Translations under genes and position numbers: made by a program
Sequence record: KM607001
Reading direction: 5' to 3' (one strand)
Source: Enterobacteria phage RB33
Length of the DNA: 64,000 bases
Notes under the pieces: generated by a model
What the model saw: the letters and a program-made list of their open reading frames with translations, nothing else
Database searches by the model: none
What the model was told of the DNA's origin: nothing
Shown: in pieces, positions 1 through 64,000 of the stretch
How the letters are laid out: each line of letters opens with the position of its first letter
How positions within the stretch are numbered: position 1 is the stretch's first letter

Positions 1-2178
1 TTAGGCCGCAAGGGCCTTCATAGTTTTAGCGATTTGGGAAACTTCATCATCACTTAAAGAGTTGCGATAACCGATGAAGTCGGAAACAATACGGAATTTC
101 TTGGTAAACTCAGCAACCATTTTATCACTGTTTTTTGAAGCATTATTTGATAATACATCAAAAAGATTAGTTACTGTCCAGATGTCATGACCAATGGTAT
201 CTTTTCCACCATTAAAATATACACCCTGTAATGAACTAACCATATTAGCGAGTCGTGTATATTCTTCAGAAACTTCATCTACACTGAAGTACTTCATCAT
301 AAAATCTAGCTCAGGATACTTGATAATTTTATCAATATATCGTTTAGCTGAACTTGAATAACCTACATACTTATCATAATCTACATCATCAAAAGCATCT
401 ACATATAAATCACGTAAAGCTTCAAAAATACATTGGCACTGACCGAGTTCTTTTACCTTTTTCTGTAAAAGCGGACGAATAACATAAAATTCATTAATGC
501 CAATAAGATTAGCCATACGAATCAAAATATTCATAGATGGATGACAAAGAGATGTAGTACCATCCATAGAGAAAATATCAGAACGATGCATATACGCTAC
601 ATAACCAGTAATTTCATCTGCTTCTGACGTGAGCGTAAATAATTCCTCTTTTTCCCAGCGCCCGTCTTTAATTTCAAACTTAAATGCTGTAGCAGCTTTA
701 GGACGAGGAGCTTTACTTTTAACTACCTTTGGAATATAGCTTTTAACTAAAGCTTCAATTTCTGACAAATAATGAATGTTAACTTCATCACTTTCAAACA
801 TCGCCATAATGTCAGGAAGCAAATCAATCTGCGATTCTACTTCTGGATTAATAAACAGAAGGCGTTCGTTGTGATGAATATTTAAAGTGTTATTAAATTC
901 ACTATCATCTAACGCATGTGCTAATCCACGGACAATATTAACACGATTTTTAATATTATCAATAACGATATTAATTTTTGTTGTATTAATACCAAACAGA
1001 CGATAACTTGATGCAATGGCTGAAGTTTCATGACTTTGCTTAATGCGTTTCAGTCGAGGGTCAAGATTTACTTCATACACAACTCCTGCATTGCATAACT
1101 TACTGTCAGGTTCAAACATGCTTTGCATCTTTTTATATGACAGATTTTTAGTCGTGAATTTGACTGAATTACTAATCATATAATCTCGAGCAGAATACCC
1201 CATCTTCATCAATTCACGGTATGTGTGACGAGGAGATGTAGATTCTTTAAATCGTTTTACATCTTCATTAAATGCTTTCTCACTAAGCTCTTTAACTCGT
1301 TCAATAATATTTTTACGAGTACGATCATCCAGTGAAAGAGCTTCACGAGATGGAGCAATATCAAGTGAACCCATTGGAAACTTAATGTAATTCACTTCAT
1401 TGCGAATGCTTAGCCAGTTACGGTCTCTAATAACACCATCGATAGGATAAACAATACCACCATAGATAGCATATAATCCACCACGATCAGGCCAGTATCT
1501 TTCTGGATTTACGCCGTAATAATCATCAAAATCCGGAAAATAATCAATTTCGCGGTCAAGACCATTAATGATAGCCAAATCTTTGAATGGTCGCATGATA
1601 TAAGAAACTTCATAAGCAAAGTTTCTAAAGTCTTTTTCTTCAACTGGAACTACGATTTCAATACCAGTTTTATCATCTGGACCCATTTCTTTTACGAATG
1701 TAGGTTTAATCTGTGGTCCATCACCATCCATGTAAGCTACATAACCACGAATTTCACCTTTATGATACGAAGTAATACTAAACGTATCAGTATAACTAAA
1801 CGGAGATTTAGAACCTAAACCAAATCCGCCAATGAAATCGTTAGATTCAGCCTTAGATGAACTGAAGTATGAATTATACAGACCAGGAGAATTATCATCA
1901 CCCTGAATATCAAAATCACTCATACCCGGACCAAAATCTCGACAAACAAATCGCGGATCTAAACGTCCAGGAACTTGTATAATAAATTTTTCAGGATTTC
2001 CATTAAGTGCATGAGCATCAATCATGTTAGTAATCAATTCACGGACTACTGCGCGAATCTTGTTTGTATACAAATCAGATGACAGAATTTTAAATACTTT
2101 AGGAGATGCTGTGATGCTAAATGCTTTTGATTTAGAACCATTACCAAGAATTGTTTCTTTTTCAGTGGTGATAATCAT
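1..2178 (-). CDS. rIIA: rIIA protein, complete (725 aa); stop codon at window edge
   Basis: 725-aa ORF; N-terminus [16 protein letters not shown] and length match T4 rIIA as remembered. Confidence 0.9.
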
Positions 2179-2188
2179 AATTTCCTCA

Positions 2189-2392
2189 TTAATTCATATT
2201 ACGCTTAATAACTTCAGCAACTTCTAGTAGTTCATCTTTAGTTGCGGTGTCAGATTGAATTTTATCTCTAATATCTTTAAAGCGGTTTTTAAATTCTTCG
2301 GCTTCTCCCATATCGAAAAAGCGTTGAATGATTCTATATTCTCGATGAACTGCTTTATCAAAAAGTTCTAAATTTACTTTATATGATTTCAT
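2189..2392 (-). CDS. hypothetical small protein (rIIA.1 position)
   Basis: 67-aa ORF in track, immediately upstream of rIIA on the same strand. Confidence 0.6.
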
Positions 2393-2417
2393 TTCAATAT
2401 CCTCATTTGCCCAATTA

Positions 2418-2447
2418 ATTATACCACATCCTTGTGGTAAAGTAAAC
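2418..2447 (-). promoter_or_regulatory. T4-type early promoter (GTTTAC-18 bp-TATAAT) upstream of rIIA.1/rIIA
   Basis: minus strand reads GTTTACtttaccacaaggatgtggTATAAT; hexamers at 2442-2447 and 2418-2423. Confidence 0.6.
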
Positions 2448-4267
2448 TACTGGCTCATCCATTCTTTACGAAGGTCAGCGTTATCTCCCATGAGCATTTC
2501 AAAAAGCTCTTTCCAGTTCTCAGGAAGTTTAACAACATCATATACTGGATTTTGAATCATCTCACGATATTCAGATTTTTCCAAAGAGCCAAGTCCTTTA
2601 ATATAACGGATGCTATGTTTAGGTAGAGCATCTTTGGCACTCTCATATTCAGCGACTGTATAAAACCATTCTTGTTTTTTGCCGACCTGAGCGATGATTA
2701 CAGGAGTTTTGACAAAACGAATTCGTCCTTGCTCAAACAATTCTGGCCAATTACTAAAAAATCCGAGCAGAGAAGGATAAATGCTTCCTAGACCATCATG
2801 GTCAGCATCAGTCATAATAGCAATATTATGATAATTCAAGTTTTCAGCTTTTTCACCAAGAACTAATCCAGTGATTGCGCAAATATCAAATAGTTCTTTG
2901 TTTTTAAGCATATCAGCATATGACATACCCCAACTGTTGAGAACTTTACCACGTAATGGATAACCACCATGAAGTTCTTTATCACGAACATCAATAAGAT
3001 ATCCGATAGCCGAATCACCCTCAGTCAAGAACAATGTAGTATCAGCATCTTTACCACAAAGATTCGCTTTAATATGTTTATGAACCTTAGCTTTAGAAGC
3101 CTTTTTAGCTGCTTTAGTTTCTGCTGCTTTTTCTGCCGCCAATTTACGAGCCAAAGCAGCTTCAATAATCGGCATTAAAATTGCTTCATTATTTAGAATA
3201 GCACGTGAAATCTTTTTAGCATCAAGTTGAATATGACTACGAATTTCGCCAAATGGAGAAGTCAAACGCTCTTTAGTTTGAGAATCAAATCGCATGTTTT
3301 TCATATCACGAACAAACATAACGATAGTCAAACATTCTTTGACACGTGCTTTAGTTACATCAATTTTGAACTTACGTTTGATTTGTGGAATAAGGTCTTC
3401 ACAAATATCATCCATAACACAGTCAATGTGATGGCCACCATTCTTAGTGTGAATGTTATTCACGTAAGTTAATTGACGAAATCCATCCGGTGAACGACCA
3501 ACCGCAATAGAACAATTTTCTTGCTCTTGAACAATAGCATGTTCATCATACTGCCGTGCATATTTCTTAAAATTACCCTGAACCTTTTTACCATTAAAGG
3601 TAAATTGAATATCAGGATAAACAACAGCAAGTGTCTGGAGACGATCTAATGTAATGTCAAGATAAACTTGGGACAACTCATTAGTTTCAAATGACATAAA
3701 ATCAGGAATGAAAGTAACACGAGTTCCTTTCCATTTTCCAGGAATATCTTCCCATGATTTATTTTCCATGCCATTTGAACAACGAACTACAATATTATTT
3801 TGACCATCACCAGTTTCACCGACAAACATCACAGAAAAAATGTTTGTCAAACTAGAACCAACACCGTTCATACCGCCGGTGACGCGTTCTTTATCATCAC
3901 CGAAGTTACCACCTGCTTTTGGAATAGTCCATGCAGCAACAGGACCAGGAATTTCTTCACCGGTAGGTGTTTTAACCATCGCCTGTGGAATACCGCGACC
4001 GTTATCTTCAACTGTTACTTGATTGTTTTTAATAGTAACATTAATTTTATTTGCGAATTTAAACTTAGTACGAATACCTTCATCTACTGAGTTATCGATA
4101 ATTTCATCAATAAGCTTAACAAGACCAGGTACATACTGAACACTTTCCCATTTACCAAACAGAAAGCGCTCATGCATTTCATTAGCTGAAGAGCCAATGT
4201 ACATGCCGCTACGCTTTTTGATATGTTCAATATCGCTCAGAATTTTAATTTCATTCTTAATCATCAC
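2447..4267 (-). CDS. 39: DNA topoisomerase II large subunit (GyrB-like ATPase), contiguous gene 39 (606 aa)
   Basis: 606-aa ORF with GHKL ATPase and toprim-like motifs (NGRGIP, TEGDSA); one uninterrupted reading frame. Confidence 0.9.
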   Translation of the reverse strand: MMIKNEIKILSDIEHIKKRSGMYIGSSANEMHERFLFGKWESVQYVPGLVKLIDEIIDNSVDEGIRTKFKFANKINVTIKNNQVTVEDNGRGIPQAMVKTPTGEEIPGPVAAWTIPKAGGNFGDDKERVTGGMNGVGSSLTNIFSVMFVGETGDGQNNIVVRCSNGMENKSWEDIPGKWKGTRVTFIPDFMSFETNELSQVYLDITLDRLQTLAVVYPDIQFTFNGKKVQGNFKKYARQYDEHAIVQEQENCSIAVGRSPDGFRQLTYVNNIHTKNGGHHIDCVMDDICEDLIPQIKRKFKIDVTKARVKECLTIVMFVRDMKNMRFDSQTKERLTSPFGEIRSHIQLDAKKISRAILNNEAILMPIIEAALARKLAAEKAAETKAAKKASKAKVHKHIKANLCGKDADTTLFLTEGDSAIGYLIDVRDKELHGGYPLRGKVLNSWGMSYADMLKNKELFDICAITGLVLGEKAENLNYHNIAIMTDADHDGLGSIYPSLLGFFSNWPELFEQGRIRFVKTPVIIAQVGKKQEWFYTVAEYESAKDALPKHSIRYIKGLGSLEKSEYREMIQNPVYDVVKLPENWKELFEMLMGDNADLRKEWMSQ

Positions 4268-4319
4268 TTATCCTCGTTTGGTTTCGGGAATATTATACTC
4301 CAATAATCATAAAGCTAAA

Positions 4320-4335
4320 GGCCCGAAGGCCTTTT
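4320..4335 (-). terminator. GGCC-CGAA-GGCC hairpin followed by T-run
   Basis: aaaGGCCCGAAGGCCtttt directly downstream of the 4334..4603 ORF. Confidence 0.5.
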
Positions 4336-4603
4336 ATTTAAAACGAATAGTCGAATCCTTGAAGAATAGTCCAGAACATACTGTTCCTTCTACTTTCTGC
4401 CCAGTAGGTCCAATAGCACGAAATCCAGTATGCTGGAAATCATTTTCAGAGCAACCGAACCAATTATATCCAGTGATTTCAATATTAGTAAAACCGCTTG
4501 AAGACAAAACTTTGGTTGCATTATCAGCATCAGTACATCCTATTAAAGACACTGCTAATACTAATGCTGCAATAGAACGATTAACATATTTCATAATTTT
4601 CAC
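4334..4603 (-). CDS. putative lipoprotein (signal peptide + lipobox LIGC)
   Basis: 89-aa ORF; N-terminal hydrophobic segment ending LIGCTD. Confidence 0.6.
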   Translation of the reverse strand: MKIMKYVNRSIAALVLAVSLIGCTDADNATKVLSSSGFTNIEITGYNWFGCSENDFQHTGFRAIGPTGQKVEGTVCSGLFFKDSTIRFK

Positions 4604-4971
4604 TTAAATTTAATGGCTTGAAGAAGACTAATAACTCTCAAGCGACTTCTTTCATCTTTAACTGTAAAGGAAAGAGGGTCACCAGATTTCATAGTGATAG
4701 TGCATCCAAAATCAAAATCTTCTGTAACTTCTTCGAATAGGTCAAATTCTTCATCATAAATTAGAACATTACTCTGAAAACTGTGAAGAATTTTTCCATC
4801 ATTTCCAGATGCTGTACTAATCATTGTAACATTATTACCTTTCATATCTTCAACGATAAATTCGCTTGTAGATATTACATTACTAATAGAACCATTCCTA
4901 TAAATAGCAGAAAATAGATATTTCTTTTCTTCACCTTCGCGAATGCGATATTTCTTACCGATTTTAAACAT
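4600..4971 (-). CDS. hypothetical protein
   Basis: ORF in track (4600..4977); start moved to the ATG at 4971 because the track start is GTG. Confidence 0.5.
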   Translation of the reverse strand: MFKIGKKYRIREGEEKKYLFSAIYRNGSISNVISTSEFIVEDMKGNNVTMISTASGNDGKILHSFQSNVLIYDEEFDLFEEVTEDFDFGCTITMKSGDPLSFTVKDERSRLRVISLLQAIKFK

Positions 4972-4973
4972 AA

Positions 4974-5150
4974 TCACCCTTTAAGTAAGTCGTAAAATCC
5001 ACCATTCACATGCTTAGGAGCGGAAACTAACCGAATAGCAATCCGATGACAATCAGGACATACATCAGTATCTCTTTCAGAAATTTTCTTGATTTTTTCG
5101 TATTCTTTTGCACAGTCTTTGGATTGACATTTATAATCATAAAGAGGCAT
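4974..5150 (-). CDS. small zinc-ribbon protein (58 aa; CxxxxC...CxxC)
   Basis: hand translation checked by coordinates: MPLYDYKCQSKDCAKEYEKIKKISERDTDVCPDCHRIAIRLVSAPKHVNGGFYDLLKG; below the 60-aa track cutoff; fills the gap between flanking genes. Confidence 0.55.
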   Translation of the reverse strand: MPLYDYKCQSKDCAKEYEKIKKISERDTDVCPDCHRIAIRLVSAPKHVNGGFYDLLKG

Positions 5151-5152
5151 AA

Positions 5153-5566
5153 TTATTCCTTAAAGTGAGCTTTCAACATCTGATACAAGGACCATGCTTG
5201 TTCATTATTTTCAATAGTAACTTTCATTACCGGGAATTCAGATGGTTCAGTTACTGGTGCAGGGTCTTCCTGCTCTTCAGCAGCCTGATATGGATTTTCC
5301 ACTTCATTAAAGAACTCGGCTTCGTTGCTAGAAAGCCAGATAAAGTTTTCGTCAATGACTGTACCTCGTGATGAATATCCAACTATGCCAGTAGATGTCA
5401 CAATTTTAGTAGGACGCCCGTAATAGTCAACATCTAAAATTTTAAAAGGTTCCATACCTAAACGCCGCGCATAGATTCCGTTATCAGTATGGTCTTTAAT
5501 AAAATTTTCTTGAGCTTGTTTATTTTTGAATTGATACCATTTATTAACTTCAAATTTAATAGCCAT
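5153..5566 (-). CDS. hypothetical protein (goF position)
   Basis: ORF in track; start moved to internal Met (MAIKFEV) that abuts the upstream gene. Confidence 0.5.
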
Positions 5567-5781
5567 TAATAAATTTCCTTCCAATAAGTTGTGCCATTTT
5601 CAGTAATTTCACGAAATACACCATAAATTGGTTGTTTATCACCGACTTTCTCATACACATAAACAGAAGTCAAGTGAGTAAACTTGCTAGTATGTTCCTT
5701 TTGAACTACTACCAAATTTGGATCAAATAATACATCTTCAAATTCATCATTAGTGCAATTCTGAACAATTTTACGTTTCAT
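5566..5781 (-). CDS. hypothetical 71-aa protein (cef position)
   Basis: ORF in track, co-directional with neighbours. Confidence 0.5.
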
Positions 5782-5952
5782 TACAATTTCCTCATTAATT
5801 GAACATTGGAGCGATGCGTTTCAGAAGAGTAGCAGCACCTTTGGCGAATTTTCCATTTTATTCTCCAAGTTGTTTTCTGTATCAGTAGTTGATATTGATA
5901 TAGTACCATAATCAACTACTGATGTATATAGTTTTATGAAAAATTTTAAACT

Positions 5953-6450
5953 TTATGCACAGCGAGCTTTGCTATAGTGTTTAATCCAACTTTCAGGAAT
6001 GACTTTGTATGTTCCTAAAAATACCGCATTGTACAGCTTAACACCATCTTCTACCCATTGATCGGTAATGTATGCACACATAGCGCGAGTACGATGTTTT
6101 TGAACAACCCCTTCCTCATCTTCGGTAAATTCGAATTCATAAGGAGCAATGAACTTAATAGCCTGACCGAGTTTCCACTTAAAGTCTACACCTACGTGCG
6201 AAGTATCAATCGTTTCAATTCCTTTAGCAGGAACAGCTTTCAAAAACGCAGATTCAAGAAATTTCGCACGAACATAGCCAAACTGAGGTTTAGACTTTCC
6301 ATCTTTAGGAATGATACGCACTTTTACTTCAGAATCTTCATCTTTAACACCATGCTTAAGCTGAATGCTTACAATTTCGACCAATTTTCCTGCTGCTTTA
6401 GAACGGGATTTATCAGATACACGAGCAATTTCACCAATATTAATAATCAT
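5953..6450 (-). CDS. motB: MotB-like protein (165 aa)
   Basis: size and position between the 39 region and dexA as in T4; shares a C-terminal domain with the next ORF. Confidence 0.55.
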   Translation of the reverse strand: MIINIGEIARVSDKSRSKAAGKLVEIVSIQLKHGVKDEDSEVKVRIIPKDGKSKPQFGYVRAKFLESAFLKAVPAKGIETIDTSHVGVDFKWKLGQAIKFIAPYEFEFTEDEEGVVQKHRTRAMCAYITDQWVEDGVKLYNAVFLGTYKVIPESWIKHYSKARCA

Positions 6451-6526
6451 AGTTATCTCTCACTTGTTAAAAAGATTTTATACTCCACAGGACCATTATA
6501 CTCTGGTCCCAAGAGTTTGTAAACTA

Positions 6527-7066
6527 TTAATTCAAAATAGCTACCACTGCACTACGAGGTACTACGCTAAAATCACCTGCATGAACAACGTTCAGAAGTT
6601 CAACGCCATCTTCAATCCATTGGTCTGTTACCCAGCCACAGACCGAAATAAATGGAGTCTTGATAGCTACCGCACGAGTCAGAAGGTCAGTAGGATCAAC
6701 TTCTTGGAAGAGGATAATCTCTGCTTCAAAGACTATAGTTTTAATTACTTCATCATTATCTAAGCGGTGTACTCGAATCGCATAAGCTTTATTCTTATTA
6801 TACCAGTTACTTTTTGAAAAGCTTTTAACCACAAACTCGCCTTCACCAAAAACATTAGTCAATGCTTTATAACCCAAATTTAGTTCAGTAGTTTTAATTT
6901 CAGTTTCAACCAGTTTGTAGGTTTTGCCGATTTCAATAGCGGTAGTCATAGTAGGTTCCTTAATTTCCAGTGGTTTAACAGGGCATACATAAGTGCTTAC
7001 AACATCAAAATCAATCAGTTTAGCTACCGGATTTGGTATGTATTCAGGATTATAATTAAATTTCAT
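6527..7066 (-). CDS. MotB paralogue (motB.1 position), 179 aa
   Basis: C-terminal region (VTDQWIEDGVELLNVV) similar to ITDQWVEDGVKLYNAV of the 5953..6450 product. Confidence 0.55.
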   Translation of the reverse strand: MKFNYNPEYIPNPVAKLIDFDVVSTYVCPVKPLEIKEPTMTTAIEIGKTYKLVETEIKTTELNLGYKALTNVFGEGEFVVKSFSKSNWYNKNKAYAIRVHRLDNDEVIKTIVFEAEIILFQEVDPTDLLTRAVAIKTPFISVCGWVTDQWIEDGVELLNVVHAGDFSVVPRSAVVAILN

Positions 7067-7068
7067 AA

Positions 7069-7688
7069 TTATCTCATTTCAATAAAATCTACGAGTTCGG
7101 CATAGGATTTACGGAACATTACTTGATGCCCACCAATGATAACTTGGTCATCTGGTACTTCGTATACAGCAAGATAAAATCCTTTCGAAGATAATTCTTC
7201 CCGCTCTTCTCGCGTGAACCATCTCATCATATCATACTCACTAGCGAAAGCAAAATGATAAAGAGCTATAAACCATCCTGGAATATGATATTCTACTCCA
7301 ACATAATCTTTCTTGAACTTAGTATTAATTACTATATTAGCGTTTTTAACTAATAGTTTATCTTCGTGTGGTAAAGGAATTCTTTTATTATTATCGCTAT
7401 GATGCGATATTCTACTCCAACATAATCTTTCTTGAACTTAGTATTAATTACTATATTAGCGTTTTTAACTAATAGTTTATCTTCGTGTGGTAAAGGAATT
7501 CTTTTATTATTATCGCTATGATGCATAAAATTAGGTCTGTCATAACCTACGTGTAATAGCCACTCTTCACTCCATGAATCTATTATACTCCTGTACGGCG
7601 TTATTTGAACACAAAGATTTCGACGTATTGTTATAGCATCTTCATAATCAAGAATACTAAACGATGATTCAACACGATAAATTTTCAT
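7069..7688 (-). pseudogene. motB.2-position gene disrupted by a 119-bp tandem duplication (frameshift, premature TAG at 7350)
   Basis: ORF from ATG 7688 reads through copy 7406-7524 in frame, then out of frame in copy 7287-7405; removing one copy restores a 166-codon ORF ending at TAA 7069-7071. Confidence 0.6.
7287..7524. repeat. perfect tandem duplication, 2 x 119 bp
   Basis: 7287-7405 and 7406-7524 are identical base for base. Confidence 0.9.
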
Positions 7689-7751
7689 TTTATTATCCTC
7701 AGTAGCTATGGTGTTATAATACCACAACTAACCGAGGAAGTAAATAACTTT

Positions 7752-8435
7752 TTATCGTTTTGTTGGAAGAGACAGAGGATCGCAATCTTCCTCTGACGGA
7801 GCATCTTCAAGACCCATAGCGTATCGCAAAGCATACTTCATCATCAGGATGTCTTTCGCACAGTCATGAATAGAATTATGCGCAACGAATCCATCTAAAG
7901 TTCCCTTTGGAAGGGGACACGTTGTCATATCACGAACAAGCAGAAGTGCTTCAATTCTGGTACGAATATCACGCTGATTCCAGAATTTACATGGTTCTAA
8001 CTTAAATGTATCAAGCTCATTCTCGGAAACGCCGTTAAGACGTTGAATATCGCGAATGAGATCGACTAAAATTGGAAAATCAAACGACATTCCACGGCAC
8101 CAGCCTTGAGATTTCCAAGGATCGATATTATGTGCATTGATGTAATCATTAAATTTTGCAATACCATCAATGGTGCTTACATCTTCATCTGATGGTGCAA
8201 TATTTTTTCGAGCTTCAGGAGATTGATTCTTCCACCATTCGATAGTGCTTTTAGTAAAAAGACGATGTCCTTTTTGGCTTTTTAAATCAAACTTGATTTT
8301 AATGCCGCGTGAAACTAATTCATCAAATGTTTCAACTACTTCTGGATTAGGGTCAAAGGCAATAACAGCCAAATCAATAACAGCTGCCTTTTCACCGCTT
8401 CCCATTGTTTCAAAATCTATAATAAAATCAAACAT
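7752..8435 (-). CDS. dexA: exonuclease A (DnaQ-like 3'-5' exonuclease), 227 aa
   Basis: 227-aa ORF with DEDD-type motifs (FIIDFETMG, HNSIHDCAKD); length as T4 DexA. Confidence 0.85.
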   Translation of the reverse strand: MFDFIIDFETMGSGEKAAVIDLAVIAFDPNPEVVETFDELVSRGIKIKFDLKSQKGHRLFTKSTIEWWKNQSPEARKNIAPSDEDVSTIDGIAKFNDYINAHNIDPWKSQGWCRGMSFDFPILVDLIRDIQRLNGVSENELDTFKLEPCKFWNQRDIRTRIEALLLVRDMTTCPLPKGTLDGFVAHNSIHDCAKDILMMKYALRYAMGLEDAPSEEDCDPLSLPTKR

Positions 8436-8677
8436 TAAATTTTCCTCGCTAAATCGCGAATTTGGCCTACAGTATAGTCTTGAATATAAACTTTATTAAT
8501 AGGTTCATCAATAAATTTTGCCATAGATTCAATATCTTTTTGCATCTCTTCAAGACTGTATATTATCTTTAAAGCTTTTTCGCGAATAGTAATATTTTCA
8601 GGACCAGAATTTTTCTCAATGACAGCTTTAACATTTGTCATAAGAGATTTAAACTGACACCAACTTAATTCAATCAT
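8435..8677 (-). CDS. hypothetical protein
   Basis: ORF in track; start moved to internal ATG that overlaps the upstream stop (ATGATTGA). Confidence 0.45.
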   Translation of the reverse strand: MIELSWCQFKSLMTNVKAVIEKNSGPENITIREKALKIIYSLEEMQKDIESMAKFIDEPINKVYIQDYTVGQIRDLARKI

Positions 8678-8930
8678 TAATAACCGCCTTATAAAGATGG
8701 CTAATTTCACCTAAAATGTAATCACTGATTGTAACAGTTTTTACTTCACCACAAAAGAATTCTAACGCAATCAAATCTCGTTCAATTTCTTCCAATTGAA
8801 GCATTAACTTGCCTGATTCAGTTTTCACATTTTTGCGATTTTTGCTATAAGCTATTTCATAAATTTCGCTTACTTTATCTTGAAGAAGATAAAACTGATC
8901 TTTAGTTATTTCCACGAATAGCTTCCTCAA
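8670..8930 (-). CDS. hypothetical protein
   Basis: 86-aa ORF in track. Confidence 0.5.
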   Translation of the reverse strand: MRKLFVEITKDQFYLLQDKVSEIYEIAYSKNRKNVKTESGKLMLQLEEIERDLIALEFFCGEVKTVTISDYILGEISHLYKAVIND

Positions 8931-8936
8931 ATTTAA

Positions 8937-10256
8937 TCATACATAAAACACATCATAACGACCACGGGTAACACCAACATAAAGAAGCTGCTGTGCTAGT
9001 TCAGCATCTGCATAATGAATACAAGGTGTATAAATGAAAGCACGATCTACAGACATGCCCTGAGCTTTATGGAATGTTGACGCAGGAAGTGCTTTCACTT
9101 TACTGAACTGTGATTTAGCATCCCAAAAATCACTCCACGGAGCTTTTCCGCCTTTGTTCCAATTTTTATAAGTTTCTGCCGTTTTACCTAAAAATAAATT
9201 AAACTTATATAGCTCTTCATCAGATGAAATTATTTTAATCTTTTCACGATAATATTCATCATCGCCGTAAGTTTCTACTGTTAAATCCCAATGACGAATT
9301 AAGTATTCTCCAGAAACACCACGAGCTTTAACAAAGGTTGATGTATACTCTGCTTCTATAATACGAACTAATTGTCCGTTATTAAAAATAATTTCTGACA
9401 CAGGCTTTCCATCAATTTTATATGTTTTAATTAATGGTTCCTGCATTACAATAATTTCACCGACAATAAAATCTTTATCAGTTTCAAAAATCTTTTTACG
9501 AATAATGCTATTTAACTTGTCAACAGATTTATTCGTAAATGCCATTACGCGATTTTCAAACAAATCATCTAGTGATTTGACGATTGAAAAATAATTTACC
9601 ATAAAATCGCGTAAAGCGGTATCACCAGTAAATCCACGTACTCCATGCCCGTCAACAACTTTATCATAAATCCACTTACCATTACGAACATCAGTAGCTA
9701 CATCAATAATAGGAGCATTACTGCGTTTAACTTCAGTAAGTTCACACTGATAAAAATCTTTGTGTGTAAAGAATGGACTGATATAAGCAGTGTTTTCTCC
9801 TGGGTCAACAGGTCTGATTTGCTTATTATCACCTATTCCAATTATGGTACACCATGGCGGGATAGTTGAAAGCAGAATTTTAAATAGCTTTCTATCATAC
9901 ATTGACACTTCGTCGCAGATTAATACCCTGCATTTAGCTAAATCTGGTACTTCCTTCTGTTCAAAAAGAACATTTTCTTCATATGTTACCGGGTTAATTT
10001 TAAGAATGCTGTGAATAGTACTCGCTTCTTTCCCCGACAGTTTTGAAAGAATCTTTTTAGCTGCATGTGTAGGAGCTGCCAAAATGATACCAGTTTCGCC
10101 TGTTGATATTAAAGCTTCAATGATGAACTTAGTAAGAGTAGTCTTACCAGTACCAGCAGGTCCATTAATAGTTACATGATGTTTCTTTTCTTTAATAGCC
10201 CTCATAACGATGTTAAAGGCATTTTTCTGGCCTTCTGTCAAATCATCAAATGTCAT
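8937..10256 (-). CDS. dda: Dda DNA helicase (SF1B), 439 aa
   Basis: Walker A GPAGTGKT; 439 aa as T4 Dda. Confidence 0.9.
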   Translation of the reverse strand: MTFDDLTEGQKNAFNIVMRAIKEKKHHVTINGPAGTGKTTLTKFIIEALISTGETGIILAAPTHAAKKILSKLSGKEASTIHSILKINPVTYEENVLFEQKEVPDLAKCRVLICDEVSMYDRKLFKILLSTIPPWCTIIGIGDNKQIRPVDPGENTAYISPFFTHKDFYQCELTEVKRSNAPIIDVATDVRNGKWIYDKVVDGHGVRGFTGDTALRDFMVNYFSIVKSLDDLFENRVMAFTNKSVDKLNSIIRKKIFETDKDFIVGEIIVMQEPLIKTYKIDGKPVSEIIFNNGQLVRIIEAEYTSTFVKARGVSGEYLIRHWDLTVETYGDDEYYREKIKIISSDEELYKFNLFLGKTAETYKNWNKGGKAPWSDFWDAKSQFSKVKALPASTFHKAQGMSVDRAFIYTPCIHYADAELAQQLLYVGVTRGRYDVFYV

Positions 10257-10564
10257 CGTAAATTCCCTGCAATTGGTATACTAACAATACGCCCAGTATC
10301 TAAAATTCGCTGATATAATCTTTGTGTGTCTACGTCAGGCTTAACATGTTTAACTTCTATTTTATTAAACCAAAACTTGCGTGGAGTCTCAACTAATCTT
10401 GGAATTCCCTTACCTAAAGCTAGTTGATACTGCTCTTTAAGAGTGGTAAATACTTTATCAGCAATCTTCCATTCAAAAAATACAGCAGGACGATGTTCAT
10501 CAAGCGGAACTGGCGCCGTAAATCCGTCTTTGTCTCGGTAAACTATCGCATATACATAAACCAT
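10253..10564 (-). CDS. hypothetical protein (dda.1 position)
   Basis: 103-aa ORF; ATGA overlap with dda. Confidence 0.55.
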   Translation of the reverse strand: MVYVYAIVYRDKDGFTAPVPLDEHRPAVFFEWKIADKVFTTLKEQYQLALGKGIPRLVETPRKFWFNKIEVKHVKPDVDTQRLYQRILDTGRIVSIPIAGNLR

Positions 10565-10565
10565 A

Positions 10566-11312
10566 TTATCCTCGGATAAGTTTAAAAATTGAACAATCTA
10601 GCGGGTATCCTCTTTTTAATTTGAGTTTATCAATAAATGACAAGTTTTGAAACCGCTCTACACCTTGAATAATTTTATCACACATATCATATTGCATTTC
10701 TGCTTCTGACAACTTTTTCACAATTTTCCAATCCGAGCCTTTAAGAAGAACGTTCAGTTTAACAACTTCAGCGCCTTCTGCTATGCGAGAACCATCAATA
10801 CGAGCTTTAAGTGCTATAATCGTTAGCTTAACGTCAGAAGTTTGTTTTGATTTAGAAAGCTGAGAAATGTGTTCAATTCGGTTTTCACGTTTTTTCTGTA
10901 TAGCTTTAATTTGATTATAAGTCTTTTTGATTTTAGCCCATTTCTTTTCATCTAAATTTAGTTTATGAACTTTTTTCGCAGATGAACGACCAATTCGCAA
11001 AGCAAACAAATCACGTTTTTCAATTAACTCCTCTAAAGTATAATCAGAACGAAATGTATTATACTTTTTCTTTACTGCAATAACATTCCCTTTAATGTAT
11101 CCAACGTTATTATCAAAACGTTCTAATGATAATTTCTCTCCTTCAATACGATTATCAAAAGGTTCTCCCGAGTAAGCACAAACTTTTTGGTCTAAAATGT
11201 TCTTAATGTAATTGAAGTCTAAGTTAAAATCTTTAGAACGTCTTTTTGCAGATGCCTGAGTATGCTCTAAACGACGTTTAATTTTACGAATTTGATTATT
11301 AGACAGCTTCAT
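10566..11312 (-). CDS. srd: Srd-like protein, 248 aa
   Basis: size and position between dda and modA as in T4; name not verified. Confidence 0.5.
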   Translation of the reverse strand: MKLSNNQIRKIKRRLEHTQASAKRRSKDFNLDFNYIKNILDQKVCAYSGEPFDNRIEGEKLSLERFDNNVGYIKGNVIAVKKKYNTFRSDYTLEELIEKRDLFALRIGRSSAKKVHKLNLDEKKWAKIKKTYNQIKAIQKKRENRIEHISQLSKSKQTSDVKLTIIALKARIDGSRIAEGAEVVKLNVLLKGSDWKIVKKLSEAEMQYDMCDKIIQGVERFQNLSFIDKLKLKRGYPLDCSIFKLIRG

Positions 11313-11350
11313 ATTTTTCTCACATCTTACGGACGATTTAATACTTTATT

Positions 11351-11380
11351 ACTATAACATTTTTACCTTAACTTGTAAAC
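11351..11380 (-). promoter_or_regulatory. T4-type early promoter upstream of srd-like gene
   Basis: minus strand GTTTACaagttaaggtaaaaatgtTATAGT, 18-bp spacer. Confidence 0.55.
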
Positions 11381-11393
11381 AACTTTATGTAAA

Positions 11394-11420
11394 AATGCTT
11401 TAAAAATTTCATGGTATAAT
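11394..11420 (+). promoter_or_regulatory. MotA-box middle-promoter-like motif on the plus strand
   Basis: aaaTGCTTTA-12 bp-TATAAT at 11394-11420; points antisense into the 3' end of modA. Confidence 0.35.
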
Positions 11421-11437
11421 GAATCTAAGTCCTTCCA

Positions 11438-12040
11438 TTATAGATTAAATCCTTCAAAATCAAGAGTATAGATAGTGTATGTTGAATACTTTTTGTACTC
11501 ATATCTATCTGCAATTCTAAATACACTTCCAGCTGGTATCATTACTTCTTGTTCATCTGAAACTAATTCCATATTACGATAGCGATGACTATCCGGAAAC
11601 TTAAAGTTTGGATTGTATTCTTTACAGCGTAGAGCTTTTATAGCATACTCCTGGAAATTGAATACCATAGGAGCTTTGAATTCAAAAATAACTTGTGTGT
11701 TATACTCTAAACCAGAAGCAAAATGTAGAGCTATATTTTTATCATATGAAGCTGATACGACTTTATCAAATGTAATAATATCAATTCCTTGATTTAATAC
11801 TTGCTTAGTCTCGACTGGAACACCTCTCCAAAGAGGTTTATCGTTTGGAACCAAACGAGATTTGATTATTTCATTTAACCAAGTATGGTCATCTGGTTTG
11901 TTGGTAATACAATGAATTAAAAGTTCAATTTCAGATAAATTAAACCCTTCAGAAAGTAATTCTTCACGAATAGAAGCACGCACCGATGCATCCATTGATT
12001 TTATTTTAAAATCTTTTAGTTGCATTACTGAGTATTTCAT
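11438..12040 (-). CDS. modA: ADP-ribosyltransferase ModA, 200 aa
   Basis: 200-aa ORF paralogous to adjacent 207-aa ORF; size and position as T4 ModA. Confidence 0.8.
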   Translation of the reverse strand: MKYSVMQLKDFKIKSMDASVRASIREELLSEGFNLSEIELLIHCITNKPDDHTWLNEIIKSRLVPNDKPLWRGVPVETKQVLNQGIDIITFDKVVSASYDKNIALHFASGLEYNTQVIFEFKAPMVFNFQEYAIKALRCKEYNPNFKFPDSHRYRNMELVSDEQEVMIPAGSVFRIADRYEYKKYSTYTIYTLDFEGFNL

Positions 12041-12660
12041 TCAACTACCTCAATATCATAAACTTTAAATGTTCCAAATGAATCGTGTAATTTTTCTTTT
12101 GAAATAGAAGTTATTCTATACTTTCCAATTGGAATCATCCATTCTTGTTCACGCACAATCATCATTAAGTTATCAGTACGTTCTGAATCTAATCCATCAG
12201 TATCTTCATACGTGTACTTAAACTCAGTATTAGGAGAAGAAAGTATAATATCGCTGATATGGTCAGAATAATTAAAAGCTTTATCAGTTTTTAAGCGAAA
12301 TATTATTTCAGTGAAATACTCAACATAAGAAAAACCACATGCTGTGTGCAAACTAGTAGTAAATGAATCTACCCTGTTCGTTGAAAACACTTCTCCAACT
12401 TGTAAATCTTTAATGAGTTCTTTTGTCGATTTTGATATACCACGATATAACTGATATGGTGATTTAGTTAAATGCTTTTTAATGATTTTATTCAACTGCC
12501 TATGAAGAGCTTCATTCTTTTTGGCTTCCATACATTGCCAAAGAATTGACTGTTCAAAGTCAGTAAATTTTTCACAGACCTTTTTATACATATCATATTG
12601 AAAATCAACGCTTTCAGCTTTTATAGATAACTGTTCAACATCTGCAAGATTAATAATCAT
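12037..12660 (-). CDS. modB: ADP-ribosyltransferase ModB, 207 aa
   Basis: 207-aa paralogue of ModA; ATGA overlap. Confidence 0.8.
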   Translation of the reverse strand: MIINLADVEQLSIKAESVDFQYDMYKKVCEKFTDFEQSILWQCMEAKKNEALHRQLNKIIKKHLTKSPYQLYRGISKSTKELIKDLQVGEVFSTNRVDSFTTSLHTACGFSYVEYFTEIIFRLKTDKAFNYSDHISDIILSSPNTEFKYTYEDTDGLDSERTDNLMMIVREQEWMIPIGKYRITSISKEKLHDSFGTFKVYDIEVVE

Positions 12661-12686
12661 GATAGCCTCCGTATACTTCAGAAGCT

Positions 12687-12716
12687 ATCATATCATTGTT
12701 AGAAAGGAAAGTAAAC
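12687..12716 (-). promoter_or_regulatory. T4-type early promoter upstream of modB
   Basis: minus strand GTTTACtttcctttctaacaatgaTATGAT. Confidence 0.55.
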
Positions 12717-12727
12717 AACTTTTTGAA

Positions 12728-12910
12728 TTATTTTGCCCAGGGAGCCCAAGGCGGAGGGTCAAGATGGTATGAAGCTAGTTCTTCTAGAAGAGCATCTGGG
12801 GCTTCAATTCCATAATTCTGTAATACTATACGGTACTCTTTCTTATAATCACTAGAATCATTCTGGTTATTCGTAGAATGATTATCTTCTAACATCTCAA
12901 ATAAATCCAT
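12728..12910 (-). CDS. hypothetical small protein
   Basis: 60-aa ORF in track. Confidence 0.45.
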   Translation of the reverse strand: MDLFEMLEDNHSTNNQNDSSDYKKEYRIVLQNYGIEAPDALLEELASYHLDPPPWAPWAK

Positions 12911-12918
12911 ATTAATTC

Positions 12919-13389
12919 CTAGCGATAAAAACCAAAATGACGATTAGCTTCAGCAATCTTTCTTTCTTCTTCGGACATTCTCCAGCGTAGTCCAACATCA
13001 AAATGAGCCCAGACCATCTTAACAAATGCATTTATATCTTTAATATCTTCAATAATGAATGTTTTACTTTTAAAAGGCTGACTCGCTAATTTAACTTTAT
13101 CATCTTCAAACAGGTCAAAAAGACCATATTCGTGAGCTCTTTTATAGCCTTTAATAGTTAAAGCTTCAGAAGAAGAAAATGGTGAATCTGTATTCTGCAA
13201 AATATCTTCAGTATGCTTTATAATTAGAATAATATTTTCTGGATATTTTCTTTCTTTTATATCTTTAATTAAAATATCCGGATTTTCTGCTAAAGGAATA
13301 ATTAACGAGCAATTTTTATCAAGTGTATTTACTGATTTACCTTCTTTAGACATAAATCCTATTGAATACAGTTTTGCTACTTCAATCAT
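12919..13389 (-). CDS. hypothetical protein
   Basis: 156-aa ORF in track. Confidence 0.55.
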
Positions 13390-13542
13390 GTGATTTCCTC
13401 TTGCCTACTAATGGACCATCAGGAATTTTGTTTTCCTGGATATACTTCTCATTTTCTTCCATCATTTTACTACCGATTTTAAGAAGCAAATCCAACGCTT
13501 CATTTGCTTTAACCTTAGCTTCTTCTAATGTCATATCTTTGT

Positions 13543-13746
13543 TCACGATTTATCCCCATAGATGTCTCTCATCAATTTAAGCGCTGAGCGTTCTAGTTTC
13601 TTTTCTTTCTCAGCACTAATCATTGATTTCATCCATTCTTCTGATTCGTTCTGCATTTCTTTATTTGCTTGTTCAACCCAACCATCGTCAATGTACATTG
13701 AGTTTGGTCTATTGAACCATTCAAACATTTTCTTCAGAACTTTCAT
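13543..13746 (-). CDS. hypothetical protein, 67 aa
   Basis: ORF in track; its start lies inside the proximal copy of the 91-bp duplication. Confidence 0.55.
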
Positions 13747-13868
13747 TTGTTTTACCTAAAACAACAGTAGGAGCATCGTCAATGTACATTGAGTTTGGTC
13801 TATTGAACCATTCAAACATTTTCTTCAGAACTTTCATTTGTTTTACCTAAAACAACAGTAGGAGCATC
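13683..13868. repeat. perfect tandem duplication, 2 x 91 bp with 4-bp CATC junction microhomology
   Basis: positions p and p+91 identical for p = 13683..13777. Confidence 0.9.
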
Positions 13869-14309
13869 ATCAAATTCATGAATTTTTAGCAAATTTGGAT
13901 GTAAACTATTCCATACAGAAGAAATAAAGTATGATAACGCATCTTCACTCGCAATTATAAATTTGTTTCCTTTGTCTATTTTCCAGTTATATACTGAATC
14001 GTACGAATAAAAAGATAAGGGTTTATCATTATATTGTTCTGCGCTAACATTAATGTATTCGGATTTAGTAAATGCTTCAATTGCTCTAAATGGAATATTT
14101 GGTACAGTTTCAATAATACCAATCTTTTTAAGTTTTATTTCAGCATCTTCTGGAACTGGCATTGAAACGAAATTTTCTACGAGATACATTGGGTCACAAT
14201 AACCCTTATCAATCATTACGGCTACAGTAATTGGAACATCTTTAGCAAACGACATGCTATTACTGCTAATATACATTTCAAACAAAATCGCTTCCATAAT
14301 TTTCCTCAA
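13812..14309 (-). CDS. hypothetical protein, 165 aa (mrh position)
   Basis: ORF in track; C-terminus and stop lie in the distal copy of the 91-bp duplication. Confidence 0.55.
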
Positions 14310-14650
14310 TCACAAGATGTAGATGAACAACTAGAATCACAAGAACTTCCGCATGAATCGCCCGTCCATACATGAACAGGAACATTAGTATCATATGAAT
14401 CAGAACTAGACTGTGTATTCTGTGTGTTAGATGATGTAGTAGGTGTTGACCAGCGCCAAGGATTTTTATAATATTCTTGGGCTTCTTCATAAGTCATAGT
14501 AACTGCTTCTACTGTTCCATCTCCCATATAAACATACTCAACTACAGTTAAAGGAAGGTAGTCATTTGAAATAGGAACTACACCTTCCCCAGGAGTCGTA
14601 GAGAAAAAATCCGTAAAGAAACTTTTAAACCAATTAAAGATAAACATCAC
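14306..14650 (-). CDS. hypothetical protein with Cys/Ser-rich C-terminus
   Basis: 114-aa ORF; ends [15 protein letters not shown]. Confidence 0.5.
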
Positions 14651-14859
14651 AAAAATCCTCTTTGAAATTCGACTCTTTGAAATCCACCCCAGTCAGTATA
14701 TCGCATTTCAGCATTGAACTCGACTGAACCATCTGCATGCATCATGAATGAATGCGTGACGACATCACAATCCCAGCTTTTCATACCCCATTTATCAGCG
14801 ATAGCTTTATCAAGAACCTTCTGGAGGTCTTCATTTGGTTTAATCCAACGATTTAACAT
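14647..14859 (-). CDS. hypothetical protein
   Basis: 70-aa ORF in track. Confidence 0.5.
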   Translation of the reverse strand: MLNRWIKPNEDLQKVLDKAIADKWGMKSWDCDVVTHSFMMHADGSVEFNAEMRYTDWGGFQRVEFQRGFL

Positions 14860-14957
14860 AGTGTTCTCCTCTATAAGATATTTTTATTATACCACACTCA
14901 TTTTGACATGTAAACCATAAAATGAAAAAAGGAATCCCGGAGGATTCCTTAAATTAT

Positions 14958-15215
14958 TTAACCACCGACACCAGGTGTCGGTGTAACAGTCCAAAGACCT
15001 TCATTAGCAGTGATCCATCCAGTACGCTGATTTTCTTCATATACTGTAGAATATGCTGCTTTTTCAGAAGGGAATGTCTGATAATGAGCACCAGAAATTT
15101 TGTGAACATCAGAATAAAGAGGGAAAGCTACAGAAATTTCTTTACCCTGAATTGTACCACCATCAACTGCTTGGTCAAATGTTTTGATATTAACATAACC
15201 GCGAGTACTAGCCAT
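14958..15215 (-). CDS. soc: small outer capsid protein Soc
   Basis: 85-aa ORF recalled as similar to T4 Soc (AFPLYSDVHKISGAHYQTFPSEKAAYSTVYEENQRT). Confidence 0.85.
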   Translation of the reverse strand: MASTRGYVNIKTFDQAVDGGTIQGKEISVAFPLYSDVHKISGAHYQTFPSEKAAYSTVYEENQRTGWITANEGLWTVTPTPGVGG

Positions 15216-15245
15216 GTAATTCTCCTTTTATTTAAATTACATGAT

Positions 15246-15253
15246 TATTTATA
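15246..15253 (-). promoter_or_regulatory. late promoter TATAAATA upstream of soc
   Basis: exact TATAAATA on minus strand about 30 nt upstream of the soc ATG. Confidence 0.6.
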
Positions 15254-15283
15254 ATAAATTCTCGCGGCTTTTAAGACGAACTG

Positions 15284-15802
15284 TTAATAACCTCGGTCTT
15301 GACGAGCAAAGTTTTCAGCATTTTTCAGATAATAAAGTTTAAAGATTTCTTCTGCTGTAAGACCAAGACCTTGGAACATGTTCAGAACGAAATGGAGAAT
15401 ATCAATCATTTCAAATTTAATTTCCAATTGGTCTTGTGGAGACAAATCAGTAATCAGAGTTTCACGGCGTTCACCATGCTGCGACTTCCAAGGCTTCCAT
15501 ACAGCAGATGCATCTTTTTCACCATTGCTCATACCACCAAGAGAAGTCAGAAGTTCGCGGAATTCATCATCAATATAATCTTTCTGATTGCGTAGCCAAT
15601 CAACAACTTCACCTGCAGTAGCCAAGTCATCAGGATGACGATTATATTCAGGTTTATCTTTAGCTAAACGAACCTGCAAAGATTTCTGCATATCAAGCAT
15701 AACCTGCAGCGGGTCTTTTTCATCACCGAGAATATCCCAATATTCATTTTGAGCTTTATCAGCGCCTTCAATCAGTTGTGAACATTCGTTAAAGTAAGCC
15801 AT
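15284..15802 (-). CDS. 56: dCTPase / dCTP pyrophosphatase gp56 (MazG-like), ~172 aa
   Basis: MazG-like protein; start moved from track (15895) to MAYFNE Met preceded by AAGGA. Confidence 0.8.
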   Translation of the reverse strand: MAYFNECSQLIEGADKAQNEYWDILGDEKDPLQVMLDMQKSLQVRLAKDKPEYNRHPDDLATAGEVVDWLRNQKDYIDDEFRELLTSLGGMSNGEKDASAVWKPWKSQHGERRETLITDLSPQDQLEIKFEMIDILHFVLNMFQGLGLTAEEIFKLYYLKNAENFARQDRGY

Positions 15803-15836
15803 TATTTTTCCTTTCAATTCATGGGTTAGTAGATTA

Positions 15837-15861
15837 ATTATACAATAAATATATAAAGCAA
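15837..15861 (-). promoter_or_regulatory. MotA-dependent middle promoter of gene 56
   Basis: minus strand TTGCTTTA-11 bp-TATAAT. Confidence 0.5.
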
Positions 15862-15873
15862 TAAGGAGGACAT

Positions 15874-16074
15874 ATGGTACAAAAATTAATGGCACTTGTT
15901 AATGCCATCAAAGGTAATAAAAAGCGTATAGCTTTTACTATTTCTGTTATGGTAGGAATTTTACTCTGGAACTTTATTTTATCACCAATTGCAATTGCGC
16001 ATGGTGTTAATATTCCAGTAGTTACTCTTGATACATTTGTAGATTTAGCATTTGCTTTAGTTGGGTTAATTTAA
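15874..16074 (+). CDS. small hydrophobic protein (66 aa, about 2 TM), plus strand
   Basis: AAGGAGG 4 nt before ATG; ORF fills the gene-56 to gene-61 gap exactly and its stop overlaps the gene 61 stop. Confidence 0.45.
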   Translation: MVQKLMALVNAIKGNKKRIAFTISVMVGILLWNFILSPIAIAHGVNIPVVTLDTFVDLAFALVGLI

Positions 16075-17099
16075 ATCTTAGCATATTTAGATAACCGCAT
16101 TTTAGCCATTAACCCCTGGGCAATATTATTTTTCATATATTCCATAATTTGTTCAGGGGTTGCACCTTCCTTTCTAATCATATCATTAACATCTTTTGAT
16201 TTCCAGGGAGATTTATCCCAAAACATAACCCTTTCTCCTGCATCAACTAATTTAGTCATCCGTTTAATAGTGTCAGGGTGACGAGGTTCATTATCTAAGA
16301 CCCACACTCGTCTATCTTTAAATGGAACAATTTCTAGGTCTAATTGACCACCCGTAATAGCTATACCATTTTCAATGAAAAGGGAATCGATAGGTCCTTC
16401 TAGAACATATACATCGCCATCTTTAACTCGTTCGACTCCATAGATTTTTGTTGCCTCAGGATAAGCTTTGATGGTGATATATTTTTGAGGAGCATCTTTC
16501 TTTAATGCACGCCCTTGAAACGACTCGGCTTTTCCGTTAGCATTATAAATTGGAATAACAAGACGAGGCTCAGGTATTTCCTTTTTATATGTTCCCGGTG
16601 CTATGCTATTAACTAATTTAGGCCATTCGGTTGTAAACCAAAGATATTTCCATTTATCCTTTGGAATACAACGAGCTTTTACATATTTTATAATTGCATG
16701 GTCTTCCGCCAGTTTATCTAATCTAACGCATGACGGAAGAGATTTAATTATTTTCTTCTCAGGTTGTTTAGGAAGTTCTTTAGGTTTTTCTACTGGACGA
16801 CTTTTACCTTTTTCTTTTCTTATTTCAAAGATATACTCACGATATAAATCAGGTTCAAACTCCTTTAAATATATTCCGATTGGTGCATGATAGTTACAGT
16901 TATAGCAATGAATATTTCCTTCATTATTATCACCATAATACCATCCACGAGCTTTATTCTGGTCGGTTTTTGAATCTCCACAAACAGGGCATCTAAACCG
17001 TAATTTAAAAGTTGAACTATTATTTACTTGTGTGAATTTAGGTAAATGAGCTAATGCACGATACGCAAATTCATTATCAATCCAAGGTATTGATGACAT
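16071..17099 (-). CDS. 61: DNA primase gp61, 342 aa
   Basis: N-terminal zinc ribbon CPVCGDSK...CYNC and toprim-type core; 342 aa as T4 gp61. Confidence 0.9.
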   Translation of the reverse strand: MSSIPWIDNEFAYRALAHLPKFTQVNNSSTFKLRFRCPVCGDSKTDQNKARGWYYGDNNEGNIHCYNCNYHAPIGIYLKEFEPDLYREYIFEIRKEKGKSRPVEKPKELPKQPEKKIIKSLPSCVRLDKLAEDHAIIKYVKARCIPKDKWKYLWFTTEWPKLVNSIAPGTYKKEIPEPRLVIPIYNANGKAESFQGRALKKDAPQKYITIKAYPEATKIYGVERVKDGDVYVLEGPIDSLFIENGIAITGGQLDLEIVPFKDRRVWVLDNEPRHPDTIKRMTKLVDAGERVMFWDKSPWKSKDVNDMIRKEGATPEQIMEYMKNNIAQGLMAKMRLSKYAKI

Positions 17100-17101
17100 T
17101 T

Positions 17102-17266
17102 TTACTCTTCTTTTTCTTTAGATTCCTCTTTTTTCTTTTTAGGAATCTGTTCAGGACCTTTATTTACTACAGCGCCTGATGTTGTTCCAGTAGAGATATT
17201 TTCAGGACTACCACCTGAATCTCCAGCGACCATATCTTCTTTGATAAATTCTTTATATGTTTTCAT
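17102..17266 (-). CDS. 54-aa mini-protein with internal-protein-like capsid-targeting N-terminus
   Basis: coordinate-checked translation MKTYKEFIKEDMVAGDSGGSPENISTGTTSGAVVNKGPEQIPKKKKEESKEKEE; below the track cutoff. Confidence 0.5.
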   Translation of the reverse strand: MKTYKEFIKEDMVAGDSGGSPENISTGTTSGAVVNKGPEQIPKKKKEESKEKEE

Positions 17267-17670
17267 ATTAACCTCTATTCATAAAAGCATTAAAAATTTG
17301 GTCATCAATAGATGGCGCAGTAATATTTTCTGCATCATTTAGCAAATCATTAATTTCATCAGATAGCATAACACATGTACCTTTATTTCCTGTAATTGTT
17401 ACTGCGCAATTACGAACGTTTTCTTTATTAAATTTTAGGTTAATATTTTCGTAATGAAAATCCTTTAATGCTGAATATATTTTTAAAATAAAATTGTCTT
17501 TTACTACAATAAACCCAACCTCACTATTAAAACGTGGTTCATGGAAACTGTAATAAACCTTTTCATCTATAAAATCGTATGAAATTTTTTCCATTTTTAA
17601 ATATGAAAATTCAGAACTATACATATTAACCTTTATTCATAAAAGCATTAAAAATTTGGTCATCAATAGA
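17264..17670. repeat. 49-bp direct repeat (48/49 identical) at the 3' ends of two paralogous genes
   Basis: catattaacctCtattcataaaagcattaaaaatttggtcatcaataga at 17264-17312 and 17622-17670. Confidence 0.8.
17268..17624 (-). CDS. hypothetical protein (61.1 position), 118 aa
   Basis: ORF in track; C-terminus DDQIFNAFMNRG shared with the next ORF. Confidence 0.6.
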   Translation of the reverse strand: MYSSEFSYLKMEKISYDFIDEKVYYSFHEPRFNSEVGFIVVKDNFILKIYSALKDFHYENINLKFNKENVRNCAVTITGNKGTCVMLSDEINDLLNDAENITAPSIDDQIFNAFMNRG

Positions 17671-18246
17671 AACATTTACTTTAGACTGTTTTTCTGATGG
17701 TAATTCATATCCACATATTACAATTTTGTGATCAATATCAAAATACACAGAAGCAATATGATTAATGATGTTTTCAGTAAAGTCTAAATCAACATCAATA
17801 TCTTTTTGACCACAGCCCAAAGGATAAATAATGCGAGTAATTCGATTATCTTTAACAAATATTCCACCGACATACTCTGTGCTGCGTTTAAAGTCTACAC
17901 GCCGACGAAATGAAAAATATTCAGGCTCTCTATGAGCTCGGCTCATAGGACACAACGAGTAACTAGAATAAGAGATGTCAAATCCTACGCCTTCGATATG
18001 AGCCAAAGTGTCATGATTAAACCAATTATAATCGTACGCCAAATCCATTAGATTATAATATGTAAAAGGCACCGGATTAACATCATTAGTCACAAGCATG
18101 TAATTAGCAACTGCTATAATTTCATTGTTTTTAACGAATACAAACCGTGATTGATGCGAATGACCTGGACCCGCGTTTTCACGATTAATGATATAACACT
18201 GAGACTTTTTATATTTGTAAGAATCATACTTATACATTTGAAACAT
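17626..18246 (-). CDS. hypothetical protein (61.2 position), 206 aa
   Basis: ORF in track; C-terminal half paralogous to the 118-aa ORF. Confidence 0.6.
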   Translation of the reverse strand: MFQMYKYDSYKYKKSQCYIINRENAGPGHSHQSRFVFVKNNEIIAVANYMLVTNDVNPVPFTYYNLMDLAYDYNWFNHDTLAHIEGVGFDISYSSYSLCPMSRAHREPEYFSFRRRVDFKRSTEYVGGIFVKDNRITRIIYPLGCGQKDIDVDLDFTENIINHIASVYFDIDHKIVICGYELPSEKQSKVNVSIDDQIFNAFMNKG

Positions 18247-18539
18247 TATTCACCTACCACTTCAGCAATGATATTTTTGTTATTAAAGTTTTTATCGCAA
18301 TACAGAACATAATTATACTGCATTACACCACCAGACTTAAGCTGTTTTTGCACTTCAGCTTTCATTTCAGGACGATCACGCTTAACGATATTCATAATAT
18401 CTGCTTCAATTTGAGTTTCAACCTCAGTCTGATCCGCAGTCATAGACCATTCGCACAAATCTTTATCATAACCTGCCATAGCAGGCTGAGCAGCACAAGA
18501 AGCTAAAGCAAAAATTGTGGCAAAGATAAATTTTTTCAT
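18246..18539 (-). CDS. sp: Spackle-like periplasmic protein, 97 aa with signal peptide
   Basis: start moved to MKKFIFATIFALASCAAQPAMA preceded by GAGGAG; size and position as T4 Sp. Confidence 0.65.
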   Translation of the reverse strand: MKKFIFATIFALASCAAQPAMAGYDKDLCEWSMTADQTEVETQIEADIMNIVKRDRPEMKAEVQKQLKSGGVMQYNYVLYCDKNFNNKNIIAEVVGE

Positions 18540-18600
18540 GATTAATCTCCTCAGTAGTTTATGTTTATATAGTATCTCAATTTCCAATAAAAGTAAACAG

Positions 18601-18861
18601 TTATTTTAAAACTTTTGCGTAATCACATGTTACAAACTGTTTCTCTAGCTTAACGATCTTACGAAAATACCTTTTACACTGACGAATCTGTCGCTTCGTA
18701 GGACGTACAGCAAACTTAATAAATTCCACTCGACCAAATGGAGGACTTTCTTCTGCTGGAATATCTAACACCAATTCCCACGTATCTGCAATAAGTGCTT
18801 TGAATTGCGTATTTTTCCTGACGTTATACGGAGTAGTAGGTTTAAATAAAACAATATGCAT
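18601..18861 (-). CDS. hypothetical protein (61.4 position)
   Basis: ORF in track; start moved to MHIVLFK. Confidence 0.5.
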   Translation of the reverse strand: MHIVLFKPTTPYNVRKNTQFKALIADTWELVLDIPAEESPPFGRVEFIKFAVRPTKRQIRQCKRYFRKIVKLEKQFVTCDYAKVLK

Positions 18862-18862
18862 A

Positions 18863-19045
18863 TTATCCTCGGCAATCCACTTCGCACACTTTCTTGTCAT
18901 CAATGAAAGCTTTAACTAATGCTTTATTAACTTCAGCATACTGAGTAGTAGCCCATTGAACGTCATCTTTCATCATTGTGGTTTCTTTAGTAAACATGCT
19001 TTCATTCTTAAACCACCCCATAAAAACTACCTTTACCAATTCCAT
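18863..19045 (-). CDS. dmd: Dmd-like antitoxin (inhibitor of RnlA/LsoA), 60 aa
   Basis: 60-aa ORF next to gene 41; sequence recalled as Dmd-like. Confidence 0.65.
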   Translation of the reverse strand: MELVKVVFMGWFKNESMFTKETTMMKDDVQWATTQYAEVNKALVKAFIDDKKVCEVDCRG

Positions 19046-19074
19046 AACAATCTCCTCATTTAACCAACAAGACT

Positions 19075-19104
19075 ACTATACCATAGTCTCGTCAGCTTGT
19101 AAAC
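19075..19104 (-). promoter_or_regulatory. T4-type early promoter upstream of dmd
   Basis: minus strand GTTTACaagctgacgagactatggTATAGT. Confidence 0.55.
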
Positions 19105-20531
19105 TAAAATTTTAATTCATTTGCCAAAGCATCTAACTGAGCTCGAGTCGATTCGTTTCTTTGATAGCGATTCTGTTCAGCCTGAATCTGCTGTGAACCT
19201 GCTACCTCACTCACTTCACTTGGAGTAGAATCTTGTTCAATTTCTACCCATTTCTGATTTCCTTTTTGAACACCCATCAAAAACTTATTCCATTTGTTCT
19301 TATCACCATATCGTGATTTGATTTGCTTAATAAGTTGTTGTTCAGCAGCTGCTAACTCCTCGGTTTCAATGACCGCAAGCATAAAATCAGCTGTTGCTGG
19401 AAGACCGGCAGATTCTGCGATATCGCTCATGTTAACATCAGAAGAATCCCAAGCTTGTTTACCAACCTGTGCTGCAGTCCAAAGAACAGTTTCGGTTTCA
19501 ACAGCCAGAGCACGCAATTCCTCTGCAATAGCTTTAACAGTTGTGTAACTATTTTCTGAATAAACCCGGATGCGACAAGATTTACAAATACCTAGATAGT
19601 CGACAATAATGATTGTTGGAACAAAATTCTTCTTGAGCTTCAATTCGTTTAAAAGTGATCGAAATGTATTAGCGTCTGCTCCACCAGTAGGATACTGTTT
19701 AACGATTAAACGACCGAGAGTAGATTTCTCACGCCATTTTTCCATTTTTCCTTTATACTCAGCGTAAGAAATATGCCCATCATCAATGTCATCAAGAGAA
19801 ACATCAAGCATATTAGCATCAATACGCTTAGCGCAGACTTCTTCTGCCATTTCCATGGAAATGTAAAGAACATTATGTCCGAGCTGTAAATAATCTGCCG
19901 CCAATGAACACAGACCTAATGATTTACCAACGTTAACGCCAGCCATTAAAACGTTCAGTGTTCCAGTTTCAGCTCCGCCTTTCGTAATTTTGTTTAGAAT
20001 TCTGAGTTTAAATGGAACCTTACGAGCTTTATTCATATAAGATAGCCAACGTGCTTCGTAGTCATCCATCCAATCATGACCAACGTAACTATCAAATGAA
20101 ATTGATAATGCCTGGCGCATGATGTCAGGAATAGCACCTACATCTGGCATTTTCTTATTTCGTTTTTCCGGAGGAAGTTCAGCATTAGTTTGAATTTCGA
20201 TTATTTTAGACGTAGCATTAAACATCGCCCTTTGCTGAACATATTTTTCTGTTTCTTTTACTAACCAGCTGTGGTCTTCCGGAGAATCAGCCAGTTTTGA
20301 AATAAGTGTTTTTACACCAGAATATTCTGTTTCAGTAAATGAACTATTTTCTAATGCAACATTTAACGCATTAATAGATGGAACGCTATGATACTCATTG
20401 ACATGAGATTTAATTAATTTGAATGTATTTTTAGCTGGACCACTTTCAAAATATTCTGAATCCATATATGGCCAAACTTTTGAAAAATAAGCTTGATCAA
20501 ATATGAGATGAGAAAGAATAATTTCTACCAC
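19104..20531 (-). CDS. 41: replicative DNA helicase gp41 (DnaB-like), 475 aa
   Basis: Walker A GVNVGKS; 475 aa as T4 gp41. Confidence 0.9.
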   Translation of the reverse strand: MVEIILSHLIFDQAYFSKVWPYMDSEYFESGPAKNTFKLIKSHVNEYHSVPSINALNVALENSSFTETEYSGVKTLISKLADSPEDHSWLVKETEKYVQQRAMFNATSKIIEIQTNAELPPEKRNKKMPDVGAIPDIMRQALSISFDSYVGHDWMDDYEARWLSYMNKARKVPFKLRILNKITKGGAETGTLNVLMAGVNVGKSLGLCSLAADYLQLGHNVLYISMEMAEEVCAKRIDANMLDVSLDDIDDGHISYAEYKGKMEKWREKSTLGRLIVKQYPTGGADANTFRSLLNELKLKKNFVPTIIIVDYLGICKSCRIRVYSENSYTTVKAIAEELRALAVETETVLWTAAQVGKQAWDSSDVNMSDIAESAGLPATADFMLAVIETEELAAAEQQLIKQIKSRYGDKNKWNKFLMGVQKGNQKWVEIEQDSTPSEVSEVAGSQQIQAEQNRYQRNESTRAQLDALANELKF

Positions 20532-20540
20532 ACTTACTCC

Positions 20541-20885
20541 TTAAAAGAATTTAAATTTTTTCTTTGACCTTTTATTAAATGCATCTTGTAGTTGCATTGT
20601 AATACATTTTTCTACATGAGGAGCTAACTCAGCTTTTCTTTCTTGGTCAAGAACAGCAAAGTCCATTACAACCTTTCCATCAACCCAATCTAATTTTGTC
20701 ACATACACAATGTGTGTAGAACCATCTTCTAGTTTAATGACAATCTCCTGGATAACATTTTCCATGGCAGATTTAATTATCTTAAGAGACTCATTAAAAA
20801 GACGCTCTTTTCTTTCTTCTTCCCCCTCCGAAGAGGGGGATTCATCGATAATTTCTAGATCTAAATCTAAATCATCTTTATTCAT
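20541..20885 (-). CDS. 40: gp40-like protein, ~114 aa
   Basis: position between uvsX and 41; start moved to MNKDDLDL. Confidence 0.6.
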   Translation of the reverse strand: MNKDDLDLDLEIIDESPSSEGEEERKERLFNESLKIIKSAMENVIQEIVIKLEDGSTHIVYVTKLDWVDGKVVMDFAVLDQERKAELAPHVEKCITMQLQDAFNKRSKKKFKFF

Positions 20886-22059
20886 TAAATTCTTCCATAT
20901 CACTTAACTGCTCGAGGTCAGTTTCTAAATCAGCTGCTGATTTACTTTTACTTTCTGGAGATTTAAATTTTTCAACCTTTGAGTTAATCAATTCATCAAC
21001 TTCAGCTTCAACAATTTCATTACTATCAATAGCACCTAACTGATAAGCGCGTTTAATAGCATCTCGGAATGGTTGATGCTTAAATAAAGGACCCCAGAAT
21101 GTAGTGCAGTTGGTATCTTTTGCACGCCAAGATTTTTCTTCGCGAATCATCTCGCCGGTTTCTTCGTCAAGAAATTCACGAGCATACCAGCCATTTTTAG
21201 GTTTTACTACAAATCCTAATTCTAGAGCCATATCTAACAATCCAGAATAAGGATCGATACCACCGTCAAATTTAACATCAATAAAGAATTTACTTTTTTC
21301 TTTAACGGTACGAGATTTTTCTACATTTAGAACAAATTGATACCCTTGAAGATCAGAACCATCTTTAATCTGACGTTTACCGATAATGAATACAGTATCA
21401 GCCGAATACATTACGCCTGTACCACCTGTCATCACGGTTTTACTAAACATTTCAATTGTTTCAATTGTATGGTTAACCGCAACGCATGGAATATTTTTAA
21501 TGCTAAAATAAGGAGTAACAATACGGAATAATGACTTCAGTGATTTAGCACGAGTCATATCTGCCACAGATTTTTCATTCAAGGCATCTTCCGTTTCTTT
21601 CTTAGAAGCCATATTACCGATTGAGTCGATGAATACAATAACCTTTTCACCACGCTCAATAGCTTCAAGCTGGTTCACCATATCAATTTTCAGTTGTTCA
21701 ACTGACTGAATTGGCGTATGAATTACACGTTCCGGGTCAACTCCCATGGATCGCAAATAAGCTGGAGTAATACCAAATTCGCTATCATAGAATAGACAAA
21801 CCGCGTCAGGATATTTGTTCAAATATGCCGCAACCATAGTCAAAGACATATTTGATTTAAAGTGTTTAGAAGGCCCTGCAAAAATAGTTAAACCAGATTG
21901 CATACCGCCATCAATCGCACCAGAAATAGCAATATTAAGCATTGGGATTTTTGTACGGATTACATCCTTTTCATTAAAGAATTTAGATGTAGTCAGTTCA
22001 GCAGTCATTTTAGAAGTGGAAGCTTTAATCAAACGGGATTTTAAATCTGCAATAGACAT
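20878..22059 (-). CDS. uvsX: UvsX recombinase (RecA/Rad51 family)
   Basis: 393-aa ORF recalled as highly similar to T4 UvsX along its length. Confidence 0.95.
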   Translation of the reverse strand: MSIADLKSRLIKASTSKMTAELTTSKFFNEKDVIRTKIPMLNIAISGAIDGGMQSGLTIFAGPSKHFKSNMSLTMVAAYLNKYPDAVCLFYDSEFGITPAYLRSMGVDPERVIHTPIQSVEQLKIDMVNQLEAIERGEKVIVFIDSIGNMASKKETEDALNEKSVADMTRAKSLKSLFRIVTPYFSIKNIPCVAVNHTIETIEMFSKTVMTGGTGVMYSADTVFIIGKRQIKDGSDLQGYQFVLNVEKSRTVKEKSKFFIDVKFDGGIDPYSGLLDMALELGFVVKPKNGWYAREFLDEETGEMIREEKSWRAKDTNCTTFWGPLFKHQPFRDAIKRAYQLGAIDSNEIVEAEVDELINSKVEKFKSPESKSKSAADLETDLEQLSDMEEFNE

Positions 22060-22137
22060 TCATTTTTTTCCATAGGCATCATTATATTTTCCTCACTGGT
22101 TAAAGATAGAGTAATTATAACACAATAAATTTAGGCA

Positions 22138-22986
22138 TTAATCAACTACTATTGGATGAATAGCATTAAACTTATGAAATGCTTCTGATTTTTCTTTACG
22201 CGAAACACACATGCGAAGAACCTTTAATGGCTCGTCTTCTTCACCCAACGATTTTCGTTTTTCAATATTCGATGTTTTCCAACGAGCTTGCTCTGGAAAC
22301 TCTCTATTGATTTGCTCAAGCGCTCTATTATGTTTAGAATTACTACGAATTGAACTGCACCCGCCAGGAGCTTGTGCTTTTCCAGATACAACTAGATATT
22401 TGAACAAGGCCAAATGCGGATAACCTTGATTAATTAAATTGAGAAATGCATACATATCTTCACATAAATCAATTTTTCCATACCCAATTTGTTCTGTCGT
22501 AAGTTTTCCGAGGTCATACCATGTATTCGTGAATCCATATGAGTTTTCACGATAATTACCCCAAGATGAAGTAATTTTAAAAATTGGTAGACGAGCATGA
22601 CCGTGATAATACCCGCAATCCATGGCATCTTCAACATATTGAATCAATTCATAGAACTGTTCACGGGTTAATTGATTGACTTTATCTACACAGCGACGAT
22701 CATCTCTTTTTCGCATTGAACTCATACGAATAGTAGTATCATCGTCAATCATCCAGATTCGTTGACCTGCATACATATCAGTAATTGCTTTACGAGTACC
22801 GGCAATTCCATTAACATCATCAGGAATAGTTACAATTTTAGCTTTAGACCCATAGGCATCATAATAAGCTTTTTCTTCATGTTCACGCACTACAATATGG
22901 GGTTCATAATCAGTCGGAAACATATCAAGGGCAGAAACTGCCCCTACACGTTGATAGCTCGGAATTACGAATTGAATCATTTCCAC
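22138..22986 (-). CDS. GT-A-type glycosyltransferase, likely DNA glucosyl-HMC glucosyltransferase (T2/T6 beta-alpha-gt type)
   Basis: 282 aa; FVIPSYQR and IDDDTT (DxD) motifs; occupies the T4 beta-gt position between 42 and uvsX. Confidence 0.55.
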   Translation of the reverse strand: MEMIQFVIPSYQRVGAVSALDMFPTDYEPHIVVREHEEKAYYDAYGSKAKIVTIPDDVNGIAGTRKAITDMYAGQRIWMIDDDTTIRMSSMRKRDDRRCVDKVNQLTREQFYELIQYVEDAMDCGYYHGHARLPIFKITSSWGNYRENSYGFTNTWYDLGKLTTEQIGYGKIDLCEDMYAFLNLINQGYPHLALFKYLVVSGKAQAPGGCSSIRSNSKHNRALEQINREFPEQARWKTSNIEKRKSLGEEDEPLKVLRMCVSRKEKSEAFHKFNAIHPIVVD

Positions 22987-23717
22987 TCACCGTTATAATC
23001 TTTTTTCACAATATGAGTTTCGCCAGTATTCCACCAATGATCAACCAAGTAAAAATGACGAGAATATACATGAAGACTTCCAACATTCCATATAATAGAA
23101 CCTGCTTTATACTGACGAGTTGAATCGCCTGCATTCAAATCAGATACTAATTTATCTAATACGTATTTTTGCCATGCATAATCATTACGGAATCCGAAGA
23201 CCACGTCATTTGAGCGCATGTTAACAACCGCATTGATTTTCTTGTCACGAATCAGATACTGTACGGTATTCGTACACATGAAATCTGACATGCCATCTTT
23301 ATTGTAGTCAAACTGCATAGATGGACGAGTATAAATCATGATACCACGTCGAGAATCAGGATTTTGACCAAGTTCAGCTAAACACATGTCATATTGAGCA
23401 TAGTTATCTTCTGACCAGATAGCCCAACCATAATTCGAGTTAATTTCACCTTTAGAAGATGCTACCTGCTGCCAAATCTTCGGTGTTTCACCTGGAATAT
23501 CTTTAACAAACAGACTTTGAGACTTATACCATTCAAGTTCACGCTGAATGTATTCATCATTAAGAGCGCCAAAAATAAACGGTTCATCTGCTACAAATGA
23601 TGCGCCAATAATTTCAATAGTTTTAACACCAGTTTTATCAATTACGAAATCTTTTTCCTTTAATGCAATTCCCAAATGAAGACGGATTTCTTCAACTGTC
23701 AAAGAGTCATTAATCAT
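22977..23717 (-). CDS. 42: dCMP hydroxymethylase gp42, 246 aa
   Basis: thymidylate-synthase-like fold protein, 246 aa as T4 gp42. Confidence 0.85.
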   Translation of the reverse strand: MINDSLTVEEIRLHLGIALKEKDFVIDKTGVKTIEIIGASFVADEPFIFGALNDEYIQRELEWYKSQSLFVKDIPGETPKIWQQVASSKGEINSNYGWAIWSEDNYAQYDMCLAELGQNPDSRRGIMIYTRPSMQFDYNKDGMSDFMCTNTVQYLIRDKKINAVVNMRSNDVVFGFRNDYAWQKYVLDKLVSDLNAGDSTRQYKAGSIIWNVGSLHVYSRHFYLVDHWWNTGETHIVKKDYNGEWK

Positions 23718-23870
23718 TTAAACCTCAATTGATACATTCATATTTAAATTGTAACAGTAATAAACCCCACCCTATGATAAGAGTTGGAATCATAGCAGGA
23801 ACTGTTACGCTATAGTATATACTTATTATAACCATCAAGATTAAAAGCAATGCTGTTATAATTTTGCTTT

Positions 23871-24122
23871 TCATTCCTTCTCTCTGATGATAATTACCTG
23901 ATTTGGCTGCGCAGACTTTTTAGTTTCACCTGCAATTGACCAAATAAATGTAATAAACCAACCAATAATTGACCAGTTAAACAGTAAAGATGTGAAAAAG
24001 ATTCCTACTGTCGATTTTGACCCACGCATCAAGGCGATAAACCATGGAAGCATGTATATAATAATAGCCAACACGCCTGAAACTAAAACCATAAAAATTG
24101 AACCTGCTACTAAAGTTTCCAT
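23871..24122 (-). CDS. imm: Imm superinfection immunity membrane protein, 83 aa
   Basis: 83-aa two-TM protein between 42 and 43. Confidence 0.75.
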   Translation of the reverse strand: METLVAGSIFMVLVSGVLAIIIYMLPWFIALMRGSKSTVGIFFTSLLFNWSIIGWFITFIWSIAGETKKSAQPNQVIIIREKE

Positions 24123-24129
24123 GTTTTCC

Positions 24130-24522
24130 TCACTTAGTCAAATTTTTTACACATGAATTATAAGAATTCACTACATACTCCATCGGAGCATTTTTACCTG
24201 TACGCCATTGGTAATTATTAGCCCAATTTGCCCAAAGTTCTGCGCAGTAGTTTTCAATTTTTTCTTCGCGTGTAATTACATCCGAATTACGATATGCTTG
24301 AGCAGATTCATCTGGACGAATAGCTTCGTCAAAATTCGCCTGCATTTGTTCTACTGTTTGCTTTGAAGCTTCTTTATAACACTTGACATTAGGATTATAA
24401 AATTTGCTTGAACAGTTTACAATTTTTCCTGCATCAGACTGATTTACTACCGGTCCTTGAGCTACACAACCAGTAAGACCTAATGCAATAACCAAAATAG
24501 CGATTTTCATTTCATTCTCCAA
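24130..24522 (-). CDS. putative lipoprotein (imm.1 position)
   Basis: signal peptide with lipobox LTGC. Confidence 0.55.
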   Translation of the reverse strand: MENEMKIAILVIALGLTGCVAQGPVVNQSDAGKIVNCSSKFYNPNVKCYKEASKQTVEQMQANFDEAIRPDESAQAYRNSDVITREEKIENYCAELWANWANNYQWRTGKNAPMEYVVNSYNSCVKNLTK

Positions 24523-24544
24523 ATCCGTATTAGTTGATAGTTGT

Positions 24545-24574
24545 ATAGTACCATGGAAGAACAGTCTTGTAAAC
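24545..24574 (-). promoter_or_regulatory. T4-type early promoter (GTTTAC-18 bp-TACTAT)
   Basis: member of a conserved ~60-bp early promoter module. Confidence 0.5.
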
Positions 24575-24661
24575 AGTTTTGTGAAAAATTTTTAGGGAAT
24601 CCAAAGGGTCCAGAATCATCTGTTTTTCATAAGTATAGATTTATATTACTTGTATGAAAAA

Positions 24662-24677
24662 GGGACCTGGAGGTCCC
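24662..24677 (-). terminator. GC hairpin GGGACC-TGGA-GGTCCC
   Basis: between imm.1-position gene and gene 43. Confidence 0.45.
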
Positions 24678-24690
24678 TAGATTTATTCTA

Positions 24691-27387
24691 TCAGCCAAAC
24701 AGGAAGTCTAACGAAGCTTTTTCTTCATAGTCCATGCCAGCCGATTCACACATACCCGCAAGCGGTTTAACAAACGATTTTTGGAACAAAGTTGAGTGGT
24801 CAATCCAAGATAGTACGTCAGAACGAATTTCTTTTGGAAGTTCTGTACCCGATGGCCAAGCAATGCACTTGTCACCAAATGGATTTCCTTCACGTAATGG
24901 AAGAACCATTACTTTATTTCCATCCAAAATTGGAGCTACACCCAGACCACTAACAGCTCGACGATAAGTTAGCACACCGCGAATATGGAACGGGCATTTA
25001 AATCCTGGCCAACCTTTATCATCATATTTCGCTATATCGTTCGCAGTTTTTACTTCAGCAATAACTTTATAGTCGAGTTGACGATATTCTTTCTCGAAGT
25101 TCTTGTAATATTCTTGGACAGACTCTTCGCCTTCCTGAAGAATACGACGAATACTTTCTTCGAGAGCTTCTTGCACTGCTTTTGGTGTTGAACTCTGCTG
25201 AGTTTCCATACCCATAATTTTTAGATGCGGTTCAGCAAATCGTTTATCTTCCATATCATAAACGTTCAGAGCATAACGCTTTTTCGCTTTCCAAAATCCA
25301 CCAACGCCCTTTGAACCAAGTGGAGGACAAGAAATAGCTTCACGGTCCATATGCATCAGATGCTCGCGGTTATTCATATAATCGCATAACTCACGATATG
25401 CAACATCAATCATAGGTTCCATCTTTTTCTTACCGAACTGATTCATAAATTCAACCAAATCGTTCTGCTCTTTGAATCGGTCAAGACCAACTTTTTCAAT
25501 AACTTTATCTACACAAACATATACCGAATCAGTATCACCTGCTGCGATGAAATCTTCATCATTAGTTCCGCATACTTTATTCAGATATTCATTAATTTTA
25601 CGAGCAATCCACTGAATACCGACTTGGCCAAAAATTGTGATAGCAGTAGCATTTCGCAAATCATAGTAACGGAAATGAATATTACCAAGAGCACCATAAA
25701 GACTGTTAATAAGAATTTTACGGTTCAGCTGATTTGTATTAGCAAGTGTAGCAGCTTTTTCACATTCCTCAATCAGACTATTGAGAACAGATTCAGTATA
25801 ATTCGACAGTTCATTTAAGAAATCATCATTGAACTTAACATATCGTTCAACTTCTGGTTTAGTTGAACAGGACCCTGCGCCTTTCATAATAATCTTTTTA
25901 ATAGCTTCGGCATTCATTTCTTCAGCGAACATTTTCTTTTTCCAGTCTTTACGCTGGAAAAATACTTTAGCGATTTCCTTTGGAATGATACCTTCTTGAT
26001 GCTTATCATACATCCATCCATTCGGAGAACAAGAATATTCATCACTCGGTTTAGGAGCTGTTCCTGCGATATATTCATGAATTGGATGAACTTTAAACTG
26101 CCCACGAATAGTCTCAGGACTAATGTTAACCTGACGAATAATGCTCGGATACAGAGACGTCAAGTCAAAACTCATAATATATCGACGAGCAATTGGTTTA
26201 GGTTCAAATACAAATGCACCCGGAAAACTTTGTTTAACGTGTGAACCTTGTTGAGGAATAACCTTATGTTCACCTTTCAATGAGTTAAAAATAATAGCAT
26301 CCCAAGTTTTAATAGGACTCATTACACCGGAAAAAGGCATTTTAGCGTAATAAGACATACTTAAAACTAGATCAATAAACCCACGAATTTTATCAATTGC
26401 TTGAACTGATTCTACGTCAATGATGTTATAACTAATGTATCGTTGATGATTAGTCTCACGAAGTTTATTAATAGGACCGTCGTATGGTAATTTACCCTTT
26501 TTGGTTTCATGTTGAGCAACTGATTCCAAAGAGAATGACGGCAAATTAGTAAAAGCGAATTTCTTGTACAAATCTAAATAATCAAGAATAGATACGCCAT
26601 CAATAGAATAAATTTCTTTGCTACCGTACATATTTTGAATTAGTTTAGATTTTACTCGACCGATTGGAGAGAAGCGTTTCATACTACGTTCACCGAGAAC
26701 CATTTTAACGCGATTCATGATATACGGAACGTCAAATCCCTCAATATTCCAACCAGTAAAAATAGCAGGTCGTTTCTGTTCCCAGAGATTGATATATTCC
26801 ATGAGCATATCACGCTCATTATCGAATGGCATATAAATTACTCGGTCAAGAATTTCTTGAGGAACTTCATCACCACCTTCGCAGTCGAGCTTAGCAGCTA
26901 ACTTTGCATCCCATTTTGATACTGAACCGTACATTGAATTCAACAAATCAAAGACGTAAAAACGATCGTCAATTGAATCATAATGAGTGATAGCATCAAT
27001 TTCATATTCTGCTTTCATTGGGTCAGGAAATTTATCACCAGTAACCTCAATGTCGCAGTTAGCTACACGAACAAATTTTCGGTCATAAACAATTTCTGAA
27101 CCATATGTATCACTGATGTAAGCGAGTTTAAAATCGTTCATACCGAGAGCTTCGAGACCGATGTCTTCCATTCGCTTCATCCAGTCTCGCGCATCTTTCA
27201 TTGATGGAAATTTTTGAGGAGCGCAATTTTTACCATAAATGTCTTTGTATTTTGACTCTTCCTTACAATGTCTAAACATAGTTGGAAGATATTCTACTTC
27301 GCGAGTACGTTCCTTTCCATTTTCATCAATATAACGTTCAACAATATTATTTCCGACTGTTTCGATAGAGATATAAAATTCTTTCAT
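24691..27387 (-). CDS. 43: DNA polymerase gp43 (family B), 898 aa
   Basis: exo motifs FDIE/DxE, pol motifs DTDS and KILINSLYG; 898 aa as T4 gp43. Confidence 0.95.
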   Translation of the reverse strand: MKEFYISIETVGNNIVERYIDENGKERTREVEYLPTMFRHCKEESKYKDIYGKNCAPQKFPSMKDARDWMKRMEDIGLEALGMNDFKLAYISDTYGSEIVYDRKFVRVANCDIEVTGDKFPDPMKAEYEIDAITHYDSIDDRFYVFDLLNSMYGSVSKWDAKLAAKLDCEGGDEVPQEILDRVIYMPFDNERDMLMEYINLWEQKRPAIFTGWNIEGFDVPYIMNRVKMVLGERSMKRFSPIGRVKSKLIQNMYGSKEIYSIDGVSILDYLDLYKKFAFTNLPSFSLESVAQHETKKGKLPYDGPINKLRETNHQRYISYNIIDVESVQAIDKIRGFIDLVLSMSYYAKMPFSGVMSPIKTWDAIIFNSLKGEHKVIPQQGSHVKQSFPGAFVFEPKPIARRYIMSFDLTSLYPSIIRQVNISPETIRGQFKVHPIHEYIAGTAPKPSDEYSCSPNGWMYDKHQEGIIPKEIAKVFFQRKDWKKKMFAEEMNAEAIKKIIMKGAGSCSTKPEVERYVKFNDDFLNELSNYTESVLNSLIEECEKAATLANTNQLNRKILINSLYGALGNIHFRYYDLRNATAITIFGQVGIQWIARKINEYLNKVCGTNDEDFIAAGDTDSVYVCVDKVIEKVGLDRFKEQNDLVEFMNQFGKKKMEPMIDVAYRELCDYMNNREHLMHMDREAISCPPLGSKGVGGFWKAKKRYALNVYDMEDKRFAEPHLKIMGMETQQSSTPKAVQEALEESIRRILQEGEESVQEYYKNFEKEYRQLDYKVIAEVKTANDIAKYDDKGWPGFKCPFHIRGVLTYRRAVSGLGVAPILDGNKVMVLPLREGNPFGDKCIAWPSGTELPKEIRSDVLSWIDHSTLFQKSFVKPLAGMCESAGMDYEEKASLDFLFG

Positions 27388-27403
27388 AGATATTCCTTAG
27401 TTT

Positions 27404-27426
27404 ATAGCCCGAGTTATTAGGCTCTT
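27404..27426 (-). promoter_or_regulatory. hairpin upstream of the gene 43 SD, candidate gp43 translational operator
   Basis: minus-strand RNA GAGCCUAAUAACUCGGGCU just 5' of AAGGA-ATG of gene 43. Confidence 0.45.
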
Positions 27427-27447
27427 GATATATTATACTCCAAATAA

Positions 27448-27461
27448 GGGGCCGAAGCCCC
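27448..27461 (-). terminator. GGGGC-CGAA-GCCCC hairpin
   Basis: between 27466..27687 ORF and gene 43. Confidence 0.45.
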
Positions 27462-27465
27462 TTGC

Positions 27466-27687
27466 TTAAATTAATACCAGTTGTCGGTGAAAAATTGTCA
27501 ATCCATCTGCATTAATTGACTTAACGACTGCTGTAAAATGTTTTTGTTCTGGATGAACTAGTTTTTGAAATTCTACTTGAAATTTTAGTTGGAGGTTTTC
27601 TGGTAAATCAAAAAGTGTTTCTGTCGCAGAAAGATTATATTTTTCTTTAAGAGACGTCATGTATTCTTGTGGAGTTATAGCAGTCAT
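27466..27687 (-). CDS. hypothetical protein (~73 aa)
   Basis: ORF in track; start moved to MTAITPQEY. Confidence 0.45.
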   Translation of the reverse strand: MTAITPQEYMTSLKEKYNLSATETLFDLPENLQLKFQVEFQKLVHPEQKHFTAVVKSINADGLTIFHRQLVLI

Positions 27688-27688
27688 A

Positions 27689-28057
27689 TTAATTACCAAT
27701 CGTATATTTAGGAACGAGTTTCCATTCATGTTTTTGTTTAAAAGAAATAACTCGGAAGTTATTAGTTAAATCTTTCATAAAAGTTCTTTGACCAGGAACG
27801 ATTTCAATCAGTCCCCAATCTTCTAACAGCCATGCAATCGAATCACGACGAACTTCATCTTCTTCTGTCATTTCAACTTGGCGACCATCCATACGAAGCA
27901 TTTCTTTAAAATGAACGATATAGTATAGTCCTTTTTTCTGAAGAATATGACAGGACTGATACAGAACTTTATCTTTATTATTAGCAATTCCCATACGAGT
28001 CAAAGTTTCTTTTACTTTCAGAAAATCTTCAGGTTTTTTAAGAGTAATTTCAATCAT
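27689..28057 (-). CDS. regA: RegA translational repressor, 122 aa
   Basis: 122 aa, position between 62 and 43. Confidence 0.8.
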   Translation of the reverse strand: MIEITLKKPEDFLKVKETLTRMGIANNKDKVLYQSCHILQKKGLYYIVHFKEMLRMDGRQVEMTEEDEVRRDSIAWLLEDWGLIEIVPGQRTFMKDLTNNFRVISFKQKHEWKLVPKYTIGN

Positions 28058-28058
28058 T

Positions 28059-28622
28059 TTACCATTCCAATGCTAGTTTTTTGAGTTGTTTCTGTTCTTT
28101 TACGTTCTTAGTCACTTCTTTCAAAAAATCATCCGTGACTAAACCTTTTAGTTCTTTTAATACTAAAGGAAGTTTTCCATTTTTAGTAAGAATTGATTTA
28201 TAGTTAATTGCATCATTTGTATTAACTTGATACCGCTTAGCAAGTAACTTAATAATCAATACTTCGGTAGAATCTTCAACCAGTTTTGCCCATTTACCAT
28301 ATCTTTTACCCCGAGGAACAGCAGCCATCAGATAATTAAAATGGGCTTCATCACTTAAACCTGATCCAATTAAATTCATAGCATATACAGCTGGCATGCA
28401 TTCAGGAAATTGTGATAATGCATTCTCAACCATGTATTTTGAATAATCTTTTTGAGCAATAGAGCATTTAGTTTTATTATTAATAGCTCCAATTATTTCA
28501 AAAAATTCATTTTCAGCTTTTTCTTTAAAAGAATCAGCAGCGGATTGGACAGCTGTCCAATCTTTTGAATACCAAGCAACTTGATGCTCGTTTAATTGAA
28601 TATCATCTTCAAATAAGCTCAT
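28059..28622 (-). CDS. 62: clamp loader small subunit gp62, 187 aa
   Basis: size and position; start moved to MSLFEDD. Confidence 0.8.
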
Positions 28623-28623
28623 A

Positions 28624-29583
28624 TCACTTCCACTGCATTTCACATGCCAATTGAATGAAAAGATATGCTAAATGCAATTCAGTATTAGCTGCAATACCAT
28701 GATACTGGTTATTTTCACCAACAATTTCATACATACGAATAATACTTTGCGGAGTTACGCGTGTATAGATTTCTTCGGCAAGTTTACCTACGAACCACGA
28801 ATAATCAGCTGCATATTTTGGTGCTAAAGCTCTGAGCTGTTTAACATCTTTATTTTTGAGAGACTCAAGAACATCATCAATAGCACCACGATCGTTAGTA
28901 ACCAGTGATAAAATACCAGCATCCAAAACACCTTTAGATGAATAACTATCGAGCTCGCCAATAGTTTTACGAAAATCAGGAAAATTCTTTTTAACCAAAG
29001 CTGCTACAACTTTCATATCAGCTATAGCAATTCCTTCACGCTTGCAGATTTCAGTCAATCGACGAATCATCTGCTTCATCATTTCAATTTTATCTTCATC
29101 GGTCGGTTGACCGAATGTAATAACTCGGGAGCGTGACTGAAGCGGTTTAATAATACCATCAATATTGTTAGCAGTAATAATAATACTACAGTTTGAGCTA
29201 TAAGCTTCCATAAAGGAACGAAGATGTCGCTGAGACTCTGCTAACCCTGAGCGGTCAAATTCATCAATAACGATTACTTTTTGACGACCATCAAATGAAG
29301 CGGCGCTGGCAAAATTAGTCAAAGGACCACGAACGAAATCAATTTTACAATCTGATCCATTCACAAACATCATATCAGCATTTACATCATGACACAATGC
29401 TTTTGCTACAGTTGTTTTACCTGTTCCTGGAGAAGGAGAATGAAGAATAATATGTGGAATCTTACCTTTACTTGTAATAGATTTAAAGGTTTCTTTATCA
29501 AAGGCGGGAAGAATACATTCATCGATAGTAGATGGACGATATTTCTGTTCAAGAATGTGTTCTTTTTCATTTACGGTAATCAT
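28624..29583 (-). CDS. 44: clamp loader large subunit gp44 (AAA+), 319 aa
   Basis: Walker [11 protein letters not shown], Walker B VIVIDEFD. Confidence 0.9.
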
Positions 29584-29618
29584 AATTTCCTCATTCAAGT
29601 TTTAGTGTAAATTATAAA

Positions 29619-29634
29619 GGGCCGAAGCCCTTTA
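29619..29634 (-). terminator. GGGC-CGAA-GCCC hairpin between genes 45 and 44
   Basis: aaaGGGCCGAAGCCCttt. Confidence 0.45.
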
Positions 29635-30321
29635 TTAAAAATCGTGGGTAGAATCAGCTTCAAGAGCTACCACATAATTCGCGTGTTCACCTTCAAATTT
29701 AGCAGCACCTTGTTTACCTTTTGCCCAGAGCAGAAGTTTATAATTTCCTGGTTGCATTTTCATATTTGCCATATTGATAATGAAATTAAATGTATTTTCA
29801 CCATCATAATCACCAAGAGTCAAAGAATATTTAACACGGGTCAGAGCAGAATCTTCTACTTTATTAAAACCGTTAATTACGATTTTACCTTCTTTTACCG
29901 TGATAGCAATTGTATCAATTTGCAGACCACGAGATACACGCAACAGTTGTTGAAGGTCTTCAGCTTTAATTTCAGTAACAACAGATGCTACCGGGAATGG
30001 AATTGGTTTATTAGGAGCAACTACTGTACTCGGATCGGCTGCTGGCCAAAAAATTGTTGAGCGAGCATCAGCAATTTTAATATTACCATCTTCTGACTGG
30101 GAAATTTCTGCATCATCATTAACTAGAGACAGAATACCGAGAAAACCGTTCAAATCGTAAATTGCTACATCAAAATCAATAACGTCAGAAATATTTGCTT
30201 CCGCATAAGTTGTACCATTAACTGCGCGAGTCATAATAAATTGACCGGATTTAAGCATAATACCAGAGTTAATAGTAGCGAAATTTTTAAGCAGAGCAGT
30301 AGTATCTTTAGACAGTTTCAT
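29635..30321 (-). CDS. 45: sliding clamp gp45, 228 aa
   Basis: 228 aa as T4 gp45; position. Confidence 0.9.
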   Translation of the reverse strand: MKLSKDTTALLKNFATINSGIMLKSGQFIMTRAVNGTTYAEANISDVIDFDVAIYDLNGFLGILSLVNDDAEISQSEDGNIKIADARSTIFWPAADPSTVVAPNKPIPFPVASVVTEIKAEDLQQLLRVSRGLQIDTIAITVKEGKIVINGFNKVEDSALTRVKYSLTLGDYDGENTFNFIINMANMKMQPGNYKLLLWAKGKQGAAKFEGEHANYVVALEADSTHDF

Positions 30322-30352
30322 GTAATTTCCTTCAATTCAAATGAGATTTAAT

Positions 30353-30375
30353 TTTATAACTAATTTAATAAAGCA
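30353..30375 (-). promoter_or_regulatory. MotA-dependent middle promoter of gene 45
   Basis: minus strand TTGCTTTA-10/12 bp-TATAAA(A)T. Confidence 0.45.
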
Positions 30376-30376
30376 A

Positions 30377-30766
30377 TTAACGATTAAAATCAGCCGCAAT
30401 TGTTTCGGCAACAATTTGAGCAGCAACAATCAGACGTTCATCTGCATTGCCGCAATAATCATCTTCAAGGCGTTCATGACCATGTGCCATAAGAACCTTA
30501 GCACCGGCGTTTAGGGATTCTGTAGTATGTTTGCGCATTAGTTCAATCCATTTATTACTTACTTCACGATCGATAGCTTCATAATACGCATGACGAGCAG
30601 GTGCAGATTTAATTTTGTTCTGAATAACTTCCATTGCGTTATCAGAAAGAGACAAAACCCATGCGCGACGAATTTTATTTTGGTTTTGTGGATTTGATTC
30701 AGAACGCACGTGTTTTGGCTGAATATCTTTTACATCAACAGTATAATTCACAGTAATTTTAGTCAT
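30377..30766 (-). CDS. rpbA: RpbA-like protein, 129 aa
   Basis: size and position downstream of 45; contains [10 protein letters not shown] motif shared with the internal-protein gene. Confidence 0.5.
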
Positions 30767-30775
30767 AATACACCT

Positions 30776-30967
30776 TTAGTCATAATAATCAGTAACAGTC
30801 CAAGCTTCATTTCTATTGGACATTATTTTTGTATATTCTGCTTTAAATGCATTCCTAAGCATAGATTCAGTAACTATATGCTCTTCATTAGAAAAATTAT
30901 TTCTCAGAATATATCGTTTTATTTCAGGAATAGTTAATAGATGCTGTCCAGTTGAATATTCTGCCAC
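30776..30967 (-). CDS. hypothetical protein (45.2 position)
   Basis: 63-aa ORF in track. Confidence 0.5.
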   Translation of the reverse strand: MAEYSTGQHLLTIPEIKRYILRNNFSNEEHIVTESMLRNAFKAEYTKIMSNRNEAWTVTDYYD

Positions 30968-30977
30968 AGTTCCTCCG

Positions 30978-30985
30978 TATAAATA
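30978..30985 (+). promoter_or_regulatory. late promoter TATAAATA on plus strand upstream of the HNH gene
   Basis: exact TATAAATA about 34 nt upstream of ATG 31019. Confidence 0.5.
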
Positions 30986-31018
30986 TGTTTATCACTCGCT
31001 GTATCAAAAGGATATGTT

Positions 31019-31735
31019 ATGAATTATAAACTAATTTATGAAAAGTTAATCTCTAATGCTAAATCTCGAAAACTTGATTGCTATACTGAATCTCATCACA
31101 TTATACCACGCTGTTTAAATGGCAGCGATGATGCTTCAAACTTAGTAGATTTAACACCAGAAGAGCACTATGTAGCTCATCAACTTTTAGTAAAAATTTA
31201 TCCTTCTGAACCAAAATTAGTCTATGCTGCTAACATGATGACAGTTTCTACGAAATACGCTAAACGCAACAATAAAACTTTCGGTTGGATTCGTCGTAAA
31301 CTCTGGGAATTAGAAAAGAATAAAGAATTCTCCCAGGAGACACGAAAGAAAATGTCTGATGCAGTAGCTAATAAAGCAAGACTAACTTGTCCTCATTGCG
31401 GTAAGTCTGGATTAAGCGGGAATATGAATCGTTGGCATTTTGATAACTGCCCAAATCACCCTAATCCTAAAGTTAGACCACCAATGTCTAAAGAACACAG
31501 AAATAATATCTCAAACGGGCTTAAAGCAATCGTTCTTGAAGAAACATCCTGCGAATTCTGCGGAATGATAGGCAAGAAATGCGTTATCGCAGCGCATAGA
31601 AATTTCTGCAAGAAAAATCCAAATGGACGCAAGAAAACTGAAAAGACTGGTACTTGCGTCCATTGCGGTAAAGTTACCACTTTCGGAAATTTATCAAGGT
31701 GGCATAATGATAACTGTAAATATAAACCTAGCTAA
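31019..31735 (+). CDS. free-standing HNH homing endonuclease with C-terminal zinc-finger repeats, 238 aa
   Basis: HNH core ESHHIIPRCLNGSDDASNLVDLTPEEHYVAH; CPHCGK...WHFDNC and CVHCGK...WHNDNC; AAGGA before ATG. Confidence 0.8.
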   Translation: MNYKLIYEKLISNAKSRKLDCYTESHHIIPRCLNGSDDASNLVDLTPEEHYVAHQLLVKIYPSEPKLVYAANMMTVSTKYAKRNNKTFGWIRRKLWELEKNKEFSQETRKKMSDAVANKARLTCPHCGKSGLSGNMNRWHFDNCPNHPNPKVRPPMSKEHRNNISNGLKAIVLEETSCEFCGMIGKKCVIAAHRNFCKKNPNGRKKTEKTGTCVHCGKVTTFGNLSRWHNDNCKYKPS

Positions 31736-33416
31736 TCTTAGCTAAACTAAATCTACCAACTTTTTCCATCTGAATATGCTGACCATATTCTTGTGGGTCA
31801 TGGTCTTTATGCGAAATTATGAAGAAGTTGGTATCCTTCAAACCATCTAAAATTTTAGCTACATTTTTAATGCCTTCAGCATCAAATGCACCATCATACA
31901 CTTCATCAAGAAATAAACAACTTATTTTAACACCTGAAACTTTTTCAGCAATATCACGCCAAGTAAATAAAAGAGCAATATCAATTCGCGCTTTTTCACC
32001 TTGACTAAATGAAGCATAACTAAAATCTTCACGACCACGGGATTTAATTGTCTCATTAAATTCTTCATCTAATGTAAACACATAATCTGCTTCCATTATT
32101 TTAAGATAATGGTTAATCTGCTTATTAAATAATGGAATGTACTTTTTAATAATAGCACCTTTAATACCAGAATCTTTGAGCATATCAGTCAAAATTCCTC
32201 GGTGGTATTTTTCCATTACTAAATTAGTTTTTGTCTTAACAATTTTATCAAGTTCTTCTTGAAGCAGTGCTATTTCATCAGCATGGTCAATAAATTCAGA
32301 AGATGCTTTTTCTATAGCCGCTTTAACTTTTTTAGCTTTATCTACCGTCGTGATTAGAGATTGCTTTTTATTGCGAATATCATTTGCCAACGTCTGCTGG
32401 GTTTTAATATTATCTCGGTATTCATCAACAAGAACTTTTAAATTATCACGATGTGTTGAAAGCTGTTCAAATGAATGTGTGCATTCAGAAACTTTATCTT
32501 TAATTTTAGAAACAACTTTATCACCGGAACTTAATTGTGACAAACAGGTTGGACATAATCCACCTTCGTGATACATATTAATGACTTTATTATACGAGTC
32601 AATTTTTGATTTAATTAAAACTGCTTCTTGACCGATTTTATTAAATGCATCAGTAGGGTCTTCATCCAAAACAATATTAACTAATCTTTCATTAGCTTCT
32701 TCTATTTCCGATTTTAGCGTTCTAGCTTCTTTTGCCAAATCATCATACATATTTTGCAGACGAGTAAGGTTGTCACCCGTTAATTTTTTCTGGCGTTCAA
32801 CGTTATCATTATATATTTTAATTTGTTGGATAATACTATCTTTTTTAACATCAAGCACTTGGTTTTGTGAATTTAATTCACGTATTAGTGCTTTATTAAG
32901 CTTATCCATTTCAGCTAATGTTCCTACCTCAAGCAGGTCTTCCACAAGCTTTCTTCGCGCAGGGGTCGACAAACCCATGAAAGGGGTATACCCTGCTGTA
33001 CCAAGGACAACAATCTGCTTGAAACTGGCATATGACATTCCGATAAGCTGTTCAAATTCTGCTTGGAAATCTTTACTGCTGGCAGATTCATTAAGACGTG
33101 TACCGTTAATGGTGATTTCAAAAACGTTCGGTTTTTGTCCTCTTTTGATATAGTACTTTTTCTCATCATATTCCATCCACAGTTCAACTAAAAGTTCTTT
33201 CTTATTTGTGCTGTTTATTAATTGACCTTTCTTTACATCACGAAATGGCTTACCAAAAAGCCCAAATGTGATGGCTTCTAACATAGTAGACTTACCACCG
33301 CCATTTCGTCCAGTAATAAGAGTTTTTTGAACCTTATCTAATTGAATGTCAATAGGATTTCCACCTACTGACATTATATTTTGATACCTAACTCGGTTTA
33401 GTTTAAAATTCTTCAC
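31728..33416 (-). CDS. 46: recombination endonuclease subunit gp46 (Rad50/SbcC-like), 562 aa
   Basis: Walker A GRNGGGKST, signature SQGE, Walker B LFLDE. Confidence 0.9.
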   Translation of the reverse strand: MKNFKLNRVRYQNIMSVGGNPIDIQLDKVQKTLITGRNGGGKSTMLEAITFGLFGKPFRDVKKGQLINSTNKKELLVELWMEYDEKKYYIKRGQKPNVFEITINGTRLNESASSKDFQAEFEQLIGMSYASFKQIVVLGTAGYTPFMGLSTPARRKLVEDLLEVGTLAEMDKLNKALIRELNSQNQVLDVKKDSIIQQIKIYNDNVERQKKLTGDNLTRLQNMYDDLAKEARTLKSEIEEANERLVNIVLDEDPTDAFNKIGQEAVLIKSKIDSYNKVINMYHEGGLCPTCLSQLSSGDKVVSKIKDKVSECTHSFEQLSTHRDNLKVLVDEYRDNIKTQQTLANDIRNKKQSLITTVDKAKKVKAAIEKASSEFIDHADEIALLQEELDKIVKTKTNLVMEKYHRGILTDMLKDSGIKGAIIKKYIPLFNKQINHYLKIMEADYVFTLDEEFNETIKSRGREDFSYASFSQGEKARIDIALLFTWRDIAEKVSGVKISCLFLDEVYDGAFDAEGIKNVAKILDGLKDTNFFIISHKDHDPQEYGQHIQMEKVGRFSLAKIS

Positions 33417-33628
33417 AAAAGATTCCTTTTAATGTATCTTTTAGACCATTCTATCATATCATCATAATCTAAAAAGTATTCATCAAATTCAGCCATGCAA
33501 ACAACACCTTGTGCTGTTTTTGATGTAATATAAATTATTCCAACATATCTAGAATCTTCTTCGGTATAATCAATGTTTGCTATGAATTCATCATTAATGT
33601 CAAATGTCGAAAACTTCACAGTATGCAT
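33413..33628 (-). CDS. hypothetical protein (46.1 position)
   Basis: ORF in track; start moved to MHTVKF. Confidence 0.45.
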   Translation of the reverse strand: MHTVKFSTFDINDEFIANIDYTEEDSRYVGIIYITSKTAQGVVCMAEFDEYFLDYDDMIEWSKRYIKRNLL

Positions 33629-33863
33629 CCTTAATACAAGATACGGCCATATCTCGCAATGATTTAGGTGTGTCATTATCTAAAATGTTGAAGTTAAAAG
33701 ATACAGCCCAGTCAGTGCAGACCGTGACCTTTTTAATACAATTATCTTCAACCTCTAGCGGTTCAAACCAATATTCAATAATTTCTTTATGACCAATATC
33801 ATCTTTTACTTCGCATTCAAAATGCTGACTCATCATAACATTTTTAAATTCATCAAAAGTCAT
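33600..33863 (-). CDS. hypothetical protein (46.2 position)
   Basis: 87-aa ORF in track. Confidence 0.5.
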   Translation of the reverse strand: MTFDEFKNVMMSQHFECEVKDDIGHKEIIEYWFEPLEVEDNCIKKVTVCTDWAVSFNFNILDNDTPKSLRDMAVSCIKDAYCEVFDI

Positions 33864-34879
33864 TGTGTTGCCTCTACATATAGCTGATTTGCATATTGAA
33901 TAAGTGCTTCACGGTCAGAATCAGTGATGTCTGGAATTGCATTAATGTATTCTTCCATCAACGTCTGAAGAGATTGAACTTCAACTTCTTCACTGTCATC
34001 TGACTCGACAGAGTTATCAATTTTTGACACAACTCGTAATGAATGCACAACTTTTTCTAGTTCAGATTCGAACTTCGTTAGATTTTTGTCTACCTCAATT
34101 ACTATAACACGTACTGATAGATTTGTAAAATCTTTATAGTCAATTTTTCCTTTAAATGGATAATGAATTCTACGATGCCAGGTAGTATTGTTTGGAATAA
34201 ATTCCATTCGTTCTGTTTCTGTATCAAACATCCAGAACCCGCGAGGGTCATTCTCGTCACCTGCAGTTAGTGTCCATGGTGTCCCAATATATCTGACGTT
34301 TGCAGCCTCAGAAATAGTATGGAAGTGACCAGACCACACTTCTTTATAAGTCTTAAGGAAATCAGGTTCAAGACCGTGAGATTTCATTCCTTTATAAAAA
34401 TAAAATCCATTCAGTTCCCAGTGACCGACGCAAAAAGAAGCAGATGAAGTTTTGATGTGCTCAAGAATTTCACCAGTATTTTCTTCACACATCCAAGGAA
34501 TTAAATCAATTAAACATCCGTCAAAATCTACTGTAGTAGGCTTATCATATACTTTAACATTAGGATATTTAGCCAAAAGCTCAGTAGAGGCATTTGGAGT
34601 TAAAGTATTTTTAAAGTGCATATCATGGTTTCCTACAACAGTATGTAGGGTAATACCAGCATCATCAAGCATTTGAACTATTTCACGAGCGAACTCCATA
34701 GTTTTATGCGTGATTGCTTTTCGCACATCAAAAATATCGCCATATTGAATCCAGGTAGTAATTCCATTTTTCTTAGAATATTCTATGGCTTGTTTAATTC
34801 CATCCAACTGAATGGATTGAACCCACTCATCATCGGCTTTAACGCCTAAATGCCAATCACCTAAATTTAAAATTTTCAT
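33860..34879 (-). CDS. 47: recombination endonuclease subunit gp47 (Mre11/SbcD-like), 339 aa
   Basis: phosphoesterase motifs DWH, GDIFD, GNHD. Confidence 0.9.
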   Translation of the reverse strand: MKILNLGDWHLGVKADDEWVQSIQLDGIKQAIEYSKKNGITTWIQYGDIFDVRKAITHKTMEFAREIVQMLDDAGITLHTVVGNHDMHFKNTLTPNASTELLAKYPNVKVYDKPTTVDFDGCLIDLIPWMCEENTGEILEHIKTSSASFCVGHWELNGFYFYKGMKSHGLEPDFLKTYKEVWSGHFHTISEAANVRYIGTPWTLTAGDENDPRGFWMFDTETERMEFIPNNTTWHRRIHYPFKGKIDYKDFTNLSVRVIVIEVDKNLTKFESELEKVVHSLRVVSKIDNSVESDDSEEVEVQSLQTLMEEYINAIPDITDSDREALIQYANQLYVEATQ

Positions 34880-35016
34880 ATATCAAGAACCGTCATTGAA
34901 ATGCAAAATAAAATTATTGAAATAAATCCATCTGGAGTGCTAAAGAACCCAATCCAACATGCTCTAGTGAATAGATAAAATGCAAGAAAAAGTATCACAT
35001 ATCCAAGAAATATCAT
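34876..35016 (-). CDS. small hydrophobic protein (46 aa) overlapping the gene 47 start (ATGA)
   Basis: hand translation MIFLGYVILFLAFYLFTRACWIGFFSTPDGFISIILFCISMTVLDI; stop and start codons checked by coordinates. Confidence 0.4.
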   Translation of the reverse strand: MIFLGYVILFLAFYLFTRACWIGFFSTPDGFISIILFCISMTVLDI

Positions 35017-35042
35017 TATATCAAACTCCGTATAAAGCTAAA

Positions 35043-35058
35043 GGGCCGAAGCCCTTTA
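35043..35058 (-). terminator. GGGCC-GAAG-CCC hairpin downstream of a-gt
   Basis: aaaGGGCCGAAGCCCttta overlapping the a-gt stop. Confidence 0.45.
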
Positions 35059-36258
35059 TTTTGTAATAATGTCAAATTGCTCTTTAAAGCAGAAGCTTGA
35101 ATCTTGATGCTGATACAAAAATTCATATGCTTTTTCTCGCTCACGGTCATAAAGAGCTCGGTCAGATGACAGTTCTTTAATACGCTCGAATGTTGATTCC
35201 ATGTCATTTTCATCAAACCAAATGATACCGCTATCATGCGAGGTCAAAGGAGTATTATCAACACGGAATTTCAAATTATCACCCGTTGATTTCCAGAAAA
35301 CAGGAATTGTACCGCAAGCACCAAGCTCGAGATGAGTATATTCTAAAGAACGTTGTAGATATTTTTTGTCCAACTTACTCAACTGATAACCAAATCCGGA
35401 TTTACTCATGCGTTCAAGCATTTCGCTATTTACATAACGGTCAAGAATTTGCGTTGGCAAATTAGGAGCAATTTTAATTTGGTCTACTTGATGAAGACGA
35501 TAATACTCGTATGGAATTCCTTTTTCTTTAATAGGAATGAACGCTGGAGAACGTTCCAGACCTTCCATAATAGTACTTAGTCCTGCAGGTTTAAGATGTT
35601 TTTCATGAAAATCAAACATCTGATAAAAACCTTTCCATGTAGTCGTACGACCAATCCAACGGTTGATATTCATGTTAATTTCAGAAACATCTTTCCAGTA
35701 GGTTGATCTAACCTTCGCAATATCCATAGGAGGCTGAAAGTTATATACTGTCGGCGCTTCTTCAATATCATCAAACAAAGAAACTGTTTCAGGATACCAT
35801 TCTTTCATCAGAACTTTATTAAAATCGCCATTATCAGAATGACTAAAAATAACATCAGCTCGACGAACAGTTTCTTCTAATCCCAAATTTCGACGCAAAG
35901 AAAGAGAAGAATGGTCATGTTGATAAACTACAACACGAACCGAAGGTTTAATGTTATCAATAATTTTTTTATAGTTATTAATTGTGTCTTCTTCAACTGA
36001 AGTAGCAGGAACTGAATTGATAATTAGAATATCACAATCATTTACCAGCTTAAGCGTTTTATCGTATTCTTTTGCCAATAAAACCGGAATTGAAAATGAT
36101 TTATAATCATGCGCACAGTTACGAGTAAATGATTTATCTTTAGCATAAACCAAAGTTACTTCATGACCATTTTTAATAAACCAATCACGCTGCTCAAGAG
36201 AAAATTTAGTTACACCGCAACCTTCAAGACCTCGAGCCATAAAAATACATACTTTCAT
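35056..36258 (-). CDS. a-gt: DNA alpha-glucosyltransferase, 400 aa
   Basis: 400 aa; position between 47 and 55 as T4 a-gt. Confidence 0.8.
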   Translation of the reverse strand: MKVCIFMARGLEGCGVTKFSLEQRDWFIKNGHEVTLVYAKDKSFTRNCAHDYKSFSIPVLLAKEYDKTLKLVNDCDILIINSVPATSVEEDTINNYKKIIDNIKPSVRVVVYQHDHSSLSLRRNLGLEETVRRADVIFSHSDNGDFNKVLMKEWYPETVSLFDDIEEAPTVYNFQPPMDIAKVRSTYWKDVSEINMNINRWIGRTTTWKGFYQMFDFHEKHLKPAGLSTIMEGLERSPAFIPIKEKGIPYEYYRLHQVDQIKIAPNLPTQILDRYVNSEMLERMSKSGFGYQLSKLDKKYLQRSLEYTHLELGACGTIPVFWKSTGDNLKFRVDNTPLTSHDSGIIWFDENDMESTFERIKELSSDRALYDREREKAYEFLYQHQDSSFCFKEQFDIITK

Positions 36259-36501
36259 TTAATATCCTCATTGTTTTGGTTTATTTTACCAAAAATTTAT
36301 AAAGCAATATAGGAGCCGAAGCTCCTATCCGCATAATACGCCATACAAAGGCTCGTTAGAGCTTCTAAATTTTATACGCTTATATGTTATAGTTCCTTCT
36401 GCTTTAGCTTTATCATGAGACTCTTTAAAGCGTCTCATCATTTCTACTTTAGAGGAACGAATTTTATTATAATCTATTTCAGAAGTCTGGGTGTTCATCT
36501 T

Positions 36502-36705
36502 TCACAGTTGCCACCATTTTTTGACTTGATAAGAATCAACCCACACTTTCATATTAGGGTCTGCTCTTACAATAGGAGGATTAACTTCTTTAATTGAACT
36601 ATCATGGTATTCTTTTTCAGAAATTTTCACACAAAGATGACCATTCAAAGATTCAGTAAATCCTGCATTAATTTTAAGACGCTTGAATTTTACGTGTGTA
36701 AGCAT
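36502..36705 (-). CDS. hypothetical protein
   Basis: ORF in track; ATG at 36705, overlaps upstream ORF by ~32 nt. Confidence 0.45.
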   Translation of the reverse strand: MLTHVKFKRLKINAGFTESLNGHLCVKISEKEYHDSSIKEVNPPIVRADPNMKVWVDSYQVKKWWQL

Positions 36706-36991
36706 CAATCATATCCTCAATCTGCGATCTAGTAGTCTTCCAAAGAATACTGATGAGTTCATCGTTATATGGCTGTTTTAGAATATCCCGACTTTTCTTG
36801 ATAGCATATTCGTATTGAGCAAAATTATTATTTTCAGCTGCAATCTGAGCGTGCTTATAAAGACGATTCAGTTCGCGTTTGTTTTTAGACAATAACTTAT
36901 TTGCTTTTCTTTCTGCTTCAAGACGGTTCTTTTCTTCAATAGAAGAAATAAGCTTTTCCACTTCATCATTAATTTCGGGTTTATCAGTCAT
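36674..36991 (-). CDS. hypothetical protein
   Basis: 105-aa ORF in track. Confidence 0.5.
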   Translation of the reverse strand: MTDKPEINDEVEKLISSIEEKNRLEAERKANKLLSKNKRELNRLYKHAQIAAENNNFAQYEYAIKKSRDILKQPYNDELISILWKTTRSQIEDMIDAYTRKIQAS

Positions 36992-36992
36992 A

Positions 36993-37211
36993 TTATTTCT
37001 CTAATATAAAATAAAAATCATCATCTGTTAAATGATACCGATAGTTTAATTCTACACCATTAGATTTAAAAGCGGTATCATACGGATTTTCTGGATCAAT
37101 ATCAATGTCAAGAGCTAAAACTTCCCTGAGATACATTTTAAGTAAATAGGGAATAGCTTCAACTTCAGGTATTTCTTCCAAGAATCCGGAGAGGTTAATC
37201 GTTAGCCTCAT
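36993..37211 (-). CDS. hypothetical protein
   Basis: 72-aa ORF in track. Confidence 0.5.
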
Positions 37212-37758
37212 ATAAAAAATCCAAACTAGGAGAATCGTCTACAACACTTTTCTTTTCAGCCCCCGGTGTTCTATAGGTTGATTCTTCGTAATGCGTCATT
37301 TTATCGTAGATGTCTTGAATAAAAGTTTCATCTACTAACGCAACCATATCGTCGTCACGGCTGTCATAGACATTGTGAACGAAGTAACTATATTTCTTTG
37401 CAACTTCCTTACGTTCTTTTTTAATACGTTGGACGAATGCATTAAAACAAGCTTGAGTTATATACGCATGTGGGTTTTTATATTTCGTTTCATCAAAATT
37501 ATGAAGCCCCTTAATAGAAGCTTCTATACCATCTGCAATCATTTCTTGTTTCCAAGACTGGGTGTATCCTGAAAAGTTGAAACGTTTAGATAAGCCTTCT
37601 GCAATAAGCATAATGGCTAATCCGATAGTATCATTCTGACGAACTACTTTATTTGGGTCTTTATTATTTGCTAATTCTGTTTTCCAATCAATAATAGCTT
37701 GTAAAAGCTCTTTATTGTTTACGTAATTATATTTAGGCTTAGTTTCTGACATTTTCAC
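37195..37758 (-). CDS. 55: late sigma factor gp55 (~185 aa; true start probably Met at 37752)
   Basis: size, position and sequence consistent with T4 gp55. Confidence 0.85.
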
Positions 37759-37834
37759 CTCTTAGCTCAATTCATAGATCTATTATATCATAATATTTGA
37801 AGATCTATCTTAAAGCACAGAGGATGAATCAATT

Positions 37835-38056
37835 TCAAGCATTCATCAGCTTAGCTGCTCCAAGAGCTGCATCTAGTGAATCAAATTGGTCAACATATTC
37901 AATCAATTCGCCGTAATTAGCATATAACCACCATTGGCTAAATTCATACTCAAGGATGAATCCATTTCCTTCAATTTGAGTTAAACCAATGCCATTTGTA
38001 TTTACTTCATATCCGGCAAGACGCAAATCGTTAATAAGAGCTTCGTTCATATTCAT
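37835..38056 (-). CDS. hypothetical protein
   Basis: 73-aa ORF in track. Confidence 0.5.
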   Translation of the reverse strand: MNMNEALINDLRLAGYEVNTNGIGLTQIEGNGFILEYEFSQWWLYANYGELIEYVDQFDSLDAALGAAKLMNA

Positions 38057-38379
38057 ACCTTAGCAATTTTCAGGTCTGTAAATTTTTTCTTGCGTTGATT
38101 TTTCATGCGACGAATAGTCTTATCGGAAATTTCATGCTTTTGATAAGCTTTAGATTCTACACCAAAAGCTTTAACATCAAATTCTGACAAGATATATTGA
38201 ACCAGCAATTCACGGACAGTATTGCGTCCAATCTTCTGATCATTTTGTTTCATCGTCTGATGAAGCTCTTTTTCCCATTTATCCAAAATTTGAGGAGTTA
38301 CAATATCGCCTTTTTCTAGCAAAGAAACTACTTTATCATATGCGTAAGAATTAATGACGTTTTTAATTTGAATAGTCAC
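38053..38379 (-). CDS. hypothetical protein
   Basis: 108-aa ORF in track. Confidence 0.5.
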   Translation of the reverse strand: MTIQIKNVINSYAYDKVVSLLEKGDIVTPQILDKWEKELHQTMKQNDQKIGRNTVRELLVQYILSEFDVKAFGVESKAYQKHEISDKTIRRMKNQRKKKFTDLKIAKV

Positions 38380-38417
38380 ACATTATCCTCAATTACGTTA
38401 AAAATTTTATTATCCAA

Positions 38418-38436
38418 AAAGGGCCGAAGCCCTTAG
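38418..38436 (-). terminator. GGGCC-GAAG-CCC hairpin
   Basis: aaaGGGCCGAAGCCCtt at the end of the 38433..38633 ORF. Confidence 0.4.
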
Positions 38437-38633
38437 CTAAACTTTTTGGCACCCTTCCAGCCTTCATACATCATTGCGGCTGATATTAATATTGCTCCTG
38501 AGCAACTTGAATATTTGTGATTCCAAAACCAGTTTAGAAAAACTTCATCATCAATACCTTGGGCTATCATATTTTCAAAGAACTGACGACGAGCTTCGGC
38601 AATTCGCTGCGATAATTTAGATTCAGGATTCAT
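38433..38633 (-). CDS. hypothetical protein
   Basis: 66-aa ORF in track. Confidence 0.5.
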   Translation of the reverse strand: MNPESKLSQRIAEARRQFFENMIAQGIDDEVFLNWFWNHKYSSCSGAILISAAMMYEGWKGAKKFS

Positions 38634-38849
38634 TTAAATTTCCCAATTGCCATTTTCATCAATAAATTTAATCCAGTCATTTACTGACCACTTGGTCGTA
38701 TCGCCTTTTGGAGTAACATTTAAAGTGTATAGCCCTTGCTTAAAAAGCATTCGTTTGATATTCATAATTTCCTCAGCTATAACGATAACACTCGTTTGAT
38801 TTACGTTTAGCAACTCGTTGAGAAGTATTATAATCAAAATCATCGTCAA
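38634..38849 (-). CDS. hypothetical protein (true start may be internal Met near 38765)
   Basis: ORF in track. Confidence 0.4.
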   Translation of the reverse strand: MTMILIIILLNELLNVNQTSVIVIAEEIMNIKRMLFKQGLYTLNVTPKGDTTKWSVNDWIKFIDENGNWEI

Positions 38850-39111
38850 TGTAAACTGATTTTTTCAACTTTCTTACTTCACCGCGTAATTGACGATTTA
38901 GCTCATCTTTAACTTCTGAATCAATGCCTTTCATTCTACGCCATTTATCTGAGCGAAAAATGTTTTCAACCATATCTTTATGACTTACACCATCAGGAGC
39001 TTTACGCTTTCCGAAATAGTCATAATCACGCACTTTTAAGTCTTTACGACGATACGTTTTACCCATGGAGTTTAATTTCCTTAGCAACTGAACTAAATAC
39101 AGCACGGTCAC
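38773..39111 (-). CDS. hypothetical basic protein
   Basis: 112-aa ORF in track. Confidence 0.5.
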   Translation of the reverse strand: MTVLYLVQLLRKLNSMGKTYRRKDLKVRDYDYFGKRKAPDGVSHKDMVENIFRSDKWRRMKGIDSEVKDELNRQLRGEVRKLKKSVYIDDDFDYNTSQRVAKRKSNECYRYS

Positions 39112-39241
39112 AAATCATGTGTTTATGTAACTTAAGTATAAGATAATAAACATCATAACCATTTACGTAAGTAACGCGAACAGCATTACCATTAATAAGA
39201 TAATACTGTCCCTTTTTAATTTCTTTATCAATCATAACCAT
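39059..39241 (-). CDS. hypothetical small protein
   Basis: 60-aa ORF in track. Confidence 0.4.
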   Translation of the reverse strand: MVMIDKEIKKGQYYLINGNAVRVTYVNGYDVYYLILKLHKHMICDRAVFSSVAKEIKLHG

Positions 39242-39382
39242 ATCAATTCCTCAAAGGCAATTCATGTGTTAATAATACCGCAGTTTGAGCTCGTTGTAAA
39301 CAACTTTGCGAAAATTATTTTAGGGAATGATAAGAAAGGAACGATAGCTTAGAATGGTAATATACAGAATGTGAGAAAGAAA

Positions 39383-39396
39383 GGCCCAGAGGGCCC
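39383..39396 (-). terminator. GGGCC-TCT-GGGCC hairpin followed by U-rich tract, downstream of nrdH
   Basis: minus strand GGGCCCUCUGGGCCUUUCUUUCUC. Confidence 0.55.
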
Positions 39397-39399
39397 GTC

Positions 39400-39708
39400 T
39401 TAATCTTCTATGATATCTCTATCATATCCAAGTGAAATGAGAGTTTCTTTGAAGTGTTTAATGTTCTTTTGTCTAGAATCATTAATGAAAATGACTGGAT
39501 AACGAATGTTAAGAGATGTGAATCCAGCGCGTTTAGCAAGAGATACAATCAGTGGACGATCATACTCAATCTTACCGTTATTTGTAAGAACTTTATAGAA
39601 AGTAAAAGGAGCATTAAGCTCCTTTAGAAGTTTTGTAACTGATTGACATCCAGGACAACGACCTACTTCATCTGGAATTCCATAGACTTCAATCTTATTT
39701 TGTTTCAC
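39400..39708 (-). CDS. nrdH: glutaredoxin-like protein NrdH, 102 aa
   Basis: CPGC redox motif; position upstream of nrdG/nrdD. Confidence 0.75.
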   Translation of the reverse strand: MKQNKIEVYGIPDEVGRCPGCQSVTKLLKELNAPFTFYKVLTNNGKIEYDRPLIVSLAKRAGFTSLNIRYPVIFINDSRQKNIKHFKETLISLGYDRDIIED

Positions 39709-39710
39709 AA

Positions 39711-39923
39711 CTATTCCTTACTAAGAGCAGCATTCAGCTTGTTAGTAATTTTATCCAGACGCTCATTAAACTCACTAGAAGATAAGCCCTTTTCTGGAGA
39801 AATCAAACTAATCACGAAAAATATAGCAATAAAAGGAATAAGGAAAATAGCTCCAACTGCCATAAACAGAAAGAATGTTACAGTTGTAAGAAAATCAGCT
39901 AAACCTTTACGAAATTTATACAT
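39711..39923 (-). CDS. hypothetical membrane protein
   Basis: 70-aa ORF with hydrophobic core. Confidence 0.5.
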   Translation of the reverse strand: MYKFRKGLADFLTTVTFFLFMAVGAIFLIPFIAIFFVISLISPEKGLSSSEFNERLDKITNKLNAALSKE

Positions 39924-40038
39924 ATTTTACCCTTAATTAATTAACCAAGCATTGATAAGCACTAAACTATATTGGGAATAAAATTCTGGACCAAAATGAA
40001 AAATCATATCATTTATAGTATCCATAATGTAATTCAAT

Positions 40039-40509
40039 TTAATCATGTTTCCACACCCCATCGGTATTTGACCAAAGCCGCTGATTATCTGATCCTCGCC
40101 ACAGCTTTTTGGTCGGAAGATTTTTCTCATACTTCCCATCAATAATAACATCAACATATTTAAGCATTTCTAGTTGTTTAATATCTTCAAACTTATATCC
40201 TGTCCACAACCAAATGCTTTTATTGGGATAAAGATTTTTTACTGTTTGAACAATGCAATGAATAACATCTCGGTTATCAGGATAGAGAGGGTCACCTCCA
40301 GTTATAGTCAATCCTTCTATATAATCATTATTCAAACATTCAATTAATTGCTCTAGTGTTTCACCAGTGAATGGAATACCATTTCTAGCATTCCATGTTG
40401 ATTTATTATAACACCCTTCACATTTATGCAAACAACCTGTAACGAAAAGAACGGTCCTGCAGCCAGGACCATTAATAAAATCGCAAGGATAAAATCTATC
40501 ATAATTCAT
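40039..40509 (-). CDS. nrdG: anaerobic ribonucleotide reductase activating protein NrdG (radical SAM), 156 aa
   Basis: radical-SAM-type cysteine motif CLHKCEGC; ATGA overlap with nrdD. Confidence 0.85.
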   Translation of the reverse strand: MNYDRFYPCDFINGPGCRTVLFVTGCLHKCEGCYNKSTWNARNGIPFTGETLEQLIECLNNDYIEGLTITGGDPLYPDNRDVIHCIVQTVKNLYPNKSIWLWTGYKFEDIKQLEMLKYVDVIIDGKYEKNLPTKKLWRGSDNQRLWSNTDGVWKHD

Positions 40510-42323
40510 TGGTGTTTAACCCTATGCATGATTTCTTTATTTTTGCCGAGATTAAATCCGCGTTCGTTCGGATTTCCCAAATAACCACACGTTCTTCTTA
40601 TTGTGTTCATCTTTTTAGGATCAGTTTCTCCACAAATAGAACAAACAAATCCGTTTTCAGTAGGAGTCATTTCATGGGTACTTCCGCATGTAAAACACTT
40701 ATCTACTGGCATATTAACACCAAAATAATCTAAATGTTGTGCAGCATAATCCCATACAGCCTCAAGACCTTTTAGGTTATTTTTCATATCAGGAAGTTCA
40801 ACATAAGAAATGTGACCACCTGTCGCAATGAAATGATATGGCGCTTCACGAGAAATCTTTTCAAACGGAGTAACATTTTCTTCTACTGAAACGTGGAAAC
40901 TGTTAGTGTACCAGCCTTTATCGGTAACATCTTTTACGCTTCCATATTTTTCTGTATCAAGTTTACAGAAGCGATAACAAAGGTTTTCAGCAGGAGTCGA
41001 ATACAAACTAAAAGCAAACCCAGTTCTTTCAGTCCACTGTTTAAGATGAGCATTCATTTTAGTTAAAATTTCTCGTCCAATATCACGACCGACAAGAATA
41101 TTCAATTCGTGAATACCAATGTATCCTAGGGACACTGAACTTCTACCGTTTTTAAATAACTCAATTATGTCGTCATCAGGTTTAAGACGAACCCCGAATG
41201 CACCTTCTTGGTAAAGAATAGGAGCAACAGTAGCTTTAACTCCTTTTAAGGAACTAATTCTACACATCAAAGCTTCAAAACACAAATCCATACGTTCATT
41301 GAATAATTCAACAAATTTCTGTTCGTTAAATTGTGTTCCAATATAAGAATCTAATGCAATGCGAGGAAGATTCAGTGTTACAACACCAAGATTATTACGT
41401 CCATCAAGAATTTCATTACCAGTCGAATCTTTCCATACGCTCAAGAAACTACGGCAACCCATTGGAGAAACAGGAATAGATGAACCGGTGATAGCTTTAT
41501 TATTCTTAACTGAAATAATATCAGGATACATCCTTTTGCTTGCACACTCTAGAGCAAGCTGCTTAATATCATAGTTCGGATCGTCTTTATAAAGATTAAC
41601 GCCTTCTTCAACGAACATAACAAGTTTAGGAAAAATAGGAGTTATCCCATCACGACCAAGACCTTTAATACGATTTTTCAAAATTGCTTTCTGAATCATT
41701 CGTTCAGTCCAGTCAGTTCCCGTACCAAATGTAATTGTTACAAAAGGAGTCTGTCCGTTTGAACTAAAGAGAGTATTTACTTCATATTCATAAGCTTGGA
41801 ATGCATCGTATACGTCTTTTTCTGTTTTAGATTGGGCATAATTCAGTGCATCGGCGATTTGCCATTTTTCTGCGTCCTCGATATGTTTTGCATAGGTGCG
41901 TTTAACATAAGGAGAAAGTACTTTATCTACATTCGCAAAAGTCGTTCCGCCGTATTGGTGAGAAGCAACCTGTGCGGTAATTTGTGCCATAATTGCAGTA
42001 GCAACGCCAATTGATTTAGGAGTTTCAATCTGCGCATTACCAAGCTTAAATCCGTTCTCAAGCATTCCTTTTAAATCTACTAAACAACAATTAGTAAATG
42101 GAAGAGCAGGGGAATAATCAATATCATGAAAATGAATAATTCCGCTTTCATGCGCTTTCATAATAAAAGACGGGACCTTATTTTTGGCAATGTGTTTAGA
42201 CACAATACCAGCCATAAGGTCCCGTTGAGTTGGAAAAACACGAGAATCTTTATTAGCATTCTCGTTTAAAAGGTCTTTATTAGTTTTATGAATCAATCCT
42301 TCAATTTCTTTTTCAATTGTCAT
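40506..42323 (-). CDS. nrdD: anaerobic ribonucleoside-triphosphate reductase NrdD (glycyl radical enzyme), 605 aa, uninterrupted
   Basis: 605-aa ORF; C-terminal zinc ribbon CFTCGS...CSICG and glycyl radical region. Confidence 0.9.
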   Translation of the reverse strand: MTIEKEIEGLIHKTNKDLLNENANKDSRVFPTQRDLMAGIVSKHIAKNKVPSFIMKAHESGIIHFHDIDYSPALPFTNCCLVDLKGMLENGFKLGNAQIETPKSIGVATAIMAQITAQVASHQYGGTTFANVDKVLSPYVKRTYAKHIEDAEKWQIADALNYAQSKTEKDVYDAFQAYEYEVNTLFSSNGQTPFVTITFGTGTDWTERMIQKAILKNRIKGLGRDGITPIFPKLVMFVEEGVNLYKDDPNYDIKQLALECASKRMYPDIISVKNNKAITGSSIPVSPMGCRSFLSVWKDSTGNEILDGRNNLGVVTLNLPRIALDSYIGTQFNEQKFVELFNERMDLCFEALMCRISSLKGVKATVAPILYQEGAFGVRLKPDDDIIELFKNGRSSVSLGYIGIHELNILVGRDIGREILTKMNAHLKQWTERTGFAFSLYSTPAENLCYRFCKLDTEKYGSVKDVTDKGWYTNSFHVSVEENVTPFEKISREAPYHFIATGGHISYVELPDMKNNLKGLEAVWDYAAQHLDYFGVNMPVDKCFTCGSTHEMTPTENGFVCSICGETDPKKMNTIRRTCGYLGNPNERGFNLGKNKEIMHRVKHQ

Positions 42324-42793
42324 TTTAAACTCTTTCTAAGCTGCTTCTTAAATGAAGCTATTAATTGTGTTTTGGTGTCAGATTCATTATATTCAAATCC
42401 TCTTTGAAGCATCTCGGCCATCATTTCCTCTTTTCCTAAACGAGAAAATTCCTTTGATTTATCTCCAACAAAGTTAGGGTGAATATTATTTTGGGTGTAA
42501 TCGGATTTTAAATAAGTAAGTAAATTTTCTAACCATTCAAGATAATCAACACCTTGTCCCTTTAAGCCAGAACGATTAAATTTATGCTTCATTTGACCTT
42601 CTGCGGCATTGCATAGATTACAAAGCAATCCACGTACCTTTCCTGCTTTTGGTCCATTTAATTCATGGTCATGATCAAGATGATTAGCTTGAACATCAGG
42701 ATTTAGTTCTCGTTGGCAAATTAAGCATTTACCGTTTTGTGCATTATAAAATTTCTGTTTTTCTTCTTTGTATAATTTGCCAGTCAATAACAT
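42320..42793 (-). CDS. 49: endonuclease VII (Holliday junction resolvase) gp49, 157 aa
   Basis: zinc-binding CLICQ...CNLCN and H-N-H-like core; 157 aa as T4 gp49. Confidence 0.9.
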   Translation of the reverse strand: MLLTGKLYKEEKQKFYNAQNGKCLICQRELNPDVQANHLDHDHELNGPKAGKVRGLLCNLCNAAEGQMKHKFNRSGLKGQGVDYLEWLENLLTYLKSDYTQNNIHPNFVGDKSKEFSRLGKEEMMAEMLQRGFEYNESDTKTQLIASFKKQLRKSLK

Positions 42794-42835
42794 AATAAAA
42801 CCCTTACCTTAAATAGATAAGGGTATTTATTATTT

Positions 42836-43125
42836 TTAAGTATTGTAAAACATTCGATGCAATCGTTTATACTGTCGAATCATCTTTTTAGTAGGACGAG
42901 AATAGGTTCCTACGCAAGTGGTCATATGAGGGTCCGTAGAATGTCCTTTAATAAAAAGTTTCCAAACCTTACCGCCATTTAACTTTTCAGTATAAACCAA
43001 TTCGGTTTTCATTAAAATGTCCTGTCAGAAAAAGAATTTTGAGTTTTTTCAAGTATTATAAAACATTTGATGCAATCGCTTATATTGCCGAATCATTTGG
43101 TCAGAAAAAGAATTTTGAGTTTCAA
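42836..43125. repeat. imperfect direct repeats flanking a degenerate small ORF next to pin
   Basis: ~46-bp segment at 42839-42883 and 43051-43096 (about 5 mismatches); 22-bp segment tcagaaaaagaattttgagttt at 43025-43047 and 43101-43122. Confidence 0.7.
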
Positions 43126-43534
43126 GCCATTCAATATATTCTGCCGCAGCTTGCATCAGGTTACCTTCATAGCCATCGTTATTTTCTTGCGCAGCTAATT
43201 TAGCTAATGCGTATGAAATACGTTCACCTTGAAAAGAGGCTTCAGGCTTCTGAACAACTTGATTAGTTCGCTCTACAACTTCTTCAATTTCGCCATTTTC
43301 AACGGATTCAGTATTCCACAAGCACCAATACGTAATTGGCTTATCATAGATATTAATAATCTTTCCACCAGAAAGTTCAATTTCAATAATTCCAGTATCA
43401 GGCTCTATATCATCTTCACATTCTTTTGTAAGTTCACGAACTTTAAAGACAGTACCTGCACTAAGTTCCGGCCAGTAATTACACAGCCCTGTATCAGCAC
43501 GATTAATTCTAAACCACTTATCTACTGTAATCAT
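43049..43534 (-). CDS. pin: Pin-like protein (inhibitor of host Lon protease), 161 aa
   Basis: 161 aa from ATG 43534 (track start is TTG); size and position as T4 Pin. Confidence 0.6.
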   Translation of the reverse strand: MITVDKWFRINRADTGLCNYWPELSAGTVFKVRELTKECEDDIEPDTGIIEIELSGGKIINIYDKPITYWCLWNTESVENGEIEEVVERTNQVVQKPEASFQGERISYALAKLAAQENNDGYEGNLMQAAAEYIEWLETQNSFSDQMIRQYKRLHQMFYNT

Positions 43535-43829
43535 GTCCCATCTCCATATCAATTAAGTCATTTATCGTTGGTTCATTATATACTGTTTCTTCATCAGTGT
43601 AAACCGGTTCTTCCGGCTCTGGCTCTACAGTTTCCCATCTAGCCGCCCACCAGGGTTTAACCCCGAAGCTTATTAAGTTCTTCATAATCAATCCAGGATT
43701 CTAGTCCTGATGGCAAATCAGATTCAATTTCCCAAAGAAGTTCTTCAATTTTCTGAAGACGATCTAATTCTTCAGCTGGAATAGTAACCATTGATGGAGT
43801 TCTTGATACACTAATATCGTAAATCATAT

Positions 43830-44045
43830 TTACCCCAGTTTAACCATGCAATCGCCGTATTTCCACTTAGAAATAGACTTTTCGCCATTAGAATAATAAA
43901 CTTCGAGTTTAGCACGGTTATTTTTAATTTGAATAATCTTTGCTGTCATCAAAGTTCCATACCCATAGTAAACTGCAACTTCATCACCTACATATACCGC
44001 GCTTCCGCGGTAATCATGGATATAATCAGTTCCTTCGAGCATCAT
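43830..44045 (-). CDS. hypothetical protein
   Basis: 71-aa ORF in track. Confidence 0.45.
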   Translation of the reverse strand: MMLEGTDYIHDYRGSAVYVGDEVAVYYGYGTLMTAKIIQIKNNRAKLEVYYSNGEKSISKWKYGDCMVKLG

Positions 44046-44305
44046 TTAAAGTATTCCCGCAATTGGTCAAATCCACCAATATAACTTCCATCAGGAGCAA
44101 ATACCTGAGGCATTGTCAAGCCGATTTGAGTATCACGACCTAGTTTCGTCAGAAGCTCAGCAATTTTCTCATCATCAAAAACACCTTTTTCCGGCATAAT
44201 GTTGATAAATTCAAACGGCTGTTTCTTCACGGTCAAAAGACGTTTTGCATTATCACAATACACGCATTTATGAATGTTGCTATCATAACCATATACTTTA
44301 AACAT
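44042..44305 (-). CDS. nrdC: thioredoxin NrdC, 87 aa
   Basis: CVYC active site; 87 aa as T4 NrdC. Confidence 0.85.
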   Translation of the reverse strand: MFKVYGYDSNIHKCVYCDNAKRLLTVKKQPFEFINIMPEKGVFDDEKIAELLTKLGRDTQIGLTMPQVFAPDGSYIGGFDQLREYFK

Positions 44306-44306
44306 A

Positions 44307-44549
44307 TTATTCCTTAATTCCTAGTACTTGTTTAAAAGTCTCGTCGTAATCAAGACTTTGGCCCGTTTGTTCTTTATATTTGTATATAATATCACTTACT
44401 TCTGATAGCATATTTTTATATGAACGAGTTAAAGCAGATTTAAGCACGCTGTATCTATCAGGAAATTTACCATGTTCATTATAATAAGCTATTGTTAATT
44501 CACGGACTGCCTTTTCAGCAGTCTCCATATATTCTTTACGCTTGGTCAT
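44307..44549 (-). CDS. hypothetical protein
   Basis: ORF in track (44307..44690); start moved to internal Met MTKRKEY. Confidence 0.45.
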
Positions 44550-44850
44550 TTTCTTCTCGGTCAAATCGGTGTTTACAATGACGACATTTATAACGAAGAT
44601 TACTAGTCTGCCAATGGACCAATTGCACCTGTTCAGTTCCACATTCAGGGCAATTAGGAACGTTTTTAGAAGCCCTTTCGCGACGTTCAACCATGACCAT
44701 TACAGAATCCCAATTAACAGGAGGGCTATAATCATCACAACCATGAATCTTTCCACGCATTTCCAGATCGTCTTCTTCACCAGCCATAATAATTTTAATT
44801 AGACTAGAATTACTTGAAGCTGCAATGTCTTCTAATAGACGCTTTTTCAT
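44536..44850 (-). CDS. zinc-ribbon protein
   Basis: CPECG...CRHCKH motif. Confidence 0.5.
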
Positions 44851-45773
44851 TTCAATACCTCAATAGCATTGCGTAAACCATTTGCTTTGGCGGTTAAAGC
44901 CTTAAGAACTTTAGTATGCTCTTCAATTTGTTTTTCAACTTCAATCAAACGAGCATTGAGATATTCGCGTTCTTCTTTCATAGTATCATTCCCATGATTG
45001 GATTTTGGTGTAGGTTTAAATTCACTAGGGTCCTTTAATTTAATAACAAATTTAGTTTCAAACAGCGAAAGACCATAATTCGTATTATCATCAAAGGATT
45101 TGACTACATCCATATCAGATAATAACACGCGTAAATTATAAGCCAAAGAACTAATAGTTTCATTGTGTTTATTAGCTTCGCGTGGTTTCATATACGGAAG
45201 ATTTTTATATATCTCGTGCGGAGCACAAATGATAATTGACAATTCAAATTGCCCATTCTGGGACGATGGAGTGAATTTAGCCGTAACCCAGTCTTTTACA
45301 TTCACATTAATAGTACGGTTATCACCATGACAAAACAGTCTACGAGAATGCTTAAAAAGCATATTCACGTTATTATTGAATTCGTGTGAAAATTCACTAG
45401 CAAATTTTTCTTTACTATCTTTAGAAAACCATTCTTCTAAATAAGTTCTTTTCACGTCGTTAATAATATTAAATGTAACAACACTAGCATTTGATACATT
45501 AGTCTCAATGTAGCTTGGATACATAAATTTTTTAACATTATTAACAGCTATCACAGAAGATAGTAATCGGGAACGTTTGAACCACTCGAGCAAAGAACCA
45601 AGAGAATGTGAATACGCATTTTGTGTATCTTTACAAATATGGTTTTCCCATCCAATATAGTCTAAAAAATCACGAAGAATATTATTGATTACTGCTCTGT
45701 GCCCGATCTGATAATTACGGTGTTTAGTAATAAGACTGTCAAAATAATCAATATAATGTTTACGAGTTTTCAT
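44847..45773 (-). CDS. protein with C-terminal coiled coil (family member 1), 308 aa
   Basis: ORF in track; same architecture as the next three ORFs. Confidence 0.6.
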   Translation of the reverse strand: MKTRKHYIDYFDSLITKHRNYQIGHRAVINNILRDFLDYIGWENHICKDTQNAYSHSLGSLLEWFKRSRLLSSVIAVNNVKKFMYPSYIETNVSNASVVTFNIINDVKRTYLEEWFSKDSKEKFASEFSHEFNNNVNMLFKHSRRLFCHGDNRTINVNVKDWVTAKFTPSSQNGQFELSIIICAPHEIYKNLPYMKPREANKHNETISSLAYNLRVLLSDMDVVKSFDDNTNYGLSLFETKFVIKLKDPSEFKPTPKSNHGNDTMKEEREYLNARLIEVEKQIEEHTKVLKALTAKANGLRNAIEVLK

Positions 45774-45825
45774 ATTCTTCTCACTTGGTTAATGGTTTAT
45801 ACTCCGAGCCATCCTTGGCTTTAAA

Positions 45826-46827
45826 TTACTTAATTAACTGTAAAGCTTGTTCAAGACGATCAAGACGATTAACGGATTCTTCCCAAATCTTTTTAGCCTG
45901 CTCATATTCTTTCTGCGCTTTATTAGAAATTTCTAGAACTTCTTTATAAGCTTTTTCTAGTGCAATAACTTCTGGACGAATTTCTATCGGTTCAGGTGAA
46001 TCATCAAGACATTCCATTAGTTCCTCAAGGGTAGTTTCTTCTTTAGGAGTATTCACAATTTCATCACATTTTTGTTGGTAAATTTCTTTATCAGTAGGTG
46101 AATAAGCACATTTCACTTCACGAAGGCTAATTATAATTTTATATCCTTCCCAACCACACATATTTTTGAAAGGATATGTATGAATACTTTTTACAGTTTC
46201 CATACAGCCCAAAACCGCCTCTAATTGATAAGTTATAGTGCTAGCAATTGAGAAAAATTTATTAATGCTCTTTTGGTTAGCTTCTGGTGTAAAAAATCCA
46301 TAATTCACAAAAATAGATACTTTATTTTTATCAAGTTCATATTCTTTTATGATAATCATATCAGAAGCCAAAGGATGAATTTGACGATAATCGCCATAAC
46401 ATAATTTAGAAGCTGATTTTAGAATTTGTCCTTTGAAAAGTCTGAAATTACTAATCCAACGACGAGTAAAAATATTCTCAGGGTCTTCTTTATTATTGAG
46501 ATGATAAGAATTAACATCACCGAACCAATTATATCCTACTACATCTTTAGTTCGTTTAATTTCTTTCCCAAAATTACCAAGAATATCCCGATTAACCAAA
46601 TATGAAAGAAGACGAGACTCTTTAAAGGTTTTCTTGATAACATCTTTATCTACACGGCTAGAAATTTTACGAACTTCATGAATAAATTTGCCGGAAGAAA
46701 CAATACCTGCATCAACACTATTGAGCCATTGATTGATAATAGAAAGAACGCTATTTTGGCCAAACATCGGTATAGCTTTATCATCAATAACGCTATTGAA
46801 TGATTTGATATATTCGTTACGAGTCAT
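45826..46827 (-). CDS. protein with C-terminal coiled coil (family member 2), ~333 aa
   Basis: start moved to MTRNEY after GAGGAG; early promoter lies inside the track ORF extension. Confidence 0.6.
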   Translation of the reverse strand: MTRNEYIKSFNSVIDDKAIPMFGQNSVLSIINQWLNSVDAGIVSSGKFIHEVRKISSRVDKDVIKKTFKESRLLSYLVNRDILGNFGKEIKRTKDVVGYNWFGDVNSYHLNNKEDPENIFTRRWISNFRLFKGQILKSASKLCYGDYRQIHPLASDMIIIKEYELDKNKVSIFVNYGFFTPEANQKSINKFFSIASTITYQLEAVLGCMETVKSIHTYPFKNMCGWEGYKIIISLREVKCAYSPTDKEIYQQKCDEIVNTPKEETTLEELMECLDDSPEPIEIRPEVIALEKAYKEVLEISNKAQKEYEQAKKIWEESVNRLDRLEQALQLIK

Positions 46828-46855
46828 ATTAATCTCCTCAGTAGAAAGTAAGAAC

Positions 46856-46885
46856 ATTATACCACATCCTTGTGGCAAAGTAAAC
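46856..46885 (-). promoter_or_regulatory. T4-type early promoter
   Basis: minus strand GTTTACtttgccacaaggatgtggTATAAT. Confidence 0.6.
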
Positions 46886-47907
46886 TAGTTCAGTGCATTT
46901 AGTGCATTGTTCAGTTTAGAACGTTGCTTTGTCAGATTTTGAACCCTTGACTGAGCTTGTTCTAACGCCTTTTCAGCTTCTAGCACTTCATTGGTAGCTT
47001 TAACGAGTTCATCATCTACTGCCTTAAGAGACTTCTCAATCGCGTCAGCGTGCCATTTTTCTACAGGTTTAAAATTTGAATTTTCAGTAGGAAGAAAACT
47101 CACTTTATTAAGTTTACATGCATCTATATTGCTTGAGCTATACATCCAAAATTTAGGATCGTTTGATAAGTAATTGGATAAATTTAAGTTATCTTGCACT
47201 TCCTGCTTTTTCTCTTGCGGGACTTCGTCCTTTCTCAAAAAATCGTATTTAAATGAAACGATCATATCAAGTTCATATGTTGTTGTATGTTCCCAATTTC
47301 GCTCAAAACGAGGTAAAATCTTAGATTGAACAGCAGCAACAACATCCATATACTTAAATGCTTCTGTCAGCTGTGATTTAAGACATTCACAAATTGAAAG
47401 AGAATTTTTAGTATTAGGCTTAAAGCTAATTCGTGCAGTTCTATTATTTTCTTTTAACGGTCTTACTTCCATCTGAAGAGTATAACCATCAAATTTCAGA
47501 TTCTTTAAGTTAATATCAGAGCCTTTTAATCGACTAGCAGTAGACAAAATTTGCTTTAATTGTCTACGGAACAGAGCAATAAATCTCCATTCAATACGAT
47601 AATGATTTGGATTGAAAAATCCAGATGATAAATCGACCTTACTTTGACCAACGCCTTGAACAATCAAAGGATTTTTATAATCAATAGTTTTACAGAAATC
47701 GGTGAGCTGTTCACGAGCAGTCATTTGTGTAATATACCCTGCTTTACTAAAATTACGCACCCATTCACTGCTATTCGTATACTTAAAGTGATGAATAACA
47801 CGATTAACTTTATCAGGGTCTAAATTATTTTGGCACAAAAATGTCATAACATCACGAGTATAACTGGCATTACGAACCATATCTTCAATTTGAGAACGAG
47901 TTTTCAT
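46885..47907 (-). CDS. protein with C-terminal coiled coil (family member 3), 340 aa
   Basis: ORF in track. Confidence 0.6.
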   Translation of the reverse strand: MKTRSQIEDMVRNASYTRDVMTFLCQNNLDPDKVNRVIHHFKYTNSSEWVRNFSKAGYITQMTAREQLTDFCKTIDYKNPLIVQGVGQSKVDLSSGFFNPNHYRIEWRFIALFRRQLKQILSTASRLKGSDINLKNLKFDGYTLQMEVRPLKENNRTARISFKPNTKNSLSICECLKSQLTEAFKYMDVVAAVQSKILPRFERNWEHTTTYELDMIVSFKYDFLRKDEVPQEKKQEVQDNLNLSNYLSNDPKFWMYSSSNIDACKLNKVSFLPTENSNFKPVEKWHADAIEKSLKAVDDELVKATNEVLEAEKALEQAQSRVQNLTKQRSKLNNALNALN

Positions 47908-47915
47908 AGTGTTCC

Positions 47916-48827
47916 TTAAGATTTAAGTAAATCAACAATTTTAATTAACTTTTCACGCTCAGATTTAGCTTTACTACTCAGTCCAGATAGTCTGAAAATT
48001 TCATCATCATATTGTTGAATAGAAATATTCAGCTCTTCAATTTGCTTATTAAAATAATCAATTTGCTCAGAATGTTTTTCGTTACTACGAACTGGTACAG
48101 GGTTTGTAGGCAATTTAGTTAAACTGGATTCATCCGGGCGATAAATTAAAATGCAATTTGAACCAATCGGGCATTTAGCACCAGATGAATATTCTAATGT
48201 TCCAGATTCTTTTAAAACTTCAAAAGCTAAACAGAGATGATGCCCCATATTGACATAATCTGTAGAGTGAGCTCTGATATAATAATCATCGCCGCGAATA
48301 CTAAATTTAAAGCATTTAAGGTCTTCTGTATTATTGGTCTTAAAAATCATTTGTTTATCTAGACCTTTAGCTAATCGAGCGCCTAATGCTAATAATCGTC
48401 GTTGATTTTCCCACAAATCTGCGATCATTTGACCAAATGATAATTTCGGCATTAGTCGACCATAAAGGTCATATCCTTTATTATAATTGCGAAGGATTTC
48501 ACTCGCATTAATACGAGACAATGCTCCAATTTTATTAAGGGCTTTCATGATGCGATTAGATAAACTCATTCCAGACCCGTTTGTTCGCTGTAAATGTTTT
48601 TCTAATCCAAATCCAATATCAACTTTAAATTTATCTAAAATTTCAGCATGAACATCTCTGTCAATAACATTCAAATCCAAAGTTGGGTTAAATCTATGAA
48701 AAAATTTATCTGGCTCTCCACGACGAAATACAGTCCATTCATTCATCATTTTTTTATTAACTAAAGATTTAATTACTGCATTGACATTATTAATTACGAC
48801 TGACATATTTTCCTCACTCAATTTCAA
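47916..48827 (-). CDS. protein with C-terminal coiled coil (family member 4), 303 aa
   Basis: ORF in track. Confidence 0.6.
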   Translation of the reverse strand: MKLSEENMSVVINNVNAVIKSLVNKKMMNEWTVFRRGEPDKFFHRFNPTLDLNVIDRDVHAEILDKFKVDIGFGLEKHLQRTNGSGMSLSNRIMKALNKIGALSRINASEILRNYNKGYDLYGRLMPKLSFGQMIADLWENQRRLLALGARLAKGLDKQMIFKTNNTEDLKCFKFSIRGDDYYIRAHSTDYVNMGHHLCLAFEVLKESGTLEYSSGAKCPIGSNCILIYRPDESSLTKLPTNPVPVRSNEKHSEQIDYFNKQIEELNISIQQYDDEIFRLSGLSSKAKSEREKLIKIVDLLKS

Positions 48828-49221
48828 TTTTACTAAATATACAGAATAAGATGGAACAGACTATATAAGCACCACACACAGATTGAACTAATACCATTCC
48901 AAAGAACCAAACAATATTATCAAACAATGTCTGTTTTACGTCGAAAGGACGTAAACTTACAGTAATATTATCACCTTTTTCTATTGAAGAATACATCTCT
49001 GGGGAAATATATTCACTAAATCTATAACCGTCTTTGAGTTCATATACAGCAATAAACGATAAACTAGACCCCTTTCCTTGAGTTCCTGTAAGGGTATTAA
49101 CTACAGTAACATCATAATCTTTATAATGCATATAATCATTAATTGCGTAATAACCATATGCAATTACTATACATAAACAACATATCAATAAATTCAATCT
49201 TTTAATTATCAACTGTTTCAT
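48814..49221 (-). CDS. hypothetical membrane protein, 135 aa
   Basis: two hydrophobic segments. Confidence 0.55.
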   Translation of the reverse strand: MKQLIIKRLNLLICCLCIVIAYGYYAINDYMHYKDYDVTVVNTLTGTQGKGSSLSFIAVYELKDGYRFSEYISPEMYSSIEKGDNITVSLRPFDVKQTLFDNIVWFFGMVLVQSVCGAYIVCSILFCIFSKIEIE

Positions 49222-49276
49222 AATAATCTCAATTAAAAGGGCTTAGAACCATTATACCATCCTTGGTATAAAGCGG

Positions 49277-49804
49277 TTATGCGAGTACCGTCTTTAACCG
49301 TTCTTCAAACTTCCGAAGAGTATTCTGGCGTTCAGCTCTTTGCTTTTTGTAAGTTTCAATACGCTCTGAAATGAGAGTGTATCGTTCATTTACTGATTCT
49401 TTCATAAAATCAGGAATTTCACGAGAAGCTTTAATCTCATCAAATTTATCAATAACAACTTGCTCTTCAGCAATTAAGTTATCATACATTAAAATATCTT
49501 TCTTGATGAACTCAATATCTTCTTGAGTTACACGAGATAATTTAGATGCTTTATCCTTTTTGTACTGTTCATTAGTATCACGAGACCAGTGTAATGTACG
49601 ATTTTTATTCGTATTCTTGTAAATTTCTACAATACCAATCTCATCGATAATAACGATCCAATTCCAACGGGATTTGTAAATTTGTCCTCCATCAACCGTG
49701 ATTTCACCTCCAATTGAGATGTCATTAAAGAACTTGCTTTGTGCTTCAGATTTAAATTTACCATCGTTGTAATTTACCAGGTTGAAAATATCTTTAGCGT
49801 TCAT
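49277..49804 (-). CDS. hypothetical protein with C-terminal coiled coil, 175 aa
   Basis: ORF in track. Confidence 0.55.
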   Translation of the reverse strand: MNAKDIFNLVNYNDGKFKSEAQSKFFNDISIGGEITVDGGQIYKSRWNWIVIIDEIGIVEIYKNTNKNRTLHWSRDTNEQYKKDKASKLSRVTQEDIEFIKKDILMYDNLIAEEQVVIDKFDEIKASREIPDFMKESVNERYTLISERIETYKKQRAERQNTLRKFEERLKTVLA

Positions 49805-49831
49805 TTTGTGTTCCTCCGTAGTTGATAGTTG

Positions 49832-49861
49832 TATAGTACCACAGAGGAACAGTCTTGTAAA
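49832..49861 (-). promoter_or_regulatory. T4-type early promoter (conserved module)
   Basis: GTTTAC-18 bp-TACTAT upstream of 49804. Confidence 0.5.
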
Positions 49862-49864
49862 CCA

Positions 49865-50179
49865 CTAAAAGAAACTTCTTTTACAATTTTTTCCACTGAA
49901 CCATGCGCTCACTGCTTTCTTAGTCTCAGGAGCAGTGTTATCCATAAACCATTCAAAGGCAGCCTTTTTATGATTCTGGAGGGCTTCTCGGGCTTTAATC
50001 TGCTCACGGTCTATTAACACTAACATATGAGCCTTTCTTGTCACCAAGGGCTTCTTATGATTTTTTGAATACTCCCAATCATTTGTCCATCGCATCGTTG
50101 TTGCGAATTGAAGTACAGCTTCTTTAATTTTAGTTTCGTAAATTTCACGAGCCTTTGAGTATAACATCATTACCTCCAT
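49865..50179 (-). CDS. hypothetical protein
   Basis: 104-aa ORF in track. Confidence 0.5.
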   Translation of the reverse strand: MEVMMLYSKAREIYETKIKEAVLQFATTMRWTNDWEYSKNHKKPLVTRKAHMLVLIDREQIKAREALQNHKKAAFEWFMDNTAPETKKAVSAWFSGKNCKRSFF

Positions 50180-50249
50180 TTACCAGTTTAATTCTAGTCA
50201 TCTTTTTGATGGCAGTCCATATAATCTATTTCTGAACTGCCTTTTTGTC

Positions 50250-50969
50250 TTAGGATTCTTCTAAATGTCTTTTCTGAAAAGTTGATACCATACTACGATA
50301 CGGTTCATTTGGATATCCGTGTTTTATAGCTTCCTTTGTAAATTTTCTCCATCCATATTTAGTTTCTTTCCAAAGCTCGAATAATTCATCTTCATACTGC
50401 CATATAGTTAAATGAGAACGCTTTGCAGCTTTAATTCCATTAATATGCTTTTCTTTTACTGCAGGATTGTTTAGTTTCTTTTTAATAATATTACTAACTT
50501 TTCTAACAAAAACTGGGTCCTTATATCGTTGCGAAGTTTTTATTGAAGTGTTTAATTTAGCTTCCGGCGTGGATGTGACCTCTTTCATCTTTTTCTTCAT
50601 ATGCTGTATATGATTAGGATTTTTCCATAAATTTATAGAATGCTTTTTGCATTTTATCCTAGTTTCATCTGCAACCTTTCCTCCTTCACCCCCGTATGAC
50701 AGGTTAACACAGTTTTTTCCATATTTCAATTTACCTGCCATGATATATAATATTTCAGCTTGTACCATTTTATCATAATTATCAAAAACTTCTAAAACCG
50801 TTTTTGATAATATGTGGTCATTTGACACTTTTACACGTTCTATATAATTTCCACTACCAACATACGAATCATTGATGTTATTAGTTATATGTCGACCATA
50901 ATAGTATTTCTTAATACCTGTCTTTAAATTTAATATTTCAGTTTTATAGATAGTAAAATATTTTTTCAT
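50250..50969 (-). CDS. putative GIY-YIG homing endonuclease with NUMOD-like C-terminal repeats, 239 aa
   Basis: N-terminal TIY-(x11)-YYYG-RH pattern; lysine-rich repeats resembling Seg/I-TevI DNA-binding modules. Confidence 0.5.
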   Translation of the reverse strand: MKKYFTIYKTEILNLKTGIKKYYYGRHITNNINDSYVGSGNYIERVKVSNDHILSKTVLEVFDNYDKMVQAEILYIMAGKLKYGKNCVNLSYGGEGGKVADETRIKCKKHSINLWKNPNHIQHMKKKMKEVTSTPEAKLNTSIKTSQRYKDPVFVRKVSNIIKKKLNNPAVKEKHINGIKAAKRSHLTIWQYEDELFELWKETKYGWRKFTKEAIKHGYPNEPYRSMVSTFQKRHLEES

Positions 50970-51946
50970 TTTAATAATACCGTTTCAGCGATTTCTTCCC
51001 AACCGTTTTTGTCGGTCATAATAAAGTCAGCAAGATAAAGAGCAGTACGCAGTGAAACATTGCGTAAACGATTAACATTGACTTTCATCCATGATAATGC
51101 TTTATAAGTTTCTTCATCAGAAAGACCGCGCTTTTGCATCATGTCGGTTGAAAGAATAACATCTTCAACCCTGACCATAATTTCTTCATTAGTGTGAACA
51201 CCCAAATCCAAATAAACCGAGCGGGACACTAATGCTTGTAAATGTGGAGCAAGTTTAGTACCACGGTCTAATTCGCGGTCAATGTCAACGTTTGTGATAA
51301 AAACAATCGTTCCTTTAAATTCAAACTCACGCTCAATGCCTTTTTCTTCTAAGTAAGAAGATGCAGTGCTCCAGCAGACTTTACGGGTCTCTCCAGTGTC
51401 CAGAGCAGCTTTCAGAAGATTAAGAATGTCCATATCAGAGAAAACATCCACATCATCAATCAAAAGGACAGAATTCTCTTCACGATTATTCCAAAGCTGC
51501 TCATAAAGACCAATACCAGAGATTTTACCATTAATGCTTTTATATTCAATGTATCCAATATCATTTGCTTTATTTAAAGCTTTATCTAAAGAATATGTTT
51601 TACCTATACCTGCCGCACCAGAGATAATTAATGAACGAATGTTTCCGTTAATAATACCATTCGTCATCATTCCCATAACATTAAATCTTTTATTAATGCG
51701 GGTTTTCATATCTTCATATGATTCTTTAACTTCTTCAACTTTTACACCATCATATGAAATGTCTGATTTGTAAACCCAAACACCGCGACGCTTACCGTCA
51801 ATTTCAACAAAAACTTTACCATCTCCTTGTGCATCTACCGGAGCATTATCTGGGAACCATTCACCTAAGAGCTCAAAAGTTCCAGAGATTTCTTTACCAA
51901 AGTAGATACCCTTATTGATAGTTACAGTTTTCATTTTATTCTCCAA
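50966..51946 (-). CDS. P-loop ATPase (AAA+-like), 326 aa
   Basis: Walker A GAAGIGKT, Walker B LLIDDVD. Confidence 0.65.
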   Translation of the reverse strand: MENKMKTVTINKGIYFGKEISGTFELLGEWFPDNAPVDAQGDGKVFVEIDGKRRGVWVYKSDISYDGVKVEEVKESYEDMKTRINKRFNVMGMMTNGIINGNIRSLIISGAAGIGKTYSLDKALNKANDIGYIEYKSINGKISGIGLYEQLWNNREENSVLLIDDVDVFSDMDILNLLKAALDTGETRKVCWSTASSYLEEKGIEREFEFKGTIVFITNVDIDRELDRGTKLAPHLQALVSRSVYLDLGVHTNEEIMVRVEDVILSTDMMQKRGLSDEETYKALSWMKVNVNRLRNVSLRTALYLADFIMTDKNGWEEIAETVLLK

Positions 51947-51968
51947 ATCCGTATCAGTTGATAGTTGT

Positions 51969-51998
51969 ATAGTACCATAAAGCTTTATGCTTGTAAAC
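51969..51998 (-). promoter_or_regulatory. T4-type early promoter (conserved module)
   Basis: GTTTAC-18 bp-TACTAT upstream of 51946. Confidence 0.5.
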
Positions 51999-52028
51999 CG
52001 TTTTGTGAAAAATTTTTGAAATAAAAAA

Positions 52029-52046
52029 GGGAGCCCGAAGGCTCCC
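52029..52046 (-). terminator. GGGAGCC-CGAAG-GCTCCC hairpin
   Basis: downstream of the nucleotidyltransferase-like gene. Confidence 0.5.
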
Positions 52047-52048
52047 TA

Positions 52049-53062
52049 TCATTTATAATAACTTCGGTGGTTTTCAAGATAGACCTTCTCAAGGAAGTCA
52101 TCCCAGAAACCCATGTCTACTTTTTGCTGCATACCGTTCTTAGAAGCTTCAGTAGATGCTGCTTCTACTTGATCGACCACATCTTCCAAAAACTCTTGAA
52201 CTGTTTTAAATGGATGTTTACCCAACTTCACGTCGAGAATAAATGGAGCATCTTGGAGTGGATAAACCAAGTCACCAGTTTTGTAAATTTCCAATAGTTG
52301 AAGTCCACCACGACAAGCATGACTCAGAGCTTTCCAGTCAATGCCTTCATTGGCTTCGGCCTTACGAGCGCGTTCACCATATTCAGCATCTAATTTGTTC
52401 AGTGACTGCTTAAGCTCAATAAGAGAAAGAGTTGTCTGATATTTACGACCCAACACAGTGTAGAACGTTTGTGGGCCTGTTTTCTCATGATTATGGAACA
52501 CCCATTCACAGAATTCGTTTTCTGGAAGACGATGCTTAATATCTTCAACTTTAGTACGACGCTGCTTAATGGAACCGTCTTCTTGGTAATCAACCCATTG
52601 CTCAGGGATTTGATTAACTACTTTCAATACATCGCGTAATGCAGCCAAACGAGAACCCTTGACGCCATATTTAGAAGCTTGCTTACGGACATATCCTAAA
52701 TAGGATTTCATGTTAGTCGTATAAAAACGAGAACGGTTGTCTTGAATAAACTTCCACACATCAGGCAAATCAGATTTAACCACTAATTCAGGTGGAGTGT
52801 GAAGCATATCCAATGCTACAGTTTCACCATCTGCTGCTAATTTAAAGAAATATTTAAGACTATATAGTTCATGGTCAATATCATCTTTAGTGTTTTTAGA
52901 TGATGTGTTGTTGGTATTTTTACTCATATGCTCTTTAACATTTCCGATAAGAATATCGCGAGCAGGAGGAACAAAAATTTCTTTAAAATCTACATCAGAT
53001 TCTGGGGTAGAAGTTCCATAAAGATGACTACCAAAATAGCTTTTCATTACTGTTTTCATCAT
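52049..53062 (-). CDS. predicted nucleotidyltransferase (Pol-beta-like fold), 337 aa
   Basis: N-terminal GS-x10-DVD motif (FGSHLYGTSTPESDVDF) with downstream acidic residue (DDIDHE). Confidence 0.55.
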   Translation of the reverse strand: MMKTVMKSYFGSHLYGTSTPESDVDFKEIFVPPARDILIGNVKEHMSKNTNNTSSKNTKDDIDHELYSLKYFFKLAADGETVALDMLHTPPELVVKSDLPDVWKFIQDNRSRFYTTNMKSYLGYVRKQASKYGVKGSRLAALRDVLKVVNQIPEQWVDYQEDGSIKQRRTKVEDIKHRLPENEFCEWVFHNHEKTGPQTFYTVLGRKYQTTLSLIELKQSLNKLDAEYGERARKAEANEGIDWKALSHACRGGLQLLEIYKTGDLVYPLQDAPFILDVKLGKHPFKTVQEFLEDVVDQVEAASTEASKNGMQQKVDMGFWDDFLEKVYLENHRSYYK

Positions 53063-53520
53063 TCAGCCTTATATTCAATAACAGGACATACTTTAGCTTT
53101 ACGAGCTTTTAAAAATTCAACGATAATCGATTTCTTGGGTTGAATAGGAGGTAAACCTTTATACGCCCTATCAATATTTTCTACGTGTAAAGCATAATCC
53201 TTTTTCCATTTATAATCTTTATATTTTTCACGCAAATGTACAGGAATAACAAATGAACCAATAATAAGTAAAACAACCAAAAGCGCAAGTATAAATGCTG
53301 ATGGAAGCAAAGTCCATAAACTACCAAAAATAAGCCAACGCTGTAGGCTTTCTGCACAAATAATTGTTAGCCCTACGAGTATAGCACATCCAAAAATAGA
53401 AACGAAAAATGTAGGAATGGCAATAGACCAAAAATATGCGCATAGTGTCTTAGGTCGTTGCCATTCATCGTTAAACATTTTGAATAATTTATAGTGCCAA
53501 GAGTTTTCATTAATAATCAT
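53059..53520 (-). CDS. hypothetical membrane protein, 153 aa
   Basis: about 3 predicted TM helices. Confidence 0.55.
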   Translation of the reverse strand: MIINENSWHYKLFKMFNDEWQRPKTLCAYFWSIAIPTFFVSIFGCAILVGLTIICAESLQRWLIFGSLWTLLPSAFILALLVVLLIIGSFVIPVHLREKYKDYKWKKDYALHVENIDRAYKGLPPIQPKKSIIVEFLKARKAKVCPVIEYKAE

Positions 53521-53522
53521 AA

Positions 53523-54044
53523 TTATCCTTTCATTGAAGGCGTAACGGTTGTTAAATACTTAATCATAGCTTCAGCTTCTGATTTTGATAATGAAATTTC
53601 TCCATTGTTTTGACGAATAGAAATAAAATCCGGATGACGGTCACCACCAGCTTTTAAAACACACATATAAGTATCAGTTTCATCTTCAATATTTGAAATG
53701 ATTGAAGCAGTTCCACATGAATGCGGTTTTTGATAAATCAATACAGCTTTTCTTCCGCCATTTGACTGTTCATAGGCTTTTAATACATCAAACAAATCAG
53801 TTCTTTTATCAATAGCTAAAATGTTATTTTCATCTTCAATGTTAAATCCTTCGGATACTTCATAAAGCGTTACCCATAAATCACCGATGTCAATAACAGC
53901 ATTTACTTTTCCACGGCTTTCAAGAATATGACAAATTTTCTTGATTTCGTCATAGCTCATTTTAATAATATCATCTCCTTGACTAAGAAAGATGTCATTT
54001 TTAAATTCAACGCGAATTAAACCGCTTCCACTTGAAATAAACAT
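53523..54044 (-). CDS. hypothetical protein (paralogue pair member), 173 aa
   Basis: C-terminus similar to the 54051..54608 product. Confidence 0.55.
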   Translation of the reverse strand: MFISSGSGLIRVEFKNDIFLSQGDDIIKMSYDEIKKICHILESRGKVNAVIDIGDLWVTLYEVSEGFNIEDENNILAIDKRTDLFDVLKAYEQSNGGRKAVLIYQKPHSCGTASIISNIEDETDTYMCVLKAGGDRHPDFISIRQNNGEISLSKSEAEAMIKYLTTVTPSMKG

Positions 54045-54050
54045 ATTTCC

Positions 54051-54608
54051 TCACTTTGAAATCATAGTTGGAATGACAGAATCAAGATAAGTCTTTAGTG
54101 CAATAGCTTCGTCTTTGTTTAATGTAATGATATGTGATCGAAAATCGTCAATTTGACGAATAGATACTACATCTCCCTCTTCATAGCATTTTGAAACATT
54201 TAAAATAGTTTCATCATTCTGATTACAGGAGTTAGTAATAATAGCATTACAATTTTTGAGCCATTTTAAACTATGTTTTCTTTCATTAGAATAATAAAAA
54301 TATTTAATCTTAGCTATAAAACTATCCCAATGGATAACTGATAAACACATTGACTCACTTTTAATATTAAATCCTGGGCATGAAGAATAAAAATGAATTT
54401 TGTGCTCATCATTGATGCTTACTATTTTATCAGTATAAGGATATTCAATTTGGGTTAAATGAATGATTTCACTAGGCGTAAAATATAGCATATCGTCTTC
54501 TTGCGTCAAACGATACATGTTATTTACTTTTTCTATAGCCAATTCACCAAAAAGCGGACTAACTTCTAATACTAATCGTTTCATATTGATTCTCTTCGAC
54601 TCACTCAC
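54051..54608 (-). CDS. hypothetical protein (paralogue pair member), 185 aa
   Basis: ORF in track. Confidence 0.55.
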   Translation of the reverse strand: MSESKRINMKRLVLEVSPLFGELAIEKVNNMYRLTQEDDMLYFTPSEIIHLTQIEYPYTDKIVSINDEHKIHFYSSCPGFNIKSESMCLSVIHWDSFIAKIKYFYYSNERKHSLKWLKNCNAIITNSCNQNDETILNVSKCYEEGDVVSIRQIDDFRSHIITLNKDEAIALKTYLDSVIPTMISK

Positions 54609-54743
54609 AATTACATACTCCTTTGAATAATATCAATAATGTTGTTCACCAGATTATAAGTAAACATTGGGTAATTATATTGAATCATTACATACACAAC
54701 AAACAAAACTTTCATTCTCTTCTCCTTGACAGTTGACAAGATT

Positions 54744-54773
54744 ACTATACCATAACCTTGCCAACTTGTAAAC
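54744..54773 (-). promoter_or_regulatory. T4-type early promoter
   Basis: minus strand GTTTACaagttggcaaggttatggTATAGT. Confidence 0.55.
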
Positions 54774-54938
54774 CGTTAAATGTTGTTTTCAATAAAATTT
54801 TGAAGCTTTGTGTGAGCATCAACCATGATTTTCATTTCTTCTTTGGCGAAAGCTGTACCTCTTTCCCGAGCAGAATACTCATAGTCAGAAACTGCATTAG
54901 CATATTCTTCAATTAGCTTCATTAAAAACATCTGCTTT

Positions 54939-55133
54939 TCAGTTTTCATTATTCCACCTAATCATTTCAAGATATTGAACTAACTTAGCTTTAGATTTAT
55001 CCAAATCCCTTTTAGCTGATTCTATACCATCGTATGAATATCCTTCACAATGCTCAACTGCTAATTGGTATGAATCTATTTCAATATCATGCGCTAATTT
55101 AATGATTTTTTCAAACTGTTCGCGTGTTAGCAT
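54939..55133 (-). CDS. hypothetical small protein
   Basis: 64-aa ORF in track. Confidence 0.5.
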   Translation of the reverse strand: MLTREQFEKIIKLAHDIEIDSYQLAVEHCEGYSYDGIESAKRDLDKSKAKLVQYLEMIRWNNEN

Positions 55134-55135
55134 AA

Positions 55136-55339
55136 TTAAACTCTCGTATTATGATCGATAATTTCATCAAGAAACATATCTAACGCTTCTAAAGCATTAT
55201 CAACTTTAGCTTCAAGTTCATCAATGCCTTTATTTGCAATGCCTGACGAAAACCAAGCAAAGTCACTAAGTTCCTCGTCTGCTTTACGAATTAAAGCTAC
55301 CAATTCCTTAATTTTATCCGCTTGTTCGATACTAATCAT
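55136..55339 (-). CDS. hypothetical small protein
   Basis: ORF in track; start moved to MISIEQ. Confidence 0.45.
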   Translation of the reverse strand: MISIEQADKIKELVALIRKADEELSDFAWFSSGIANKGIDELEAKVDNALEALDMFLDEIIDHNTRV

Positions 55340-55572
55340 TATTCCACCACATATGAAAGAGAGAATATTGCACACGCCATGTGAGTTGCAACTTCATCAC
55401 ACATATTATAACGTTTCTTAAGAAGTTCTACAAGTTCTTCACTAGTAACTTCATCCATGTCGACGAAAAAATCACCATTAATGATGACGTAGATATTTCC
55501 TTCTTGATTAAGTGCTTCAATTTTCATGATGTTCTCCTCTTTATCCGATGGTTGTATAGTATCACAGCTCAA
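55339..55572 (-). CDS. hypothetical small protein
   Basis: 77-aa ORF in track. Confidence 0.5.
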
Positions 55573-55585
55573 ATGGAAAGTAAAC
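55556..55585 (-). promoter_or_regulatory. T4-type early promoter
   Basis: GTTTAC-18 bp-TACTAT upstream of 55572. Confidence 0.5.
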
Positions 55586-55600
55586 CGTTTAAATGAAAAA

Positions 55601-55618
55601 AGTCTCCCGAAGGAGACT
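55601..55618 (-). terminator. AGTCTCC-CGAA-GGAGACT hairpin
   Basis: downstream of the rI.-1-position gene. Confidence 0.5.
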
Positions 55619-55622
55619 AACG

Positions 55623-56009
55623 TTATTCGAGGGAAAGAAGATATTTACTCTGGTAAAACATTCCAGTAATATCATCTATCGTGCTTTGAATGGCTGGAGG
55701 CATTTCTTTGTAAATGCTGTTAGATTGGTCTAGTATGCGATCAATCATTTTAATTGTGTCGGTAGGAAGTTTACTGGCATCTGGAATTGAAGGTGTGTAT
55801 TTTCTACCAGAATACCCCAAATATTGCTCACCAAATTTATCAATCAAATCTGGCAACTCGGAGAAAATAAAATCGTATGCTTTGTGTCTAGCATAATTTT
55901 TAGTTTCAAAATGTGCAGAATGAAAATAAGCTTGTGCAGCCATTAATAAACCTAAGTATTCATCTGCCTTTGAAGGTTTTCCACTTTGTGAAAAGTCGCT
56001 GAATTTCAT
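55623..56009 (-). CDS. hypothetical protein (rI.-1 position)
   Basis: 128-aa ORF in track. Confidence 0.55.
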
Positions 56010-56299
56010 TCAGTCTCCAATTTAATGTTCATAATTCTAGCGTATGATTGTGCCATCTCCGCGCCTCGCTCTATACATTCAAAATCAGAAGAGCACGGGT
56101 CATTTTTATAGGTCGTTCTCATAAAACTATAGAATTGTTCAGACGATTCTACGCTTTTATTTTCAAAAAGTGTATAAACGTGCCTAATACCAGATTCCAT
56201 AAATTTATCAAAATGAGGATCGACATTCGCTTCAATCGATGGAGATAAAACAAATGACAATCCTAGCATGGCAAAAAGTGCCGTTGCTTTTAAGGCCAT
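56006..56299 (-). CDS. rI: lysis inhibition regulator rI, 97 aa
   Basis: 97-aa protein with N-terminal signal anchor; sequence recalled as near-identical to T4 RI. Confidence 0.85.
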   Translation of the reverse strand: MALKATALFAMLGLSFVLSPSIEANVDPHFDKFMESGIRHVYTLFENKSVESSEQFYSFMRTTYKNDPCSSDFECIERGAEMAQSYARIMNIKLETE

Positions 56300-56311
56300 A
56301 AAGGCCTCCTA

Positions 56312-56524
56312 TCATTTTTGTCCTGTATTTACTTTATGCCGGTGCACGGCCTTAACTTTATCAAGGTATTTTTCAAAATTTCGCAATCTAGTATAGTCTG
56401 CCGGAGATTGGTTGAGCGATACTTCTCGACGCAAAGCTGAAATGATATTTCCAACTTCCCTACGAATTTCATCTAATTGAAGCACAGTAAGATTGCGAAG
56501 TTGCTTTTCAGTTAATTGTAGCAT
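56312..56524 (-). CDS. hypothetical protein (rI.1 position)
   Basis: 70-aa ORF in track. Confidence 0.5.
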
Positions 56525-56566
56525 ATATACCCCTTTAGTTAGATAAACCTATTTATAACTTTTGCA

Positions 56567-57148
56567 CTAACCGAGTTTTTTAGTTAATTCATTCCAATGT
56601 TTTCTACACAAAGAAACATAAATTTCATCACCAATACAGATTTGATTACCTTCTTTAACGGGTGTTCCATCTTCCATTAATCGAGCTGTCATAATAGCTT
56701 TTTTACCACAATGACAAACTGCCTTTAGTTCAATAAGTTTATCTGCAATCGCCAAAAGTTCTTTAGAACCTTCAAACAATTTTCCAGCGAAATCAGTCCT
56801 TAATCCATAAGCCATAACAGGAACATTATATGTATCAACAATTCGGCTCAATTGATGCACCTGTTCAGTTTTTAAAAACTGGGCTTCATCTACAAATACG
56901 CAATGAATATCTTTTTGTGCTTCAGCCCATTTATAGAACTCGAAAATATCCATATCATCTGTAATAATATTCGCTTCCTGCTTAATTCCAATGCGAGAAA
57001 CGACTTCACAGACAGAATCACGAGTATCAATAGCAGGCTTAAGAACTAATACACTCATTCCACGTTCTTTATAATTGTGTGCAGCAGTCAAAAGAGAAGC
57101 AGATTTTCCAGCATTCATTGCTGCATAAGTAAAAATTAAACTCGCCAT
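56567..57148 (-). CDS. tk: thymidine kinase, 193 aa
   Basis: P-loop AMNAGKS and C-terminal zinc-ribbon cysteines. Confidence 0.9.
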   Translation of the reverse strand: MASLIFTYAAMNAGKSASLLTAAHNYKERGMSVLVLKPAIDTRDSVCEVVSRIGIKQEANIITDDMDIFEFYKWAEAQKDIHCVFVDEAQFLKTEQVHQLSRIVDTYNVPVMAYGLRTDFAGKLFEGSKELLAIADKLIELKAVCHCGKKAIMTARLMEDGTPVKEGNQICIGDEIYVSLCRKHWNELTKKLG

Positions 57149-57149
57149 C

Positions 57150-57338
57150 TTAGTCCTTAGTTAAATTTTCTAAATATGTTTCTAAATCATTTTCAGCTTT
57201 ATCGATAGATTTTACTAATTCATAATATGTTTCGGCATCTCCATAATCAGAAGATAATTCAAAAGACAAATCCTTTTCTAAACTAATAATTTCACCAACT
57301 AAAAATAATATTTCGTTCTTTTGTTCGCGAGTAATCAT
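57150..57338 (-). CDS. hypothetical small protein
   Basis: 62-aa ORF. Confidence 0.5.
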   Translation of the reverse strand: MITREQKNEILFLVGEIISLEKDLSFELSSDYGDAETYYELVKSIDKAENDLETYLENLTKD

Positions 57339-57520
57339 AAGGAATTTATATAATTAATAAGTTCTTGTTCTTTATTATCGAATTCTTTAGAAAGTTCTTC
57401 GTACTCGTTTGCACTAAAAGGACCGCATTCATTACAAACTTTTTCCAATTCACTATTTTTATCCATAACTTCATGGATAAGAGAAAAGAGTTTGTCTTTT
57501 TGTTCTTTGCTTAGGCTCAT
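57335..57520 (-). CDS. hypothetical small protein
   Basis: 61-aa ORF. Confidence 0.5.
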   Translation of the reverse strand: MSLSKEQKDKLFSLIHEVMDKNSELEKVCNECGPFSANEYEELSKEFDNKEQELINYINSL

Positions 57521-57686
57521 ATATTAATTTCCAGAAGTTTTAAAATAATTCGCTTTTGCTTAAATATTTCCATAGTTAAATGATCAGTATCTTTTTGACC
57601 AATTCCAATAGCAAAACCTTTATTAGCAACGAGTTCAATTAAATTATCAAGTTCACGTGACACTTCATATTGTAACTCAGAACTAT

Positions 57687-57899
57687 TCATTTCGGTTTAC
57701 CTTCTTTAACGAAATCTGGATAAGGATAAAATCCCGAATAAAATCCTTCACCTTTATGATTGATGCATCCTTTATTAGAACAATAGCACCAATAATCGAA
57801 ATCACAAGCCATTTCATCATTACATAAAGCAAAAACAACCGGCCATTTACACTTTTCACAATGGGCATTTTTAAGAATACTAGTTTGGCTCATAACCAT
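57687..57899 (-). CDS. cysteine-rich small protein
   Basis: about 8 Cys in 70 aa (CEKCKW...CNDEMACDFDYWCYCSNKGC). Confidence 0.5.
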   Translation of the reverse strand: MVMSQTSILKNAHCEKCKWPVVFALCNDEMACDFDYWCYCSNKGCINHKGEGFYSGFYPYPDFVKEGKPK

Positions 57900-58102
57900 G
57901 TAACCTTTAAGCAATATTCTTCTACATGTTGTTTACGACCTTTCTTATCAATAAAGGTATATTCAACGAATGTTCCAATGTAGTCTTTATCTACATCATG
58001 TGGACTATTAATTGGACATTTAGTACGACAAATGCGTTCCCATTGACGAATAATTACTGTCTTATTCTTTGGGTCATATGGATGTGGATAATGTATATTC
58101 AT
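57890..58102 (-). CDS. hypothetical small protein
   Basis: ORF in track; start moved to MNIHYPH. Confidence 0.45.
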   Translation of the reverse strand: MNIHYPHPYDPKNKTVIIRQWERICRTKCPINSPHDVDKDYIGTFVEYTFIDKKGRKQHVEEYCLKVTWL

Positions 58103-58566
58103 AATAATGGTTCCCAATCAACAATCACAATTTCTAATTTAGAGGAATATGTATCTAAAATCCCCTCAATAATATCCCAGTTCCCTTTACCTATGCCTGC
58201 ACCAATCCTAGGCATATAGATTGTAGGTTTAGTCAGTTTATTTTCACCAAACTCATTTAATTCTAACATACAATTCATTAAAGCGGAATACTCAAAATTT
58301 GGCCCTGGTTGAAATTGAGTATAAAGATTAAAGCAATACGCTTTATGAGTCCTAAAGTATTTTTCATAGACTGAGTAAGAACCGAGTTTAGTTACATCAC
58401 CACATTCAGTCTGTAATTTATCAGCTTCCAAAATTTTAGGGAAAGCTTTGGTTAATTGACCCGCTACACCTGAACCCATAGTATGAAAACAATTGCATCC
58501 ATGCGCAATATTTTTACCTTCAGCGAAAAGGGCGACAATATCGCCCTTGATATATTTTACAATCAT
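58099..58566 (-). CDS. macro domain protein (ADP-ribose binding / hydrolase-like), 155 aa
   Basis: KGDI..., GCNCFHTMGSGVAGQL and RIGAGIGKG match macro-domain glycine-rich motifs by eye. Confidence 0.55.
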   Translation of the reverse strand: MIVKYIKGDIVALFAEGKNIAHGCNCFHTMGSGVAGQLTKAFPKILEADKLQTECGDVTKLGSYSVYEKYFRTHKAYCFNLYTQFQPGPNFEYSALMNCMLELNEFGENKLTKPTIYMPRIGAGIGKGNWDIIEGILDTYSSKLEIVIVDWEPLL

Positions 58567-58910
58567 CTAGTACTCAATCCTCGATTATAAGAATCTACCA
58601 AACGGTCAACCATTGAATGACAAGCGGCTTTATCTTTCTCCTCCGCAACTGAACATTCTAAGGTATTCCACTTTTTAGCATATCGTTTTAATAATGTATC
58701 GTTTTTGTATCTGCTTGATTTATCTCTTTCTCCGTCTTTATATGCATATATTAATTTCTGTGCAAATTCAGCTTGGCATGCTTTATTTTTCCCACAATAA
58801 TCTGCCGCAGTGCGGTTTACATATTCTCTAATTTCAGTATATGATGTATCTGCTGACGCAGAAGCAGAAAATGAAATTAATCCTATACATAAAACCAAAA
58901 TTTTAGTCAT
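58563..58910 (-). CDS. secreted small protein with signal peptide, 115 aa
   Basis: N-terminal signal MTKILVLCIGLISFSASASA. Confidence 0.55.
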   Translation of the reverse strand: MTKILVLCIGLISFSASASADTSYTEIREYVNRTAADYCGKNKACQAEFAQKLIYAYKDGERDKSSRYKNDTLLKRYAKKWNTLECSVAEEKDKAACHSMVDRLVDSYNRGLSTR

Positions 58911-59448
58911 TTACTATTTCCAAAAGTTTATTATTTTTAAGGTAATTAGCCTTTTCTAGGACTTCAGAAGCATATTTAGAACCTGCTTTAACATTCCATC
59001 CCGAATTATAAGAGGATATTGCTTTTCTTATATCGCCCTTATGTATATTTAACCAATAAGAAAGTTCAATGTACGCCCAGGAAGCTGAATTGGATCGTTT
59101 ATTCAACATTCTTTTTATTTCAGCATCGGTCATATTATAACCAAGTTCCTTAACTCTTGCTCGCATAGTAGGCAAATAATTTTGGAACATTCCGTAGGCA
59201 TGATGCTTTGGTTTAGATTTTAAATTAACTCCGCCAGAGCTTTCTTGCCATAAAATAGCAGCCATTATATGACCTAATCCGCTCTTGTGGATATTTTTAT
59301 GTGTTTTATATTTTCCATCCTTAGAAAATTGTTCCCCGAATTGATACGCGTAACGCATGTTATCGAGTTGGACATTACTGAAAGTATGCTCGGAGCTATG
59401 TGCCATCATTGAAATGGCCAATAGACCAGCGAGTAGTGCTTTTCTCAT
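58903..59448 (-). CDS. periplasmic lytic-transglycosylase-like (SLT) protein, 181 aa
   Basis: signal peptide; SLT-like ILWQESSGG motif. Confidence 0.55.
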   Translation of the reverse strand: MRKALLAGLLAISMMAHSSEHTFSNVQLDNMRYAYQFGEQFSKDGKYKTHKNIHKSGLGHIMAAILWQESSGGVNLKSKPKHHAYGMFQNYLPTMRARVKELGYNMTDAEIKRMLNKRSNSASWAYIELSYWLNIHKGDIRKAISSYNSGWNVKAGSKYASEVLEKANYLKNNKLLEIVND

Positions 59449-59455
59449 GCTTACC

Positions 59456-59917
59456 TCATTGAGTTTTAATTACTGCTTTAGAAGCCTTTCCTGGTAAACG
59501 ACGACTATTGATAATTGCCATCCTGCACTGAAGTGACGGGTCTTTGAACTTCGCATTAGGTTTACAAACTGTAAATCCAAGCCAAAGATTTCCATCTGTG
59601 ATTTCTAAACGTCCAGGACGATATTCAACCCCATCAATAAAATCCTCGTCAATGTCAGGACGCGGAGGCATACTCAGGAATTCATTAACTTCTAAAACAT
59701 GGTCTTTTATTTTATGGAATAATTCAAAAACGTATGTCTCATCAATCTCCCGTTGAATTGCGCGATCAAGAAGATGCTGAGAATATTTTAGATGAAACGA
59801 TGAGACCCCTGCTGCTTTTGATGCCTCACGAATCTCATTGTTAATTTGACGAAACTCCGACTCAAAGTGACGACGAAGCTTATTTCGACGGATAAAAACT
59901 TCTGTATTGATAGTCAT
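59456..59917 (-). CDS. regB: RegB endoribonuclease, 153 aa
   Basis: 153 aa; size and position as T4 RegB. Confidence 0.8.
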   Translation of the reverse strand: MTINTEVFIRRNKLRRHFESEFRQINNEIREASKAAGVSSFHLKYSQHLLDRAIQREIDETYVFELFHKIKDHVLEVNEFLSMPPRPDIDEDFIDGVEYRPGRLEITDGNLWLGFTVCKPNAKFKDPSLQCRMAIINSRRLPGKASKAVIKTQ

Positions 59918-59944
59918 GTTATTCTCCTCTTAACTGATAGAAAA

Positions 59945-59974
59945 ATTATACCACAGTCAAGAGGAAAAGTAAAC
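59945..59974 (-). promoter_or_regulatory. T4-type early promoter upstream of regB
   Basis: minus strand GTTTACttttcctcttgactgtggTATAAT. Confidence 0.6.
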
Positions 59975-59976
59975 AA

Positions 59977-60255
59977 TTATTCTTTAAATCTAATCAATTT
60001 ATTCATAGACTTTGAAACTTCTGCACGAACCTCATGTAGATTTTTGAGCTGTTCAAGACGCTGCGTATAGTAAGCAATTTCATCTTCTTCGAGACAGTCC
60101 TGTGAATCTTCTTTAAGATAACGTGTATAGTCCTGAAAAGCGTTACGAACTACTTCCTGGAAATCATCAAGACTTTGAATTTTCTTAGTAGCAGCAGATA
60201 CATGACGAGGGGCAGTATAATACTCATAACCAAACCCTGCGCTTAATTGAGCCAT
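59977..60255 (-). CDS. hypothetical protein (vs.3 position)
   Basis: ORF in track; start moved to MAQLSAGF. Confidence 0.45.
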
Positions 60256-60521
60256 TAGTATTTTTCCTCTGGTTGGAACACTGCACGACAAGCCCACATA
60301 CTGGCTTCTTTGAGTTTCGTTTTAGCAATAGTTAACTGATCGAGGCTTTCGGCGTAATTCTTCACGAGTTCATCATCTTCACAATTATCTAGTGCTTCCC
60401 AGAATTCATCATACAAAGCATCAAAGATAAGTCCTAAACGAACTTCAGCATCTTTGATAGCATTCACTTTACTGATTTTATCGTCAGTATGTGGCTTATA
60501 ACCTTTAATGTCTTCAATCAT
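60255..60521 (-). CDS. hypothetical protein (vs.4 position; possible Acb2-like cyclic-nucleotide sponge)
   Basis: position only; start moved to MIEDIKGYK; identity not verified. Confidence 0.35.
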
Positions 60522-60735
60522 ATTTGACTTCCTCACCAGTACATAAATCGTATTCAACTAAACGAATAGGTTCATGAATGCCATATCCCTGAACAGAAAT
60601 TTCTGTCGTAGGATAAATTCCGTCAATATCACCCATATTCCACGCTTCATTAAATTGCTGTTCGCCTGAATTACTAAACCACTCGGCGAAAGCATTTAGA
60701 ACATCTTTAGAACCTTCAATAATTATCTTTGCCAT
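60514..60735 (-). CDS. hypothetical protein (vs.5 position)
   Basis: 73-aa ORF. Confidence 0.5.
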   Translation of the reverse strand: MAKIIIEGSKDVLNAFAEWFSNSGEQQFNEAWNMGDIDGIYPTTEISVQGYGIHEPIRLVEYDLCTGEEVKYD

Positions 60736-61097
60736 TACAAACTCTCGGTGAAGGTACGAGCGATAACGTCGCGCTGCTGTTCCGGAGTCAGAGAGTTAAA
60801 GCGAACTGCATAACCGGATACACGGATGGTCAGCTGCGGATATTTTTCCGGATGCTTAACTGCATCTTCCAGAGTTTCACGACGCAGAACGTTAACGTTC
60901 AGGTGTTGACCACCTTCAATTTTAACTGTAGGCTGTGGCTCAATTTCAATTTCACGGGCATGCAAACCATAGAAAATTTCTGGGTCTACAAAAGAGTCCT
61001 CTTTAAAGGTTTTAGAAACGATAATTCGTGCTTGAATACCATCTTCAAAATAAATAGTACCTTTATGTGTGCCTTCAAGAATTTGATATGCTTTCAT
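60735..61097 (-). CDS. GrcA/YfiD-like autonomous glycyl radical cofactor, 120 aa
   Basis: C-terminal ~60 aa ([55 protein letters not shown]) recalled as matching E. coli GrcA/PflB C-terminus. Confidence 0.8.
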
Positions 61098-61104
61098 ATA
61101 AACC

Positions 61105-61434
61105 TCAATTAGAAAATAAATTTATCCAAGATTGTTCTTTAATTAAAAATGGCTCAGAATCATATGCCATTAAACTTTGCGTAATTAATCCTTTAAAAGG
61201 TCCATCAATAAATTCCATGGTAAAATATGGAATTTTATTCATTAGCCGTGCATTAGGAGCCGTGCACAAAACTCTGCATCCTTTGAATACACCTTTTTGT
61301 AATTTGTATTGCTTGGGATAAAATTCGCTCAAAATGTTATTATTTGCTAAAATTTCAAAATGATTCACCAATTTATTTTTAATAGTTTTTGGCGAAAAAT
61401 AAAGATATTCGAAAAGCTGAGTGTCTGTCATCAT
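61105..61434 (-). CDS. hypothetical protein (vs.7 position)
   Basis: ORF in track; start moved to MMTDTQ. Confidence 0.45.
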
Positions 61435-61970
61435 TGCATTCCGATTACGAAAAACTGTGGACGAGTAATACCACCAATACAACATTTAATATTACAGCAG
61501 CAGTGTACAGTGTCAATATGGACACTATAAATCTTATCCATATCAGGAGATTTGACGGGCTCATCAATTATATACAAAATTCGCGAAAGCGATAAACCTC
61601 TGAACTTGCTTCCTTTATTACCAATAAAACTGCGCACAGAATCAGTAAATAAACGAAAACGTATATCATCATTAGAATAACGCGAAAATTCCTTTTTAAT
61701 GTTATTTGCAGAAATTTTAGCGTAAGCTGAAGTATTAGAAAGAACAATAACTGTTCCGCCATCATACAACCAATTAGCAGCAAAGTTAGTCACAGCAATT
61801 GATTTACCGGATTGACGTCCACCATCTAGTCGAAGTGTGCAATACTGTTTAAGTAAGTCTTCAAATGGTGGAATATAATCGTTTTTACAAATTTCTTCTA
61901 CTCTAGCATCAGAATGGTGTGTAAAAGCATTCATCAGGGATAGATAAGGACCAGTTAAAAATGTTCTCAT
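61431..61970 (-). CDS. P-loop NTPase-like protein (vs.8 position), ~179 aa
   Basis: Walker A-like GGRQSGKS and Walker B-like ILYIIDEP; start moved to MRTFLTG. Confidence 0.5.
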   Translation of the reverse strand: MRTFLTGPYLSLMNAFTHHSDARVEEICKNDYIPPFEDLLKQYCTLRLDGGRQSGKSIAVTNFAANWLYDGGTVIVLSNTSAYAKISANNIKKEFSRYSNDDIRFRLFTDSVRSFIGNKGSKFRGLSLSRILYIIDEPVKSPDMDKIYSVHIDTVHCCCNIKCCIGGITRPQFFVIGMQ

Positions 61971-62123
61971 TTTATTCTCTCTAGGTTTGGGCCATTCCAT
62001 GGCGCATGAATTGTCCATTTCTGTATTTACCCATTACCGCACTTGGGCTCGACCTTATTACAGGTTGGCGGGAATCCCTCACAGAATCATGAGGTCCAGC
62101 TTGTTCCCATATTTCTTATTTGC

Positions 62124-62597
62124 TTATTTGAATGATTTAACGTACTGAATAGAACCTTTACTATTCACGAAAGCGATTTTACCATTTTTATTATACATTG
62201 TAGCAGTACGTTGATAGCCATAAGTTTGTTTACCAGATTGATAACCAACTAATGCGAAATTATCTTCACCCATTTTATTCTGTTTAGCGCGAATACGTTC
62301 ATGACCATGTGCCATAAGAACCTTAGCATCACCGGTTGCAATGGATCGACGAGTTTTTTCATCTTCAACTGTATTAACAAAGTCGTCAAATGAATCAAAT
62401 TTAGCATGAGATTTATTATACAGTTTTCCATCTACTGCATAATTATATCCCTGTACATCCATCTCAACTTCTGTACCATCATCCAGTACAGCAGTGATTT
62501 TCTGTCCTTTTTTAAATTTCAAAAGATCAGTAAAAGATTCAGCAATAATTTGAGAATTAATAGCTGCTTCAGTAATAAATTCTTGATATGTTTTCAT
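62124..62597 (-). CDS. internal protein (IPII/IPIII family) with capsid-targeting N-terminus, 157 aa
   Basis: N-terminus MKTYQEFITEAA matches the internal-protein CTS as remembered; position before e. Confidence 0.6.
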   Translation of the reverse strand: MKTYQEFITEAAINSQIIAESFTDLLKFKKGQKITAVLDDGTEVEMDVQGYNYAVDGKLYNKSHAKFDSFDDFVNTVEDEKTRRSIATGDAKVLMAHGHERIRAKQNKMGEDNFALVGYQSGKQTYGYQRTATMYNKNGKIAFVNSKGSIQYVKSFK

Positions 62598-62657
62598 GTG
62601 TATCCTTTAAATGTAAATATTTTAATTAATAATTTATCTCTTCAAGTAACTGTGAAT

Positions 62658-62687
62658 ATACTATCACAATTCTAGAAGAAAGTAAAC
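62658..62687 (-). promoter_or_regulatory. T4-type early promoter upstream of the internal protein gene
   Basis: minus strand GTTTACtttcttctagaattgtgaTAGTAT. Confidence 0.5.
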
Positions 62688-62691
62688 AACT

Positions 62692-63664
<973 letters not shown>

Positions 63665-63730
63665 TTTAATTTCCTACAATCACTCACAAACTCTTTCATT
63701 GATTCATTTTCAATATAAGACATGTAGCTA

Positions 63731-64000
63731 TTATATTCTTTTAATTGTATTTTGTAATCTTTTTTTTTTTCTTTGCCAATTTATTTTAAAATTATCATAA
63801 TGAAAATATAACATGGTACCAAAGAATGAAAATAATGAAATAATTTTAGTATAGTGAAGTTCACTCCAAACTTCTATTATATTTACTGTGCCGTCGATGT
63901 TTAAAATAAGACAGTCAATTAACAATCCAAAAAGACTACCCGCAAGAGCTGCAGCCAACGCCACAGCAAAAATTAAAAATGACTCAGGAAGCGAATATTT
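63731..64000 (-). CDS. membrane protein, 5' end beyond window (partial)
   Basis: reading frame stays open to the window end; hydrophobic N-terminal region. Confidence 0.45.
   Translation of the reverse strand, partial: KYSLPESFLIFAVALAAALAGSLFGLLIDCLILNIDGTVNIIEVWSELHYTKIISLFSFFGTMLYFHYDNFKINWQRKKKRLQNTIKRI

Follow-up and report, generated by a model that had tools for sequence, protein, structure and literature searches.

The window, a 64-kb stretch of DNA from a T4-like phage, contains five open reading frames (ORFs) that an earlier note had described as a consecutive array of four to five paralogue-like genes. All five lie on the minus strand at the coordinates given by that note, and the gene names used here were taken from the record of phage RB32 (100% match). 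In order of position, nrdC.3 (44847..45773, 308 amino acids) and nrdC.4 (45826..46857 as annotated, 343 amino acids) belong to phrog_1435, are both family members and have homologous heads. Next to them are nrdC.5 (46885..47907, 340 amino acids), which carries Pfam DUF7235 and is the orthologue of T4 NrdC.5, and nrdC.6 (47916..48806, 296 amino acids), which belongs to phrog_2257, has relatives carrying PF26899 and is the most divergent family member. The fifth ORF, nrdC.8 (49277..49804, 175 amino acids, phrog_2274), combines a small domain at the N-terminus with a long helical stretch at the C-terminus. The array is continuous from nrdC.3 to nrdC.6 and is then interrupted, since nrdC.7 (48814..49221, also minus strand) separates nrdC.6 from nrdC.8. 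This 135-amino-acid ORF, annotated as 105 amino acids, encodes a small membrane protein with no C-terminal coil and is not a family member; nrdC.7 and nrdC.8 are neighbours within the same accessory block, outside the nrdC.3-.6 family. In many GenBank records the nrdC.3-.6 genes carry the label 'thioredoxin', which is a widespread annotation error.

The true start of nrdC.4 is probably the ATG at 46827, giving a protein of 333 amino acids beginning MTRNEY, because it gives nrdC.4 the M-TR-x-E-Y start also seen in nrdC.3, in nrdC.5 and in the protein of phage Marfa. A sigma-70-like site, TTTACT-17-TATAAT with TG, is found on the minus strand at 46856..46884, between nrdC.5 and this probable start, as a consensus match only; promoter-like sites as a class showed no excess in the region (45 found, 40.9 expected in shuffled sequence).

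C-terminal helices of the five proteins

Heptad character was scored over the last 45 residues of each protein by a crude measure (hydrophobicity at a/d positions multiplied by polarity elsewhere) for 92 non-overlapping gene proxies in the window. The proteins nrdC.3, nrdC.4, nrdC.5, nrdC.6 and nrdC.8 occupied ranks 1-5 of 92, with scores of 0.66-0.85; the next best score was 0.61 and the median was 0. The C-terminal heptad segments of the five ORFs exceed the chance expectation, and the claim that each ORF ends in such a segment was borne out by these ranks and by the helices in the AlphaFold2 models, which cover nrdC.5 and nrdC.6.

All of these helices are encoded on the minus strand. The nrdC.3 helix (44850..44990, about residues 262-308) was matched end to end, at E = 1.5e-4 to 5e-4 among 796 ORFs, by a C-terminal module profile built from nrdC.5 and the Marfa and Kanagawavirus proteins. 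The nrdC.4 helix (45829..45972, about residues 296-343 in the annotated numbering) ends in ...RLEQALQLIK. In nrdC.5 the helix (46888..47064, residues 282-340) is preceded by a P-V-E-K-W-H motif, ends in ...QRSKLNNALNALN, appears in the model as a single terminal helix of 58 residues (282-339) and matches the Marfa C-terminus with an hhalign probability of 94.6%. The C-terminal region of nrdC.6 is a helical hairpin (47919..48071, residues 246-296) ending in ...EREKLIKIVDLLKS, modelled as two terminal helices of 27 residues (246-272) and 18 residues (278-295). A low-confidence linker lies ahead of the C-terminal helices in both models. The helical region of nrdC.8 (49280..49453, about residues 118-175; heptad score 0.71, rank 2 of 92) was neither matched by the C-terminal module profile nor connected by any profile with the remaining coils.

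The conservation data show that the C-terminal coil is more than a generic tail. In nrdC.3, conservation between allele classes was 70-83% in the helix against 54-59% in the head; in nrdC.4 the helix was conserved at 56-62% against 37-47% for the head, and in nrdC.6 at 59-71% against 26-42%, with 26 of the 61 invariant columns of nrdC.6 in its last 59 residues. In every family the helix is under constraint and is conserved best of all segments, with the head evolving faster.

Paralogy of nrdC.3 to nrdC.6

Comparison of the five proteins by BLASTP yielded a single matching pair, nrdC.3 and nrdC.4 (24% identity over 199 amino acids, E = 1e-4), so that the proposed difference between N-terminal regions holds at the level of pairwise BLAST. 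At profile level, by contrast, the heads of nrdC.3-.6 appear to form one diverged homologous fold: head homology holds for nrdC.3, nrdC.4 and nrdC.5 in head-only hhalign comparisons. The relationship of nrdC.3 and nrdC.4 is direct, with an hhalign probability of 97.8% (E = 1e-12; 97.9% without the coil) and full-length matches of both to the phrog_1435 profile (E = 2.2e-101 and E = 5.9e-167, respectively). For nrdC.5, the match to Pfam DUF7235 (PF23882) covers the full length at 408.7 bits (E = 2.3e-122) against a gathering cut-off of 30 bits, and nrdC.3 gave a sub-threshold match to the same family over its coil (11.9 bits).

Both nrdC.5 and nrdC.6 join nrdC.3 and nrdC.4 because single-copy relatives upstream of nrdC.2 bridge them. 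The nrdC.3/4 profile matches the Marfa single-copy protein over the head (E = 1e-13) and the nrdC.5 profile matches its last 72 residues (E = 4e-12). The bridging profiles are shallow (1-3 sequences). The hhalign probabilities were: nrdC.4 with the Marfa gene, 95.1% (93.9% without the C-terminal helix); nrdC.5 with the Karamvirus head, 78-82% (head-only 78%); and the Marfa protein with that of the Kanagawavirus IME523, 97.2%, a pair also joined by BLASTP (7e-13) and by tblastn in a 2.3-Gb phage collection (4e-7). The full-length nrdC.6 profile matches CC31 at 2e-10 and IME523 at 5e-10, and its hhalign probability with the Kanagawavirus proteins is 81% at full length and 27% without the C-terminal helix; without that helix the comparison with Karamvirus gave 7%. 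Once the helix is removed, the link of nrdC.6 rests mainly on structure, motifs and synteny.

Collinear motifs were found in a 15-sequence alignment. The nrdC.5 model, whose mean pLDDT of 63 indicates moderate quality, has its elements in the same order as the nrdC.6 model (helix-helix, hairpin, helix, hairpin, linker, helix). Foldseek neighbours common to both in BFVD come from fHe-Yen9-01, Mineola and Aeromonas 65.2, and the nrdC.6 model matches the IME523 BFVD entry at E = 5e-6, an entry taken to be the IME523 gene product since the two are of equal length (335 amino acids). Structural relatives of about 300 amino acids occur in BFVD in T4-like phages of Acinetobacter, Aeromonas, Yersinia, Erwinia and Klebsiella.

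A reading in which the five ORFs are unrelated, the layout of head and amphipathic helix having arisen by convergence or from Lys/Glu-rich composition in an AT-rich genome, is consistent with the single BLAST pair and with the direct family-to-family hhalign probabilities of nrdC.6 with nrdC.3, nrdC.4 or nrdC.5, all below 5%. We regard this reading as very unlikely for the set: the transitive links through syntenic single-copy genes reach database-level significance, the head-only matches of nrdC.4 and nrdC.5 persist, the nrdC.5 and nrdC.6 models share structural neighbours and secondary-structure order, and the motifs are collinear. It is, however, the reading supported by the data for nrdC.8, for which all hhalign probabilities against every family and bridge were below 2%. 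On these comparisons nrdC.8 appears to share the layout only, with no detectable relationship to nrdC.3-.6. As an internal negative control, nrdC.8, with the same composition and a coil, links to nothing, which indicates that composition alone does not make matches.

The genes nrdC.3, nrdC.4, nrdC.5 and nrdC.6 are true, deeply diverged paralogues from a tandem expansion, with nrdC.6 as the weakest link. The all-against-all profile comparison proposed earlier connects these four directly or through bridges and leaves nrdC.8 unlinked, and the description as a paralogue array stands for the four and is not supported for nrdC.8, which is also far more conserved. In the Pfam and PHROG libraries nrdC.3/4, nrdC.5 and nrdC.6 are kept as separate families; the present evidence joins PF23882 (DUF7235), PF26897, PF26899, phrog_1435, phrog_2351 and phrog_2257 into one superfamily.

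Distribution, selection and probable role in counter-defence

In other genera of Tevenvirinae the single copy always adjoins nrdC.2, just upstream. The ancestral state is one copy at this position, surviving in Marfavirus, Karamvirus and Kanagawavirus, and expansion took place in the T-even lineages of E. coli, to three copies in Mosigvirus, Dhakavirus and Gaprivervirus and four in Tequatrovirus. Searches by tblastn found nrdC.6 and nrdC.8 in 741 phage records each, nrdC.5 in 550, nrdC.3 in 653 and nrdC.4 in 578, the last two counts including hits of either gene to the other. The presence/absence comparison suggested by the earlier note revealed variable copy number and loss, with pseudogenes, splits and an in-frame nrdC.5::nrdC.3 fusion. 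Alleles of nrdC.3 fall into three classes (at least 90%, about 60% and about 55% identity), and nrdC.8 is at least 99% identical in 289 of the 741 records. Gene-wide dN/dS of nrdC.3-.6 was 0.1-0.35; being below 1, it does not demonstrate positive selection. The dN/dS of nrdC.8 was 0.03-0.10, and dN of nrdC.3-.6 was roughly 3-10 times that of nrdC.8, nrdC.10 and nrdC.11.

Experimental evidence bears on one member of the family. In T4, nrdC.5, called an early gene, restores infection of cells with the SIR2 defence protein Dsr1; supplied on a plasmid, it lets a deletion mutant form plaques again on cells that carry Dsr1, and phages with deletions removing it still grow on laboratory hosts, with the loss confined to certain hosts (Srikant, Guegler and Laub 2022, eLife, PMC9391042). 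The nrdC.5 of the window has the same length as T4 NrdC.5 and the same Pfam family, is 94.4% identical to T4T NrdC.5 and is likewise flanked by nrdC.4 and nrdC.6; the experiment concerned the T4 allele and ECOR17 Dsr1, not the allele of the window phage. Paralogy with nrdC.3, nrdC.4 and nrdC.6, domain layout and mechanism are not described in PMC9391042. The anti-defence role suggested earlier thus has support for one member, and also from neighbouring counter-defence or host-takeover genes: pin is annotated as a Lon protease inhibitor, and gp49.2 is an anti-OLD factor in T6 (PMC13096335). Since T4 nrdC.5 counters Dsr1, nrdC.3, nrdC.4 and nrdC.6 are candidate immune-evasion genes.

Our analysis suggests that nrdC.3-.6 are, on balance probably, tandem paralogous, early, non-essential accessory genes for oligomeric, non-enzymatic defence inhibitors, and that they likely represent an expanded family of such inhibitors, with a putative mechanism and, for the remaining copies, putative targets. 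The non-enzymatic reading is based on the 15-sequence alignment, which shows no polar residue common to all family members, and on searches of Pfam, NCBIfam and PADLOC, which gave no match to enzyme or defence families. Each protein would start with a helical N-terminal region that evolves fast and continue with an alpha/beta core (helix-helix, hairpin, helix, hairpin); a disordered linker would connect this core to a slowly evolving C-terminal helix. The proteins may act as stoichiometric inhibitors, with the C-terminal helix keeping the protein in a homo-oligomer and the variable head binding a host defence protein or masking a phage component sensed by the defence; each paralogue may be matched to its own defence system or defence variant.

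A role in the phage's own infection cycle (host takeover, scaffold or regulator), with NrdC.5 countering Dsr1 indirectly, for example by hiding or altering the phage product that acts as its trigger, would mean that the paralogues do not form a set of defence inhibitors. It appears unlikely to us, yet several results agree with it. The gene nrdC.6 occurs in all 741 T-even-type records, at 95% identity or more in 451 of them, and is well conserved within Tequatrovirus, a ubiquity compatible with a conserved role and with an arms race alike; several genera retain the single copy at one fixed location, dN/dS never reaches 1, and the published T4 experiment shows rescue, not binding. Against this role, T4 deletions of nrdC.5 grow on laboratory hosts, nrdC.3, nrdC.4 and nrdC.5 are patchy, pseudogenised or swapped for divergent alleles, and the adjoining genes are counter-defence factors. 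Enzymes acting on NAD+ or its breakdown products would offset SIR2-type NAD+ depletion as NARP-type pathways do. Dsr1 is thought to act through NAD+ depletion (PMC9391042), and phage NAD+-restoring pathways that evade DSR1 exist; however, the lack of an invariant catalytic-type residue or of an enzyme-family match in Pfam or NCBIfam, together with a coiled-coil architecture typical of binders, makes enzymatic activity highly improbable.

The nearest functional analogue of NrdC.5 activity is DSAD1, which PMC10973363, PMC10981675, PMC11087589 and PMC11290490 present as a phage protein that neutralises the defence-associated sirtuin DSR2 and is not an enzyme. It differs in its target, DSR2, and is not known to form a family of tandem paralogues. 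When all PDB chains were searched with profiles of nrdC.5 and nrdC.6 and with the single sequences of nrdC.4 and nrdC.8, there was no hit below E = 0.04 and DSAD1 was not listed, a result that presumes DSAD1 chains to be part of the DSR2 complexes solved and deposited in the PDB.

With regard to the family of inhibitors, a more far-reaching and rather doubtful proposal is a modular counter-defence platform, in which the constrained helix would build homo- or mixed oligomers and each diverging head would neutralise a different immune sensor. If so, the sensor would be Dsr1 for NrdC.5, whereas NrdC.3, NrdC.4 and NrdC.6 would act on other systems, possibly also of the NADase or abortive-infection kind; T-even phages would have gained a wider host range by duplicating a single inhibitor gene in tandem, and the structural relatives of about 300 amino acids would form a large, unrecognised inhibitor class. 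The family, which contains the only known Dsr1 inhibitor, adds three candidate counter-defence proteins (nrdC.3, nrdC.4 and nrdC.6) from T4, the best-studied phage, and offers a testable domain model of a variable head and a constrained helix predicted to oligomerise.

Some 1-2 kb separate the nrdC.3-.6 block from the gp49.2 position in T4 and T6. The block resembles the T-even counter-defence islands (dmd-tifA-adfA, anti-TA; gp49.2, anti-OLD, beside nrdC), clusters of small, early, non-essential genes that each counter one host system and that selection can remove or amplify. The genes of those islands are unrelated to one another, whereas nrdC.3-.6 are four adjacent copies of one ancestor and illustrate how tandem duplication, instead of gene capture, builds part of a phage anti-defence island. 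Paralogy explains the variation in number, decay and recombination of nrdC.3-.6 among near-identical T-even phages, which are used in therapy and host-range work.

Gene layout and C-terminal helices

A total of five minus-strand ORFs had been flagged in the earlier note as a consecutive array of paralogue-like genes. In the record of phage RB32, a Tequatrovirus matching the window at 100% identity, these are the annotated genes nrdC.3 (44847-45773), nrdC.4 (45826-46857), nrdC.5 (46885-47907), nrdC.6 (47916-48806) and nrdC.8 (49277-49804), located inside a long accessory block extending from nrdC (glutaredoxin) to nrdC.11. The coordinates hold, but the run of five is interrupted, since nrdC.7 (48814-49221, minus strand), encoding a small membrane protein, is interposed between nrdC.6 and nrdC.8. 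The nrdC.7 product is given as 105 aa in the RB32 record, compared to a 135-aa ORF with an additional N-terminal hydrophobic segment; the T4 record used for comparison lists 133 aa and the label 'predicted membrane protein'. Translation of nrdC.4 probably begins 10 codons downstream of the start given in the record (46857, 343 aa), at the ATG at 46827; this position is favoured by the 333-aa length annotated in T4 and by the M-TR-x-E-Y start common to the family.

When 92 non-overlapping gene proxies from the window were scored for heptad character over their C-terminal 45 residues, the five flagged ORFs ranked 1-5, at 0.66-0.85, with 0.61 as the next-highest value. The AlphaFold2 model of nrdC.5 (mean pLDDT 63, core 70-89) has a disordered linker at residues 229-277 and then a single C-terminal helix at 282-339, while that of nrdC.6 (mean pLDDT 76) has a linker at 228-241 and C-terminal helices at 246-272 and 278-295. 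Because the heptad ranking and the models agree, the previously described architecture of an N-terminal globular part (head) and a C-terminal coil is real. The C-terminal helix is the best-conserved segment in every family, with identities of 59-71% against 26-42% for the head in nrdC.6 and 70-83% against 54-59% in nrdC.3. The conserved positions of nrdC.6 include the non-core residues Q264, Q265, D267, D268, E269, R272, K281, E283 and R284, which suggests a specific interface rather than a generic coil.

Paralogy of nrdC.3 to nrdC.6

Pairwise BLASTP among the five RB32 proteins gave a sole match, nrdC.3 with nrdC.4 (24% identity over 199 aa). Both belong to phrog_1435, and nrdC.5 (phrog_2351 and Pfam DUF7235), nrdC.6 (phrog_2257) and nrdC.8 (phrog_2274) are placed in separate families. 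Direct profile-profile comparison linked nrdC.3 to nrdC.4 at 97.8% and nrdC.4 to nrdC.5 at about 75%; direct hhalign of nrdC.6 or nrdC.8 with the other families gave nothing (<5%), and the nrdC.6 link was seen solely via single-copy bridging genes. A word-indexed protein search returned close T-even relatives only. The nrdC.5 family is narrow at the sequence level, as a full HMMER scan of its profile against 1.84 billion representatives gave only 15 clusters.

The decisive evidence for paralogy is provided by single-copy genes of other T4-like genera. Marfavirus (phage Marfa), Karamvirus (CC31, KMB17 and CkP1) and Kanagawavirus (IME523 and PEi26) carry a single gene of 315-337 aa directly upstream of nrdC.2, in the position held by nrdC.3 and nrdC.4 in RB32. 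The head of the Marfa protein is matched by the nrdC.3/4 profile (E = 1e-13) and its last 72 residues by the nrdC.5 profile (E = 4e-12). The Marfa and IME523 proteins match over about 250 residues (BLASTP 7e-13, hhalign 97.2%; tblastn 4e-7 against a 2.3-Gb phage collection), the nrdC.6 profile matches IME523 (5e-10) and CC31 (2e-10), and nrdC.5 matches the Karamvirus head at 82%. Marfa and CC31 also share a conserved protein of about 257 aa (71% identity; phage loci L014, 13467-14240, and L015, 16639-17415), whose gene precedes the single-copy gene by two to three positions on the upstream side and has no equivalent in the RB32 array.

Secondary-structure elements follow one another identically in the nrdC.5 and nrdC.6 models: two helices, a hairpin, a helix, a hairpin, the linker and the C-terminal helix. 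Foldseek matched the nrdC.6 model to an IME523 entry of BFVD (E = 5e-6), which is taken to be the bridging gene product because the lengths are equal (335 aa), and three BFVD proteins, from Yersinia phage fHe-Yen9-01, Klebsiella phage Mineola and Aeromonas phage 65.2, were matched by both models. A 15-sequence alignment covering all groups revealed five collinear motifs: the M-(K)-T-R start, F-K-x-S-R-L-L-S...A...L-x-N-F-G, ...I-L-x-x-x-S-R-L-x-x-G-x-x-R, P-V-E preceding the helix, and Q-R-x-K-L-x-x-A-L-x-x-L-K at the C-terminal end.

Removal of the C-terminal helix left nrdC.3 with nrdC.4 at 97.9%, nrdC.4 with Marfa at 93.9% and nrdC.5 with Karamvirus at 78%; these head-only matches do not bear out the idea that the heads are unrelated domains. 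The head-only nrdC.6 links fell to 27% and 7%. The bridging profiles were built from one to three sequences. Membership of the family is graded: virtually certain for nrdC.3 and nrdC.4, very likely for nrdC.5 and likely for nrdC.6. The nrdC.8 protein showed no link to any family or bridge (<2%), so that the paralogy proposed for four to five ORFs applies to nrdC.3-nrdC.6, four of the five. Being unlinked despite its coil and matching composition, nrdC.8 provides a negative control against matches produced by the coil alone. Judged from its sequence, nrdC.8 begins with what resembles a small beta-rich domain rather than the head of the family; its literature consists of incidental mentions (RNA-seq, a RegB cleavage site).

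Neither the nrdC.3-nrdC.6 genes themselves nor the activity of NrdC.5 against Dsr1 is new. The grouping of the four into a single superfamily, expanded in tandem and built on a common head-linker-helix plan, appears to be undescribed: current family libraries hold nrdC.3/4, nrdC.5 and nrdC.6 apart, and neither this paralogy nor DUF7235 was found described in the literature.

Copy number, decay and selection

Comparison between genera revealed one copy in Marfavirus, Karamvirus and Kanagawavirus, three in Mosigvirus, Dhakavirus and Gaprivervirus, and four in Tequatrovirus. Among 741 phage records with nrdC.6 and nrdC.8, nrdC.3 was found in 653 and nrdC.4 in 578 (counts that include cross-hits between these two genes), and nrdC.5 in 550. 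Three allele classes of nrdC.3 were observed, at identities of at least 90%, about 60% and about 55%. In phage Ec_YwIITB1 the nrdC.5 gene carries a frameshift, and in SP18 it is split (phage loci L021, 1745-2810, and L009, 6956-7860), nrdC.4 is split in phage locus L005 and absent from RPN226 and ELT1, and ELT1 has a split nrdC.3. In the metagenomic protein P0056, a middle part of nrdC.5 runs in frame into the C-terminal half of nrdC.3, and nrdC.4 is deleted. Two further predicted proteins, P0086 (173 aa) and P0207 (157 aa), join an unrelated N-terminus to a near-identical T-even nrdC.5 coil. They were rejected as domain swaps and excluded as probably chimeric assemblies, because P0086 comes from an 803-nt contig and its N-terminal part has no match in the phage collection, and the start of P0207 resembles a Gram-positive membrane anchor.

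Gene-wide dN/dS of RB32 against other Tequatroviruses was 0.16-0.35 for nrdC.3, 0.18-0.30 for nrdC.4, 0.08-0.24 for nrdC.5 and 0.07-0.21 for nrdC.6, compared with 0.03-0.10 for nrdC.8 and 0.01-0.16 for nrdC, nrdC.10 and nrdC.11. The nrdC.3-nrdC.6 proteins evolve faster than these comparators; with gene-wide dN/dS <1 throughout, this is not taken as positive selection.

Probable counter-defence role and neighbouring genes

T4 nrdC.5 counters the SIR2-domain defence protein Dsr1 (PMC9391042), and the RB32 protein is syntenic and 94.4% identical to that of T4. Genes near nrdC.3-nrdC.6 are also counter-defence or host-takeover factors, such as pin, annotated as a Lon protease inhibitor, and the gene of T6 gp49.2, which blocks OLD (PMC13096335). 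On these grounds the host-interaction or anti-defence role proposed earlier is judged likely. The main alternative is a conserved infection-cycle role of the family, with NrdC.5 acting on Dsr1 only indirectly; the universality and conservation of nrdC.6 are consistent with this alternative. The function of nrdC.3, nrdC.4 or nrdC.6 was not found described in the literature. With the counter-defence reading, the superfamily extends the phage counter-defence accessory genes, and three specific, readily testable counter-defence candidates follow from it.

Catalysis is argued against, as the 15-sequence alignment has no fully conserved polar position and no enzyme or defence family was matched in Pfam, NCBIfam or PADLOC; the PADLOC and NCBIfam libraries gave only coil matches, all sub-threshold. 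The most economical model is that the nrdC.3-nrdC.6 proteins act as stoichiometric inhibitors. Oligomerisation would be brought about by the constrained C-terminal helix, and binding of a defence protein, or masking of its trigger, would fall to the variable head; duplication would let each copy track a different target. This putative mode may be likened to that of DSAD1, which represses DSR2, although sequence similarity of DSAD1 to the family was not found.

RB32 lacks genes 49.2 and 49.3, which T4 has between 49.1 and nrdC; at 43657-44045 (minus strand) two unrelated small ORFs replace them, one annotated 'antitoxin from a toxin-antitoxin system'. In many GenBank records of T4-like phages nrdC.1 to nrdC.11 are labelled 'thioredoxin', apparently carried over from the gene name, and a 2026 paper takes nrdC.8 for a nucleotide reductase; no thioredoxin domain was found in the nrdC.3-nrdC.8 proteins. 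Sigma-70-like sites occur near the nrdC.4 start (TTTACT-17-TATAAT, 46884-46856) and upstream of nrdC.10 (51997-51969); the frequency of such sites is not above that in shuffled sequence and therefore no inference on operon structure is made. The latter site follows a strong G+C-rich hairpin and T-run (52028-52047) directly after the nrdC.11 stop codon. Between nrdC.9 and nrdC.10, where T4 has no gene, lies an ORF for a GIY-YIG/seg-like homing endonuclease (50250-50969, minus strand, 239 aa). The product of nrdC.2 (44536-44850, minus strand) is a CxxC...CxxC zinc-ribbon protein; this gene consistently adjoins the family on the downstream side in all genera examined, and its alleles are strongly diverged even between Tequatroviruses that are close elsewhere (58-79% identity, dS near saturation).

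What the first reader, a model, noticed from the sequence alone, without database searches (positions are those of the whole stretch)
50250..50969. Putative GIY-YIG homing endonuclease immediately downstream of the ATPase/nucleotidyltransferase pair
The N-terminus has a TIY-(x11)-YYYG-RH arrangement resembling the GIY-YIG catalytic motif, and the C-terminal half has lysine-rich NUMOD-like repeats as in Seg proteins and I-TevI. With the HNH gene at 31019, the window would carry two distinct mobile endonuclease families. Its start overlaps the ATPase stop (ATGA), suggesting co-transcription.
Basis: partly seen in the sequence, partly recalled or inferred. Interest (0 to 1): 0.45.

Follow-up and report, generated by a model that had tools for sequence, protein, structure and literature searches.

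The report
Seg-type GIY-YIG homing endonuclease gene
This is a selfish "homing" nuclease gene of the well-known Seg (GIY-YIG) kind, inserted just after gene nrdC.10 in phage RB32; it is already annotated as such in the public record, so the finding is correct but ordinary.

Summary
The window is Escherichia phage RB32. The ORF at 50250-50969 (minus strand, 239 aa) is RB32ORF093c, already annotated [quoted passage not shown].

The ORF, the ATGA overlap with nrdC.10 and the GIY/YIG-like motif are all real. The motif spacer is 13 residues, not 11.

Pfam, NCBIfam and PDB sequence searches find nothing directly. The assignment still holds on five grounds:
- PHROG_314 "homing endonuclease", E=1.7e-30.
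- 1401 homologues, many of which carry GIY-YIG and NUMOD3 domains.
- All family-invariant residues are kept.
- The AlphaFold model has pLDDT 95.5.

The population pattern fits a mobile homing gene:
- 64 of about 505 close relatives carry it; T4 and T2 do not.
- A 733-bp segment replaces 36-37 bp, with sharp edges.
- The last codons of nrdC.10 are recoded.
- The flanks are mosaic, and the insert is 3-4 times less diverse than they are.
- AR1 and RB3 carry broken copies.
- A 46%-identical homologue sits at the same spot in 7 of about 141 Klebsiella Jiaodavirus genomes.

The likely target is the 3' end of nrdC.10. This is inferred, not shown. Novelty: none.

The parts
50250..50969 (-). Free-standing seg-like GIY-YIG homing endonuclease gene (RB32ORF093c, YP_803035.1), 239 aa plus TAA stop
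   Evidence: The ORF is listed. It is 100% identical to the RB32 record, where it is annotated 'putative site-specific intron-like DNA endonuclease, similar to seg'. PHROG_314 'homing endonuclease', E=1.7e-30.
50676..50969 (-). GIY-YIG catalytic domain, aa 1-98. Key residues: Y8, Y23-x-G25, H27, T29, D34, Y36, G38-S39-G40, E72, N89, G93-G94.
50412..50672 (-). Five tandem helices of about 15-17 residues (aa 100-186) ending in NP/TP/DP: degenerate NUMOD3-like, lysine-rich putative DNA-binding repeats
   Evidence: Model helices 101-116, 118-132, 135-149, 152-166 and 169-185. These segments align with Pfam-positive NUMOD3 motifs of homologues P0011, P0014 and P0019. There is no direct NUMOD hit for the query.
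50253..50411 (-). C-terminal three-helix module (aa 187-239, IWQYEDELFELW...GYPNEPY), probably a helix-turn-helix DNA-binding domain
50254..50986 (.). Whole seg-specific segment (733 bp) that replaces 37 bp (T4) or 36 bp (T2) of seg-less relatives
   Evidence: Alignments with T4 and T2. In 6 seg+ versus 5 seg- genomes over 12.3 kb, every perfectly seg-associated column lies in 50254..50984.
50966..50986 (-). Recoded last six sense codons plus stop of nrdC.10, including the ATGA stop/start overlap. RB32 reads GAA ACG GTA TTA TTA AAA TGA; T2 reads GAG GTT ACT CTT CTG AAA TAA.
   Evidence: The protein end changes only from ...EIATVTLLK (T4) to ...EIAETVLLK (RB32). I infer that this recoding destroys the homing site in seg+ genomes.
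50966..51934 (-). nrdC.10 (AAA-type ATPase, PHROG_1250): the host gene whose 3' end is the insertion point and likely target
49865..50179 (-). nrdC.9 (DUF7203), the downstream neighbour. The 70-nt spacer to it is shared with T4.

Best explanation
The ORF encodes a free-standing Seg-type homing endonuclease. It has an N-terminal GIY-YIG nuclease domain. This is tethered to an extended DNA-binding half made of five NUMOD3-like helices and a terminal three-helix module.

Inferred steps:
1. The gene is expressed from the nrdC.10 transcript, probably by translational coupling through the ATGA overlap.
2. In a cell co-infected with a seg-less relative (T4/T2 type), the enzyme cuts that genome at or near the 3' end of nrdC.10. 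The candidate site is ...GAAATCGCT(G/A)(A/C)GGTTACTCTTCTGAAATAA(A)TTCATAAGAGG...
3. Recombinational repair from the RB32 copy converts the recipient to seg+. This is 'intronless homing'.
4. RB32's own copy is protected because insertion recoded the last nrdC.10 codons and replaced the adjoining spacer.

Shown here: the fold, the family, the sporadic distribution, the sharp junctions, and the recoded host-gene end.

Inferred only: enzymatic activity, target position, and mode of expression.
For: **Identity.** 100% match to RB32; the gene is already annotated as seg-like. RB32 is listed with 2 seg-like GIY-YIG genes in Petrov et al. 2010, Table 5 (PMC2993671).

**Family.**
- PHROG_314, E=1.7e-30, shared with the proven SegH.
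- BLASTP to SegH 2.5e-12, SegB 2e-12, VR26 SegA-like 6e-21.
- 1401 homologues, of which 47/101 carry SegE_GIY-YIG, 33/101 GIY-YIG and 37/101 NUMOD3.
- All family-invariant residues are retained.

**Fold.**
- pLDDT 95.5.
- BFVD gives 110 hits at E<=1e-3; the named ones listed are almost all Seg/GIY-YIG endonucleases.

**Mobility signature.**
- 64 of about 505 records at >=95% identity carry the gene. 393 records carry the empty junction.
- A 733-bp block replaces 36-37 bp.
- Seg-linked differences are confined to 50254-50984 across 12.3 kb.
- The flanks are mosaic. Among seg+ genomes pi is 0.029 and 0.020 in the flanks versus 0.0064 in the insert.
- AR1 and RB3 carry frameshifted or split copies.

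**Same site in another genus.**
- A 46%-identical homologue lies directly after the nrdC.10 homologue in 7 of about 141 Jiaodavirus genomes.
- The breakpoint is in the same last codons.
- The seg-less alleles share ...GT(T/A)AC(T/A)..CTGAAATAA.
Against: - No direct Pfam, NCBIfam or PDB sequence hit for the query itself.
- Foldseek against PDB with the full-length model found nothing significant.
- The canonical catalytic Arg of GIY-YIG enzymes (R27 in I-TevI) cannot be placed. This subfamily has an invariant His and a GSG loop there instead.
- Characterised free-standing Seg enzymes usually cut hundreds to thousands of bp away from their own gene (PMC2988022). A target right at the junction would therefore be atypical.
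- The association test used only 11 genomes and +/-5-6 kb.
- No cleavage or homing experiment for this protein was found in the literature searched.
Confidence: 0.8

Rival explanations
1. The gene is an inactive or decaying relic of a homing endonuclease. It still has the Seg fold but no longer cleaves or homes, and persists only because it has not yet been deleted.
For: Copies in AR1 (1-nt deletion, truncated at 165 aa) and RB3 (split into 159- and 96-aa ORFs) are visibly broken. The query scores below every Pfam GIY-YIG threshold. It has an unusually long beta-hairpin between the GIY and YIG motifs. About half of the few substitutions among copies are non-synonymous: 6 N versus 5 S, a rough count.
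Against: Every invariant or near-invariant family residue is intact, including Y8, Y23, G25, E72 and N89. The ORF is full length in T6, RB7, VIPECOOM01, pSe_SNUABM_01 and RB32. The insert is 3-4 times less diverse than its flanks and sits on several flank haplotypes, which argues for recent spread. The proven SegH also falls below Pfam's gathering score for SegE_GIY-YIG (18.6 versus 25 bits), so a missing Pfam hit says little.
Confidence: 0.12
2. The nuclease has been co-opted for a phage-beneficial role and is no longer purely selfish. One possibility is excluding competing T-even phages. Another is creating breaks that drive segmental amplification of nearby genes, as reported for SegB of T6.
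For: SegB of T6 promotes amplification of anti-defence loci in cis and in trans (PMC13096335). Seg and Mob enzymes underlie marker exclusion of T2 by T4 (PMC2988022). The gene lies beside the conserved nrdC.10/nrdC.11 ATPase-nucleotidyltransferase pair.
Against: Nothing in the sequence data is specific to this reading. Only about 13% of close relatives carry the gene and broken copies exist, which fits a selfish element better than a selected function. This reading does not exclude the best explanation.
Confidence: 0.06
3. It is a conserved core gene of the nrdC cluster with a non-nuclease function. The GIY/YIG-like letters would then be coincidental.
For: There is no direct Pfam or NCBIfam hit. 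It overlaps and is probably co-expressed with nrdC.10.
Against: It is absent from T4, T2 and about 87% of Tequatrovirus records, whose flanks are otherwise 97-98% identical. The fold and family evidence is unambiguous.
Confidence: 0.01

Closest known systems
SegH of phages LZ2/U5 (free-standing GIY-YIG homing endonuclease between nrdD and nrdG; Sandegren, Nord and Sjoberg 2005, cited in PMC2988022)
   Same: Same PHROG_314. 31% identity over the first 151 residues, E=2.5e-12. Same signature: Y..Y-x-G-x-H-x-T...D-x-Y-x-G-S-G...E...N-x-x-x-G-G-x-G-G. Both are free-standing, inserted right after a conserved gene with an overlapping start, and sporadic among T-even phages.
   Different: Different insertion locus (nrdC.10/nrdC.9 versus nrdD/nrdG). 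SegH has clear NUMOD3 and I-TevI-type DNA-binding hits, whereas the RB32 protein has degenerate repeats and a different C-terminal three-helix module. The RB32 protein has a beta-hairpin 4 residues longer. SegH is experimentally proven; this protein is not.
T4 SegA-SegG family (Pfam PF19835 SegE_GIY-YIG; 'intronless homing')
   Same: Same two-part architecture: a GIY-YIG domain plus an extended DNA-binding half. Same genomic lifestyle in T-even phages. SegB matches at E=2e-12 and the VR26 SegA-like protein at 6e-21, the latter sharing the C-terminal module. T4 gp69/SegF is among the BFVD structural hits.
   Different: None of the seven T4 seg genes lies at nrdC.10/nrdC.9 (table in PMC2988022). 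The T4 locus is empty. Identity to any of them is below 30%. Characterised Seg enzymes mostly cut far from their gene, whereas here all seg-linked sequence differences hug the insertion.
I-TevI (intron-encoded GIY-YIG endonuclease of T4 td; PDB 1LN0/1MK0)
   Different: Not intron-encoded. About 18% identity. No zinc finger. The R27/H31 helix of I-TevI is replaced by the His-Thr...Asp-x-Tyr-x-Gly-Ser-Gly loop typical of Seg proteins.
Klebsiella Jiaodavirus homologue (e.g. XHB24490.1 in phage vB_Kpn529046-KEN25_1)
   Same: 46% identity over the full length, with the same long hairpin and the same C-terminal module. Same position directly after the nrdC.10 homologue, with a breakpoint in the same terminal codons. 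Also sporadic: 7 of about 141 genomes.
   Different: It is separated from nrdC.10 by 8 nt rather than overlapping it. It recodes the gene end differently (…EVTQLRG*). It replaces a terminator-like hairpin that is present in seg-less JD18.

Membership tests
GIY-YIG nuclease superfamily | 'GIY' motif: conserved Tyr in beta-strand 1 | tested here: met
   Y8 (TIY), conserved in all 99 of the 101 aligned homologues that have a residue at that column. It lies in model strand 4-14.
GIY-YIG nuclease superfamily | 'YIG' motif: Tyr-x-Gly in beta-strand 2, about 10-11 residues after GIY | tested here: met
   Y23-Y24-G25, with Y23 in 100/101 and G25 in 101/101. The spacing is longer than canonical: 14 residues between the two Tyr, because of two 2-residue insertions.
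GIY-YIG nuclease superfamily | Conserved catalytic Arg in the helix after YIG (R27 of I-TevI) | tested here: inconclusive
   R26 is not conserved (K37/M29/R9 of 101). The subfamily instead has an invariant H27 and a D34-x-Y36-x-G38-S39-G40 loop. Basic residues cluster in helix 41-48 (R45: R33/K15). No residue-level superposition was available.
GIY-YIG nuclease superfamily | Metal-binding Glu (E75 of I-TevI) and downstream Asn (N90) | tested here: met
   E72 and N89 are invariant, 101/101. They align to the E75 and N90 region of I-TevI in the profile match to 1ln0.
GIY-YIG nuclease superfamily | Three-stranded antiparallel sheet flanked by helices (GIY-YIG fold) | tested here: met
Seg-type free-standing homing endonucleases (Pfam PF19835 / PHROG_314) | Significant profile match to the family | tested here: met
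   PHROG_314, E=1.7e-30, over residues 1-238. The Pfam PF19835 model itself does not hit the query, but it hits 47 of its 101 homologues. It scores the proven SegH below cut-off too.
Seg-type free-standing homing endonucleases (Pfam PF19835 / PHROG_314) | NUMOD3-type DNA-binding repeats in the C-terminal half | tested here: inconclusive
   No direct NUMOD hit at E<=10, whether whole protein or excised segment. 37/101 homologues have NUMOD3, and their motifs align with the query's five helices.
Homing endonuclease gene (functional class) | Presence/absence polymorphism at a fixed site among otherwise collinear, near-identical genomes | tested here: met
   64 carriers among about 505 records at >=95% identity. 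Sharp junctions. 7 of about 141 in Jiaodavirus.
Homing endonuclease gene (functional class) | The carrier allele differs from the empty allele at the target, giving self-immunity | tested here: inconclusive
   The last nrdC.10 codons are recoded in both genera. These are the only seg-associated differences within 12.3 kb. The actual recognition site is unknown.
Homing endonuclease gene (functional class) | Site-specific double-strand cleavage of the empty allele, and biased (non-reciprocal) inheritance in mixed infection | not testable with these tools
   Needs biochemistry and phage crosses. No published test for this protein was found.

The most novel reading that the evidence does not exclude
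One Seg lineage has followed the same target, the last codons of nrdC.10, across two phage genera (Tequatrovirus and Jiaodavirus) while diverging to 46% identity. Unlike the characterised T4 Seg enzymes, it cuts right at its own insertion point. If so, this would be a natural matched pair for studying how a GIY-YIG enzyme and its target co-evolve. It would also be a rare free-standing endonuclease with intron-like 'cut where you sit' geometry.
Probability: 0.3. Interest if true: 0.35.

Novelty: already known. Interest (0 to 1): 0.12.

Why it matters
It matters little beyond bookkeeping. The gene has been annotated as a seg-like endonuclease in the RB32 GenBank record since 2006, and it is counted among RB32's homing endonuclease genes in a 2010 review.

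Three points are modestly useful:
- The assignment, invisible to Pfam and NCBIfam, is now backed by fold and family evidence.
- There is a concrete, testable candidate homing site at the 3' end of nrdC.10, and an orthologous insertion in Klebsiella phages.
- The enzyme itself has not been characterised experimentally in the literature I could search. It could add one more specificity to the GIY-YIG toolbox and one more marker-exclusion locus in T-even crosses.

Tried and rejected
- **Direct searches of the query.** Pfam (whole protein, and three excised segments at E<=10), NCBIfam and PDB sequences all gave no relevant hit. This is a sensitivity problem: the proven SegH also fails Pfam's GIY-YIG cut-offs.
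- **Word-indexed homologue search.** It returned only 2 proteins. The exhaustive phmmer search was needed.
- **Profile search of PDB sequences.** I-TevI came top, but only at E=0.21.
- **Own promoter.** No T4 late-promoter consensus TATAAATA lies near the gene, and there is no convincing sigma-70-like or terminator site between nrdC.10 and the ORF. A weak promoter-like match at 51002-50974 ends 5 nt before the ATG and was dismissed.
- **Longer inserts in other phages.** I first suspected that the larger locus spans seen in T2, U115 and KAW1E185 were alternative inserts at the same site. They lie in the nrdC.11/nrdC.10 spacer instead.
- **'Empty but recoded' (immune, HEG-lost) alleles.** None found: the recoded junction occurs in exactly the 64 carrier records.
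- **Literature.** Searches for RB32ORF093c, and for nrdC.10 plus endonuclease, found no characterisation.

Full report
**1. What is there**

The window is Escherichia phage RB32. A 2.3-kb stretch around the finding is 100% identical to NC_008515/DQ904452, and window coordinate = record coordinate + 119.

The reported interval 50250..50969 is an ORF of 239 codons on the minus strand. It is RB32ORF093c (YP_803035.1), annotated 'putative site-specific intron-like DNA endonuclease; similar to seg'. Its neighbours are:
- nrdC.10 upstream: AAA-type ATPase, 50966..51934.
- nrdC.9 downstream: 49865..50179.
- nrdC.11 further upstream: RlaP-type nucleotidyltransferase.

The + strand reads tcat at 50966-50969. 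The ORF's ATG therefore overlaps the TGA of nrdC.10 as ATGA.

The N-terminus reads MKKYFTIYKTEILNLKTGIKKYYYGRH.

**2. Is it a GIY-YIG enzyme?**

Direct searches fail:
- Pfam, no hit even at E<=10.
- NCBIfam, no hit.
- PDB chain sequences, no hit.

Other evidence is consistent and strong:
- PHROGs places the whole protein in PHROG_314 'homing endonuclease', E=1.7e-30. That is the same family as the experimentally proven SegH of phage LZ2, which scores 3.6e-60.
- BLASTP gives SegH 2.5e-12, SegB (phage PST) 2e-12 and a SegA-like protein of VR26 6e-21.
- An exhaustive phmmer search of 1.84 billion representatives finds 1401 homologues at E<=1e-3.
- Of 101 aligned homologues, 47 hit Pfam SegE_GIY-YIG, 33 hit GIY-YIG and 37 hit NUMOD3.
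- The alignment has invariant G25, Y36, G38, G40, E72 and N89. Near-invariant are Y8, Y23, H27, T29, D34, S39, G93 and G94. The RB32 protein keeps all of them.
- The longer GIY-YIG spacing comes from two 2-residue insertions in the first hairpin, shared with its closest relative.
- An AlphaFold2 model built on this alignment is very confident (mean pLDDT 95.5). It shows a beta-beta-alpha-beta-alpha N-domain (1-98), five helices of about 15 residues (101-185) and a terminal three-helix module (188-238).
- Foldseek against BFVD gives 110 hits at E<=1e-3. Nearly all the named ones listed are Seg-like or GIY-YIG endonucleases.

Negative or weak results:
- Foldseek against PDB with the full-length model found nothing.
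- The profile search of PDB sequences puts I-TevI first, but only at E=0.21.

The failure of Pfam is not informative. SegH itself scores below the gathering threshold.

One defining feature remains unresolved, the canonical catalytic Arg. R26 is not conserved. The subfamily has H27 and a D-x-Y-x-G-S-G loop in that region instead.

**3. The DNA-binding half**

The C-terminal 141 residues contain 25 lysines. No NUMOD profile matches the query directly. The five helices do align with Pfam-positive NUMOD3 motifs of homologues, for example LSEETKKKIADFNLGKK against ADETRIKCKKHSINLWK.

**4. Is it mobile?**

Distribution:
- Of 632 phage records matching the locus, about 505 are >=95% identical in the flanks. 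Only 64 cover the insert.
- A 59-nt probe across the seg+ junction finds the same 64 records. A 71-nt probe of the empty junction finds 393.
- T4 and T2 are empty.

Junctions:
- Homology with T4 and T2 is perfect up to 50253 and resumes at 50987.
- Between these points, 733 bp in RB32 replace 37 bp (T4) or 36 bp (T2).
- The replaced stretch includes the last six sense codons and the stop of nrdC.10. In RB32 these are recoded: GAA ACG GTA TTA TTA AAA TGA against GAG GTT ACT CTT CTG AAA TAA. The protein end barely changes, from ...EIATVTLLK to ...EIAETVLLK.

Linkage and diversity:
- In 6 seg+ and 5 seg- genomes aligned over 12.3 kb, every column perfectly associated with seg lies within 50254..50984. 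The flanking SNPs are shuffled between the two classes.
- Among seg+ genomes, nucleotide diversity is 0.0064 in the insert against 0.029 and 0.020 in the flanks. Divergence in the flanks between the two classes (0.024 and 0.019) is no higher than within them.
- This pattern suggests that the insert has spread across pre-existing haplotypes more recently than those haplotypes diverged.

Decay: AR1 has a 1-nt deletion truncating the protein to 165 aa, and RB3 has the gene split in two. This is the expected decay phase of such elements.

**5. Same site in another genus**

The nearest relative outside Tequatrovirus has 46% identity over the full length. It lies directly after the nrdC.10 homologue of Klebsiella Jiaodavirus phages. 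It is present in 7 of about 141 close genomes.

The breakpoint against seg-less JD18 again falls in the last codons of nrdC.10. The empty alleles of the two genera share ...GAAAT(C/T)GCT(G/A)(A/C)(G/A)GT(T/A)AC(T/A)..CTGAAATAA.... Both carrier alleles have rewritten this stretch, each in a different way.

I therefore propose this stretch as the homing site. There is a caveat. Characterised free-standing Seg enzymes usually cut hundreds to thousands of bp from their gene (PMC2988022). The target position is thus an inference from linkage in 11 genomes and is not a demonstration.

**6. Expression**

A terminator-like hairpin (52028-52047) and a promoter-like site lie upstream of nrdC.10. Nothing comparable separates nrdC.10 from the ORF.

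No late-promoter consensus lies nearby. No Shine-Dalgarno sequence is evident in the 30 nt upstream.

Co-transcription with nrdC.10 and translational coupling through ATGA is the simplest reading. It is untested.

**7. Comparison and novelty**

The protein works like SegA-H and meets the tested criteria for the family. The exceptions are the unplaced Arg and the indirect NUMOD evidence.

It is not one of the seven T4 seg genes, and the T4 table lists nothing at nrdC.10/nrdC.9. Labels such as 'segE' in AR1 and RB68 are best-hit names and do not indicate orthology.

The gene is annotated in GenBank. RB32 is listed with two seg-like GIY-YIG and two mob-like HNH genes in Petrov et al. 2010 (PMC2993671). 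I found no experimental study of this particular enzyme.

**Verdict**

- The finding is already known and of low interest.
- The only mildly new elements are the candidate target and the cross-genus orthologous insertion.

Noticed in passing
It scores PHROG_655 at 6e-69, but Pfam HNH only at E=0.007. It lies on the opposite strand to its neighbours (45.2 and gene 46). An exact T4 late-promoter consensus TATAAATA sits 33 nt upstream of its ATG.
   Followed up: partly
window ~51935..52048 (nrdC.11/nrdC.10 spacer); loci L003, L004, L005: This spacer is a second variable spot. T2 carries a 486-nt ORF there, U115 two small ORFs and KAW1E185 a 201-nt ORF. RB32 and T4 have only a terminator-like hairpin, at 52028..52047 in the window.
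   Followed up: no
window 53059..53520 (-); loci L022, L023, L025: RB32ORF096c is annotated 'replaces mobD'. T4, RB7 and pSe_SNUABM_01 carry the HNH gene mobD at that position, overlapping the end of nrdC.11. RB32, T6, AR1, wV7 and teqskov have a 462-nt ORF instead. The nrdC.10-nrdC.11 pair is thus flanked by two independent endonuclease insertion sites.
   Followed up: no
L011 / L024 (phage AR1) locus 5672..6169; RB3 proteins A0A097J0Y0 and A0A097J0Y1: Decayed copies of the same seg gene. AR1 has a single-base deletion at nt 458 that truncates the protein to 165 aa. RB3 has it split into 159- and 96-aa ORFs. Sequencing error cannot be excluded.
   Followed up: partly
window 50184..50249 (-), spacer between the seg stop and nrdC.9: An imperfect hairpin, GGCAGTTCAG...(loop)...GGACTGCC, lies in the spacer shared with T4 just downstream of the insertion point. 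Its role (RNA processing, or translational control of nrdC.9) was not examined.
   Followed up: no
L018 (Klebsiella phage JD18) ~1279..1320: Seg-less Jiaodavirus genomes have a strong terminator-like hairpin (GGGAGGAGAAATCCTCCC) right after nrdC.10. In the seg-carrying allele it is deleted and replaced by the endonuclease gene, so insertion probably changes transcription read-through into the downstream genes.
   Followed up: no
T6 record NC_054907 (L010, L020): Several product names in this RefSeq record look like mis-transferred annotation. nrdC.9 is called 'HNH homing endonuclease', nrdC.8 is linked to 'tail sheath protein', and mobD.1 is called 'molybdopterin-guanine dinucleotide biosynthesis protein MobD'.
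   Followed up: no

Follow-up and report, generated by a model that had tools for sequence, protein, structure and literature searches.

By sequence and gene order, the open reading frame at positions 58099–58566 (minus strand) is the RB32 orthologue of T4 tk.4 (adfM); coordinates refer to the window, that is, the whole stretch of 64,000 nucleotides that was analysed. Its product is a stand-alone macrodomain that probably works as an early-expressed, orphan antitoxin-like counter-defence against DarTG2, hydrolysing the ADP-ribose attached to DNA. The identity of the gene and its anti-DarTG2 role are already known for the near-identical T4 protein, and the addition of the present analysis is a predicted glutamine-type active site, which in sequence comparisons sets Tk.4 apart from DarG and from the AdfM of phage PhiKZ.

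Gene identity and transcriptional context

The 2.1-kb stretch around the gene is 100% identical to Escherichia phage RB32 (DQ904452/NC_008515; window coordinates equal record coordinates plus 119), and the annotation of that record names the ORF tk.4. The coding sequence begins with ATG and specifies 155 residues, the same length as T4 Tk.4, with which 153 of the 155 residues are identical. The two differences (C55W and T112I, where RB32 has C55 and T112 and T4 has W55 and I112) both fall in variable columns of an alignment of 60 homologues. The order vs–tk.4–tk.3 is common to both phages, so that the T4 gene represents the sister-phage copy of the same gene in the same place.

Directly upstream of tk.4, and co-directional with it, lies vs (58563–58910, minus strand), assigned as the valyl-tRNA synthetase modifier by PHROG 1256 and by annotation. 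Directly downstream is tk.3 (57890–58102, minus strand; DUF7202), followed by ORF111c (57687–57899, minus strand), which encodes 70 residues and matches Pfam PF23895, "Phage zinc binding domain". The initial annotation had described two small Cys-rich proteins immediately upstream. Since the gene is on the minus strand, these two ORFs, tk.3 and ORF111c, are in fact downstream in transcription, and the term Cys-rich fits ORF111c, with seven cysteines, but not tk.3, with three. The stop of vs overlaps the start of tk.4, and the stop of tk.4 the start of tk.3, each in the sequence ATGA, within a compact block of early genes transcribed in one direction (regB–vs.1–vs–tk.4–tk.3–ORF111c–ORF110c–tk.2–tk.1–tk). 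A Shine–Dalgarno-like purine tract, GAGGATTGAG (58573–58582, minus strand), recognised by reading the sequence, is located 7–16 nt 5' of the ATG, within the end of vs.

A consensus scan for promoters and terminators between 56 and 62.5 kb was uninformative overall, with 27 promoter-like sites against 26.5 expected, and after reading of the sequence only one of its promoter-like sites was retained. This is a T4-early-type promoter (GTTTAC, a spacing of 17, TGgTATAAT; 59945–59973, minus strand) just upstream of regB and 1.4 kb upstream of tk.4, which represents the nearest strong promoter-like site 5' of regB–vs.1–vs–tk.4. The consensus scan found no terminator-like site on the minus strand from this promoter to tk.4. 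The regB promoter would drive tk.4, and the presence of a T4-type early promoter upstream, with no intervening terminator-like site on that strand, makes early expression of the gene plausible. The whole window contains 17 matches to the MotA-box-plus-minus-10 pattern TGCTTNA-N11-13-TANNNT where 4.6 would be expected, and most of them are on the minus strand, an excess that fits T4-type middle promoters; no site with this pattern was found on the minus strand from regB to tk.4.

Other features of this block deserve mention. A G+C-rich inverted repeat with an 8-bp stem (AAGGGCGA-CAATA-TCGCCCTT; 58528–58548), within codons 7–13 of tk.4, was flagged by the scan as terminator-like on the antisense (plus) strand; folding close to the start codon of the tk.4 mRNA is just as conceivable, and the repeat is probably a chance occurrence. 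Between tk.2 and tk.3, further downstream of tk.4, RB32 holds two small ORFs on the minus strand (57517–57690 and 57687–57899) that are absent from T4, an indel in an early-gene block that is otherwise collinear. The second of them, ORF111c, is annotated as "similar to RB49ORF089c". The vs.1 gene (58903–59448, minus strand) encodes 181 residues that include a signal-like hydrophobic stretch at the N-terminal end and a domain of the SLT lytic transglycosylase type (25 bits in Pfam, with a cut-off of 21.3), as would suit a small enzyme of the early region that is exported to cleave peptidoglycan.

Macro-domain assignment

The initial annotation was right in calling the 155-residue product a macro domain, and this assignment is confirmed here by several means. 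Tk.4 matches Pfam PF01661 with 28 bits (gathering cut-off of 22), residues 22–132 aligning with profile positions 2–113 of 118, and no other Pfam family was detected even at E ≤ 1. Sequence searches of the PDB retrieved BT1257, Poa1p, TARG1, SCO6735, and DarG. The AlphaFold2 model (60 homologues; pLDDT of 95.9, pTM of 0.91) displays the three-layer alpha/beta/alpha macro fold, and its top Foldseek neighbours are TARG1, Poa1p, BT1257, and DarG.

Tk.4 also matches PHROG 335 ("phosphatase") at 1e-65. This product name was rejected as evidence of function, as it derives from the name of the SMART A1pp domain and not from an assay. The remark "contains A1pp phosphatase motif" stands in the T4 record of tk.4, an annotation that dates back to the T4 genome papers; the A1pp match of tk.4 orthologues also appears in a comparison of T4-like genomes published in 2006 (PMC1524935).

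The closest structural neighbours of Tk.4 belong to the ALC1-like class (TARG1/DarG/Poa1p/SCO6735), a class it shares with human TARG1 (OARD1) and yeast Poa1p. The catalytic lysine of the class (TARG1 K84, DarG K80) is replaced in Tk.4 by Gln84, a change that is compatible with membership because SCO6735 shows that the class tolerates glutamine at the lysine position. The similarity of the Tk.4 family to Poa1p, an ADP-ribose-1''-phosphate phosphatase that has an insertion of ~25 residues relative to Tk.4, is about equally good.

Tk.4 does not qualify as a DarG: the DarG profile (NCBIfam NF048014; PADLOC DarG) scores 29.4 bits against a cut-off of 250, and the match spans only positions 2–146 of 338. 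DarG2, known structurally from the macrodomains of T. aquaticus (5M31/5M3E) and M. tuberculosis (5M3I), has the catalytic Lys80, a C-terminal DarT-binding domain and an adjacent darT gene. Tk.4 has Gln84 in place of the lysine and lacks the other two, and beside tk.4 no darT was found, its neighbours being vs and tk.3 of the phage early-gene block.

A glutamine-type active site

Binding of ADP-ribose by Tk.4 is predicted from the conservation of two glycine-rich loops (residues 31–36 and 121–128) and of N25. The first loop, G31-S-G-V-A-G36 (58459–58476, minus strand), of the GxG kind typical of macro domains (PMC9503650), would bind the phosphates of ADP-ribose, and the second is contained in the segment P119-R-I-G-A-G-I-G-K-G-N-W130 (58177–58212, minus strand). 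The predicted active-site histidine and asparagine are found in the motif H22-G-C-N25-C26 (58489–58503, minus strand), and the glutamine at the position of the catalytic lysine in the motif Y82-T83-Q84 (58315–58323, minus strand). According to a profile alignment to TARG1 and to MAFFT, Q84 shares its column with the catalytic lysine of TARG1 (K84), of DarG (K80), and of the FPTK motif of PhiKZ gp104, while the column of TARG1 D125, also catalytic, is occupied by G126 in Tk.4.

These residues are strongly conserved. In the alignment of 60 homologues, G23, N25, G33, A35, D49, Y82, T83, Q84, P119, I121, G122, and G124 are invariant and H22 is nearly so, and among the stand-alone bacterial relatives H22, N25, and the glutamine are each present in 76 of 76 sequences, G33 and A35 being invariant as well. 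Q84 is thus invariant in 136 relatives (60 and 76), and the glutamine is also present in phage homologues of distant origin, from Felixounavirus, Pakpunavirus, Vequintavirus, Seunavirus, Schizotequatrovirus, and a Bacillus phage. The invariance of YTQ, D49, and N80 is meaningful because these positions lie outside the patterns with which the bacterial relatives were retrieved.

A precedent for such an active site is SCO6735 of Streptomyces coelicolor (PDB 5E3B), a cellular rather than phage protein. Among ALC1-like macrodomains it is the only one known to do without the lysine and still remove thymidine-linked ADP-ribose from DNA and counteract DarT, whose toxicity it rescues (PMC9411070). In this protein, Gln85 replaces the lysine, activity is completely lost in Q85A and almost completely in N27S, and a water-mediated mechanism has been proposed (PMC9411070). 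When Tk.4, gp104, or the DarG of M. tuberculosis served as the query of PDB searches, SCO6735 ranked too low, and it was therefore aligned through a query with BT1257 (2FG1/2AFC), the best structural neighbour of Tk.4 and a close orthologue of SCO6735 (E 1e-53). Only about 21–29% of residues are identical between Tk.4 and these two proteins, and Tk.4 has invariant motifs of its own (HGCNC, D49, and N-x-YTQ). Nevertheless, H22, N25, Q84, G122, and G124 of Tk.4 align with His24, Asn27, Gln85, Gly126, and Gly128 of SCO6735 (hhalign probability of 98.6%, E 1.4e-15), so that the glutamine at the catalytic position, the supporting histidine and asparagine, and the two loop glycines are all found in Tk.4. 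The DNA-positioning lysines of SCO6735, Lys34 and Lys89, align with S32 and G88, which suggests that the DNA-binding mode is not conserved.

Distribution and relatives

Homologues of Tk.4 were detected in 2,846 of 50,697 phage records, approximately one in 18, including those of Pseudomonas, Vibrio, and Acinetobacter phages, Felixounavirus, and Vequintavirinae. Tk.4-like proteins are also found at no fewer than 516 loci in bacterial species genomes, nearly all of them stand-alone proteins of about 150 residues. The surroundings of the best 80 bacterial loci, up to a distance of 6 kb, were searched by tblastn with one P. aeruginosa DarT2 query, and no homologue of this toxin was found (best E of 2.9). 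The neighbours of the bacterial relatives are heterogeneous, with 149 proteins distributed over 109 Pfam families and no dominant family among them. Both surveys are limited in sensitivity, the first by its single query and the second by crude ORF calls and the restriction to the top 25 families. Taken together, the lack of DarT2 near the best 80 loci and of a dominant neighbouring family makes the Tk.4 family look like an orphan hydrolase rather than the detached half of a DarTG operon. Since the bacterial relatives are not found beside DarT, the ancestral job of the family may be something else.

Three loci among the relatives are worth describing. In Pseudomonas phage IQPL (positions 1–3480 of the extracted locus), the Tk.4-like macro gene directly follows genes for ribose-phosphate pyrophosphokinase and nicotinamide phosphoribosyltransferase, both of NAD salvage, a hint that phage macrodomains of this family in some cases move together with genes that replenish NAD. 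The 44-kb contig JBOFGC010000414.1, from a "Bacilli bacterium" MAG, has its macro gene surrounded by genes for T4 Rnl1, a Dda-like helicase, PNKP, dCMP deaminase, and a T4-type spanin, and appears to come from a T4-like phage, misplaced in a bacterial MAG by binning. In Felixounavirus LF82P5 (3001–3777 of the locus), whose record is unannotated, the macro reading frame runs to 259 residues, about 100 past the domain, and these are either a genuine extension of the C terminus or a neighbouring gene fused to it.

Proposed role in countering DarTG2

The initial annotation had offered, as an alternative, that the macro domain counters DarT-type toxins, an idea in line with the genetic results published for the T4 protein, to which that of RB32 is 99% identical. 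T-even phages without AdfA and AdfN remain resistant to DarTG2, from which a further factor was predicted (PMC11257639). In a preprint of November 2025, a T4 transposon library grown on a DarTG2 host yielded tk.4 as the single significant hit, its insertions being tolerated in the absence of DarTG2 and lost specifically on the DarTG2 host; a clean tk.4 knockout sensitised T4 to DarTG2, and the gene was named adfM (10.1101/2025.11.20.689424). The requirement of tk.4 for DarTG2 resistance has thus been shown in T4, and the 99% identity and the synteny suggest that it extends to RB32.

On this basis, the following mechanism can be proposed. Upon infection, host DarT2 would attach ADP-ribose to thymidines of single-stranded phage DNA, blocking replication. 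Tk.4, made early, would bind the ADP-ribose in a pocket formed by its two glycine loops and hydrolyse the N-glycosidic bond between ribose and thymine, restoring the base. Gln84, held by Asn25 and with His22 nearby, would position the distal ribose for attack by water. We infer this mechanism from the 99% identity to the T4 protein, the fold, the conserved residues, and the precedents of SCO6735 and gp104, and chemistry of the SCO6735 type is the most likely. TARG1 likewise removes thymidine-linked ADP-ribose from DNA (PMC8501950, PMC10951314); however, its mechanism depends on the lysine, which DarG also keeps, and differs from the Gln84 chemistry proposed here.

Protection need not be hydrolytic, since catalytically dead SCO6735 (Q85A), a variant of the nearest characterised relative, still inhibits DarT efficiently through interaction (PMC9411070). 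Protection by Tk.4 could therefore consist mainly in an inhibitory interaction with DarT2 or in the shielding of modified DNA. The preprint evidence on T4 tk.4, being purely genetic, would accommodate this alternative, enzymatic removal being described there only as something that "seems likely" (10.1101/2025.11.20.689424), as would the absence from Tk.4 of the DNA-positioning lysines of SCO6735. We nevertheless regard it as unlikely. N25, D49, Y82, T83, Q84, and the glycine loops are invariant, and H22 nearly so, across distant relatives from phages and bacteria that encounter DarT proteins of very different kinds or none at all, which argues for selection on catalysis, and nothing in the 155 residues of Tk.4 corresponds to the C-terminal domain with which DarG binds DarT.

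It is improbable to a similar degree that Tk.4 primarily processes small ADP-ribose derivatives, such as ADP-ribose-1''-phosphate, O-acetyl-ADP-ribose, or immune-signalling or toxic ADP-ribose metabolites, with protection against DarTG2 being secondary. The likeness to Poa1p and the historical name of phosphatase point in this direction, as do a published comparative-genomics argument (PMC9503650) and the NAD-salvage or RNA-repair genes that neighbour Tk.4-like genes in other phages. However, the sole experimental phenotype is specific to DarTG2, SCO6735, the closest characterised relative, works on DNA and protein ADP-ribosylation, and no assay stands behind the phosphatase label. Turnover of such small derivatives may still be an additional activity of Tk.4.

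A role of Tk.4 broader than that against DarT2, in which its Gln-type active site without the DNA-positioning lysines of SCO6735 would also accept other ADP-ribosyl conjugates (the marks or RNA chains added by Alt, ModA, and ModB, or RNA ADP-ribosylated by other defence systems), is very doubtful. If it were true, T-even phages would own a true writer–eraser circuit. Papers on CmdTAC and on cytidine ADP-ribosylation contained nothing relevant to Tk.4. The initial annotation had suggested that the phage, with ModA, ModB, and the macro domain, may both write and erase ADP-ribosylation. This narrower form of the idea, in which Tk.4 would strip host proteins of the ADP-ribose, or of the RNA chains, added by Alt, ModA, and ModB of the phage itself, is extremely unlikely: although one genome encodes both activities and SCO6735 can to some extent remove ADP-ribose from protein, namely from automodified PARP1 (PMC9411070), ModA targets arginine (Arg265 of the RNA polymerase alpha subunit; PMC8120803), a linkage cleaved by ARH enzymes and, among macrodomains, only by the DUF4804 class of MavL and Larg1, with no evidence of its removal by MacroD-type, PARG-like, or ALC1-like macrodomains (PMC10951314), whereas Tk.4 matches only PF01661, showing neither the DUF4804 family nor its active-site motifs. 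Nor are the genes encoded alongside each other, as had been stated, since ModA (11438–12040) and ModB (12037–12660) are 46 kb away in different transcription units; ModB relatives occur in 1,012 phage records, nearly all of phages of enterobacteria, so that Tk.4 homologues are far commoner and differ in host range; and the loss of tk.4 insertions is specific to the DarTG2 host.

Two macrodomain lineages named AdfM

Hydrolysis of DNA ADP-ribose by Tk.4 thus remains the preferred reading, and it has a parallel in another phage. In 2026, a paper in Cell Reports independently gave the name AdfM to gp104 of PhiKZ, which removes DarT2 marks from DNA in vitro, the N23A mutant being less active (PMC13309987). 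Like Tk.4, gp104 is a phage-encoded stand-alone macrodomain that counters DarTG2, and its N23 corresponds to N25 of Tk.4. In contrast to Tk.4, gp104 retains the lysine of the FPTK motif, and it has a match to DarG of M. tuberculosis with an E of 9e-25; the alignment between both phage proteins covers only 46 residues with 22% identity (E 0.004). These comparisons indicate that the two proteins called AdfM are separate lineages, gp104 being of the lysine type. In addition, gp104 enters the phage nucleus by import, and its activity has been demonstrated in vitro (PMC13309987), whereas that of Tk.4 is predicted. Phages therefore appear to have recruited two different macrodomain lineages for one task, the Tk.4 type and that of PhiKZ gp104. 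Neither the T4 preprint nor the PhiKZ paper mentions SCO6735 or the lysine or glutamine at this position.

As already pointed out in the literature, T-even phages carry layered, enzyme-based counters to DNA ADP-ribosylation, namely AdfA, AdfN, and AdfM. RB32 also has gene 61.2 (17626–18246, minus strand), a homologue of the anti-DarT1 factor adfA. Adjoining it is an ORF annotated as "similar to gp61.2" (17268–17624, minus strand), possibly a partial duplication of this anti-defence gene.

Follow-up and report, generated by a model that had tools for sequence, protein, structure and literature searches.

Two glycyl-radical spare parts have been validated experimentally, E. coli YfiD (GrcA) and the T4 protein Y06I, according to PMC8683613, which cites Wagner et al. 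(2001, BBRC 285:456). In that source, again with reference to Wagner et al. 2001, both proteins are described as receiving a radical from the pyruvate formate-lyase (PFL) activase (PFL-AE) and as restoring the activity of PFL cleaved by O2. Activated PFL is cut by O2 at Gly734 (PMC8683613). Residues 61-127 of YfiD fold like PFL residues 693-759; residues 1-60 are disordered, promote binding to cleaved PFL and installation of the radical, and are dispensable for catalysis (PMC8683613). From a genomic perspective, vs.6, the T4 gene for Y06I, belongs to the few ORFs of unknown function that are conserved in all T4-like genomes compared by Nolan et al. 2006 (PMC1524935).

The stretch of DNA analyzed here (64,000 nucleotides in full, referred to as the window) contains an ORF on the minus strand at positions 60735..61097, which runs from ATG to TAA and encodes 120 amino acids followed by the TAA stop codon. 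Judged by its sequence, this ORF is the ortholog of T4 vs.6/Y06I, an autonomous glycyl-radical cofactor of the GrcA/YfiD type, to which we assign a probability of roughly 0.9. The 1.1-kb stretch around the gene has a 100% DNA match in RB32 (NC_008515), and the window phage is a member of the T4 group (Tequatrovirus). The gene order vs.5-vs.6-vs.7 within the regB-vs cluster, all on the same strand, is common to the RB32 record and T4. The window gene agrees with the T4 ortholog group in position, strand, and near-identical sequence (98% nucleotide identity), and its product matches the T4 protein at 119 of 120 residues. The original prediction of a GrcA-like glycyl-radical spare part is borne out by this ortholog and its shared synteny. 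The gene and its mechanism are already known, the biochemistry coming from this T4 ortholog. For biochemistry there is nothing new, as the window protein is nearly identical to one of only two experimentally validated spare-part proteins. The assignment does have annotation value: T4 vs.6 is annotated by NCBI as "autonomous glycyl radical cofactor GrcA," whereas the RB32 record still lists the gene as "hypothetical protein."

A GAGG motif resembling a Shine-Dalgarno sequence (61103..61106, minus strand) is located 5 nt from the vs.6 ATG, overlapping the TGA stop codon of vs.7, and has a putative ribosome-binding role for vs.6. At the other end, the vs.6 TAA stop codon and the vs.5 ATG overlap (TAATG). 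A scan for promoters and terminators returned 14 candidates compared to 12.9 expected from shuffling; therefore, no regulatory claim is made. An ORF antisense to vs.6 (60729-61112, plus strand) was disregarded, since it arises mechanically from the coding strand. The downstream gene vs.5 (60514-60735, minus strand) encodes 73 amino acids in the window versus 58 in T4 (extract L003, 5382-5558), and a Pfam search with vs.5 gave no match. Near the end of vs.6, a synonymous GAA-to-GAG change creates a GAGAG stretch approximately 8 nt upstream of the vs.5 ATG, which might act as a candidate ribosome-binding site of vs.5. Two genes downstream of vs.6, vs.4 (60255-60521, minus strand) matches the Pfam family Acb2_Tad1_hairpin (E = 1.4e-19) and is therefore recognized as the anti-CBASS cyclic-nucleotide sponge Acb2. 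It is labelled hypothetical in the RB32 record, and its ortholog appears as "anti-CBASS protein 2" in other phage records.

The family assignment is supported by profile and structure comparisons. The Pfam domain Gly_radical covers residues 61-101 of Vs.6 (E = 2.8e-18), and the top NCBIfam model is that of GrcA (TIGR04365, E = 3.7e-45), ahead of the PflB models. The score of 153.3 bits falls short of the equivalog cut-off of this model (170 bits), which was made for bacterial GrcA, because the N-terminal half of Vs.6 has diverged. Among PDB entries, E. coli GrcA/YfiD (6OWR) is the best match (E = 8.6e-42, 145 bits), with an alignment spanning residues 22-120, ahead of pyruvate formate-lyase (E = 5e-26, 94 bits). 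With 120 amino acids, Vs.6 has the architecture of the GrcA/YfiD family (IPR011140/TIGR04365), namely a protein of ~120-130 amino acids with a C-terminal PFL-type Gly_radical domain, and it carries the RVSGY radical-glycine signature of that family. The radical glycine itself, of which the original prediction recommended verification, is present as Gly95 in the motif RVSGYAV. Its GGT codon lies at 60813..60815 on the minus strand, and the sequence and the GrcA alignment make it equivalent to Gly102 of GrcA and Gly734 of PflB.

Compared to E. coli GrcA by BLASTP, Vs.6 shows 74 identities over 100 positions, and homology can be traced from approximately residue 20 onwards. These identities are unevenly distributed: residues 61-120 are 100% identical to GrcA 68-127, in contrast to ~36% identity for residues 22-60. 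The match of the last ~60 residues to the host protein, as stated in the original prediction, thus holds residue for residue, and so does the stated difference of the N-terminal half. In all 5426 E. coli genomes, grcA is the best match.

In the proposed mechanism, which follows what was shown for the T4 ortholog and for E. coli YfiD, O2 would attack the glycyl radical of PflB, cleaving the chain at Gly734 and leaving the enzyme dead. Vs.6 would bind the cleaved PflB, and its C-terminal domain (residues ~54-120, including Gly95) would substitute for the lost radical domain. The host radical-SAM activase PflA would then put a new glycyl radical on Vs.6, allowing the production of acetyl-CoA and formate to resume. 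During infection, Vs.6 may replace host GrcA and so maintain PFL-dependent fermentative energy metabolism in the micro-oxic gut. T4-type phages shut off host transcription and degrade host DNA, and therefore no host GrcA would be made and a phage copy would be needed. To our knowledge, no phenotype has been reported for a vs.6 deletion.

The same features could also be read in the opposite sense, with Vs.6 as a decoy that competes for PflA or binds PFL non-productively, thereby shutting down or redirecting host fermentation. Because the radical domain is identical to that of the host, the host partners must recognize Vs.6, and the phage-specific N-terminal half could alter the outcome of binding. 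However, a simple binder would need neither the radical glycine nor the whole domain, which are both intact. In addition, the biochemistry of Y06I, as given in PMC8683613 (citing Wagner et al. 2001), shows PFL activity being restored, not inhibited. We consider a decoy function extremely unlikely and retain the reading of Vs.6 as a spare part for host PFL.

A role in supporting fermentation would fit with the anaerobic ribonucleotide reductase system NrdD/NrdG of the phage itself. Both genes, which the original prediction had placed at 40039-42323, are present with the expected Pfam domains. NrdG is encoded at 40039-40509 on the minus strand (Fer4_12/Radical_SAM), and NrdD at 40506-42323 on the same strand (NRDD and Gly_radical, with the motif RRTCGYLG). 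Directly upstream of nrdD and overlapping its start is a 157-amino-acid ORF (42320-42793, minus strand), which, judging from its position and sequence, may be T4 endonuclease VII (gp49).

The Gly_radical domain is common to Vs.6 and NrdD, and from this shared Pfam domain Nolan et al. 2006 (PMC1524935) proposed a role in nucleotide metabolism. Accordingly worded, the alternative is that Vs.6 serves the phage NrdD, as a spare radical domain or modulator activated by NrdG, and not host PFL. Gene positions in two other phages point in the same direction. In Aeromonas phage PX29 (extract L092, 723-1578), the vs.6 homologue lies immediately downstream of nrdG and overlaps it, and in Yersinia phage fHe-Yen9-04 (extract L093, 1-1557) it lies one small ORF downstream of nrdD. 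Such adjacency may point to a functional link or to an "anaerobic module" of ancestral origin. In RB32 and T4, however, vs.6 and nrdDG are separated by ~18 kb. BLASTP of Vs.6 against the phage NrdD detects no similarity (E = 2.7), and Vs.6 does not belong to the NrdD domain family, as it also lacks the Zn-ribbon cysteines (CxxC...CxxC) ahead of the NrdD glycine. Its radical domain corresponds residue for residue to GrcA, and PflB is far closer to it than other glycyl-radical enzymes. Moreover, PMC8683613 (citing Wagner et al. 2001) describes T4 Y06I as working with PFL and PFL-AE. Based on these comparisons, Vs.6 is unlikely to act as an NrdD spare part in RB32, and we regard service to NrdD in place of host PFL as very improbable.

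At the nucleotide level, vs.6 is a mosaic. A tract of 169 nt (60751..60919, minus strand; gene nt 179-347) is 100% identical to E. coli grcA. It is preceded by a 5' half of 178 nt (60920..61097, minus strand) with only ~45-50% nucleotide identity to grcA, a GC content of 0.34, and a GC3 of 0.20. The last 16 nt of the gene (60735..60750, minus strand; TTC ACC GAG AGT TTG TAA) contain five synonymous differences from grcA. The nucleotide alignment and codon-usage comparison that had been proposed as checks give 97% identity to grcA across the 3' half and a shift in GC3 from 0.20 in the 5' half to 0.45 in the 3' half. Similarly, local GC content peaks at 0.50 in the tract versus 0.26-0.40 in its flanks. 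The tract encodes the structured radical domain, comprising the beta-strand, the Gly loop, and most of the C-terminal helix. Its first codon corresponds to GrcA residue 67; thus, the portion of the protein that would insert into PFL and be recognized by the activase is the host's, whereas the auxiliary N-terminal half belongs to the phage.

Over the tract stretch, the grcA genes of E. coli and Salmonella differ in 24 of 59 synonymous codons, and those of E. coli and Citrobacter amalonaticus in 14 of 61. The older phage homologue of CC31 shows ~80% identity to grcA across the same stretch. At ~80% identity, the chance of an exact run of 169 nt equals 0.8^169 = 4e-17, and the match is therefore due neither to chance nor to protein-level conservation. 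The identity of the tract thus stems from a recent transfer of host DNA and not from protein-level constraint. The direction of transfer is host to phage: the composition of the tract is host-like, the divergence of host grcA follows an ordinary vertical gradient, and the flanks are phage-typical.

High conservation of the radical domain everywhere could still favor an explanation without DNA transfer, such as strong purifying selection or convergence, or an artefact from host reads in the assembly. Yet synonymous sites are all identical through 56 codons, whereas 20-60 nt differ in other phage homologues whose encoded domain is highly similar. The tract is also in frame, with phage sequence on both sides, in a complete genome. 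Furthermore, a megablast search with the 3' half of E. coli grcA recovers the junction in 752 phage records that were sequenced independently, and 638 of these match at 95% identity or more; among those listed, all full-length matches begin at grcA nt 199-202. We give these explanations almost no credence, and transfer of host DNA remains our reading of the tract.

The 3' end of the gene is of a different nature. No exact donor of the last 16 nt was found among the 5426 E. coli genomes, as none rose above the 95-99% identity band, and GAA AGC CTG TAA is the 3' end of grcA in every enterobacterial host sampled. The last 16 nt are therefore a phage-type end that flanks the converted tract. A search for host homology 3' of the vs.6 stop codon found none; thus, the tract must resolve within vs.6, in keeping with homologous recombination. 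In comparison to T4, the 3' boundary of the window tract is located ~10-12 nt earlier. The pflB/tdcE genes were ruled out as the DNA donor, the domain being 100% GrcA by residue and the GrcA score far above that of PFL. The conversions may have arisen from the phage recombination system acting on fragments of host DNA. In the laboratory, T4 is well known to recombine with cloned DNA that is homologous to it.

Homologues of vs.6 were found by tblastn in 1588 phage records, the carriers including several T4-like genera, T5-like Demerecviridae, Aeromonas T4-likes, and a Yersinia jumbo phage. The amino acid identity of the radical domain is ~80% even in the T5-like and jumbo phages. Among T4-like genera, the 5' halves of vs.6 share 73-89% nucleotide identity, far above their likeness to grcA, and the Yersinia jumbo-phage copy has phage codon usage throughout (GC3 of 0.10-0.11). 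As homologues are widespread and the 5' half is phage-typical and diverged, the recent event was a partial overwriting and not the acquisition of the gene. By this evidence, vs.6 is a gene of long standing in phages, where it has been inherited vertically, and only the half encoding the radical domain has been overwritten by recombination with host grcA. The recent horizontal capture put forward in the original prediction hence holds for the 3' half, with its exact run of 169 nt, but fails for the gene as a whole, in view of the 1588 phage records and the GC3 of 0.20 in the 5' half.

Phage homologues are commonly annotated as GrcA or "pyruvate formate-lyase." In HildyBeyeler (extract L091, 1201-1569) and Salmonella phage beppo (extract L095, 1201-1569), both T5-like Demerecviridae, and in the Aeromonas T4-like phage Riv-10 (extract L090, 1192-1560), the GrcA homologue lies within a tRNA gene region. 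These copies are labelled formate acetyltransferase or 2-ketobutyrate formate-lyase, a mis-annotation of a 122-amino-acid protein. Among bacterial records, a grcA gene is found on a replicon of Klebsiella sp. WOUb02 labelled "plasmid unnamed4" (275 kb; extract L024, 1001-1381). An enterobacterial-type grcA also occurs in a genome labelled "Vagococcus sp. WN89Y" (extract L033), a Gram-positive genus, where it is probably assembly contamination or mislabelling.

To compare the patches, a 162-nt core (54 codons) was aligned with the grcA genes of E. coli and K. pneumoniae. The core of the window and RB32 differs from E. coli grcA at 0 positions and from K. pneumoniae grcA at 20, and that of T4 at 1 and 21, respectively. 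Two Mosigvirus phages show 4 differences each from E. coli grcA, and 21 and 24 from K. pneumoniae grcA. The pattern is reversed in two Klebsiella phages of the genus Jiaodavirus, with 20-21 differences from E. coli grcA and 4-5 from K. pneumoniae grcA. The core distance between the E. coli and K. pneumoniae genes is 20, and RB32 and Jiaodavirus are likewise 20 apart. The first genome sample (GTDB) contained no Jiaodavirus donor, its best match reaching 87.6%; the K. pneumoniae allele (extract L096) was obtained by a metagenome scan and comes from metagenome contigs, its protein being exactly GRCA_KLEP7. In the protein sequence of the domain, coliphages have the Escherichia type, and Jiaoda- and Slopekviruses have the Klebsiella type shown below.

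TLLDAVEHPEKY

Together, these patterns make it highly probable, on sequence grounds, that recurrent, host-matched conversion of the radical-domain half of vs.6 took place.

The patches also seem to differ in age. Between Tequatrovirus and Mosigvirus, 13 of 52 codons in the 5' half have synonymous differences, whereas the core, with its 54 codons, shows only 4 nt differences (Fisher p = 0.017), which suggests that the patch arose after these genera had separated. The Slopek- and Karamvirus copies show at least 25 differences from every sampled host, with GC3 values of 0.37 and 0.27, respectively, and look like older patches drifting to phage base composition. Within the Tequatroviruses, the last 21 nt vary: RB32 has TTC ACC GAG AGT TTG, T4 has GAA AGT TTG, OES_C-2 has GAG AGC CTG, and fFiEco06 has GAG AGC TTG, whereas hosts have GAA AGC CTG. 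All four combinations of GAA/GAG and AGC/AGT are present, as one would expect if several exchanges had ended at different points. Of the vs.6 3' halves observed, that of Escherichia phage OES_C-2 (Tequatrovirus; extract L176, 229-585) is the most host-like, differing at 1 of 185 nt. In the same phage, the N-terminal half of Vs.6 has a 2-codon deletion (REIETQPTV), giving a protein of 118 amino acids.

What drives these exchanges is a separate question. Tentatively, T4-type phages might repeatedly overwrite the radical half with the grcA of their current host under selection for matching, which would keep the spare part fitted to host PFL and its activase; we hold this to be possible but rather doubtful. 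The conversions could instead be a neutral consequence of homology, without adaptive matching; the radical domains of E. coli and Klebsiella differ at just two residues (E/L and K/E). If matching is selected, vs.6 would represent a natural case in which the allele of a phage auxiliary metabolic gene is updated from a host template, and a datable marker for the recent host of a phage lineage. The mosaic itself offers a clean, quantifiable instance of host chromosomal DNA entering a virulent phage through ongoing homologous exchange. Possible uses are to estimate the recombination frequency between T4-like phages and their hosts and to deduce a recent host from sequence alone. The searchable literature yielded no prior description of the DNA mosaic or of its host-specific recurrence, although an earlier mention is possible, and host-matched gene conversion would constitute a modest, possibly unreported evolutionary addition.

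Compared to the described systems, Vs.6 is closest to T4 Vs.6/Y06I (NP_049730), which likewise has 120 amino acids, is identical at 119 of them, and shows the same mosaic with E. coli grcA. The single difference is at residue 73, which is Arg in the window, as in E. coli GrcA, and His in T4. The homologues in Mosig-, Jiaoda-, Slopek-, Karam-, and Krischvirus and in the T5-like, Aeromonas T4-like, and Yersinia jumbo phages share the vs.6 architecture and radical motif. However, they differ in genomic neighborhood, being found in the tRNA region in T5-likes and beside nrdDG in PX29 and fHe-Yen9-04. E. coli GrcA (PDB 6OWR) resembles Vs.6 in being a small protein that stands alone and combines a PFL-type radical domain with an N-terminal half that is disordered or variable. 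Vs.6 is 7 residues shorter, its N-terminal half of ~36% identity is written in phage codon usage, and it resides in a phage gene cluster, in contrast to the ung-grcA locus of the host. Finally, Vs.6 has the fold and the RVSGYAVRF motif in common with the radical domain of PflB (residues 693-759; PDB 2PFL/1H16), which is thought to be the part that it replaces, but it lacks the ~690-residue catalytic barrel of that enzyme.
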